A stretch of DNA of 5,410 nt, taken from a virus (taxonomy: Duplodnaviria > Heunggongvirae > Uroviricota > Caudoviricetes). Where the stretch lies: IMG/VR virus record IMGVR_UViG_2737471817_000013, one strand, 5' to 3'. The position numbers and the translations under genes are program-made. Below, piece after piece: positions 1 to 5,410 of the stretch; positions within the stretch are counted from its first letter, which is position 1; each line of letters begins with the position of its first letter. Below the pieces are notes generated by a model. The model was not told the DNA's origin, did not search any database, and was given only the letters and a program-made list of their open reading frames with translations.

Positions 1-1818
1 TTAATTTTTACTATCGTCATTAGTGACCGATACACATGATGGCATCCAGTCTTCTGATTCCTCCGTCAGTGTCACGTTTGAACGAAAACCGTGCTTCGTT
101 TTCCGTTTCATATACTCCCTGCCATATTCCGCCATTGCCCCCGGCATATCTTTACCGAAGCGCGTCAGTGTTACAGGTTTACCAAACCCATGTGCCCTCA
201 TATAAGCCAGATAGGCATGATAGAGATACCTACGTGGGCTGAATGGCACAATTTCAGCATTACCCACTAACAGGCCATCACACATTACCGACGCCATGAG
301 ATAGCCGCAGAAGTCCACCAGCGAATCCCCCTCTCGCTTTATCGCCAGTGCTTCTTCAGATTTCTGCTGCTCATATAACAGGCGTCTGGCTTCGTCCTGG
401 TCAGCAAACCGTGTAAGCAGATGGCGAATCACTACCGCCAGCTCACCTTCTATTTTTTCCGCCAGCATGGGGTCGCGCTCGTTCTCCGGTACAACCTCCG
501 AAAAATTGAATATCACCCGACGACGTGAGATCCCCCCGCTGCGGTCACTGAATGACATGGCGTTATTGTTCACCGCCAGCACGACCGCCTGAATGCGTGT
601 TGAGTAGGGGGCTTTATGCTTCGGGTCGATTGCCACCTTGTCACCGCCTGTAATGGCCTTAATTCCTGCGCCATCACCAGCGTAGCGGGTCATATCCGGC
701 ATGATAATCAGCGAAAAGCCAACCACTAACGCGCGTTCCCTTGCATCTTCCAGCGCCTTCATGCTTGCCGATACTGTGTTGGCCTTACCTGCCAGCATGG
801 TGCAAATCTCCGCCATCACGCTTTTACCACTTCCCCCTGGACCTGTTACCTCAATGAATAACTGCCAGTCGTACCGGTTCGCCAGCACCATGAATAATGC
901 AGCCAGCACGCGATCCGCCTTGCGGTCATTCTCAGCCACCGAACGGCGTAACCACTTCCAGAAATTCGGCGCATGTGTTGCCAGCGTTTCCCCCTCTGCT
1001 GGTGGGCTGAAAGGTAATTCACTGGCAATTAACAACCAGTCGTTTTTGTTATGCTCCCGAAAATTACCTGTTCTGGTATCAAATACCCCGTTACTGAATC
1101 CAATCAGGTTACGGGCTGTATTCCCCATTACAGGCAAACTTAACTTCATGGTATCGACCGCCGATTTAATGGCGTTCTGCGAATAGCTGATCTCCGCATC
1201 AATGAAAATCTGTGCCATAGCTCGCTGTAATTCTTTATCCTGAATCGGCTCCCATACAACGCCGTTGTAATGGTGAACAGTGTCAGAGTCAGCATGAATC
1301 GCCAGTTCACCGCCATAATGTGCCAGGAGAACTTCGCCGCGTTGACTTGCTCCCATCTGGTTAAGCGCCAGTGATGAAGCGTTACCGTCTTTTACCCGCT
1401 CTTTTTTCTTTACAGGCAGTTCAACTACCTTTTTCTTTTCCGCCTGCTCTGCCCGTTCACGTTCCAGATATTCGCGCCAGTTCTCCCGTTTCTGGCTGTG
1501 CATTCCTTCAGGGTAATAATCAGCATCCCTGACACCTGCCACTGCCAGTTTCTGCCCGATGGTATTAACAAGCCCCGGACGCAATAACCCCGCCTGATAG
1601 AGACGCACGCGATAGCGTCCGTCCGGTACGATTTGCAGGTTGTCCAGTTCGGCAAGTTGTTGCTCTCCAAGCCAGACAGGAGGCACGTTATCGCCAGCCA
1701 GTCGCCCGTCCTGTTCCTGCCACTGATTCGCATGTGCCCACGCATCACTACCCGCAAAAATGATGACTTCCGTCATTTTGTCACGCGGCTGGTGTTTTAA
1801 ATTTGGCGCTTTTTTCAT
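1..1818 (-). CDS. P4 alpha-like replication protein (primase/helicase: D5_N-like region followed by P4-family primase C-terminal P-loop ATPase domain)
   Basis: 605-codon ORF ending in TAA at 3..1. ATG at 1818..1816 overlaps the TGA of the upstream ORF (ATGA coupling) and is preceded by GGAGAGAG about 8 nt upstream; the ORF-track start at 1833 is a GTG five codons further up. Walker A GPGGSGKS is encoded at 820..843. Downstream motifs (KAITGGDKVAIDPKHKAP, VNNNAMSFSD, RRRVIFNF) and the upstream NGVFDTRTG block match what I remember of the D5_N / P4-primase C-terminal family. A K/E-rich charged linker is encoded at about 1384..1479. Confidence 0.9.
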   Translation of the reverse strand: MKKAPNLKHQPRDKMTEVIIFAGSDAWAHANQWQEQDGRLAGDNVPPVWLGEQQLAELDNLQIVPDGRYRVRLYQAGLLRPGLVNTIGQKLAVAGVRDADYYPEGMHSQKRENWREYLERERAEQAEKKKVVELPVKKKERVKDGNASSLALNQMGASQRGEVLLAHYGGELAIHADSDTVHHYNGVVWEPIQDKELQRAMAQIFIDAEISYSQNAIKSAVDTMKLSLPVMGNTARNLIGFSNGVFDTRTGNFREHNKNDWLLIASELPFSPPAEGETLATHAPNFWKWLRRSVAENDRKADRVLAALFMVLANRYDWQLFIEVTGPGGSGKSVMAEICTMLAGKANTVSASMKALEDARERALVVGFSLIIMPDMTRYAGDGAGIKAITGGDKVAIDPKHKAPYSTRIQAVVLAVNNNAMSFSDRSGGISRRRVIFNFSEVVPENERDPMLAEKIEGELAVVIRHLLTRFADQDEARRLLYEQQKSEEALAIKREGDSLVDFCGYLMASVMCDGLLVGNAEIVPFSPRRYLYHAYLAYMRAHGFGKPVTLTRFGKDMPGAMAEYGREYMKRKTKHGFRSNVTLTEESEDWMPSCVSVTNDDSKN

Positions 1819-2114
1819 TTCTGCTCTCTCCACGCGGCAATCATGTTTTTCAGTTCCTGTAGTTTTTTATCAACATCCATACATGACACATGGTTATTTC
1901 TGGAAAGCGGGATTTCCCGCCGGAATCTGCAAATAAAGATCTCCACGTTCAGCGAACTATGAAATGAATAGCCATCACGAATAAAATAAACACGGTCAAA
2001 CATCAGTTCTTTTACCGTTACTCTGTTACCGTTCTTATCCAGATAAATAGCGCCGGGGATAATTTTGGGGTGTGCATAACCGCTGGCAGTCAAGCCAGAT
2101 AAATATGTTCTCAT
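1815..2114 (-). CDS. Hypothetical small protein (99 aa), translationally coupled to the primase gene
   Basis: ATG at 2114..2112 with GGGGAT about 9 nt upstream. Its TGA stop overlaps the primase ATG. It starts 6 nt after the stop of the preceding ORF. I recognise no family. Confidence 0.6.
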   Translation of the reverse strand: MRTYLSGLTASGYAHPKIIPGAIYLDKNGNRVTVKELMFDRVYFIRDGYSFHSSLNVEIFICRFRREIPLSRNNHVSCMDVDKKLQELKNMIAAWREQK

Positions 2115-2120
2115 GATTAT

Positions 2121-2441
2121 TTATCCCCGATTTGAATCAGTATTCGCTTTCTTTATGGCATTTAATGCATCTGTGGCATTTTCAATGGTGCACCGTAACG
2201 AAATATCAAACTGCCCAAGCATTGCCAGTAACAAACCGATATTACCCATATCAATGCGCATAGCCTTTTCGTCATAGTCCTCATTTTCTGACGCATGCCA
2301 CATCAGGCTACCAATTGACGCAACAGCCATTGATATATTGTCAGTAGCCCCATCCGCAGCGGAATAAACCTTTTTAGCAATATCATGCTCACAGTTAAAA
2401 TGCGGATTAATCAGGTACTGGTAATTTGACATATCAGGCAT
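2121..2441 (-). CDS. Hypothetical small protein (106 aa)
   Basis: ATG at 2441..2439 preceded by AGGGGG about 8 nt upstream, overlapping the last codons of the upstream ORF by 8 nt. An alternative ATG lies at 2432. The product is acidic; I recognise no family. Confidence 0.6.
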   Translation of the reverse strand: MPDMSNYQYLINPHFNCEHDIAKKVYSAADGATDNISMAVASIGSLMWHASENEDYDEKAMRIDMGNIGLLLAMLGQFDISLRCTIENATDALNAIKKANTDSNRG

Positions 2442-2799
2442 GGCACACCCCCTGACGAATACGGGCGGCGAATACCATCACGCAGCCAGCCGGGGATTGC
2501 TGGCGTGCTTCCTGTTCGCTGGTGGCCTCGATGTGAATTACGCGCGGTTGTGCCGTGCTCAGGGCGATAAAACGCCAGATAAAATTGTTCTCGCATTTCT
2601 GAATAAACAGCGTGTTTTCTTCGCGCCCTTTCCATGTTGCCGAGATATAGCCCATGTCATTGAGCATCTCGCAGGCATCAACCAGCGTATCAGCAGCTAC
2701 GTGTACAGTGTTTTTACCGTCAGCTATGCAATCACGGTGCACCGCCAGGAAGGTGTATATAAATTTAGGGTGAGTTTGGGTATGCTGTGTTCCAGCCAT
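2434..2799 (-). CDS. Hypothetical protein (121 aa), first gene of the primase-proximal operon
   Basis: ATG at 2799..2797 preceded by GAGG (plus-strand cctc at 2808..2811) 8 nt upstream; TGA stop at 2436..2434. Protein-like composition. It is the C-terminal part of the 510-aa ORF-track frame but has its own start signals directly downstream of an AT-rich promoter region. Confidence 0.65.
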   Translation of the reverse strand: MAGTQHTQTHPKFIYTFLAVHRDCIADGKNTVHVAADTLVDACEMLNDMGYISATWKGREENTLFIQKCENNFIWRFIALSTAQPRVIHIEATSEQEARQQSPAGCVMVFAARIRQGVCHA

Positions 2800-2829
2800 A
2801 ATCGTTACCTCATTTAACGGTTTGGTTAG

Positions 2830-2863
2830 ACGCCCCGCTACTGCCGCAAACAGTTCGGGGCGT
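2830..2863 (-). other. GC-rich stem-loop in the putative 5' leader of the primase-proximal operon
   Basis: ACGCCCCG (2830..2837) pairs with CGGGGCGT (2856..2863) around an 18-nt loop that has an internal CTG/CAG pair. It sits between the inferred minus promoter and the RBS at 2808..2811. No U-tract follows on either strand. Confidence 0.3.
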
Positions 2864-2884
2864 TGTCGTTTACATCCTCTTACT

Positions 2885-2986
2885 GAGGTGTGATTTAAAT
2901 TAAATTTAACTGAATCACAGGTCAAGTATTTTTTGTGATTCTTTTTTGTGTATACTGAATCACATCTTTTGTTTAGGAGAATGCAC
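2885..2986. promoter_or_regulatory. Divergent promoter/operator region with four TGTGATT half-sites forming two palindromes
   Basis: TGTGATT at 2889..2895 and 2934..2940; its reverse complement AATCACA at 2913..2919 and 2958..2964. CTGAATCACA is repeated exactly at 2910..2919 and 2955..2964. Plus-strand -10-like TATACT at 2951..2956, then AGGAGA (2975..2980) and ATG at 2987. Minus-strand -35-like TTGACC (plus 2920..2925) and -10-like TAATTT (plus 2897..2902) with a 17-nt spacer, pointing toward the 2799 start. Confidence 0.55.
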
Positions 2987-3292
2987 ATGGCAAAAAACAC
3001 TATCAACGACAAATCAAAACAGATTTCAATTCGTATCCCACATGATGCTTTTGAAGGCATGGAATCCGTAAAACTGGACGGTGAAAGCAACGCCGGATTC
3101 ATAGTAACCGCCATGCGCGGTGAGATCGCCCGCCGCCAGGCAGAAGGAAGCGGAGAAAATCCCCTGGTTTCTTCGCTCGATGCGCTGGCGCAGGTGGAAA
3201 AAATCGGAGTCAAAGCTGCCGAGGAGATCGGGCAGCTCGTCACCGTCGCACGTGAAGAACTCCAGCGCCGCAAGGCCAAAGAATCAGAATAA
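2987..3292 (+). CDS. Ribbon-helix-helix DNA-binding protein, Arc/Mnt-like repressor with a C-terminal helical tail (101 aa)
   Basis: AGGAGA 6 nt upstream of ATG 2987; TAA stop at 3290..3292. Good codon usage. N-terminal KQISIRIP (beta strand), HDAFEGMESVKL (helix A), G-E-S-N-A-G turn and FIVTAMRGEIARR (helix B) follow the RHH pattern of P22 Arc/Mnt (GRS-N-SE turn). The C-terminal 45 residues are A/E/K/L-rich, consistent with an oligomerisation helix. The ORF-track start at 2948 is a GTG inside the promoter and is not preferred. Confidence 0.75.
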   Translation: MAKNTINDKSKQISIRIPHDAFEGMESVKLDGESNAGFIVTAMRGEIARRQAEGSGENPLVSSLDALAQVEKIGVKAAEEIGQLVTVAREELQRRKAKESE

Positions 3293-3349
3293 TAACTATC
3301 ATCGCCGTGGTGTGAGGAACTCCGGCGCATTGCTTTACAGGTACACAGA

Positions 3350-3544
3350 ATGACCAACAAAGAATCAACCAATACACCATCACCGGCACGGAAAAGACGG
3401 CGCAGAAAGATAGAGCACGAATCAGAAAGATTCGCGCCATGTGCTTTTGCCCTTGAGCAATTCCTTAAAGAGTACAGGCGCACAAAAATGGGATCGCATA
3501 CCTGGAAAACATCGCGGCATGGCAATGTTAAAGAGCATGAATAG
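3350..3544 (+). CDS. Doubtful small basic ORF (64 aa) with an arginine-rich N-terminal stretch (ARKRRRRK)
   Basis: ATG at 3350 with a weak AGGT about 8 nt upstream; TAG stop at 3542..3544. It uses several AGA/AGG/CGG/ATA codons that are rare in enterobacterial genes, so coding status is uncertain. Confidence 0.25.
   Translation: MTNKESTNTPSPARKRRRRKIEHESERFAPCAFALEQFLKEYRRTKMGSHTWKTSRHGNVKEHE
3415..3437 (-). terminator. Candidate intrinsic terminator for the alpA operon (hairpin followed by a U-rich tract on the minus strand)
   Basis: GCACGAATC (3415..3423) pairs with GATTCGCGC (3429..3437) with one mismatch around the loop AGAAA. On the minus strand the hairpin is followed by TCTATCTTTCTGCGCCGTCTTTTCC. 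The stem is modest, so this is weakly supported. Confidence 0.3.
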
Positions 3545-3966
3545 CCCACCAGCAAGCCAGCACACTGATCACATTGCCCACCAGCCGCAAATCTGGCATT
3601 GTTGGCAATGTGTTCAAGTGTGTAGCTTTCCCACTGGTGGCCCTCTGCAGTCGCCTTTGTTTTATCCAGAACGAAATCAGACATCAGATTGATCAGCACC
3701 TGGTGACCTGACAAAATCGCATCAGTCACGCCACCAGCAAAATTTTTTGCTTTCCGGACAGCGTGGCCAACGGCATTTTGCAGCGAAATATTCTGCATTT
3801 CTGGCGTGCTGTAGTAACGGTGATCAGTGCCTTCACTCTGTGCGACCACAACGCTATAATCTGCCTCGTAGACAGTAAGCAATATGGCGCAGTAGGCTAT
3901 TCGTTCACAAAGGCGCTCCGGCAACGGGGCGCTTTCTCTTTTTGTAACGGTCAGAGCGTTACACAT
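3545..3966 (-). CDS. Hypothetical protein with a well-supported start but an undeterminable 3' end (no in-frame stop before 2434)
   Basis: ATG at 3966..3964 preceded by GGAGG (plus-strand cctcc at 3976..3980) 9 nt upstream; the start abuts the stop of the upstream gene. The first ~140 codons look protein-like (VTDAILSGHQVLINLMSDFVLDKTKATAEGHQWESYTLEHIANNARF). Beyond about 3545 the translation becomes S/R/C/L-rich and is antisense to plus-strand ORFs. 3545 is a nominal boundary, not an observed stop. Confidence 0.4.
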
Positions 3967-4759
3967 GGCTGTTTTCCTCCATGCGACGGGCTAACCAACG
4001 CTGCGAAAGACGAATTAATTCAGCTTTCCGCTGGTGGTAGCCCTGGCCTAACTCAATCAGCGTGATATTGCTCTGCTCAAGGTAAGAAAGGTGCTCAAGC
4101 TGCAACGTGCTCATGTGGTCGCGTGGTTCGCCTGTGATGCCGTTCGCCTGCGCCCACTGTTTTGCAGTCATGCCACCCAGCACGATACGCGCCAGCATAT
4201 TGGCTTCCGTGGTGTAGTGGTGCTGGAACGTGTTTTTACCCAGTTCAGCCCGGTACGCCTCCAGCGCGGCACACATTGGCTTAAAGTAGCTGGCAACGGT
4301 GATACGGGCTTTCAGTTCCCGGCGTAATGCTGCGGAACGCACTGGCGCTACCTTGTGTAGCTCCTCCTCGCATTTGATAAAGTACTGGCGAACGGCGCGG
4401 CCCTGTTCGGTACGTTCGACCATCGCCAGTTCTTTCGCCATATTCACTGTGATGATGTACTCAAGAGCGGTTTGCTGGCGAGATTTTGCGCTCACCGGAT
4501 CGGGTCGGCTCAAATATTCAACAACCTCATAATCCACGCCTTCCGTGAACCCGTATTCTTCAATGCGCCCCTTGATCCACGAACGGAAAACGCGCCCTAC
4601 ACCTAACGCCTTATGTAACGCTCTGGCGCTAACAATAGTGGTTTCACGCCCACCAATAACGCCGGAAATAACCGGAATAATTTCAGCGAAATTTTGCAGA
4701 TTCTGTTTTTCAGGCCGAACGAAGCCCCGCCCCTGTACAGGCGTATATCCAGTATTCAT
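3959..4759 (-). CDS. Phage regulatory / antirepressor-like protein (Rha or KilA-N/ORF6N-type N-terminal DNA-binding region with ORF6C-like C-terminal region), 266 aa
   Basis: ATG at 4759..4757; TAA stop at 3961..3959. The N-terminal segment TIVSARALHKALGVGRVFRSWIKGRIEEYGFTEGVDYEV and the C-terminal segment TEANMLARIVLGGMTAKQWAQANGITGEPRDHMSTLQLEHLSYLEQSNITLIELGQGYHQRKAEL resemble phage Rha/Ant-type regulators as I remember them. The exact Pfam family is not certain. The RBS is weak. Confidence 0.75.
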   Translation of the reverse strand: MNTGYTPVQGRGFVRPEKQNLQNFAEIIPVISGVIGGRETTIVSARALHKALGVGRVFRSWIKGRIEEYGFTEGVDYEVVEYLSRPDPVSAKSRQQTALEYIITVNMAKELAMVERTEQGRAVRQYFIKCEEELHKVAPVRSAALRRELKARITVASYFKPMCAALEAYRAELGKNTFQHHYTTEANMLARIVLGGMTAKQWAQANGITGEPRDHMSTLQLEHLSYLEQSNITLIELGQGYHQRKAELIRLSQRWLARRMEENSHV

Positions 4760-4787
4760 GGTTAAATCTCTGTATTAGTGGATGGGA

Positions 4788-4804
4788 GGCGGCTGTGTGC
4801 CGCC
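4788..4804 (-). other. Short GC-rich hairpin in the alpA / antirepressor-like intergenic spacer
   Basis: GGCGGC (4788..4793), loop TGTGT, GCCGCC (4799..4804). There is no U-tract, so it is unlikely to be an intrinsic terminator; it could be a processing or stability element. Confidence 0.25.
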
Positions 4805-4811
4805 AGCCTGA

Positions 4812-5000
4812 TTAGTGAACTGCCTCGCGGCTGTCCTTCCATGCCAGAACTTCGGATAAAGACCAGCCAACGGAACGACCACCGAGTTTACGCCGTGATG
4901 GGAATTGTCCGGCTTTTTCCAGGCGGTAGCGGCATGAACGGCTCAGGCCTGTAAGTTGCTGACATTCTTTTTCACGTATAAAGCGATCTGTGCTTAACAC
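4812..5000 (-). CDS. alpA: AlpA/Vis-family phage transcriptional regulator (excisionase-like winged helix), 62 aa from a GTG start
   Basis: RFIREKECQQLTGLSRSCRYRLEKAGQFPSRRKLGGRSVGWSLSEVLAWK aligns by eye with E. coli AlpA (RILRLPAVIQKTGMARATIYDWL...MLGVKSVGWIEAEIDEWL). GTG at 5000..4998 is preceded by GGGGG (plus 5005..5009) 4 nt upstream. The ORF-track 104-aa version begins at a TTG at 5126, and its extra N-terminus is the translation of a (CCCAA)n repeat. TAA stop at 4814..4812. Confidence 0.8.
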   Translation of the reverse strand: MLSTDRFIREKECQQLTGLSRSCRYRLEKAGQFPSRRKLGGRSVGWSLSEVLAWKDSREAVH

Positions 5001-5043
5001 AATTCCCCCTTTGTTGTTTCTTAAAGAGTCATTGGGTGGATTA

Positions 5044-5058
5044 TTGGGTTGGGTTGGG
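5044..5058. repeat. Tandem pentamer repeat (TTGGG)3, with a fourth TTGGG at 5032..5036
   Basis: Direct reading: ATTGGGTGGATTATTGGGTTGGGTTGGGTCGG at 5031..5062. It lies in the leader/promoter region upstream of the alpA GTG start. Confidence 0.6.
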
Positions 5059-5164
5059 TCGGATTGTGTCAGGGTGTTTATGGAATGGCAAACACTGGTG
5101 GCGGTCGTTTTACAGAAGTGGGGCAATGAGAATAAAAACCCTTTTAATTCATTGTGATGCGGTA

Positions 5165-5193
5165 GCGTAAAATTCTGTTTTTACGCCTTTTTT
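5165..5193 (+). terminator. Hairpin plus T-tract on the plus strand (weak, AT-rich stem), terminator-like
   Basis: GCGTAAAA (5165..5172), loop TTCTGT, TTTTACGC (5179..5186), then CTTTTTT (5187..5193). No plus-strand CDS lies upstream of it; it sits opposite the alpA leader. Confidence 0.3.
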
Positions 5194-5286
5194 ACATGTT
5201 TTTAAGAGTGATTCGCCAATGTACAAAAAGCCAGTAAAACGACTGAAAATCAACTTTTTAGGGTGTCGGTCAGATGATAATCAAGT

Positions 5287-5346
5287 TTGTTCCAGATTGT
5301 TCGCCGTTGTTCGTCGTGGTGTCTCGTTGTTTCACGTTGTGTCCGT
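5287..5346. repeat. Iteron-like array: six 10-bp-phased direct repeats (core TTGTTC / TTGT), followed by an AT-rich tract at 5351..5378
   Basis: TTGT (or TGGT) recurs at 5287, 5297, 5307, 5317, 5327 and 5337, exactly 10 bp apart. The units read TTGTTCCAGA, TTGTTCGCCG, TTGTTCGTCG, TGGTGTCTCG, TTGTTTCACG, TTGTGTCCGT. Downstream is GAAAAATCACGAAAAAAATTATATTTC. Confidence 0.6.
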
Positions 5347-5410
5347 TCTGAAAAATCACGAAAAAAATTATATTTCTCTGGCTATTGGCAGTGTGGTTAC
5401 GTTTTCGTGA

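Follow-up and report, generated by a model that had tools for sequence, protein, structure and literature searches.

A 510-codon stop-free frame as a possible translation bridge across an antisense Arc-like repressor operon in P4-related satellite islands

The closest described counterpart of the locus analysed here is the eta/kil region of the satellite P4. In the passages of PMC10111431 that cite Forti et al. (1999, J Bacteriol 181:5225), Kil is described as a truncated Eta, full-length Eta as translated only from the upstream late promoter and coupled to the alpA homologue, and Eta translation as preventing termination. The P4 eta gene (8168..8812 in our P4 sequence, L005) overlaps the end of vis, a gene of the AlpA family, and holds the immunity RNAs. 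Two other immunity regions are relevant. The immI region of P1 and P7 comprises the c4 antisense RNA, icd and ant, and we know of no long bridging frame in P1. In P22 immI, the ribbon-helix-helix (RHH) repressors Mnt and Arc control Pant; the repressor gene of P22 does not, to our knowledge, lie antisense within an open frame. In classical polarity and roadblock passage, a translating ribosome keeps Rho off the nascent RNA and drives the polymerase onward.

The features of the window, which is the whole stretch of 5,410 nucleotides that was analysed, are listed in Table 1. As part of the explanation that we favour as a whole, the window probably represents that arm of a P4-related, PICI-type satellite island which serves regulation and replication, with the genes in the order int, alpA, antA, the long frame, icd/kil, small ORFs, DUF4222 and primase. 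The D5/DUF5906 primase at 1..1833 is reached from the long frame via a chain of overlapping ORFs, and the frame thus sits, as in P4, within an operon running to the primase and replication genes. No psu, delta or sid gene is annotated in a near-identical island of E. coli JNU, for which the annotation alone was checked, and this does not fit a classical P4-like satellite; downstream of its primase, the JNU island encodes a member of the ProQ/FinO family, a member of the PerC family and DUF2213. The island looks like one of the PICI type.

Table 1 Features of the window (positions are those of the 5,410-nt stretch)
Feature	Position	Strand	Remarks
Nested Icd-like/Kil-homologous gene, 121 aa	2434..2799	-	Own ATG at 2799; ribosome-binding site GAGG at 2808..2811, 8 nt before ATG
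Eta-like long open frame, 510 codons	2434..3966	-	ATG start; 5' end coupled to antA, 3' end to the next ORF (2121..2441); open in relatives
Divergent promoter/operator (immunity) region, predicted	2800..2986		-35-like TTGACC at 2925..2920, minus strand
GC-rich hairpin in the icd leader, ACGCCCCG...CGGGGCGT	2830..2863		Conserved; compensatory stem variants
Operator-like motif TGTGATT/AATCACA, four copies	2889-2895, 2913-2919, 2934-2940, 2958-2964		Same layout in relatives, with a different motif for each immunity type
Arc-like RHH gene, YlcI/YnfO family, 101 aa	2987..3292	+	Antisense inside the long frame, wobble positions coincident; NF041551, E=3.7e-18
Second gene of the plus-strand operon, 64 aa	3350..3544	+	phrog_21027; in phase with the RHH gene
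5' part of the bridging frame	3545..3909	-	Open; lies opposite the untranslated 3' tail of the plus-strand operon; no codon periodicity, no family match
Intrinsic-terminator-like hairpin and T-run	3910..3945	+	Would end the RHH operon; beneath codons 8-19 of the long frame
antA	3959..4759	-	AntA/AntB antirepressor family; precedes the long frame and is coupled to it; Pfam PF08346, E=2.5e-23; annotated by PGAP in relatives
Shine-Dalgarno sequence GGAGGA	3975..3980	-	8-nt spacer to the long-frame ATG 3966..3964; read directly from the sequence
alpA	4812..5000	-	Belongs to the P4 Vis family; heads the induced operon; Pfam PF05930, E=3e-18

The original prediction described a minus-strand frame that runs without a stop from 3966 to 2434, through the antisense of the RHH gene and an AT-rich region into the 121-aa gene. 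This frame has no internal stop, compared with 17-32 in each of the other five frames, and the nearest in-frame stop upstream of it lies at 3991..3993. Its ATG overlaps the antA stop codon (3959..3961) in the sequence ATGTGTAA and is preceded by the strong ribosome-binding site that had been claimed for it. From there, the frame runs antisense to the 64-aa ORF and then to the RHH gene, passes the intergenic region (38.5% GC) and enters the Icd-like gene in phase. The claim that TTA, CTA and TCA are missing from the plus strand in this register over 2800..2990 also held true: there are none, vs 6 and 8 in the remaining two registers, and TAA, TGA and TAG occur 2, 3 and 2 times, respectively. 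The chance of roughly 1e-5 quoted for about 250 stop-free codons is of the right order of magnitude, since (61/64)^250 = 6e-6. The eta-specific part of the frame has about the same extent as the antisense transcription unit, from the promoter (about 2960) to the terminator (about 3945).

By sequence similarity, the last 121 codons are homologous to P4 Kil and to P1 Icd. This gene matched NCBIfam NF033153 (E=1.9e-21) and, in BLASTP, the N-terminus of P4 Kil (E=1e-4). PHROG 1743 is common to the window (E=4e-28) and P4 Eta (E=1.4e-20), and PHROGs 1743, 29966 and 6928 are shared between the C-terminus of the long product and P4 Eta. Substitutions in the gene were distributed as 32/28/74 over the three codon positions. 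Just like P4 kil, it is a 3' gene of the Kil/Icd family with its own start and ribosome-binding site.

The RHH protein is a candidate immunity repressor. Its family profile aligned with P22 Arc (1b28) over residues 5-49 (E=9.5e-4), and the CopG/Arc matches were weaker; the alignment has the succession xRxPH, helix, G-E-S, helix, in line with the RHH pattern of an N-terminal beta-strand, a helix, a G-x-S/T turn and a second helix, and DUF3950 was matched as well. Substitutions in the RHH gene by its own codon positions were 12/3/32, and its dN/dS was 0.36-0.46. In relatives, a type-specific 7-11-mer is present in 3-5 copies about 23, 46, 68 and 92 nt from the RHH ATG, with these positions conserved, and the operator-like repeats co-vary with the RHH N-terminus across 12 immunity types. 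This arrangement resembles P22 immI in that a small Arc-type RHH gene is divergent from the promoter it presumably controls and is accompanied by short repeated operators. Similarly, as in P1/P7 immI, a cell-division inhibitor of the Icd family adjoins an antirepressor-family gene in an operon that is probably immunity-controlled, although the order in the window is antA then icd and C4 RNA was not detected in the window. Literature searches for YlcI/YnfO and for P4-like or Icd-like antisense overlaps found nothing relevant.

Whether the open frame is kept in related elements was asked in the original prediction. Relatives were sampled with the Icd-like gene as the only query, without reference to the long frame, and were grouped into 50 sequence clusters. 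In 42 of the 50, the Icd frame continues upstream without a stop for 226 codons or more, or as far as the contig edge. In the 900 nt upstream of the Icd core, it contained a mean of 2.9 stops and none at all in 25/50 clusters, whereas the other five frames had means of 9.7-18.2 stops and were never stop-free. Islands with the long frame are the rule in Escherichia, Salmonella, Enterobacter, Rahnella, Intestinirhabdus, Superficieibacter and others; matching E. coli genomes number 1,840. The long frame is missing in eight clusters, three of which look like recent frameshifts and five of which have a different architecture; these five elements are therefore able to work without it.

A strain-specific lesion had been among the options offered, either as the loss of a stop or a frameshift, by which a 140-codon gene became joined to downstream sequence, or as an RHH cassette inserted into a formerly longer gene. 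Frame-breaking 1-nt indels do occur in a few relatives (L084 differs from L088 by one; L059 and L082 are frame switches), but the long frame is common across genera, the broken copies are the exceptions and none of the homologous loci has an in-frame stop near 3545, which refutes a pseudogene. The insertion of a cassette explains neither the avoidance of stops nor the changes of length by multiples of three. A lesion in either form is hardly credible.

Both ends of the long frame are coupled to the adjacent genes. In related islands, only a few bases usually separate its beginning from the stop of the alpA/antA-operon gene before it. In 22 of 33 representatives, including the window, the distance between the first start codon and the stop of the co-directional ORF before it is no more than about 10 nt, or the two overlap (-8, -4), and the upstream coupled ORF is alpA itself in many of those 22 loci. 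The following ORF overlaps the stop of the long frame by 8 nt in 28/33 representatives. As in P4, the frame thus starts upstream of an internal promoter and is coupled to the alpA/vis operon.

The openness of the 510-codon frame is real and is maintained by selection. In the 12 immunity types of the intergenic region (145-208 nt), the phase is identical and no stop occurs in the frame, compared with 3-8 stops in the other same-strand frames; the probability that a shuffled sequence of a given type is open was 0.004-0.07. The lengths of the 12 promoter/operator versions differ only by multiples of 3. An intergenic length of 1 mod 3 and the constant phase of the RHH gene are one and the same fact and were counted once. 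The embedded antisense genes of 21 clusters avoid the codon contexts that would create a stop on the opposite strand: NNT precedes none of 73 CAN codons and NNY none of 12 TAY codons (0/85 in all, P about 2e-12), while in the other genes of the window the same two contexts were found in 15/87 and 27/42 cases. These counts were taken on loci that have the long frame, which implies some ascertainment bias, and independence of the variants is incomplete. The expected number of changes that create a stop among close homologues was about 10.7, and none was seen. A tblastn search of phages with the YlcI protein, which was meant to supply a lambdoid control, gave no match, and RHH genes from islands without the long frame were therefore used instead; the corresponding antisense frame of these homologues contains 2 and 4 stops.

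These data bear on the possibility that the frame is open merely as a side effect of base composition or of how codons are arranged in the plus-strand genes, and is never translated and never selected. Antisense frames of real genes can indeed be long, icd, too, is paired with an open shadow frame on the plus strand, and the chance of an open antisense frame given the YlcI protein is about 0.2 by a hand estimate. On the other hand, stops account for about 3.5% of the same antisense frame in the window's other genes, the homologous RHH genes outside long frames have 2-4 stops, and the start of the frame is coupled to the upstream stop. Moreover, the promoter regions of 12 unrelated types are non-coding, and all of them are open and in phase. 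We consider a by-product very improbable. Selection for an open frame or read-through product, another of the options originally offered, is supported by the 42 open clusters, the 12 open but non-homologous promoter/operator versions and the absence of stop contexts.

The amino-acid sequence of the long frame is not constrained outside the Icd part. A check of codon periodicity, also proposed in the original prediction, gave no sign of it in the 5' part: substitutions by codon position in 3545..3909 were 51/45/41, and they were equally flat in 3545..3966 and in the intergenic region. The dN/dS in the 5' part of the bridging frame was about 0.7-1.6. In the antisense part, the substitution pattern follows the codons of the RHH gene. 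Because the wobble positions of both strands coincide, simple dN/dS cannot separate the strands, and a two-frame classification was used, which gave 0.59-1.19 for the eta frame vs 0.33-0.67 for the RHH frame. The two frames are thus not both under purifying selection at the amino-acid level, as those of a true dual-coding pair would be. This sets the locus apart from the enterobacterial antisense 'shadow' ORFs and proposed antisense overlapping genes, which it resembles in having a long ORF opposite annotated genes: openness is selected here, unlike in a chance shadow ORF, and the amino-acid sequence is not, unlike in a classical dual-coding pair.

The alternative that the 510-aa polypeptide is a functional multi-domain protein, with N-terminal and middle parts of specific activity, has to be judged against these findings. 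Gene callers and NCBI annotate homologues of 400-533 aa, and the first ~130 residues have an ordinary amino-acid composition and predicted helices. The description of the first ~140 codons as protein-like is correct as far as composition is concerned, but a real protein domain was not borne out. Residues 142-389 contain much Ser, Arg and Cys and little Glu and Gln, and the peptides read through the 12 immunity types are unrelated. Searches of Pfam and NCBIfam with the whole 510-aa product and with its first 140 aa gave only the C-terminal Icd-like match. An AlphaFold2 model of the long product had a mean pLDDT of 29, with values <50 outside Icd, and may fit the absence of a folded eta-specific domain, if weakly because the alignment of 17 sequences was shallow. 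With flat substitutions and a dN/dS of about 1 in 3545..3966 and with the constraint in the antisense part following the RHH codons, a functional protein is unlikely.

The reading that we prefer, with a probability of roughly 0.7, is that the 510-codon frame is the counterpart of P4 eta and the nested 121-aa gene that of P4 kil, and that translation would form a bridge which carries induced transcription over the repressor operon. The original prediction listed three options without a choice between them and missed this precedent, and its interpretation can be upheld only in part, namely for selection on the open frame. In both systems, a longer frame begins upstream of an internal, apparently immunity-controlled promoter and ends in a Kil/Icd-type gene; this longer frame shows coupling to the alpA/vis operon, continues into the primase operon and encloses the immunity determinant. 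The differences are equally clear. P4 eta has 214 codons and contains the same-strand RNA elements C4/CI and isrK/seqA, whereas the frame of the window has 510 codons and lacks those RNAs: Rfam scans gave no C4/CI or isrK/seqA RNA in the window at E<=1 and none in the 30 relatives scanned, while P4 as the positive control scored 74.9 bits for C4 and 60.8 bits for isrK. The P4 analogy is therefore partial. In place of the CI/seqA RNA, the window has a whole divergent antisense protein-coding operon with its own predicted promoter, operators and terminator, and the eta-specific parts of P4 and the window have no detectable sequence similarity. What appears new in comparison with P4 eta/kil, as read from the gene arrangement, is that the immunity element is a divergent antisense operon for a putative RHH repressor lying wholly inside the frame.

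According to this proposal, the RHH protein would bind the four operator repeats in the quiescent state and hold down the internal icd promoter. After the upstream alpA operon is switched on, RNA polymerase would travel about 1.2 kb antisense through the RHH unit. The stop-free frame would keep a ribosome behind the polymerase all along, with entry by coupling at the antA stop, and the trailing ribosome may both prevent Rho-dependent termination and help the polymerase past bound repressor. The icd and replication genes could then be expressed from the upstream promoter in a manner insensitive to immunity. Most likely, ribosomes follow the polymerase from the induced operon across the repressor operon and its promoter into kil/icd and the replication genes; the translation of the frame, the blocking of Rho and the role of the RHH protein as a repressor are parts that we infer. 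The proposed mechanism is identical to transcription-translation coupling against Rho. Unlike in the classical cases, the frame seems to be selected only for openness, and it spans 1.2 kb of antisense and promoter DNA, not a normal gene or a short leader peptide.

The frame might also be translated mainly for a purpose other than blocking Rho. Translation could prevent the sense RNA from pairing with the convergent transcript of the RHH operon, strengthen the transcriptional interference that shuts the repressor operon, or deliver Kil as an inactive fusion. The almost exact coincidence of the eta-specific part with the antisense transcription unit (about 2960 to about 3945) would suit such a role, and a scan of the eta-strand RNA for C-over-G skew revealed no clear rut-like bubble. 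The P4 precedent, as far as it is set out in the passages of PMC10111431 referred to above, points to termination control instead, and we regard these other purposes as rather unlikely.

A broader conclusion has somewhat better than an even chance of being true: that a common and widespread class of enterobacterial satellites maintains a 'translation bridge' of 0.7-1.9 kb, selected purely for the lack of stop codons, which runs antisense through a whole Arc-like repressor operon together with the bidirectional promoter, the operators and the terminator of that operon. The genes embedded in it would pay for it in synonymous codon choice and few tyrosines, and the bridge would let helper-induced transcription override a previously unrecognised protein-based immunity in Gram-negative PICIs. 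Our data suggest that a repressor of numerous heteroimmune specificities does exist in Gram-negative PICI-type islands, and the P4 eta/kil idea would be extended from an RNA-based to a protein-based immunity region. The locus is an unusually clean natural case of selection on the translatability of a long DNA stretch rather than on the encoded protein, and selection for openness visibly shapes the codon choice of the genes on the opposite strand. It offers a testable system for transcription-translation coupling and for Rho polarity across convergent transcription units.

The arrangement also explains inconsistent annotation, in which some genomes have a 400-530-aa 'Icd-like protein' and others a short Icd together with YlcI/YnfO; where gene callers report the long ORF, the repressor gene is hidden. 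In tblastn searches of phage genomes, the long product gave weak partial matches only, one of which was to a cf-PICI-like element of Klebsiella whose 324-aa ORF ends in Icd.

The long minus-strand frame of the window (2434..3966), which runs on to the end of the nested Icd-like gene, proved to be free of internal stop codons, whereas each of the other five frames contains 17-32 stops within the same interval. Our recount of triplets in 2800..2990 agreed with the original prediction, and so did the course claimed for the frame, which passes from a strong ribosome-binding site through the antisense of the Arc-like ribbon-helix-helix (RHH) gene and the AT-rich region and enters the 121-aa Icd-like gene in phase. 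The start of the frame is a good one, and within ATGTGTAA its ATG overlaps the stop codon of antA, the gene upstream. The long frame ends in a Kil/Icd homologue. The features are listed in the table.

Features of the window and the corresponding frame of P4
Feature	Coordinates	Strand	Remarks
alpA		minus	PF05930; first in the minus-strand gene order
antA		minus	PF08346; after alpA, before the long frame
Shine-Dalgarno GGAGGA	3980..3975	minus	8 nt, then ATG 3966..3964
510-aa ORF (long frame)	2434..3966	minus	in the window ORF list
First segment crossed by the long frame			~365 nt; no annotated gene
Terminator-like hairpin with T-run	3910..3945	plus	
64-aa ORF	3350..3544	plus	crossed antisense by the long frame
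YlcI/YnfO-family (RHH) gene	2987..3292	plus	crossed antisense by the long frame
Intergenic region	2800..2986		38.5% GC; crossed by the long frame
GC hairpin	2830..2863		compensatory stem variants; kept across 12 immunity types
Type-specific 7-11-mers	~positions 23, 46, 68, 92 of intergenic versions		change together with the RHH N-terminus
TTGAC/A	position 62 of intergenic versions		
icd ribosome-binding site			part of the common intergenic layout
Icd-like domain	residues 462-505	minus	NF033153; ends the long frame
106-aa ORF		minus	after the long frame
DUF4222 gene		minus	after the 106-aa ORF
D5/DUF5906 primase		minus	after the DUF4222 gene
P4 (NC_001609) frame	8168..8812		214 aa; overlap with the end of vis (AlpA family)

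Homologous loci with 99.5%, 96.7% and 89% identity contain stop-to-stop frames of 518, 520 and 536 codons, respectively. A protein search provided many full-length homologues (400-533 aa, identity down to 55%) from Escherichia, E. marmotae and Salmonella, some of which are named 'Icd-like protein' by NCBI. Conservation is seen in their N-terminal and Icd parts; the middle, a patchwork of unrelated peptides and deletions, is nevertheless always open. Since this sample favoured long ORFs, the loci were re-sampled with the 121-aa Icd-like protein alone as the query, and the resulting 90 loci (10 from one-genome-per-species contigs and 80 from viral contigs) were grouped into 50 clusters at 98.5% identity. 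Conservation of the open frame in related elements, which had been suggested as a check, was found in this sample as well: in 42 of the 50 clusters, the Icd frame stayed open over 226 or more upstream codons or as far as the edge of the contig. In the 900 nt preceding the Icd core, stops in the Icd frame averaged 2.9, and 25 of 50 clusters had none there; the other five frames (means of 9.7-18.2 stops) were never stop-free.

The open frame was missing in eight clusters. Three of these have the embedded operon but show a shifted low-stop frame or 1-nt indels; single-base deletions, for example, distinguish locus L084 from the intact L088. At least two others (L042 and L049) are organised differently, alpA and icd being separated by cargo genes. 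These loci (L042 1867..2997, L049 2954..3864; cargo genes of 291 and 227 aa) are without the long frame and, in divergent orientation to icd, have a small Arc-like gene of another kind. Locus L081 (2219..4180) harbours two tandem RHH cassettes (genes at 3045..2734 and 3780..3601) within a single 653-codon open frame. In the Klebsiella capsid-encoding, satellite-like phage record LR881103 (L004), a 324-aa ORF ending in an Icd-like domain (4521..5495) follows two co-directional genes, so that cf-PICI-type elements, too, may have the bridging-frame layout.

The long frame is coupled at both ends and belongs to a continuous series of coupled ORFs. In 22 of 33 representatives including the window, no more than ~10 nt separate its first start codon from the stop of the co-directional ORF before it (antA, alpA or some other gene), or the two overlap (-8, -4); many starts have a Shine-Dalgarno motif. 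In 28 of 33, the next ORF overlaps the stop of the long frame by 8 nt. A small opposite-strand gene is embedded in every long frame. All these embedded genes can be aligned as a single family (strand, helix, G-E-S turn, helix), the profile of which matches the P22 Arc repressor (E=9.5e-4); some members match DUF3950 and the window copy matches NF041551. One or two further small genes usually follow the embedded RHH gene. Given these genes and the terminator-like hairpin with a T-run in the window, the eta-specific part, i.e. the long frame outside Icd, coincides with the whole antisense transcription unit, which the frame bridges exactly.

Some relatives encode lipoprotein-like proteins of 50-54 aa (a hydrophobic stretch, then Cys) in the plus-strand operon, in the phase of the RHH gene (L017 3579..3427, L071 2173..2021, L081 2679..2527, L025 2415..2251). 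A DNA element of 33-56 nt (window 3564..3619, core 3574..3605; eta strand CCAACAATGCCACATTTGCGGCTGGTGGGCAATGTGATCAGT) is conserved in the majority of the mosaic long-frame variants, including those with differing flanks; in the window it has 9-nt inverted arms, CACATTGCC (3571-3579) and GGCAATGTG (3605-3613).

Substitutions among distinct homologues were assigned to the codon positions of the long frame. The counts for positions 1/2/3 were 51/45/41 in 3545..3966, 21/26/27 in the intergenic region, 32/28/74 in icd and 3/12/32 in the antisense of the RHH gene; in its own codon positions the RHH gene showed 12/3/32, a normal coding pattern. A two-frame classification gave dN/dS of 0.33-0.67 for RHH and 0.59-1.19 for the eta frame. 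No family match was found for the eta-specific product and no confident fold was predicted (mean pLDDT 29, shallow alignment); its residues 142-389 have an odd, Ser/Arg/Cys-rich composition.

All embedded genes share the single phase in which the wobble positions of both strands coincide. An antisense stop in this phase requires NNT before CAN or NNY before TAY. On the loci having the long frame (42 of 50 clusters), such contexts were found at 0 of 73 CAN and 0 of 12 TAY codons in 21 clusters of embedded genes with mutual identity of at most 70% (P ~2e-12; the P values overstate independence, because the variants are related by descent and have a conserved leader in common). Tyrosine makes up 0.9% of the embedded-gene residues. 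The other genes of the window have these contexts at 15/87 (CAN) and 27/42 (TAY) and ~3.5% stops in the corresponding antisense frame. Homologous RHH genes in islands without the long frame contain 2 and 4 antisense-frame stops, and the embedded ones contain none. The 12 intergenic versions (145-208 nt, 37-45% GC) have no eta-frame stop versus 3-8 in the other same-strand frames, the shuffle probability of an open eta frame being 0.004-0.07 for each version, and all their length differences are multiples of 3. Among close homologues, ~10.7 stop-creating substitutions were expected and none was observed. The long frame is open and is kept so by selection, which acts on the openness of the frame and not on the protein; the direction of the evidence is clear despite the shared ancestry.

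The region between the RHH and icd starts exists in at least 12 versions with one common layout and, judged from their sequences, these look like a classical set of heteroimmune repressor/candidate operator pairs. The GC hairpin (stem end at 2830, ~30 nt upstream of the icd ATG at 2799) is followed on the plus strand by TTGTCGTTT and, in the RHH direction, is terminator-like; a cis-antisense RNA covering the icd start could end there. A 125-aa ORF antisense to icd in exact codon register (2440..2817, plus strand), which is open also in L042 and L049, is probably a shadow ORF because ~3 stops would be expected in it (P ~0.05).

The layout of the window is that of P4 eta/kil feature by feature, with the exception of the immunity element. 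The start of the Icd-like protein aligns with that of Kil, which forms the last 65 aa of the P4 frame, and PHROGs 1743, 29966 and 6928 are matched by the window and P4 proteins alike. The P4 frame contains the C4/CI and isrK/seqA RNA elements, whereas neither C4 nor isrK was found in the window or any relative scanned and the antisense RHH operon occupies their place. PMC10111431, citing Forti et al. (1999), describes P4 as having a constitutive promoter inside eta, early termination brought about by CI RNA, and a Kil protein that is a truncated form of Eta. In the same account, Eta in its full length is made only from the late promoter upstream, by translation that is coupled to the alpA homologue and that prevents termination. 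The principle of a translation bridge is already known from P4. In the accessible literature, we found no description of this principle being extended to a heteroimmune region that is protein-based and lies antisense within the frame, nor of a measurable codon-usage imprint on the embedded genes. We suggest that the RHH protein would repress the internal icd promoter through the repeats. After induction of the alpA operon, the ribosome translating the bridge would shield the otherwise untranslated antisense RNA from Rho and may help the polymerase past the bound repressor, which would make icd and the replication genes insensitive to immunity. As a C-over-G scan revealed no clear rut site, we infer the Rho step by analogy.

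In E. coli JNU, a 99.5% identical island adjoins tRNA-Thr, with an integrase upstream and ProQ/FinO-family, PerC-family and DUF2213 genes downstream of the primase; psu, sid and delta are not annotated in it. By this annotated gene content, the island, a relative of P4, looks PICI-type. Database annotation of such loci is inconsistent (protein matches P0001-P0120, loci L001-L003), and the RHH gene is hidden when the long ORF is called. In three RefSeq genomes, PGAP annotation is limited to the short Icd-like gene, the YlcI/YnfO gene and the 64-aa ORF, and 3545..3958 is left blank. Some genomes have a 'host cell division inhibitor Icd-like protein' of 400-533 aa and others an Icd-like protein of 74-121 aa, YlcI/YnfO and a hypothetical protein of 64-66 aa. 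PHROGs 1743, 6196 and 6928 (Kil/Icd/Eta families) are labelled 'transcriptional repressor', a label that seems to go back to the former P4 CDS 'cI gene product' (8168..8584 in L005, i.e. P4); in contrast to this label, P4 CI is an RNA. The Rfam int-alpA RNA (RF02996) is present between int and alpA, a region which falls outside the window, in the relatives L006 (2285..2353), L009 (2186..2251) and L014 (1836..1901).

Follow-up and report, generated by a model that had tools for sequence, protein, structure and literature searches.

Small constitutive antisense RNAs that lie over the RBS of a lytic or replication decision gene are known from phage P22 (sar RNA) and from plasmids (CopA/Inc-type countertranscripts). 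In plasmid R1162/RSF1010 such a countertranscript (RepX, RF00043), reportedly described by Kim and Meyer in 1986, is said to be 75 nt long, and the immunity of P4 is said, from work of Forti and colleagues in 1999, to block translation of kil. In E. coli K-12, symE is paired with the antitoxin SymR (RF01809), a cis-antisense RNA of 77 nt (Kawano, Aravind and Storz 2007, PMC1891008). Its promoter lies within symE, it represses SymE translation more than the mRNA level, it is about 10-fold above its target in abundance, and RNase III and Hfq are both dispensable (PMC1891008). A silent mutation (CATTCT to CACTCC) in the symR -10 hexamer (TAGAAT, 10 nt before CAU) abolished SymR (PMC1891008). RepX, an antisense RNA with two stem-loops, covers the RBS and start codon of repA-repC and reduces plasmid copy number (PMC8136791), and it binds FinO (El Mouali et al. 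2021, PMC8136791); among these systems, copy-number control and FinO binding are known for RepX only. For P4, PMC10111431 relays, after Forti et al. 1999, that translation of the long kil/eta form from the upstream promoter prevents termination. How Gram-negative PICIs silence and switch on their replication module is poorly understood, and published work on this switch centres on AlpA (PMC6092414, PMC11773190, PMC10111431).

Here we analysed a GC-rich hairpin at positions 2830–2863 of a satellite sequence. We consider it probable, at about three chances in four, that this hairpin is the 3' terminator-like stem-loop of a predicted ~80-nt SymR/RepX-like cis-antisense RNA that would block translation of a kil homologue.

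The hairpin and its genomic setting

The window (the whole stretch of 5,410 nt that was analysed) is the regulatory and replication part of a PICI/P4-like phage satellite of Enterobacterales. Its minus strand encodes AlpA (5009..4812), an AntA/Bro-type protein (4759..3959) and an operon that, as assigned by domain matches, has the order icd-like gene, orf106, DUF4222 and D5/P4-type primase (1818..1), with ORFs that overlap or abut (2441/2434, 2121/2114, 1818/1815). The first gene of the operon (2434..2799, minus strand, 121 aa) carries the Icd-like domain NF033153 at aa 73–116 (E 1.6e-22). The same domain is present at the C-terminus of the kil/eta ORF of P4 (X51522; L117, 8168–8584; E 7.8e-21), and on this ground the first gene of the window is regarded as a P4 kil homologue. 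This P4 ORF was annotated in 1990 as 'cI gene product'. A YlcI/YnfO-family gene (2987–3292, plus strand; NF041551, E 3.7e-18), which is also annotated in relatives, is divergent from the operon, and its product is a possible repressor of the switch region. The predicted operon promoter, read by eye, consists of TTGACC (2925..2920), a spacer of 17 nt and TAATTT (2902..2897) on the minus strand. This promoter (2925..2897) scored below the threshold of the promoter scan and is hence unlisted there; the pattern TTGAC(A/G/C)-~17 nt-TAnnnT occurs at the equivalent place in nine of nine relatives fetched by protein similarity. Two operator-like inverted repeats of the form TGTGATT-N17-AATCACA (2889–2919 and 2934–2964, 45 bp apart, in the region 2884–2964) each overlap one of the two divergent promoters. 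Other palindromes occupy the operator place in relatives, which suggests that repressor specificity differs among them, and the repressor may be the YlcI/YnfO-family protein.

Related elements are found in ~1,900 of 5,426 complete E. coli genomes and are annotated with integrase, AlpA, Bro-N proteins, and primase or RepA-type helicase. In the phage collection, only one satellite-like record carries both the primase and the icd-like gene. The satellite of E. coli EC42405 (NZ_CP043414.1, L001) is 100% identical to the window over 2700–3000 and has a RepA-family helicase in place of the primase of the window. It is flanked by two terminase pseudogene fragments of a prophage (L001 846–1967 and 12659–13648), an arrangement that fits the 'helper-embedded' PICI configuration (PMC10111431).

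The icd-like frame is open far upstream in most relatives, even though promoter, operator and hairpin sequences differ among them; in 70 distinct upstream regions the median was 235 open codons, as compared to 1–3 in the other frames. In the window, this frame forms a 510-aa ORF (3966..2434, minus strand). It opens with an ATG at 3966 that overlaps the AntA stop codon, crosses the hairpin and the promoter/operator region, and runs antisense through ylcI and orf64. In this respect the long open frame resembles the nested kil/eta genes of P4. Because the frame is open through the region, annotation pipelines call 'Icd-like' genes inconsistently. RefSeq first-gene calls in near-identical elements, all named 'Icd-like', include proteins of 66 aa and 67 aa, a 190-aa form through the promoter, and pseudogene fragments (L002 4825–5022 and 5401–5958, L003 2753–2956, L004 2735–3307, L001 8732–8890).

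On the plus strand the hairpin reads ACGCCCCG-CTACTGCCGCAAACAGTT-CGGGGCGT, with an outer GC stem of 8 bp formed by the arms ACGCCCCG (2830–2837) and CGGGGCGT (2856–2863) and an 18-nt interior that pairs further. As minus-strand RNA (2867..2826) it folds at -21.0 kcal/mol with eight outer and six inner pairs (z = -3.18, one of 200 shuffles equally stable), and as plus-strand RNA at -20.9 kcal/mol (z = -3.53, none of 200 shuffles as stable). The hairpin is far beyond chance and was seen in all nine protein-fetched relatives that have upstream sequence. It lies 31–64 nt upstream of the minus-strand ATG at 2799, downstream of the predicted TTGACC-17-TAATTT promoter and upstream of the Shine-Dalgarno sequence GAGG (2811..2808). 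The initial annotation had described a stable 8-bp GC-rich stem with internal pairing, located about 30–65 nt upstream of the 2799 start and between the minus-strand promoter and the first RBS, and our measurements agree with it on each of these points. Its statement that no U-tract follows on the operon strand also stands: the stem is followed there by CUAACCAAACC, a flank that is kept in nearly all variants. On the plus strand it is followed by UUGUCGUUUAC.

Two stem-loops compared with SymR and RepX

Relatives were collected in two sets, ten genome loci fetched by similarity to the Icd-like protein and ~98 viral-contig loci fetched by the conserved flank TCTAACCAAACCGTTAA, which together yielded 44 distinct leader variants that were aligned. 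Across these variants, conservation covers the stem base (ACGCC/GGCGT or AAGCC/GGCTT) and extends over the 3' flank as far as the ATG; the upper stem and loop were swapped out many times with pairing preserved. RNAalifold predicted two helices, in which 12 of 22 pairs vary on both sides. The first helix (stem-loop 1, SL1) is 99% paired and has three such pairs, and the helix of stem-loop 2 (SL2) has nine among its 15 pairs. Covariation in homologous elements, a check that the initial annotation had suggested, was thereby found as compensatory changes in the 44 distinct variants. For the named structure, none of 500 shuffles did as well as the real alignment by any of five measures, and slid controls paired 38–51% of cells versus 91.9% observed, the variants being phylogenetically related and cell counts, here and below, overstating the number of independent events. 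One apparent relative without the hairpin (L029) was rejected as an unrelated AT-rich phage contig with a chance 17-mer match; the L072 and L096 types look like L029 in the alignment and appear to have only the 17-mer in common with the others. The ynfO region of the K-12 prophage Qin was inspected, and no hairpin was seen in it.

From fold, covariation and alignment, an antisense RNA of ~80 nt with two stem-loops is predicted on the plus strand (~2794–2876). SL1 (2794..2827) has a 13-bp stem, with the 5' arm AGCCA-U-AAUCGUUA, which includes the complement CAU of the start codon (2797–2799), and the 3' arm UAACGGUUUGGUU; its 7-nt loop CCUCAUU (2808–2814) is an anti-Shine-Dalgarno sequence. SL1 aligns to SLI of RepX and to SymR. 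SL2 (2829..2864), the 3' stem-loop that contains the reported hairpin, is indicated by folds, covariation and strand asymmetry and consists of a 9-bp lower stem (GACGCCCCG/CGGGGCGUU), an internal loop, a 4-bp apical helix (ACUG/CAGU) and a 7-nt loop. The minus-strand complement of SL2 is the hairpin in the operon leader. SL2 is followed by the U-rich tail GUCGUUUACAUC (2865..2876), which reads UUGUCGUUU together with two U's of the stem and is the presumed 3' end region of the predicted RNA. In the 44 variants the tails follow the pattern UU-G-Y-Y-N-UUU, and the 10 nt that begin with the last two residues of the stem contain 6.1 T on average. The plus strand combines features of an intrinsic terminator, namely a stem of -20.9 kcal/mol and a U-rich tail, with an interruption of this tail that would fail a strict terminator definition. 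The promoter and terminator scan of the window called nothing at SL2 or at the predicted antisense promoter.

The predicted -10 hexamer of this promoter, TATGCT (2781..2786, plus strand), is located within codons 5–7 of the icd-like gene and was identified by conservation and alignment. All 47 distinct coding starts have TATGCT, TAGACT or TAAGCT (TAnnCT) at this position, always 10 nt before CAT. At this invariant TAnnCT, codon 6 encodes His, Ser or Leu and codon 5 Gln, Lys or Glu, and the neighbouring bases vary as well. Fixation of TAnnCT while the encoded residues vary indicates a nucleotide-level constraint on -12T, -11A and -7T. Transcription is predicted to start at about A2794, the A of AGCCAU, which is the same position as the 5' end of SymR. 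By consensus the antisense promoter is weak, with four of six matches in the -10, three of six in the best -35 and no exact extended -10. The CATAAT that overlies the start codon was also considered as the antisense -10 and rejected, as transcription would then start within SL1 and the alignments with SymR and RepX point to the hexamer 10 nt upstream. A further observation concerns codons 7–10 (2770–2783), directly upstream of the predicted -10: this stretch, ACC CAA ACT C (GAGTTTGGGT on the plus strand), is almost invariant across genera, synonymous sites included, and resembles the GGTTTGGTTAG arm of SL1.

A covariance model built from satellite variants only (R1), with E-values that are rough, matched the annotated symR of K-12 over its full length and with CAU on CAU (24.3 bits, E 1.2e-5). 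The match is reciprocal: the Rfam SymR model matched the predicted place and strand in four of eight protein-fetched loci, with 36.7 (E 1.1e-3), 35.9, 28.7 and 24.4 bits, all below the gathering threshold of 61. The window's own variant gave no match to the SymR model at E<=10. Like SymR, the satellite RNA would have its 5' end at the A of AG(U/C)CAU, just inside codon 2, and its -10 in codons 5–7, exactly 10 nt before CAU; both RNAs comprise two stem-loops with the anti-Shine-Dalgarno sequence in loop 1, a UGRUUAG linker and a 3' GC-rich stem-loop. By alignment, the predicted RNA is laid out in the manner of SymR: it is antisense to the 5' end of an ORF, covers the Shine-Dalgarno sequence and AUG, and would start just inside that ORF. 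Its -10 lies within the target ORF where mutation has located that of symR, and its two-stem-loop fold is supported by covariation on the antisense strand. The satellite TATGCT (2781–2786), the symR TAGAAT and the IncQ TAGGCT fall into the same alignment columns. The apical sequence of SymR, GUGUUGGCGCAC, is identical to that of some satellite variants, such as L013. The two systems differ in their target, which is symE (AbrB/MazE-fold toxin) for SymR and a gene with the NF033153 Icd-like domain, heading a primase operon, in the satellite. They also differ in the sense promoter, which is associated with YlcI-type palindromes in the satellite and with a LexA box in symE, and in the tail, which is U-richer in the satellite, whereas SymR ends 3 nt past the stem without a U run.

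The model R1 also matched the IncQ RepX over its full length on the strand opposite repA (18.1 bits, E 4.4e-4). In the Rfam scan of the window no family reached its gathering threshold and no cis-regulatory family matched; the only hint was R1162 antisense RNA (RF00043) on the target strand, with 19.0 bits (E 8.2) against a gathering threshold of 55. On a genuine IncQ1 plasmid (CP044303.1; L116, 564–638), RF00043 scored 98.5 bits on the repA strand, and because RepX is antisense to that region (PMC8136791), the family appears to represent the target strand. This match extends over a GC-rich hairpin, UAACCACCAAC, a small hairpin whose loop contains the Shine-Dalgarno sequence, and AUGGCU, and the IncQ1 repA leader has the layout and spacing of the satellite leader. 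One further repA plasmid that was examined was without the native leader. RepX and the predicted satellite RNA both have two stem-loops with 7-nt loops and the linker GGUUAG(G/A)CGC; in RepX the -10 (TAGGCT) also stands 10 nt before CAU, and the RNA is antisense to the first replication gene (repA) and negatively controls a replication operon. In both systems a replication operon is involved, and the two stem-loops lie antisense to the RBS and start codon of its first gene. The matches are reciprocal (19 and 18 bits) and in register, with low identity and sub-threshold scores. RepX maps within a polycistronic mRNA of the plasmid, where SLII reaches over the end of gene F, whereas the satellite unit is situated in a promoter-proximal leader. 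Because the scores are below Rfam thresholds, the predicted satellite RNAs stay unannotated.

Possible function at the head of the replication operon

In the reading that we prefer, a plus-strand RNA would start at about A2794 from the -10 TATGCT inside codons 5–7 of the icd-like gene, cross the start codon, the Shine-Dalgarno sequence and the leader, and stop just past the hairpin, near 2865–2876. SL1 would present the anti-Shine-Dalgarno sequence in its loop, followed by SL2, the reported hairpin. By analogy with SymR and RepX, the antisense RNA would pair with the perfectly complementary operon leader, in which the mRNA-side hairpin would be the mirror-image target and probably the site of loop-loop contact. 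Pairing would occlude the RBS and block initiation at 2799, and expression of the primase operon would fall via coupling or Rho-dependent polarity, as in P4 immunity; a drop of downstream expression is to be expected because the downstream ORFs overlap or abut the icd-like gene. The hypervariable top of SL2 on its conserved base would set specificity between related elements, and a variable apex on a conserved base is, by analogy, what we would expect of an antisense specificity determinant. The antisense RNA may in this way keep the satellite replication operon silent, and if the likeness to P4 kil/eta is real, this block could be bypassed when the element is induced from the alpA side.

The satellite has in common with P4 that an Icd-like kil heads the primase operon, that a regulatory RNA, predicted in the case of the satellite, is positioned immediately upstream of kil, and that a longer in-frame ORF extends through an internal promoter. 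In P4, matches to C4 (RF01695; 74.9 bits) and isrK (RF01394) are located just upstream of the kil domain, inside the same ORF. The C4 and isrK models had no match in the window at E<=10. The P4 CI RNA (seqA/seqC) is a sense-strand RNA of the C4 family that is processed from the leader, whereas the satellite structure is selected on the antisense strand.

A more far-reaching proposal, which we put forward tentatively and regard as possible rather than probable, is that the SymR/RepX-like RNA acts as the immunity factor that silences the replication operon in a widespread Gram-negative family of kil/icd-headed PICI/P4-like elements. It would stand in for the P4 CI RNA, the SL2 apex would define immunity or incompatibility groups, and transcription from the alpA side together with translation of the eta-like ORF would bypass the RNA at induction. 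If true, one antisense cassette would have been reused three times, in chromosomal symER, in IncQ copy control (RepX) and in satellite immunity, and the predicted RNA would connect SymR/SymE, IncQ RepX and P4 kil/eta immunity, which are usually handled apart. A constitutive antisense RNA over the first RBS of the replication module would also be a concrete, testable repressor. Mechanism and architecture are already known from SymR and RepX, and we infer that the satellite setting is new; our literature searches found no description of an antisense RNA in PICIs, or of a SymR/RepX-like RNA in PICIs or P4-like satellites.

The same antisense RNA might alternatively serve as a type I antitoxin for a toxic Icd/Kil-like protein, that is, in addiction or abortive infection and not as an immunity factor or replication gate. 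We rate this as rather unlikely. In its favour, the target carries an Icd-like 'host cell division inhibitor' domain, like the P4 kil/eta ORF, and overexpression of P4 kil reportedly kills cells, as is said to have been found by Forti and colleagues in 1999. The target heads a tightly packed operon that ends in a primase gene, however, and a block at its start is expected to hit the replication genes too. In favour of the antitoxin role, SymR, the closest characterised relative of the predicted RNA, is itself an antitoxin RNA (PMC1891008). The roles as antitoxin and as replication gate are compatible with each other.

Strand of the selected structure and other readings of the hairpin

The aligned variants show a pronounced strand asymmetry. 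For 21 pairs in 44 sequences, 766 Watson-Crick and 125 G.U cells were counted on the plus strand, and G.U on the plus strand (A.C on the operon strand) outnumbers the reverse by 125:1 in cells and 14:1 in pairs. In 39 of 45 variants the hairpin is more stable as plus-strand than as minus-strand RNA, with means of -24.1 versus -19.7 kcal/mol. The whole plus-strand segment 2794–2876 (83 nt) folds into two stem-loops at -31.5 kcal/mol (z = -4.77), as compared to z = -2.64 and no stable second helix for the sense leader. The U-rich tail follows the stem on the plus strand only and mirrors an A-rich tract 5' of the hairpin in the mRNA. The SL1 helix around the Shine-Dalgarno sequence has the same strand asymmetry as SL2; a weak sense hairpin at this site could itself be selected, keeping translation possible, and would then account for part of the asymmetry of SL1. 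Judged by these sequence comparisons, the structure is selected on the plus strand, opposite to the operon.

The strand is the main correction to the initial annotation, whose interpretation is partly supported. It had preferred to read the hairpin as an element that acts by itself in processing, stability or protein binding of the operon mRNA, and we consider this reading improbable. The hairpin is within the predicted leader in all variants and is stable as sense RNA (-21 kcal/mol), as such an element would be; its pairing, however, is optimised on the other strand, with 96.7% of cells paired on the plus strand and 83.3% on the operon strand, and C.A or A.C mismatches recur on the operon strand, in several independent variants, where the plus strand has G.U wobbles. 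The hairpin moreover begins at least ~27 nt from the predicted 5' end and is no 5'-terminal stabiliser, and the apex is unconserved, so that there is no fixed protein-recognition loop. A boxA/nut-like or put-like element and a 5'-terminal stabiliser were rejected on the same two grounds, the lack of a conserved loop and the distance from the predicted 5' end. AlpA-type antitermination of a leader terminator (PMC7969949, PMC9371919) was rejected as well, the operon strand being without a U-tract and selection being on the other strand.

The initial annotation had further judged a terminator to be the less likely reading. That the hairpin is no terminator holds only for the operon strand, the one considered there, on which the U-tract of an intrinsic terminator is missing, because the optimised pairing, the U-rich tail and the register with SymR and RepX are all on the plus strand. 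A GC stem with a U-rich tail on the plus strand would also suit an intrinsic terminator or insulator against stray antisense transcription toward the ylcI switch, or a decaying remnant. We hold this to be very improbable, as SL1, the anti-Shine-Dalgarno loop, the linker and the -10 hexamer are conserved along with SL2 across genera and the whole unit matches SymR and RepX colinearly over its entire length, none of which a bare insulator needs. A DNA-level feature (a palindromic protein site, a cruciform or a single-stranded initiation hairpin for the primase) can practically be dismissed: the inverted repeat does stand beside operator-like repeats in an element that encodes a primase, and G.T pairs are tolerated in single-stranded DNA, but the interior has been replaced freely with pairing kept and only the stem base is conserved, unlike in a sequence-specific operator, in which half-sites are conserved and the spacer need not pair, and the register with two known RNAs favours RNA.

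The hairpin apices of the aligned variants fall into two classes, AGUG..CACU and ACUG..CAGU, which are set apart by a G-C to C-G flip. The apex of L110 is an inverted copy of that of L064, and in L022 a promoter region of the window type is joined to an apex of the L006 type. Read from the alignment, the patterns in L110 and L022 point to recombination or inversion within the hairpin.

Follow-up and report, generated by a model that had tools for sequence, protein, structure and literature searches.

Ribbon-helix-helix (RHH) proteins bind DNA as dimers, with a two-stranded beta-ribbon inserted in the major groove. Among phage satellites, Stl proteins, which are larger than the protein considered here and of the helix-turn-helix type, have been demonstrated to be derepressed by helper-phage proteins; in P4 the PLL promoter overrides immunity at PLE. 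[quoted passage not shown] A global repressor in these islands has been called unclear (PMC6092414); AlpA, which the helper phage induces, activates downstream PICI genes (PMC6092414; PMC11773190).

The 5,410-bp stretch of viral DNA analysed here (the window) belongs to an E. coli PICI-type island with the order int-alpA-Bro/AntA-primase, located at tRNA-Thr/proA; a first-pass annotation made from the letters alone had called it P4-like, and the gene order shows a PICI-type island, not P4 proper. A plus-strand RHH gene stands divergent from the replication operon, with four copies of a short repeat between them. We consider it likely that the 101-aa product of this gene is an autoregulated RHH repressor, whose four-site operator also shuts the promoter of the Icd-like/primase operon. 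Literature searches on YlcI/YnfO, on PICI with ribbon-helix-helix and on AlpA with RHH/CopG returned nothing on this protein. The elements of the proposed control region and of the RHH gene are as follows.

2889..2897, plus strand: operator site 1, TGTGATTTA, covering the expected leftward start point; position fixed in about 60 loci
2897..2902, minus strand: putative leftward promoter -10 box TAATTT, 17-nt spacer; weak (3/6), fits the family consensus TAAnnT
2911..2919, minus strand: operator site 2, TGTGATTCA, within the leftward promoter spacer, abutting the -35 box
2920..2925, minus strand: putative leftward promoter -35 box TTGACC (Icd-like/primase operon), from the sequence, 5/6 consensus
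2934..2942, plus strand: operator site 3, TGTGATTCT, just 5' of the RHH promoter -10 box
2951..2956, plus strand: putative RHH gene promoter -10 box TATACT, from the sequence; TGTGTATAcT conserved across classes
2956..2964, minus strand: operator site 4, TGTGATTCA, right behind TATACT and over the expected RHH transcript start
2975..2980, plus strand: Shine-Dalgarno AGGAGA of the RHH gene, from the sequence itself, 6-7 nt 5' of the ATG at 2987
2987..3292, plus strand: RHH gene (YlcI/YnfO family, 101 aa) including the stop; ORF and RefSeq annotation
2987..3154, plus strand: RHH DNA-binding domain, residues 1-56
3161..3289, plus strand: C-terminal tail, residues 59-101, a long amphipathic helix behind a flexible linker (52-58)

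Exact matches to TGTGATT occur four times in the 5410-bp window, at 2889-2895 (+), 2913-2919 (-), 2934-2940 (+) and 2958-2964 (-), all of them within 76 bp (2889-2964) directly 5' of the RHH gene. Shuffled windows contain 0.89 copies per window, that is about 0.012 expected per 76-bp stretch, and the probability of finding four in one such stretch is roughly 1e-9. A repeat search recovered both inverted repeats together with an 11-nt direct repeat, ACTGAATCACA, whose copies are 45 bp apart, and thereby agreed with the exact matches on the two palindromes of the first-pass annotation, centred on 2904 and 2949 at a distance of 45 bp. The better repeat unit is the 9-bp TGTGATTYA, with centres at 2893, 2915, 2938 and 2960 and spacings of 22, 23 and 22 bp. 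The array has dyad symmetry around 2926/2927, the midpoint of the back-to-back promoters, and each divergent promoter has one site inside the spacer, abutting the -35 box, and one over the expected transcription start, near 2890 on the minus strand and 2963 on the plus strand. When TGTGATTYA was searched window-wide allowing up to 1 mismatch, only 549 and 2532 were found beyond the four sites, which is within chance expectation, and neither falls in the alpA, antA or orf141 region. Since no further sites lie elsewhere in the window, the int/alpA/antA block is left outside the operator; the window-wide scan gives no sign of control over the whole element, int, xis and alpA included, and the earlier term 'master switch' was overstated.

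Generic promoter and terminator scans returned counts at chance level and flagged neither proposed promoter, so the promoter assignments rest on conservation. Among 15 beta-strand variants no element outside the sites is better conserved than GTCAAG, the leftward promoter positions are kept across the family as TTGAC-17-TAAnnT, and the elements conserved across loci outside the sites are TTGAC, a T-run and TGTGTATAcT. Of the near-consensus minus-strand promoter claimed at first, the -35 box held up, but the -10 box is a poor match and the generic scan did not flag the promoter. The palindrome said to overlap TATACT of the RHH gene does cover a good -10 box, though this promoter has no recognisable -35 box (a T-run lies at 2928-2933). 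As had been proposed, the placement of the sites fits repression of both divergent promoters.

RefSeq names the ORF at 2987..3292 'YlcI/YnfO family protein'. The NCBIfam model NF041551 (YlcI/YnfO_N) matches residues 9-50 (E 3.7e-18, 65.3 bits), well over its curated cut-off of 30 bits, which places the protein in that family; it also matches phrog_6522, a PHROG labelled 'unknown function'. The N-terminal domain is laid out as a beta-strand at about 11-17 (KQISIRI), helix A (19-28), a G-E-S turn (32-34) and helix B (35-53), and the AF2 model of this domain (pLDDT 84.9) is extended at 11-18 and helical at 19-28 and 35-53, which is the beta-alpha-alpha arrangement of about 45 residues that characterises the RHH (MetJ/Arc/CopG) superfamily. 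RHH proteins share a strand of alternating character and a G-x-S/T/N turn; here the strand Q12-I13-S14-I15-R16-I17-P18 alternates polar and hydrophobic residues and G32-E33-S34 forms the turn. Across 30 homologues E33 never varies, and the turn has the form [G/D]-E-[S/T]. PF07704, which we take to be a member of the RHH clan, gave sub-threshold matches in 20 of these 30 homologues, among which Pfam Arc (PF03869) and RHH_1 had no match at E<=10. The strand pattern x-hydrophobic-x-hydrophobic-R-hydrophobic-P lines up with HFNFRMP of Mnt. Comparison of the family by hhalign was not significant for Mnt (probability 1%) or for omega, and the single protein sequence searched against solved structures returned noise only. 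The description 'Arc/Mnt-like', taken from the first reading of the sequence, is thus valid for fold and architecture and not for sequence family.

The helical tail noted at that stage is borne out by the predicted structure, in which residues 59-100 form a single helix preceded by a low-confidence linker. A family profile compared with solved structures had weakly suggested a Hef helix-hairpin-helix for residues 45-86 (E 0.005); this reading was rejected, AF2 giving one continuous helix. The tail is probably an oligomerisation or partner-binding domain, a role that is uncertain because the sites stand in a different relative orientation in the classes LN, MN and VN (named by beta-strand residues 12 and 14) and because RHH homologues without the tail have the same four-site geometry.

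The genes that the leftward promoter would control, the leader in front of them and the neighbour of the RHH gene are listed here.

2830..2863, minus strand: conserved hairpin 1 in the Icd-like mRNA 5' leader, an inverted repeat, then conserved UCUAACCA
2803..2819, minus strand: conserved hairpin 2, with the Icd-like gene's Shine-Dalgarno GAGG (2808-2811) inside it
2434..2799, minus strand: Icd-like protein gene, 121 aa, first gene of the operon (NCBIfam NF033153, E 1.6e-22; RefSeq)
2121-2441, minus strand: 106-aa ORF of the operon
1815-2114, minus strand: DUF4222 protein gene of the operon (Pfam/NCBIfam)
1-1818, minus strand: D5_N/DUF5906/Pox_D5 primase-helicase gene of the operon (Pfam/NCBIfam)
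3350..3544, plus strand: orf64, a 64-aa ORF 3' of the RHH gene (RefSeq 'hypothetical protein'; phrog_21027, E 4.7e-28)

The genes from Icd-like to primase-helicase overlap or abut each other. Both leader hairpins change by compensation in an RNAalifold alignment of 14 loci: hairpin 1 has a fold z-score of -3.27, and the pairs of hairpin 2 pass from CGUUA/UAACG to UGUAA/UUACA to CAUUA/UAAUG. On the other side, orf64 is possibly co-transcribed with the RHH gene; its presence is patchy, and many loci lack it while retaining both RHH gene and operator. With its RefSeq entry and its PHROG match, it also means that the RHH gene is not the only well-supported plus-strand gene, as had been stated.

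About 60 related loci were compared and divided into 12 classes by beta-strand residues 12 and 14. They share a constant layout, in which the four sites are spaced by 22-23 bp, a TTGAC -35 box stands at the centre and the -10 box resembles TATACT. Within this frame the sequence of the operator sites shifts together with the RHH beta-strand residues, giving at least 10 specificity classes with positions kept. For example, at fixed offsets, class QS (that of the window) has TGTGATTyA, LT has TGTGTTTCA, ST has TGTAAG, QN has TGGTATTCA, KQ has TGGATTCCA and MT has GTGAGATAT/GTGATATAC; in LT, site 3 is consistently degenerate, with TGTATTTC in place of TGTGTTTC. In the window's own class, 9 distinct upstream sequences agree fully (100%) in all four heptamers and differ in spacers and flanks. 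Within classes the sites are more alike than the flanks (identity 0.84 versus 0.80), and between classes the order is reversed (0.43 versus 0.55). The first-pass annotation had asked whether half-sites are conserved with the protein; what we found is stronger than conservation, the sites changing in concert with the strand that would read them. This co-variation, at residues 12 and 14, also indirectly favours an RHH dimer that reads the major groove with an intertwined two-stranded antiparallel sheet.

Scored against the site clusters, the beta-strand has an adjusted mutual information of 0.83, the Icd-like gene one of 0.17 and the C-terminal tail one of 0.02. Flanking non-site DNA reaches 0.76, and with just 30-130 bp between the sites and the beta-strand codons, the association of site and strand could be partly physical linkage. 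Operator sequence does not follow the C-terminal tail, the Icd-like gene, AlpA or the type of replicase, which among the loci is D5_N/DUF5906, DUF927 or AAA_25. Individual loci show natural swaps. Locus L017 has a 98% identical primase and different sites; locus L012 has the same beta-strand and sites, with an AlpA only 48% identical and an unrelated replicase. In E. coli SCU-102 (MT class) residues 23-68 of the RHH protein are identical to the window, with 5 differences from residue 23 onward, whereas residues 2-22 and all four operator sites differ from those of the window; leader hairpin 1 is included in this swap. The N-terminal 22 codons and the operator, with leader hairpin 1 in the SCU-102 case, would behave as an exchangeable specificity cassette and may define distinct 'immunity' classes among related islands.

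In all loci examined this cassette lies directly 5' of the Icd-like gene and replicase, and gene order and sites are kept, with the RHH gene divergent from the replication module and the operator between them. Of 5426 complete E. coli genomes, 654 (~12%) carry the cassette, ATCC 25922 and O111/O121 strains among them; the 50,697 phage genomes searched have no copy. EcCIMP1, a characterised PICI without the RHH gene, carries isrK (69 bits), C4 (81 bits) and c4-a1b1 at the position of the cassette. Conversely, Rfam C4/isrK (RF01695/RF01394) had no hit at gathering score in 17 RHH-bearing sequences (the window and 16 loci), Rfam as a whole had no match to the window at E<=1, and a focused Rfam search gave sub-threshold noise only, the best being R1162 antisense RNA at 19 bits. 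The specificity cassette occupies the slot taken in related satellites by antisense-RNA immunity of the P4/P1 type.

From fold, layout and co-variation we infer the following mode of action. Each 9-bp TGTGATTYA probably represents the complete site of one RHH dimer, with Q12, S14 and R16 as the predicted DNA-reading residues, and the 22-23 bp spacing would put neighbouring dimers about two helical turns apart. Sites 2 and 1 would cover the leftward promoter (TTGACC-17-TAATTT) at its spacer and start point, and this promoter is predicted to drive the primase-helicase gene together with the Icd-like gene and two small ORFs; at the RHH protein's own promoter (TATACT), sites 3 and 4 would do the same. 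Because the sites cover both promoters, occupancy would silence the replication operon while the island is integrated and limit synthesis of the repressor itself. The long C-terminal helix probably bridges dimers on adjacent sites or serves to bind an inactivating partner. Repression would most likely be lifted by transcription that AlpA drives from the alpA-antA operon upstream, or by an anti-repressor or helper-phage protein.

How the operon is switched on bears on the strongest competing explanation, which accepts the repression as real. According to it, AlpA-activated transcription of alpA-antA-orf141 would cross orf64 and the RHH gene in the antisense direction, disturb the expression of the latter and extend into the Icd-like/primase operon, much as PLL overrides PLE immunity in P4, and this read-through would be the main switch. 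The geometry agrees with it: the other genes are all co-oriented, the RHH gene is head-on to the alpA operon, and between the two there is only one weak minus-strand terminator-like hairpin (3438-3414), in a scan whose terminator counts are at chance. The activation of downstream PICI genes by helper-phage-induced AlpA (PMC6092414; PMC11773190) points the same way. Against this, a repressor seated on four sites could also block the elongating polymerase, and we regard the read-through account as possible but on balance unlikely.

More doubtful still is a two-way switch, in which the RHH protein represses the replication promoter and activates its own weak promoter, as P22 Mnt reportedly does at Pant and Pmnt of immI. 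A promoter without a -35 box could need such help, and the degenerate site 3 of the LT class suggests that the two promoters are not treated equally; site 4, however, lies directly behind the -10 box and over the gene's own start point, a repressing position, and the layout is mirror-symmetric for both promoters.

Two further explanations were considered and found highly improbable. P4-type replicases bind repeated sequences and TGTGA resembles a CRP half-site, but reading the repeats as iterons or as sites of another factor (replicase, AlpA, Icd-like protein, CRP) unrelated to the RHH protein was rejected: the sites are independent of replicase type, AlpA and Icd-like variant, a concerted change of all four copies between islands is not expected for a host factor, the spacing is TGTGA-N21-TCACA and not the N6 of CRP, and the sites overlap promoter elements instead of lying 3' of the replicase. 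Equally hard to credit is that the RHH protein is an antitoxin paired with orf64, or a ParG/omega-type partition adaptor, and that the repeats merely autoregulate the pair, since orf64 is so often missing beside an intact RHH gene and operator and has no match to a toxin or any other family in Pfam and NCBIfam (only a PHROG without assigned function), so that Pfam, NCBIfam, PHROG and the related loci show no adjacent co-conserved toxin gene of type II, since the window encodes no ParA-type ATPase, and since half of the operator covers a promoter that is directed away from the pair, into the replication operon.

The preferred reading, an autoregulated repressor that also shuts the replication operon, thus provides a concrete candidate for Gram-negative satellites thought to lack a repressor. 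With more reserve, and at somewhat less than an even chance, we propose that this protein, with its four-site operator, supplies a large subgroup of Gram-negative PICI-type satellites with their missing protein 'immunity' repressor; that an exchangeable cassette of ~250 bp (leader, operator and first 22 codons) comes in at least 10 mutually orthogonal classes and replaced P4/P1-type antisense-RNA immunity in the same slot; and that the conserved C-terminal helix is a common handle for helper phage, AlpA-driven read-through or AntA. The natural swaps of beta-strand and operator amount to a recognition table of strand residues 12 and 14 against the inner bases of a TG-N5-CA site, which could serve to engineer orthogonal small repressors and predicts which co-resident islands would cross-repress. 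Immunity modules based on RNA and, as a candidate, on protein appear interchangeable at one position of the satellite genome.

Among known systems, P4 CI RNA and P1 C4 (isrK/C4, then icd) share with the cassette the slot directly 5' of an Icd-like gene and replicase in int-alpA satellites; their immunity works through RNA, by premature termination or a block of translation, whereas the window has a candidate protein repressor. Stl/Rpr of the Gram-positive PICIs (SaPIs) resembles the present arrangement in that a counter-oriented gene diverges from the satellite replication module and an intergenic operator controls the satellite lytic/replication genes (PMC6092414). CopG of pMV158, in contrast, shares its transcript with repB, made from a single promoter with one pseudo-symmetric operator, and has neither a tail nor a divergent arrangement. 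The omega repressor of pSM19035 (PDB 2bnw) binds contiguous heptads, unlike the window's sites two helical turns apart; it is without a long C-terminal helix and regulates promoters for plasmid copy number, partition and toxin-antitoxin.

By family, the nearest relatives are YlcI (DLP12) and YnfO (Qin) of E. coli K-12, which like the window protein match NCBIfam NF041551. YlcI shares the pattern RNIRFP...GSGNF...A..RRR with it, although BLASTP gave no pairwise alignment of the two. YlcI and YnfO are tail-less proteins of 64-77 aa and are uncharacterised, and ylcI, within the cryptic lambdoid prophage DLP12, adjoins cos and nohD, not a replication operon.

The likeness of architecture is to P22 Mnt/Arc (immI). 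Both systems have an RHH N-terminal domain with the x-hydrophobic-x-hydrophobic-R-hydrophobic-P strand, and Mnt also has a C-terminal helical oligomerisation tail; in both, the operator overlaps divergent promoters and an autoregulated repressor gates an early or lytic function, which for the window is predicted from sequence. There is no significant sequence similarity between the proteins, and the operators differ, Mnt having one of 17 bp with half-sites about one helical turn apart and the window four 9-bp sites 22-23 bp apart over 76 bp. Mnt controls an antirepressor, while the window protein is predicted to control the Icd-like/primase operon of a satellite island.

The 5410 bp of the window contain TGTGATT four times, where 0.89 copies are expected. 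Every copy falls inside 2889-2964, upstream of the RHH gene, and together they make up the two palindromes that the first-pass annotation had described, inverted repeats whose arms are separated by 17 nt. An 11-nt direct repeat, ACTGAATCACA, is present in two copies 45 bp apart. The 9-bp extension TGTGATTYA places the centres of sites 1-4 at 2893, 2915, 2938 and 2960 (spacings of 22, 23 and 22 bp), with the symmetry point of the array at 2926/2927. When one mismatch was allowed, the extended element was found elsewhere in the window just at 549 and 2532, a number within chance expectation. The array is surrounded by the following features.

Features around the putative operator
4815-5021, minus strand: AlpA gene (PF05930)
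3962-4759, minus strand: AntA/Bro-type antirepressor gene (AntA)
Minus strand, same block as AlpA and AntA: 141-aa ORF (orf141)
3910-3935, plus strand: terminator-like hairpin inside convergent orf141
3636-3655, plus strand: terminator-like hairpin inside convergent orf141
3350-3544, plus strand: 64-aa ORF (orf64) between the two minus-strand blocks; RefSeq hypothetical, phrog_21027 (unknown function)
2987-3292, plus strand: RHH gene, 101 aa, between the two minus-strand blocks
2951-2956, plus strand: TATACT of the rightward promoter, without a -35 box
2925-2920 and 2902-2897, minus strand: TTGACC and TAATTT of the leftward promoter, 17 nt apart
2830-2863, minus strand: leader hairpin 1, followed by conserved UCUAACCA
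2803-2819, minus strand: leader hairpin 2, enclosing the Shine-Dalgarno sequence GAGG
2434-2799, minus strand: Icd-like gene (NF033153)
Minus strand, same block as the Icd-like gene, separated by a gap from the AlpA block: 106-aa ORF, DUF4222 gene and D5_N/DUF5906/Pox_D5 primase-helicase gene

The leftward promoter, which points into the Icd-like/primase operon, had been called near-consensus. Its -10 box is poor and a generic promoter scan missed it, but a TTGAC-17-TAAnnT consensus is conserved at exactly its positions across 15 strand variants. At each promoter one site takes up the upstream portion of the spacer, beside the -35 position, and another lies across the expected start point, positions predicted to be repressing. 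The two terminator-like hairpins could end the RHH transcript within orf141; if used, they would make the RHH/orf64 transcript antisense to orf141, over its 3′ part or its whole length. The orf64 product, encoded 3′ of the RHH gene and found in some relatives only, is basic and begins MTNKESTNTPSPARKRRRRK...

The RHH protein belongs to the NCBIfam YlcI/YnfO family (E 3.7e-18), which is uncharacterised and has no described function; its PHROGs entry is ‘unknown function’, and a Pfam search returned PF07704 only, below threshold. In a set of 1.84 billion proteins this small family has 72 representatives at 50% identity, the majority of them tail-less and 52-70 aa long. In an AlphaFold model computed from 30 homologues, residues 11-18 are extended and residues 19-28 and 35-54 helical; a linker of low confidence then leads into a single long helix (59-100), which dominated the matches in fold searches with the full-length model. 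The 101-aa product is thus predicted to be a ribbon-helix-helix protein with a helical tail, in agreement with the original reading. The predicted strand, Q12-I13-S14-I15-R16-I17-P18, shows the same alternation as Arc (QFNLRWP) and Mnt (HFNFRMP), and G32-E33-S34 is the typical inter-helix turn of the fold. The label ‘Arc/Mnt-like’ holds for strand pattern and tail but not for sequence family, since the Arc profile did not recognise the protein. A family profile matched residues 45-86 (LVSSLDALAQVEKIGVKAAEEIGQLV) to archaeal Hef at its helix-hairpin-helix motif (PDB 1x2i, E 0.005); AlphaFold instead gives one continuous helix (tail residues 59-101, window 3161-3289). The family namesake ylcI (64 aa), in the cryptic prophage DLP12 of E. 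coli K-12 (L102 8252-8840), is counter-oriented and adjoins the cos site and nohD; its strand, RNIRFP, is close to the MN class among the island proteins, and the DNA upstream of it in DLP12 has no evident four-site array of this kind.

We compared 13 reference-genome loci, 6 loci from an exact-protein look-up and 80 metagenome loci. In every locus the layout is identical: the sites start at about -98, -74, -53 and -29 relative to the ATG, a GTCAAG box (minus-strand TTGAC) followed by a T-run lies between sites 2 and 3, and a TGTGTATAcT box precedes site 4. The site sequence differs between loci in concert across all four copies and tracks β-strand residues 12 and 14.

Site sequence by strand residues 12 and 14
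Q,S: TGTGATTyA
L,T: TGTGTTTCA
S,T: TGTAAG
Q,N: TGGTATTCA
K,Q: TGGATTCCA, a perfect palindrome
M,T: GTGAGATAT/GTGATATAC

Several further classes were found. The expected conservation of TGTGATT together with the protein was seen within the window's own class, where the four heptamers are invariant in 9 distinct sequences and flanks and spacers drift; elsewhere the sites co-vary with the strand. Adjusted mutual information with site class was 0.83 for the strand, 0.17 for the Icd-like variant and 0.02 for the C-terminal tail. Replicases of three types (D5_N/DUF5906, DUF927 and AAA_25) follow the cassette, and each type has a site class of its own; one locus (L017) has a primase 98% identical to that of the window and different sites, and another (L012) has the same sites and an AlpA just 48% identical. 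Judged across these loci, site class is independent of tail, Icd-like variant and replicase.

Because flanking DNA likewise tracks site class (adjusted mutual information 0.76), physical linkage alone keeps a residual possibility as the source of the association. Linkage does not explain the concerted change of four dispersed copies, nor why the sites diverge more than any other element between classes (identity 0.43 versus 0.55 for surrounding DNA) and are the most conserved within them (0.84 versus 0.80). In E. coli SCU-102 (RHH gene at L104 1453-1755), an exchange of about 250 bp has replaced the operator together with leader hairpin 1 and codons 2-22, and all four sites differ; DNA is near-identical to the window from about codon 23 onward, with residues 23-68 of the protein identical, and, to the left, over the stretch from the start codon up to and including the proximal Icd-like leader (hairpin 2). 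The RHH gene is a recombination mosaic: many E. coli matches set in only at codon 18 or 38 (query base 154 or 214). The comparative evidence assigns the sites to the RHH protein. Outer bases TG...CA are common to most classes; in our reading, the outer G would be contacted by the invariant R16 of each subunit and the inner bases would be read by residues 12 and 14. Each 9-bp element, whose core was previously labelled a half-site, would then serve one dimer as a complete site.

E. coli EC42405 is 100% identical to the window across 2885-3292. The window is the left-central portion of an island that in the near-identical relative JNU lies beside tRNA-Thr and proA. It had been taken for a P4-like element; its gene order, int-alpA-Bro-replicase, is instead that of Gram-negative phage-inducible chromosomal islands (PICIs) (PMC10111431; PMC6092414), and the characterised PICI EcCIMP1 shares its attachment site (PMC11773190). 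The Rfam int-alpA RNA motif RF02996 lies between integrase and alpA in several relatives (L001, at 12554-12621, L006, L007, L009 and L012), an interval short of which the window stops. On one Xenorhabdus vietnamensis contig, NZ_MUBJ01000038.1, two RHH genes of the same specificity class (L010, L011) point in opposite directions, separated by a few kb, which may represent two neighbouring islands or an inverted duplication.

EcCIMP1, which lies at this shared attachment site, has no RHH gene. Directly upstream of its Icd-like gene (L103, E. coli MP1, 16600-16840) we found isrK (69 bits) and C4 antisense RNA (81 bits), with a c4-a1b1 target in the same place at 22.5 bits, below the gathering score of 46.7. 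They constitute the RNA immunity of P4/P1 type that has been reported from the ‘Bro zone’ of such satellites (PMC10111431). None of the three reached its gathering score in the 17 RHH-bearing sequences (the window and 16 related loci). The RHH-operator cassette therefore occupies the immunity slot, at which protein and RNA modules appear to be alternatives.

The 5′ leader of the Icd-like gene (2797-2892, minus strand; minimum free energy -34.3 kcal/mol, z = -3.27) contains two conserved hairpins, in which 14 loci show compensatory base changes. It matched no Rfam family, the best hit being R1162 antisense RNA at a sub-threshold 19 bits. The hairpins suggest a second, post-transcriptional layer of control, and the leader may be a translational control element superimposed on the operator. 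The C-terminal 50 residues of the Icd-like protein match the PHROG ‘transcriptional repressor’ families phrog_6196 and phrog_1743, in conflict with the NCBI annotation as a cell-division inhibitor domain.

In the mechanism we propose, RHH dimers would shut both promoters by filling the four sites, which are spaced by about two helical turns. With the leftward promoter closed, the integrated island would keep its Icd-like, DUF4222 and primase genes silent; closure of the repressor's own promoter would hold its level steady. The tail is probably dispensable for site recognition, because it is strongly conserved among islands of differing specificity (up to 96% identity) and is absent from short homologues that share the four-site geometry. 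Its role may be cooperativity, like that of the Mnt tetramerisation helix, or contact with an inactivating partner. Candidates for derepression are AlpA-driven read-through out of the convergent upstream operon, the island's own AntA, which is missing from some relatives, and a helper-phage protein.

Taken as a whole, the evidence for the RHH-operator system is robust and comes entirely from comparison. The founding paper on Gram-negative PICIs describes a global repressor as unclear (PMC6092414), and our literature search returned no paper that connects PICI or P4-like regulation with an RHH protein of any kind, the YlcI/YnfO family included. In role, the system resembles Stl/Rpr of Gram-positive PICIs. 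Mechanistically, its closest likenesses are P22 Mnt/Arc at the divergent immI promoters and omega and CopG, RHH repressors of replication functions.

Follow-up and report, generated by a model that had tools for sequence, protein, structure and literature searches.

Gene content of the locus

The window (the whole 5,410-nt stretch of DNA analysed here) is an Escherichia coli phage-inducible chromosomal island (PICI), a phage satellite, located at tRNA-Thr. It adjoins tRNA-Thr and its genes run in the order int, alpA, antB, the module described here, Icd-like, primase and PerC, in agreement with published descriptions of Gram-negative PICIs (PMC6092414, PMC10111431). NZ_CP083263 is one sequence that carries this island, and E. 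coli Nissle 1917 and O157:H7 have homologous loci (L089 and L090). The module and its neighbours comprise the following features:

2434..2799, minus strand: Icd-like gene, 121 aa, the terminal part of the long frame, with its own Shine-Dalgarno sequence (GAGG) and ATG at 2799; annotated by PGAP
2434..3966, minus strand: long stop-free frame of 510 codons, whose ATG at 3966 overlaps the antB stop and which ends as the Icd-like gene
2884..2964, no strand assigned: divergent promoter/operator region between the RHH and Icd-like genes
2987..3292, plus strand: RHH gene, YlcI/YnfO N-domain family, 101 aa, first cistron; NF041551, annotated by PGAP
3293..3349, plus strand: spacer of 57 nt from the RHH stop to the small-gene ATG, with a hairpin and a CAGG Shine-Dalgarno-like element at -13 to -10
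3350..3544, plus strand: small gene, 64 codons, encoding a basic protein; second cistron of the RHH operon
3414..3438, minus strand: hairpin flagged earlier, inside small-gene codons E22-P30; a private palindrome
3546..3600, no strand assigned: conserved junction segment, directly 3' of the small-gene stop and, in RHH-only islands, directly 3' of the RHH stop
3636..3663, plus strand: predicted intrinsic terminator closing the RHH/small-gene operon; its stem, 3636-3642/3649-3655, precedes TTTGTTTT
3910..3945, plus strand: second, strong predicted terminator, an 11-pair stem followed by CTCTTTTTGT
3959..4759, minus strand: antB, an AntA/AntB-family (Bro network) gene (PF08346, E 2.5e-23); annotated by PGAP

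The region 3293-3544 is a discrete 252-bp cassette, made up of the spacer and the small ORF, which some related islands have and others lack; a sequence-only reading of this DNA had drawn the boundaries of the region at exactly these coordinates. In the RHH-only island L086 the cassette is missing, and the junction segment abuts the RHH stop codon directly. This junction segment carries two Chi sites on the minus strand and reads as FAAGGQCDQCAGLLVGY in all of the long proteins annotated as 'Icd-like'. The cassette sits in the regulatory ('Bro/immunity') zone of the E. coli PICI, and 1603 of the 5426 complete E. coli genomes (~30%) contain a matching stretch. PADLOC returned no match on the module, and the module is not described in the literature searched on YlcI/YnfO, on RHH genes with EcCICFT073 and on Icd-like genes in satellites.

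A conserved small gene on the plus strand

The small protein begins MTNKESTNTPSPARKRRRRK, with the motif ARKRRRRK near its N-terminus, and has clustered Arg/Lys residues in its N-terminal part, followed by a long helix (predicted) and by the conserved tail motif R-x-K-x-G-x-(H/Y)-(T/S)-W-K. The ribosome-binding site of its gene is weak (ACAGGTACACAGAATG, with only AGG/CAGG at -13 to -10), and rare codons are present (three CGG, three AGA, one AGG and one ATA). The 64-aa ORF, its basic motif, its weak ribosome-binding site and its rare codons had all been described in the sequence-only reading and are all found at 3350..3544 (+); the accompanying statement that this is the only ORF in the region does not hold. 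Further ORFs are present at 3240..3440 (-), 3422..3565 (-), 3441..3692 (+) and 3120..3353 (+), and the 510-codon minus-strand frame also spans the whole of 3293-3544.

The PGAP annotation of the small gene is WP_071779903, and the ORF matches phrog_21027 with an E value of 4.7e-28 (residues 1-64 on profile positions 1-65 of 65). It is a full-length member of the family represented by phrog_21027 and by the NCBI hypothetical proteins WP_071779903 and WP_000182301, the members of the phrog_21027 family being proteins predicted from sequence. Homologues of the small protein fall into 65 protein clusters, all from Escherichia or Shigella; identity goes as low as 52%, and both termini are mosaic. 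When 1.84 billion representatives were searched exhaustively by HMM, 17 matches came back, 14 of them short proteins, and no informative distant homologue was among them. The other three matches, of 751-1141 aa, look to us like low-complexity noise. Among 50,697 phage records, tblastn returned no match to the small ORF, a PDB sequence search with the family profile gave nothing significant (best E 0.2), and the small protein matched no toxin, defence or other family in Pfam, NCBIfam or PADLOC.

Comparison with related loci identifies 3350-3544 as a real, conserved gene that is presumably translated. The ORF is intact in 81 of 81 related loci, with in-frame indels only, and no plus-strand nonsense codon occurs in these loci, among which are several N- and C-terminal variants unrelated to one another. 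The ATG never changes, whereas positions -1 to -9 vary freely, and CAGG is conserved 5' of it, three relatives (L030-L032) carrying AGGAGG instead. Furthermore, Leu is kept through two-base changes (CTT/TTA) and Arg likewise (CGC/AGA), with CTC and CGA as further Leu and Arg codons, and the two-base changes, synonymous on the plus strand, would be Arg-to-Leu in the minus frame. The tail motif is kept in divergent homologues, with Gly, Trp and Lys conserved in a library clustered at 50% identity. Two homologues (L095 and L097) lie outside the PICI frame context and have no nearby RHH gene. The intact ORF, the invariant ATG, the two-base synonymous changes and the tail motif speak against the earlier doubt that the ORF is translated.

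The same observations bear on the alternative that the small ORF is untranslated and is a by-product of the open complementary frame, the plus-strand RNA being what counts, with the tail of the RHH mRNA extending the antisense overlap with read-through RNA. Such an ORF would fit the weak Shine-Dalgarno sequence and the frequent rare Arg/Ile codons, as well as the lack of a Pfam or NCBIfam family, the restriction to Escherichia and Shigella, the missing PGAP annotation in some genomes and the low-confidence AlphaFold2 model (helix at residues 12-49, mean pLDDT 61). It would also fit dN/dS over the shared region, which is alike in both frames (0.43 on the plus strand and 0.50 on the minus strand) and is unable to separate them because third codon positions are shared. 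However, the start codon that stays fixed between free flanks, the AGGAGG of three relatives, the absence of nonsense codons across unrelated terminal variants, the codon swaps that preserve the plus-strand residue at the expense of the minus-strand one, the retained Gly, Trp and Lys, and the persistence of homologues outside the PICI frame context all point the other way, and we consider an untranslated ORF unlikely.

The small gene as second cistron of an RHH operon

The RHH protein matches NF041551 at 65.3 bits (cut-off 30) over residues 9-50, its gene has a strong Shine-Dalgarno sequence (AGGAGA), and several different RHH alleles occupy the same position among relatives. The region at 2884..2964 contains ACTGAATCACA twice together with the inverted repeats TGTGATT(C)...(G)AATCACA, and TGtTATACT at 2948-2956 reads as a putative extended -10. 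The small gene is always the second cistron after the RHH gene, whatever the RHH allele; the exceptions are the L095 and L097 homologues.

The spacer between the two genes measures 57 nt in every IMG/VR locus and 60 nt in L091, each length being divisible by three. Pairing in its plus-strand hairpin (arms 3302-3308 and 3322-3328; 7-bp stem, 13-nt loop) amounts to 97.9% over 20 distinct sequences. Of the variant stem cells, 23 remain paired, every one of them as G.U or U.G on the plus strand, where the minus strand would have an A.C mismatch; three further variant cells are unpaired, two of them in the window's own sequence. This pattern of substitution indicates that the spacer hairpin is preserved specifically as plus-strand pairing. 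A minus-strand promoter-like site at 3316-3289 was rejected as a chance occurrence (two sites vs 1.8 expected).

The terminator at 3636-3663 lies downstream of the small-gene stop codon and is found in the window and in 77 of 81 related loci. At least three stems occur at this position (GGCGACC/GGTCGCC, GGCCACC/GGTGGCC and GCGGCTCC/GGGGCCGC), each followed by a T-tract. The stem is 97.1% paired, with one compensatory change from G-C to C-G, its G.U variants pair on the plus strand only, and TTTGTTTT is invariant; the window's copy is weakened to six pairs, two of them G.U. The second terminator, at 3910-3945, has a dG of -22.6 kcal/mol (z -3.5) and lies within codons 8-19 of the minus-strand long frame. 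These data place the small gene as the second cistron of a predicted plus-strand operon consisting of the 2884-2964 promoter and operators, the RHH gene, the small gene and the terminators at 3636-3663 and 3910-3945.

An N-like antiterminator would suit some of this arrangement. The small protein would act on the hairpin at 3302-3328, and transcription would pass 3636-3663 and 3910-3945 into the antisense strand of antB/alpA, reinforcing quiescence. A basic cluster near the N-terminus is kept in most variants (RKKQRKN, RKRQRRK), where its character is conserved, a conserved plus-strand-specific hairpin lies just 5' on the same transcript, and two terminators lie downstream; the order of hairpin, gene and terminator is similar in lambda pL-nutL-N. 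The sequence-only reading had likened the motif to the RNA-binding peptides of N-type antiterminators, and the arginine-rich motif is indeed present, but the remainder of the likeness is absent. No N-family similarity was found in Pfam, PHROG function or NCBIfam, and the only conserved plus-strand hairpin, with its 7-bp stem and 13-nt loop, is unlike boxB. Moreover, in a protein of only 64 aa the best-conserved parts are the helix and the G-x-H/Y-T/S-W-K tail, not the basic arm, which is wholly replaced in the P0062-64 and P0164 variants. Antitermination is therefore an improbable function for this protein.

The sequence-only reading had also suggested the small ORF as the partner of the RHH protein in a toxin-antitoxin-like pair. 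Such a pair, of type II, would act as an addiction module and stabilise the island. An RHH gene followed by a small gene in one operon is the typical toxin-antitoxin order, and the RHH protein has a weak Pfam match to the Rv0623-like PSK_trans_fac antitoxin family (E 0.015, below cut-off). However, searches of Pfam, NCBIfam and PADLOC place the small ORF in no toxin family, its closest PDB sequence has an E value of 0.2, and the two genes also occur apart: many islands have the RHH gene without the small ORF (e.g. L086), and the L095 and L097 homologues lack a nearby RHH gene. The RHH gene adjoins a divergent promoter whose operators face the replication operon, and this position fits a repressor role instead. 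We regard an addiction pair as very unlikely, and the RHH protein as the probable repressor of the island.

A long minus-strand frame antisense to the operon

The whole RHH/small-gene operon lies antisense within the 510-codon minus-strand frame, which has an antB-coupled start at 3966 and an Icd-like end at 2434. The ATG at 3966 lies within ATGTGTAA, where it overlaps the stop codon of antB, which in the alpA operon is the final conventional gene before the frame, and GGAGG lies upstream of it; in minimal islands the ATG of the long frame is found ~10 nt 3' of alpA. On its course the frame crosses, in antisense, the small gene, the spacer, the RHH gene and the promoter region. The match of the Icd-like protein to NF033153 (79 bits, residues 73-116) corresponds to residues 462-505 of the long frame, and NCBI annotates 214-348-aa 'Icd-like' versions of it. 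The model proposed below also explains three incompatible NCBI annotations of this locus, namely a plus-strand hypothetical protein, a long minus-strand 'Icd-like' protein, and nothing.

Across the small ORF the long frame is open in 81/81 loci, and it is continuous to the Icd-like stop in 66/81, the rest ending at the Icd leader. The AT-rich promoter region of the window contains no stop in this frame, vs six and eight in the other two minus frames; likewise, 20 of 27 distinct promoter regions are stop-free in the long frame, the other two frames having means of 3.4 and 4.0 stops. Stop-freeness over the plus-strand genes was tested by synonymous recoding and codon shuffling in the window alone, and the probability of zero stops in the minus frame was 0.25-0.43 for the small ORF and 0.26-0.34 for the RHH gene, which is not significant; therefore, the argument for selection on the long frame rests on the promoter region and on the relatives. 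The spacer lengths of 57 and 60 nt, as multiples of three, count toward selection on the frame as well. Against selection speaks that the minus frame is also stop-free in two small-ORF homologues outside any PICI. On balance, the promoter region and the relatives indicate that the long minus-strand frame is under selection, and it is presumably translated.

The minus-strand hairpin at 3414-3438

The sequence-only reading had described a hairpin with a downstream U-rich run on the minus strand, and a stable stem-loop is indeed present at 3414-3438. It reads GGCGCGAATC-TTTCT-GATTCGTGCT (3438..3414), with 10 pairs (five G-C, two G.U), a dG of -15 kcal/mol and a z of -2.5 vs shuffles, and the palindrome is equally foldable on the plus strand. 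The U-rich run corresponds to CUAUCUUUCU, a short and interrupted tail that barely passes a permissive scan (five T in eight). The hairpin is the sole minus-strand terminator-like site between antB and the RHH gene; between 2700 and 4100 such sites are not enriched (4 vs 1.9 +/- 1.2 in shuffles).

The strong form of the stem is private to the window. The window's C in a His codon (CAC) of the hairpin is unique among 25 distinct sequences, the commonest relatives have a C.A mismatch in the minus-strand stem, the L012 class adds an A.C mismatch, and none of these is compensated. The stem is wholly absent from the L033-L046 class, and the 66-aa class of relatives has an insertion of 6 nt that parts the T-run from the stem. 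Despite the broken stem, the relatives all retain the peptide E(H/Q)E(S/Q/P)ERFAPCAF. When conservation of the ORF is set beside conservation of the hairpin, a comparison that the sequence-only reading had proposed, the ORF is kept in 81/81 loci and the hairpin is not. The hairpin is, on this comparison, a lineage-private chance palindrome and not a conserved terminator.

That it would act as a minus-strand intrinsic terminator, ending alpA-operon transcripts within the stop-free frame to yield non-stop mRNAs, is extremely improbable despite its 10 pairs and T-run, given the uncompensated or missing stems, the 6-nt insertion, the chance-level number of terminator-like sites and a frame that stays open beyond it to the Icd-like stop in 66/81 relatives, an openness that argues for read-through and against non-stop mRNAs; this claim of the earlier reading can be dropped.

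A proposed convergent, translation-dependent switch

We consider it reasonably likely that 3293-3544 is an optional cassette, a plus-strand hairpin spacer joined to a genuine gene, within an operon antisense in the 510-codon frame, and that, by analogy with the nested P4 genes eta/kil, read-through, repression and a regulator role for the small protein belong together as follows. Minus-strand transcripts probably pass through the cassette instead of ending inside it. When a helper phage turns on the alpA operon, transcription would read through the cassette and ribosomes starting at 3966 would translate across the antisense operon; as a consequence of this ribosome passage Rho would be unable to terminate, and the Icd-like and replication genes would be expressed. 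During quiescence, the RHH protein produced from the plus-strand operon would repress the leftward promoter, and convergent plus-strand transcription would work against read-through. The small protein, with its basic arm, amphipathic helix and conserved tail, is most likely a nucleic-acid-binding regulator that would play an accessory part in the switch and would be dispensable where islands carry the RHH gene alone.

A stronger version of this proposal can be put forward only tentatively, and we hold it to be possible rather than likely. Both strands would be translated, the plus strand giving a small basic regulator in the long-sought repressor operon and the minus strand an eta-like 'ribosome bridge', for which sequence would be irrelevant and openness required. 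Over this bridge, helper-induced alpA-operon transcripts would cross the full antisense operon (promoter, two genes, terminators), escape termination by Rho and extend into the Icd-like and replication genes. If true, a convergent-transcription, translation-dependent switch would be the induction mechanism of a PICI family found in ~30% of E. coli genomes. Should the model be right, it offers a testable mechanism both for the silence of the satellite and for the way in which helper-induced transcription passes the silencing module.

Comparison with known systems

The window resembles Gram-negative PICIs of the EcCICFT073 type in its order of int, alpA, a Bro/Ant-family gene, Icd-like, DUF4222, primase and PerC, and in its integration next to a tRNA gene. 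AlpA of the Gram-negative PICIs is described as an activator that the helper phage turns on (Fillol-Salom et al. 2018, PMC6092414; 'Bro zone', PMC10111431), and these islands have been reported as unidirectionally transcribed, with the repressor not identified (PMC6092414). In contrast, the island in the window and its relatives in ~30% of complete E. coli genomes have in addition an RHH operon on the opposite strand, in some cases including the small gene and in others lacking it; this operon is not mentioned in PMC6092414 or PMC10111431.

RHH repressors and/or C4-type RNAs likewise stand over an antirepressor/Icd module in the immI regions of P22 (the RHH repressors arc/mnt, with ant) and of P1/P7 (c4 RNA, icd, ant), which differ from the window in gene order and strands. 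In P1, translation of icd is required against Rho-dependent polarity on downstream genes. The immI regions of P22 and P1/P7 are not known to carry a homologue of the 64-aa gene, and the tblastn comparison with phage records gave none. The window is without a C4/CI-type or isrK RNA, since Rfam gave no match on it at E <= 1; the relative L033 has C4, isrK and c4-a1b1 inside its long frame.

In the account of Forti et al. (1999, J Bacteriol 181:5225) that is given in PMC10111431, kil of P4 forms the end of a longer ORF, eta, that begins upstream of an internal promoter in coupling with the alpA homologue, and translation of eta prevents termination. The window is like P4 in that a short ORF of the cell-division-inhibitor type (kil in P4, Icd-like here) closes a much longer ORF in frame; that this long ORF begins upstream of an internal promoter, in coupling with the alpA-operon gene before it; that the immunity determinants lie inside it; and that its frame stays open through promoter DNA that is non-coding and AT-rich. 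When the 510-aa frame was compared by tblastn with 50,697 phage records, four records matched, none of them P4, and the parallel is thus one of functional analogy, not of demonstrated homology. The P4 eta frame has ~198 codons, and that of the window is longer, at 510. Furthermore, the CI RNA and seqA sites of P4 lie on the same strand as eta, whereas the window has an opposite-strand, protein-coding RHH/small-gene operon with a predicted promoter, operators and terminators of its own. Compared with these systems, the locus has an RHH operon that is conserved on the opposite strand, is supplemented here by a small gene and lies inside a P4-eta-like frame.

The island and its gene order

E. coli chromosomes match the window, and a matching stretch is present in 1603 of 5426 complete E. 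coli genomes. The copy in NZ_CP083263, 99.8% identical over a 1.3-kb query (2800-4100), is an island adjoining tRNA-Thr with the following gene order:

Minus strand: int, hypothetical, alpA, antA/antB, unannotated gap, Icd-like, several small genes, DUF4222, primase, ProQ/FinO, PerC
Plus strand: two genes only, the YlcI/YnfO family gene and a gene for a 64-aa 'hypothetical protein', WP_071779903

The window island is laid out like a Gram-negative phage-inducible chromosomal island (PICI), with an integration, a Bro, a replication and a late zone (PMC6092414, PMC10111431). Family searches matched the AlpA gene to PF05930, the AntA gene to PF08346 and the RHH gene to YlcI_YnfO_N (NF041551, 65 bits), and the last 48 residues of the long stop-free minus-strand frame are Icd-like (NF033153).

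The small gene downstream of the RHH gene

The sequence-only reading had described a 64-aa ORF behind the RHH gene, with a weak ribosome-binding site and rare codons, and had doubted its translation. The ORF is present at 3350-3544 on the plus strand, beginning MTNKESTNTPSPARKRRRRK; the upstream sequence ACAGGTACACAGAATG holds only a weak Shine-Dalgarno element, and the ORF contains three CGG, three AGA, one AGG and one ATA codon. It is not, as had been stated, the only ORF in 3293-3544, where others were also found, and comparative evidence speaks against the doubt, marking it as a genuine, already annotated gene.

The ORF matched phrog_21027 over its full length (E 4.7e-28), and it has 65 protein clusters, the most distant at 52% identity; their members are 57-100 aa long and come without exception from Escherichia, Shigella or E. 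albertii. The protein alignment is a mosaic: the N- and C-termini occur in several unrelated variants around a conserved core, E-H-E-S-E-R-F-A-P-C-A-F-A-L-E-K-F-L-K-E-Y-R-R, with all indels in frame. The ORF is intact in all 80 IMG/VR loci and one Shigella locus (41 distinct nucleotide versions); the ATG is invariant, the preceding nine bases vary freely, and CAGG at -13 to -10 is conserved, with AGGAGG in three loci. The dN/dS of 0.43 on the plus strand versus 0.50 in the open minus frame is unable to separate the strands, because that frame shares third codon positions. Two-base synonymous changes between the window and the divergent homologues in L095 and L097 (Leu CTT/CTC/TTA, Arg CGC/AGA/CGA) do separate them, since the plus-strand amino acid is kept and the minus-strand one would be altered, e.g., Arg to Leu. 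When 1.84 billion representatives were searched exhaustively with the family profile, only 17 proteins matched, of which 14 were short. Divergent homologues keep F-x-L-E-Q-F-L-K followed by (K/R)-R-x-K-x-G-x-(H/Y)-(T/S)-W-K, which, with its invariant Gly and Trp, is a protein-like pattern. The L095 (2501-2692) and L097 (2501-2698) homologues lie outside any RHH/Icd context. One is flanked by DUF2913 and sulfatase genes, and the other has an IS transposase and an H-NS-like gene as neighbours; such copies could be relics, or could indicate that the small gene is able to act alone.

What PGAP annotates under the 252-bp query varies with the genome: a hypothetical protein on the plus strand, a long ORF on the minus strand, or nothing at all. 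The small ORF is nonetheless intact in the unannotated genomes examined. RefSeq is likewise inconsistent at the homologous loci L089 (Nissle 1917), L090 (O157:H7), L093 and L094; its long minus-strand version is called 'Icd-like' or hypothetical, and is sometimes flagged partial or pseudo and overlapping the YlcI gene. Altogether, we consider it very probable that the small gene is real.

A palindrome within the small gene

A minus-strand hairpin with a U-run inside the small gene had been proposed to terminate alpA-operon transcripts, leaving the ORF from 3966 on a non-stop mRNA. A 10-pair hairpin does exist at 3438-3414 (minus strand; two pairs are G.U; dG -15 kcal/mol, z = -2.5), followed by CTATCTTTCT, in which the U-run is short and interrupted. 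Four terminator-like sites were found in 2700-4100 against 1.9 +/- 1.2 expected, which is chance level. The stem overlaps codons E22-P30, the best-conserved part of the small protein, and the window's version is unique among 25 distinct relatives: its synonymous CAC (CAT elsewhere) completes the minus-strand stem, and the commonest relatives carry a C.A mismatch there. The L012 class has an additional A.C mismatch on the minus strand, where the same change is still G.U on the plus strand; a 6-nt insertion separates stem from T-run in the 66-aa class; and in the L033-L046 class the stem is missing altogether (GAACAGGAGAGATTT), yet the peptide E-(H/Q)-E-(S/Q/P)-E-R-F-A-P-C-A-F is retained. The ORF is intact in all 81 loci and the strong stem private to the window. 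Since the stem is broken in relatives and the peptide kept, conservation is at the protein level; the hairpin was rejected as a terminator, being a chance palindrome. The original observation was real and its ORF a gene, but the terminator and non-stop-mRNA reading is not supported.

The plus-strand RHH operon

In related island loci the small gene always lies downstream of an RHH gene, whatever the RHH allele (one 101-aa type, several 59-aa types), after a spacer of 57 nt (60 nt in L091). The operon's control features are:

2884-2964: divergent promoter region of the RHH and Icd-like genes, with operator-like repeats
3302-3308/3322-3328, plus strand: spacer hairpin, 97.9% paired across 20 distinct sequences
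3636-3655 plus TTTGTTTT, plus strand: intrinsic terminator 3' of the small-gene stop, with covarying stems
3910-3945, plus strand: second, strong terminator (dG -22.6 kcal/mol, z -3.5)

Of the variant cells in the spacer hairpin's stem, 23 retain pairing, every one as G.U or U.G on the plus strand; these would read as A.C mismatches on the minus strand, which makes the hairpin a plus-strand RNA feature. Three further cells are unpaired, and the window's own sequence accounts for two. The 3636-3655 terminator has at least three different stems in relatives (GGCGACC/GGTCGCC; GGCCACC/GGTGGCC; GCGGCTCC/GGGGCCGC), each followed by a T-tract. Across 15 distinct sequences its stem is 97.1% paired: one pair has changed from G-C to C-G by compensation, and the G.U variants can form pairs on the plus strand only. 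The window's own copy is weak. The terminator at 3910-3945 sits in codons 8-19 of the minus-strand long frame. 'KSAPLPER', seemingly conserved in distant long-frame relatives, is this hairpin translated, so that its conservation may be at the RNA/DNA level.

Within 2884-2964, ACTGAATCACA occurs twice, 45 nt apart, together with inverted TGTGATT(C)..(G)AATCACA pairs; these repeats are plausible candidate RHH operators overlapping both promoters. A sigma-70-like site (CTCACA-16-TATTAT, 3289-3316, minus strand) lies in the spacer, facing into the RHH antisense; such sites are at chance level in the region (2 found, 1.8 expected).

The long minus-strand frame

The long frame begins at an ATG at 3966 that overlaps the antB stop as ATGTGTAA, with GGAGG upstream, and stays open for 510 codons to 2434, with the Icd-like domain at its end. 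Given the plus-strand proteins, its freedom from stops is unremarkable over the RHH gene (P(zero stops) 0.26-0.34) and over the small gene (0.25-0.43) taken alone. Stop-codon depletion is frame-specific: in the 187-nt promoter region (39% G+C) no stop interrupts the long frame, versus 6 and 8 stops in the other two minus frames. Relatives supplied 27 distinct promoter regions, and in 20 of these the long frame is free of stops, with means of 3.4 and 4.0 stops in the other two frames. All 81 loci keep the frame open across the small gene, and in 66 it is continuous to the Icd-like stop; in the remaining 15 it ends in the leader beside the Icd-like start. This openness persists despite differing upstream gene, RHH allele, leader and length (~300-540 codons), and in L091, where the small ORF has an unrelated N-terminus, the frame is also open (507 codons). 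Homologues of its first 140 residues (214-236 aa) bear the NCBI name 'host cell division inhibitor Icd-like protein'.

A G+C-rich minus-strand hairpin (2832-2865, CGCCCCG...CGGGGCG, dG -21 kcal/mol) sits a short distance 5' of the Icd-like SD and ATG. It translates as 'AV(A/T)GRLT', which recurs in long 'Icd-like' proteins of many islands, and the long frame terminates at or near it in 15/81 relatives.

An optional cassette and Chi sites

Island L086 has the RHH gene and lacks the small gene. The conserved segment ..CCAGCAAGCCAGCACACTGATCACATTGCCCACCAGCCGCAAAT.. directly follows its RHH stop, and in the window follows the small-gene stop; 3293-3544 (spacer and gene, 252 nt) is therefore exactly an optional insert. 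In L088 (3001-3705, protein P0067), an in-frame deletion has left only the last ~15 codons (antisense) of the small gene and taken out the rest of it together with the RHH gene and the promoter region; the first ~155 long-frame residues run straight into the Icd-like leader, in frame.

The 5.4 kb holds seven Chi sites (GCTGGTGG) versus 0.17 in shuffles, and none of 200 shuffles reached seven:

Chi sites: 315-322, 998-1005, 2518-2525, 3546-3553, 3578-3585, 3731-3738, 4030-4037

Three are on the minus strand within 200 bp after the small-gene stop, two of them in the junction segment conserved across islands. RecBCD protection and a cassette-exchange hotspot are possible roles.

A possible switch and comparison with known systems

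We infer that in quiescence the RHH protein would repress the leftward Icd-like/replication promoter at the repeats, and plus-strand transcription would converge on read-through from upstream. Upon induction, helper-dependent AlpA would drive the alpA-antB transcript; ribosomes starting at 3966 would translate through the antisense operon, and this translation would shield the transcript from Rho as far as the Icd-like and replication genes. The small protein has a basic arm, a conserved Gly/Trp tail and a predicted helix at residues 12-49 (pLDDT 61), and we take it to be a putative accessory nucleic-acid-binding regulator of the switch. The idea that it forms a toxin pair with the RHH protein is weakened, because it has no family match in Pfam, NCBIfam or PADLOC and the two genes also occur apart (RHH-only islands; homologues without RHH); an N-like antiterminator, suggested earlier from its arginine-rich motif, is of low probability.

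The interest of the locus lies in what surrounds the small gene: an RHH operon set antisense within an eta-like frame that is probably translated, an arrangement common in E. coli. Gram-negative PICIs have been described as unidirectional, with the repressor not identified (PMC6092414), and our literature searches found no description of the RHH/small-gene module. For P4, PMC10111431 (citing Forti et al. 1999) relates that kil forms the end of a longer ORF, eta, whose start lies upstream of the constitutive internal promoter and whose translation is coupled to the alpA homologue; eta translation blocks termination, so that late transcripts read through, and both the CI immunity RNA and the seqA target of that RNA lie inside eta. 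Similarity to P4 was not detected by tblastn of the long frame against 50,697 phage records, nor C4/CI RNA in the window by Rfam (E <= 1). In L033, C4 antisense RNA, isrK and c4-a1b1 lie inside the long frame (3268-3469, minus strand; Rfam, above or near gathering scores) alongside the RHH/small-gene module; RNA-based and RHH-based control can therefore coexist. Like eta/kil as related in PMC10111431, the window has a nested terminal Icd/Kil-type ORF and a long frame that is coupled to the alpA operon and open across promoter DNA. Unlike P4 in that account, its long frame encloses an entire protein-coding operon that belongs to the opposite strand, which appears to be a new difference from eta.

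Follow-up and report, generated by a model that had tools for sequence, protein, structure and literature searches.

An array of six head-to-tail 10-bp units with a TTGT(T)C-type core, located on the plus strand at 5287..5346 between the integrase gene and alpA of an Escherichia coli phage-inducible chromosomal island (PICI), is probably an operator for the island's own AlpA protein and would serve the autoregulation of alpA. The window, i.e. the whole stretch of DNA analysed, has a length of 5,410 nucleotides. We infer AlpA as the binder from the anatomy of the array, its recurrence, the fold of AlpA and a published AlpA-responsive reporter taken together.

All recognisable genes of the window lie on the minus strand. 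They encode a 610-aa alpha-like protein with D5_N, DUF5906 and Pox_D5 domains (1833..1), a protein of the AntA/AntB type (4759..3959), several small proteins of kinds usual in E. coli PICIs, and AlpA (4812..5000), a 62-aa winged-helix protein of the Phage_AlpA family (PF05930, E=3e-18) that is the proposed binder of the array. The preliminary description had suspected an integrase just beyond position 5410, and this was borne out: a minus-strand frame whose translation ends in HENVTTLPIAREI occupies 5368..5410, with its stop codon at 5368-5370, and runs on past the window. In a 99.9 % identical E. coli locus the same gene end belongs to an annotated 409-aa tyrosine integrase with Arm-DNA-bind_3 and Phage_integrase domains, encoded at the junction of a capsid-forming PICI that has integrated into yifB/comM. 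The array thus has an intergenic position in the 367-bp gap between integrase gene and alpA, 21 bp beyond the integrase stop codon and about 290 bp upstream of alpA. With many E. coli islands, homology stops at 5252-5255; this is a module junction, at which the integrase gene with the array and alpA with its conserved leader recombine independently.

The units of the array read, in order, TTGTTCCAGA TTGTTCGCCG TTGTTCGTCG TGGTGTCTCG TTGTTTCACG TTGTGTCCGT. A T-T-G-T core had been ascribed to all six units; the register is indeed exact, but TTGT starts only five of them, while unit 4 is one base off with TGGT. Several relatives, among them L010 and L012, have TTGT at unit 4 as well. The threefold occurrence of TGTTC (5288, 5298, 5308) and the single TGTTTCAC (5328) were found as reported earlier. 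Tandem Repeats Finder assigned a period of 10 to the array. In first-order Markov simulations (n=2000) with the base composition of the whole window or of the local region, six phased T[TG]GT never occurred, and three consecutive exact TTGT units appeared in 0.15 % of the whole-window and 2.7 % of the local-composition simulations. Six direct head-to-tail units of exactly 10 bp, one helical turn apart, are the arrangement expected of an operator for a recombination directionality factor (RDF, the excisionase type of protein). The TTGT strand faces the 3' end of the integrase gene and points away from alpA. A coding function of this DNA was considered and rejected, both the preliminary notion that a conserved gene might cover the array and the open frames themselves: the integrase gene ends at 5368 in another frame, and neither the open minus-strand frame nor the 63-aa plus-strand ORF (5219-5410) is conserved, the L003 homologue of the latter ending after 8 codons. 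This ORF is a mere translation of the repeats, as had been supposed.

Conservation was assessed in 69 IMG/VR loci and in four E. coli islands that differ in their integration site. The earlier reservation that the repeats might be lacking in related elements was not substantiated, since 34 distinct versions of the array were present, each with 5-7 units. The TTGT cores stay in register, and drift affects the six bases after each core; when array types were compared in register, their identity was 0.92-1.0 over unit positions 1-4 and 0.30-0.68 over positions 5-10. One locus carried an extra duplicated unit. The A-rich spacer from the array to the integrase stop codon (5347..5367) is conserved too, CTGAAAAA..CGAAAAAAATTAT being kept in all array types; a search for a stable RNA structure gave none. 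On the other side of the array, a sequence resembling the IHF consensus, AATCAACTTTTTA, is located on the plus strand at 5248..5260 as the sole match to WATCARNNNNTTR in the window. It precedes the first TTGT unit by 37-39 bp in 69 of 70 related loci, and across these 70 loci the specified bases are kept and the N4 spacer varies. Between the IHF-like site and the alpA leader follows a strongly conserved block (5205..5247) with near-invariant columns across four integrase types and likewise in the IMG/VR loci; an upstream alpA promoter may be situated inside it. In L082, a relative whose AlpA is 67 % identical, a gene replaces the integrase-alpA intergenic region and there is no array at this place, an absence that was counted against an AlpA operator. 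A perfect 16-bp palindrome, CAGTATGCGCATACTG, was observed between array and integrase stop codon in L003 (7147-7170) and in about 20 IMG/VR loci; this suggests a site for a dimeric protein. The array type of the window lacks the palindrome.

The array is not confined to the integrase-alpA gap. A scan of the complete island L078 together with its flanks (20 kb; at least 3 of 4 phased TTGT) retrieved exactly four phased arrays, with 0.017 expected. The first is positioned 55-90 bp upstream of the integrase start on the attL side, 3 bp from the tandem doublet GGTGTAGTTAAT GGTGTAGTTAAT; the second is at the far island end on the attR side, 13 bp from the same kind of doublet; the third precedes the capsid operon, between a terminator and the major capsid gene; and the fourth, between integrase gene and alpA, is the counterpart of the window array. 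The unit types TTGTTCCACG, TTGTTTCACG and TTGTTCGTGG are common to several arrays. A second complete island, L084, has arrays at attL, at attR and between integrase gene and alpA; a capsid-operon array is absent. The capsid-operon and attL arrays face the downstream gene, unlike the window array. An RDF operator is expected at the att arms, and TTGT arrays were present there 3-13 bp from GGTGTAGTNAAT doublets in the relatives L078 and L084, on which this part of the evidence depends, the att sites of the element itself being located outside the window.

Tandem 12-bp doublets adjoin TTGT arrays on both att arms (L078 895-918 and 16204-16227; L163 about 14370; L080 about 4480). Their motif depends on the island: GGTGTAGTNAAT in L078, TGTGTGGTCAGT x2 in L163 and TGGTCCAAAnT x2 in L080. 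The doublets, the GGTGTAGT doublet included, are presumed from their sequence to be integrase arm-type sites; the annotated arm repeats of P4 are tandem 12-mers on both sides of the core as well. Their presence weighs on the alternative that the TTGT repeats are themselves bound by the N-terminal arm-binding domain of the integrase, whether as arm-type sites or for integrase autoregulation. The Arm-DNA-bind_3 domain of the integrase, the location of two of the four arrays at attL and attR, and the segregation of the array with the integrase module at the junction near 5252-5255 are in line with this alternative. The separate doubled 12-bp motif (GGTGTAGTNAAT x2), with its layout like the P4 arms, is however the better candidate for integrase binding and is absent beside the window array; moreover, the doublet varies among islands, whereas TTGTTC/TGTTTC repeats remain next to it where its motif differs (L163, L080). 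A motif following the arm specificity of the integrase should have changed along with it. An array before the capsid operon has no obvious role for an integrase. The preliminary description had also considered arm-type sites near an att site just outside the window, but position 5410 is in the 3' part of the integrase gene, and about 1.4 kb separate the array from the attL core, so that it is not within an att arm. Binding by the integrase is unlikely on these grounds.

L163, the island with a different arm-site doublet, originated from a pattern scan of IMG/VR with TTGTTCN4TTGTTCN4TTGTT, which yielded at least 120 loci; an AlpA homologue was found in 15 among the matches listed, and the pattern is too loose for a collection of this size to judge whether the motif is exclusive to AlpA elements. 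L163 encodes a different AlpA allele, and a three-unit TTGTT array (1455-1484) is situated directly downstream of its alpA, facing the next genes; this suggests that the placement of arrays around alpA differs between lineages. In L078, a capsid-forming PICI, five IHF-like sites were observed on the minus strand at 15009-15854 within about 850 bp of non-coding DNA that extends from the terminase genes to attR; this may be a cos/packaging region.

Phased T-rich repeats may also occur without a dedicated binder, as bent DNA for H-NS, IHF or Fis, or as an RNA-level element in the integrase 3' UTR. With 37-41 % G+C the intergenic region is A/T-rich, a conserved IHF-like site is nearby, and H-NS binds the alpA promoter in Shewanella CP4So. 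The conserved part of the array is, however, a specific TTGT(T)C core rather than A-tracts, and four defined sites of an island share these units. The minus-strand fold was no more stable than that of shuffled sequences (z = 0.43), and a search against Rfam gave no match at E<=1; an RNA element or terminator was rejected with these results. A role at the transcript level is further disfavoured because the orientation of the array differs between sites. Altogether we consider it quite improbable that the array lacks a binder of its own. Three structural features of the region were recorded in addition. A 9-bp stem (5402-5410/5356-5364) with a trailing U5 might weakly terminate integrase transcription, but coding sequence makes up half of it, and L003 retains it in part only. 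A terminator-like plus-strand hairpin with a T-run (GCGTAAAATTCTGTTTTTACGC CTTTTTT; 5165-5196) is antisense to the alpA leader, and L003 and L004 have a hairpin and T-run at this position with a different stem sequence. The putative alpA leader contains TTGGG three times (5044-5059), which is not conserved in L003 or L004.

The preliminary description had favoured a replication function for the array. On this reading it would be an origin or an accessory cis-replication site comparable to ori and crr of P4, and the alpha-like helicase protein (1..1833) would bind it. The TGTTC core is similar to bases 1-5 of the P4 iteron TGTTCACC, the ori of P4 is itself located upstream of the P4 alpA homologue vis, and the window protein shares 51 % identity with residues 323-771 of P4 alpha, which comprise its helicase and ori-binding part. 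The type I iteron had been given correctly, the P4 record annotating 'type 1' repeats in ori and crr. Yet not a single array unit is a full iteron, the best one agreeing in 7/8 positions (TGTTCGCC), and matches to TGTTCACC with up to one mismatch were no more frequent across the window than by chance. The cognate iterons are located elsewhere. In the E. coli islands L003 and L004, which encode a 98 % identical protein, 8 and 9 perfect copies of TGTTCACC/GGTGAACA in both orientations occupy about 220 bp of DNA with 67 % A+T directly 3' of the alpha-like gene (L003/L004 2760-3000). By analogy of sequence, the origin of the present element is presumed to lie just left of window base 1, outside the window. 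Experiments have placed PICI origins immediately 3' of pri-rep, where A/T-rich DNA is enclosed by two sets of iterons (PMC6092414). The array deviates from this layout: it is 3.4 kb away from the pri-rep gene and past alpA, and A/T-rich DNA is present on one side only. As for the window protein, which had been called primase-like, it corresponds to residues 323-771 of P4 alpha only, without the N-terminal primase domain.

Iterons should follow the replicase, and the array does not. An island with a DUF927 replicase has the identical array, one with a RepA-type helicase has a version that deviates by a single base, and D5_N/Pox_D5 proteins accompany the array too. TGTTCACC was found nowhere in the DUF927-replicase or RepA-type islands; the DUF927 island has TTTTGCGGGTTAT iterons of its own. 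The 28-bp A/T-rich tract (5347-5374) that had been read as a DNA-unwinding element does contain 82 % A+T, most of it being the conserved spacer, but with its last seven bases it extends into the integrase gene, these being the stop codon (5368-5370) and the four minus-strand coding bases next to it. The tract, integrase end included, is conserved as such in relatives. Since the cognate iterons are elsewhere, the array holds no full iteron and its presence is independent of the replicase type, an origin at this place has hardly any likelihood left.

Several properties of AlpA fit the operator function. The AlphaFold2 model of the protein (pLDDT 86.8) had its best structural match in the GIsul2 excisionase (8c3t, TM 0.83), followed by RdfS, Pukovnik Xis and TorI, and together with the PF05930 assignment it marks AlpA as a small winged-helix protein of the RDF type encoded by the element. 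The RDFs Xis, Cox, Apl, Gifsy-1 Xis and Pukovnik Xis bind head-to-tail to direct repeats one helical turn apart (PMC7498355, PMC11963761), and Cox, Apl, Vis and RdfS are RDFs that also regulate promoters (PMC7498355, PMC11963761; PMC7286903). Tandem sites for an AlpA/Xis-type regulator had been the first alternative listed in the preliminary description; geometry, recurrence, conserved cores and the excisionase fold of AlpA now favour it. The protein AlpA of Pseudomonas aeruginosa, which has a Q-like fold and binds as one copy to a single GGGACG between -35 and -10 with contact residues 128-142 (PMC9371919), was rejected as a model: it is a different, larger protein with one 6-bp site and has the name alone in common with the 62-aa winged-helix excisionase-like protein and the 60-bp repeat array described here.

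Experimental evidence comes from EcCICFT073, in which provision of AlpA in trans switches on a lacZ reporter of the alpA promoter and leads to excision and replication (PMC6092414). In PICIs AlpA alone is sufficient for excision (PMC6092414), and in the Vibrio PICMI satellites AlpA alone triggers excision as well, an excisionase role having been proposed. The primers of the EcCICFT073 alpA reporter map to window positions 5400 (one mismatch) and 4943 (exact). The AlpA-responsive fragment thus contains the array, and IMG/VR loci with an exact primer match carry the array; as the fragment has 458 bp, the responsive element could also be located elsewhere in it. The reverse primer of the published int-promoter reporter had no match in the fetched loci. 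In the literature searched, a PICI AlpA site mapped by EMSA or footprinting was not found.

Comparisons among AlpA families gave a mixed picture. P4 and CP4-57, with more distant AlpA/Vis proteins, have another phased motif of the TCCG type at an equivalent place beside the arm sites; this may be seen as a parallel in another AlpA clade and was counted for AlpA as the binder. Alleles of AlpA that are only 59 % identical seem to use the same TTGT motif, so that no true covariation of protein and site emerged within PICIs; this was counted against AlpA as the binder. The AlpA protein search yielded 19 relatives, all of them close. A contig scan for covariation with distant AlpA proteins gave three loci; those from Geobacter and an alphaproteobacterial MAG, both distant, had no phased repeats. 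The co-occurrence of array and AlpA is partly built in, because the array islands were found via AlpA or via homology to the locus.

The position of the array relative to the promoter was counted against an AlpA operator. A sigma-70 promoter facing alpA, TTGCCA-17-(TG)CACAAT, was predicted by a consensus scan on the minus strand at 5063..5091, with both hexamers invariant in the alignment; the scan revealed no other consensus promoter for alpA. Measured from this promoter, the array is situated 230-290 bp upstream, with the TTGT strand directed away from alpA. An activator-dependent second promoter in 5205-5247, towards which IHF would bend the array, could reconcile these distances. For an AlpA operator we propose the following mechanism. 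AlpA monomers would line up head-to-tail on successive TTGT(T)C units along one helix face, and a short, bent protein-DNA filament would result. Beside the doubled arm-type sites of the island ends, an array of this type would direct excision. At the integrase-alpA position, the filament would raise alpA transcription, probably with the help of DNA bending at the conserved IHF-like site, 27 bp from the array; that binding at the array activates transcription is what we infer. With alpA expression started by a helper phage, the resulting positive feedback would commit the island to induction.

The signal of the helper phage might enter at the array itself, if a helper DNA-binding protein, e.g. 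of the Xis/Cox type, bound the phased repeats and thereby switched on alpA. P4 has three 10-bp tandem repeats upstream of vis (9176-9205, annotated as ori type 2), which we take to be binding sites of P2 Cox. Expression of alpA from the array-containing fragment is induced by helper prophages independently of SOS (PMC6092414). This entry route is nevertheless doubtful: at attL and attR the motif must function in excision of the island itself, for which AlpA alone suffices, and helpers are diverse with differing RDF specificities. A more speculative extension, to which we give a slim chance, regards the array with the IHF-like site at fixed distance as the decision node of PICI induction, in either of two versions. 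In the first, a helper-phage Xis/Cox-like protein would seed binding on the phased repeats, which AlpA would then occupy. P2 Cox acts at the P4 late promoter, a parallel to such seeding. In the other, the array would drive an AlpA-dependent antisense promoter (candidate -10 TATATT, 5370-5375) that switches the integrase off after excision; this version derives from the TTGT strand pointing into the integrase gene. Either version, if true, would be a mechanism by which helper phages switch on alpA.

The principle of RDF operator arrays is well known. Short direct repeats at helical-turn spacing, as found here, are bound by 186 Apl at attP and pR-pL, by P2 Cox in the Cox boxes, by lambda Xis at X1-X1.5-X2 and by P4 Vis at attP/Pint. 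Like the PICI arrays, these operators are located both at att beside the arm sites and at a promoter region, and the small winged-helix RDF, encoded nearby as AlpA is here, doubles as a transcription regulator (PMC7498355, PMC7286903). The PICI arrays differ in that their binder is a candidate, the proposed effect is activation of its own gene from far upstream rather than repression at an overlapping promoter, and arrays are present on both att arms. A TTGTTC-type motif was not found described; the PICI motif and its three to four sites per island seem to be undescribed in the literature searched. With P4 ori/crr and the PICI ori the array shares repeats containing TGTTC at a spacing of 10-11 bp and an alpha-like protein in the window; in contrast to them it lacks full TGTTCACC iterons and is independent of the replicase. 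TGTTC phased repeats by a P4-alpha-like gene should not be annotated as an origin unless the full iteron has been checked. Helper-embedded PICIs have a doubled attP motif, tgTGTATTGCan x2, on both arms, for which integrase or AlpA was left open as the binder (PMC10111431). The islands studied here likewise have a co-oriented tandem 12-bp doublet on both arms (GGTGTAGTNAAT x2), but the phased TTGT array is a different element, and doublet and array are distinct neighbours.

Islands with this alpA family were present in 887 of 5426 complete E. coli genomes. The circuit of the PICI EcCICFT073 and the cf-PICI EcCIEDL933 has the same gene order int-alpA-...-replicase-ori(-capsid module). Nucleotide identity of alpA in the complete-genome panel ranged from 100 % down to about 88 %, CFT073 and EDL933 themselves not being among the fetched genomes; the alpA of clone D i14, a strain listed with the PICI carriers in the supplement of PMC6092414, is about 96 % identical. 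Gram-negative PICIs, and capsid-forming PICIs too, have AlpA as their master switch, and their excision and transfer require it. In the PICI AlpA circuit, the present arrays would be candidate cis-elements. The TTGTTC-type motif in 10-bp phase at attL, at attR, upstream of alpA and at the capsid-operon promoter offers concrete targets for experiments. If AlpA binds this motif, its roles in excision and in transcription would be tied to one recognition element.
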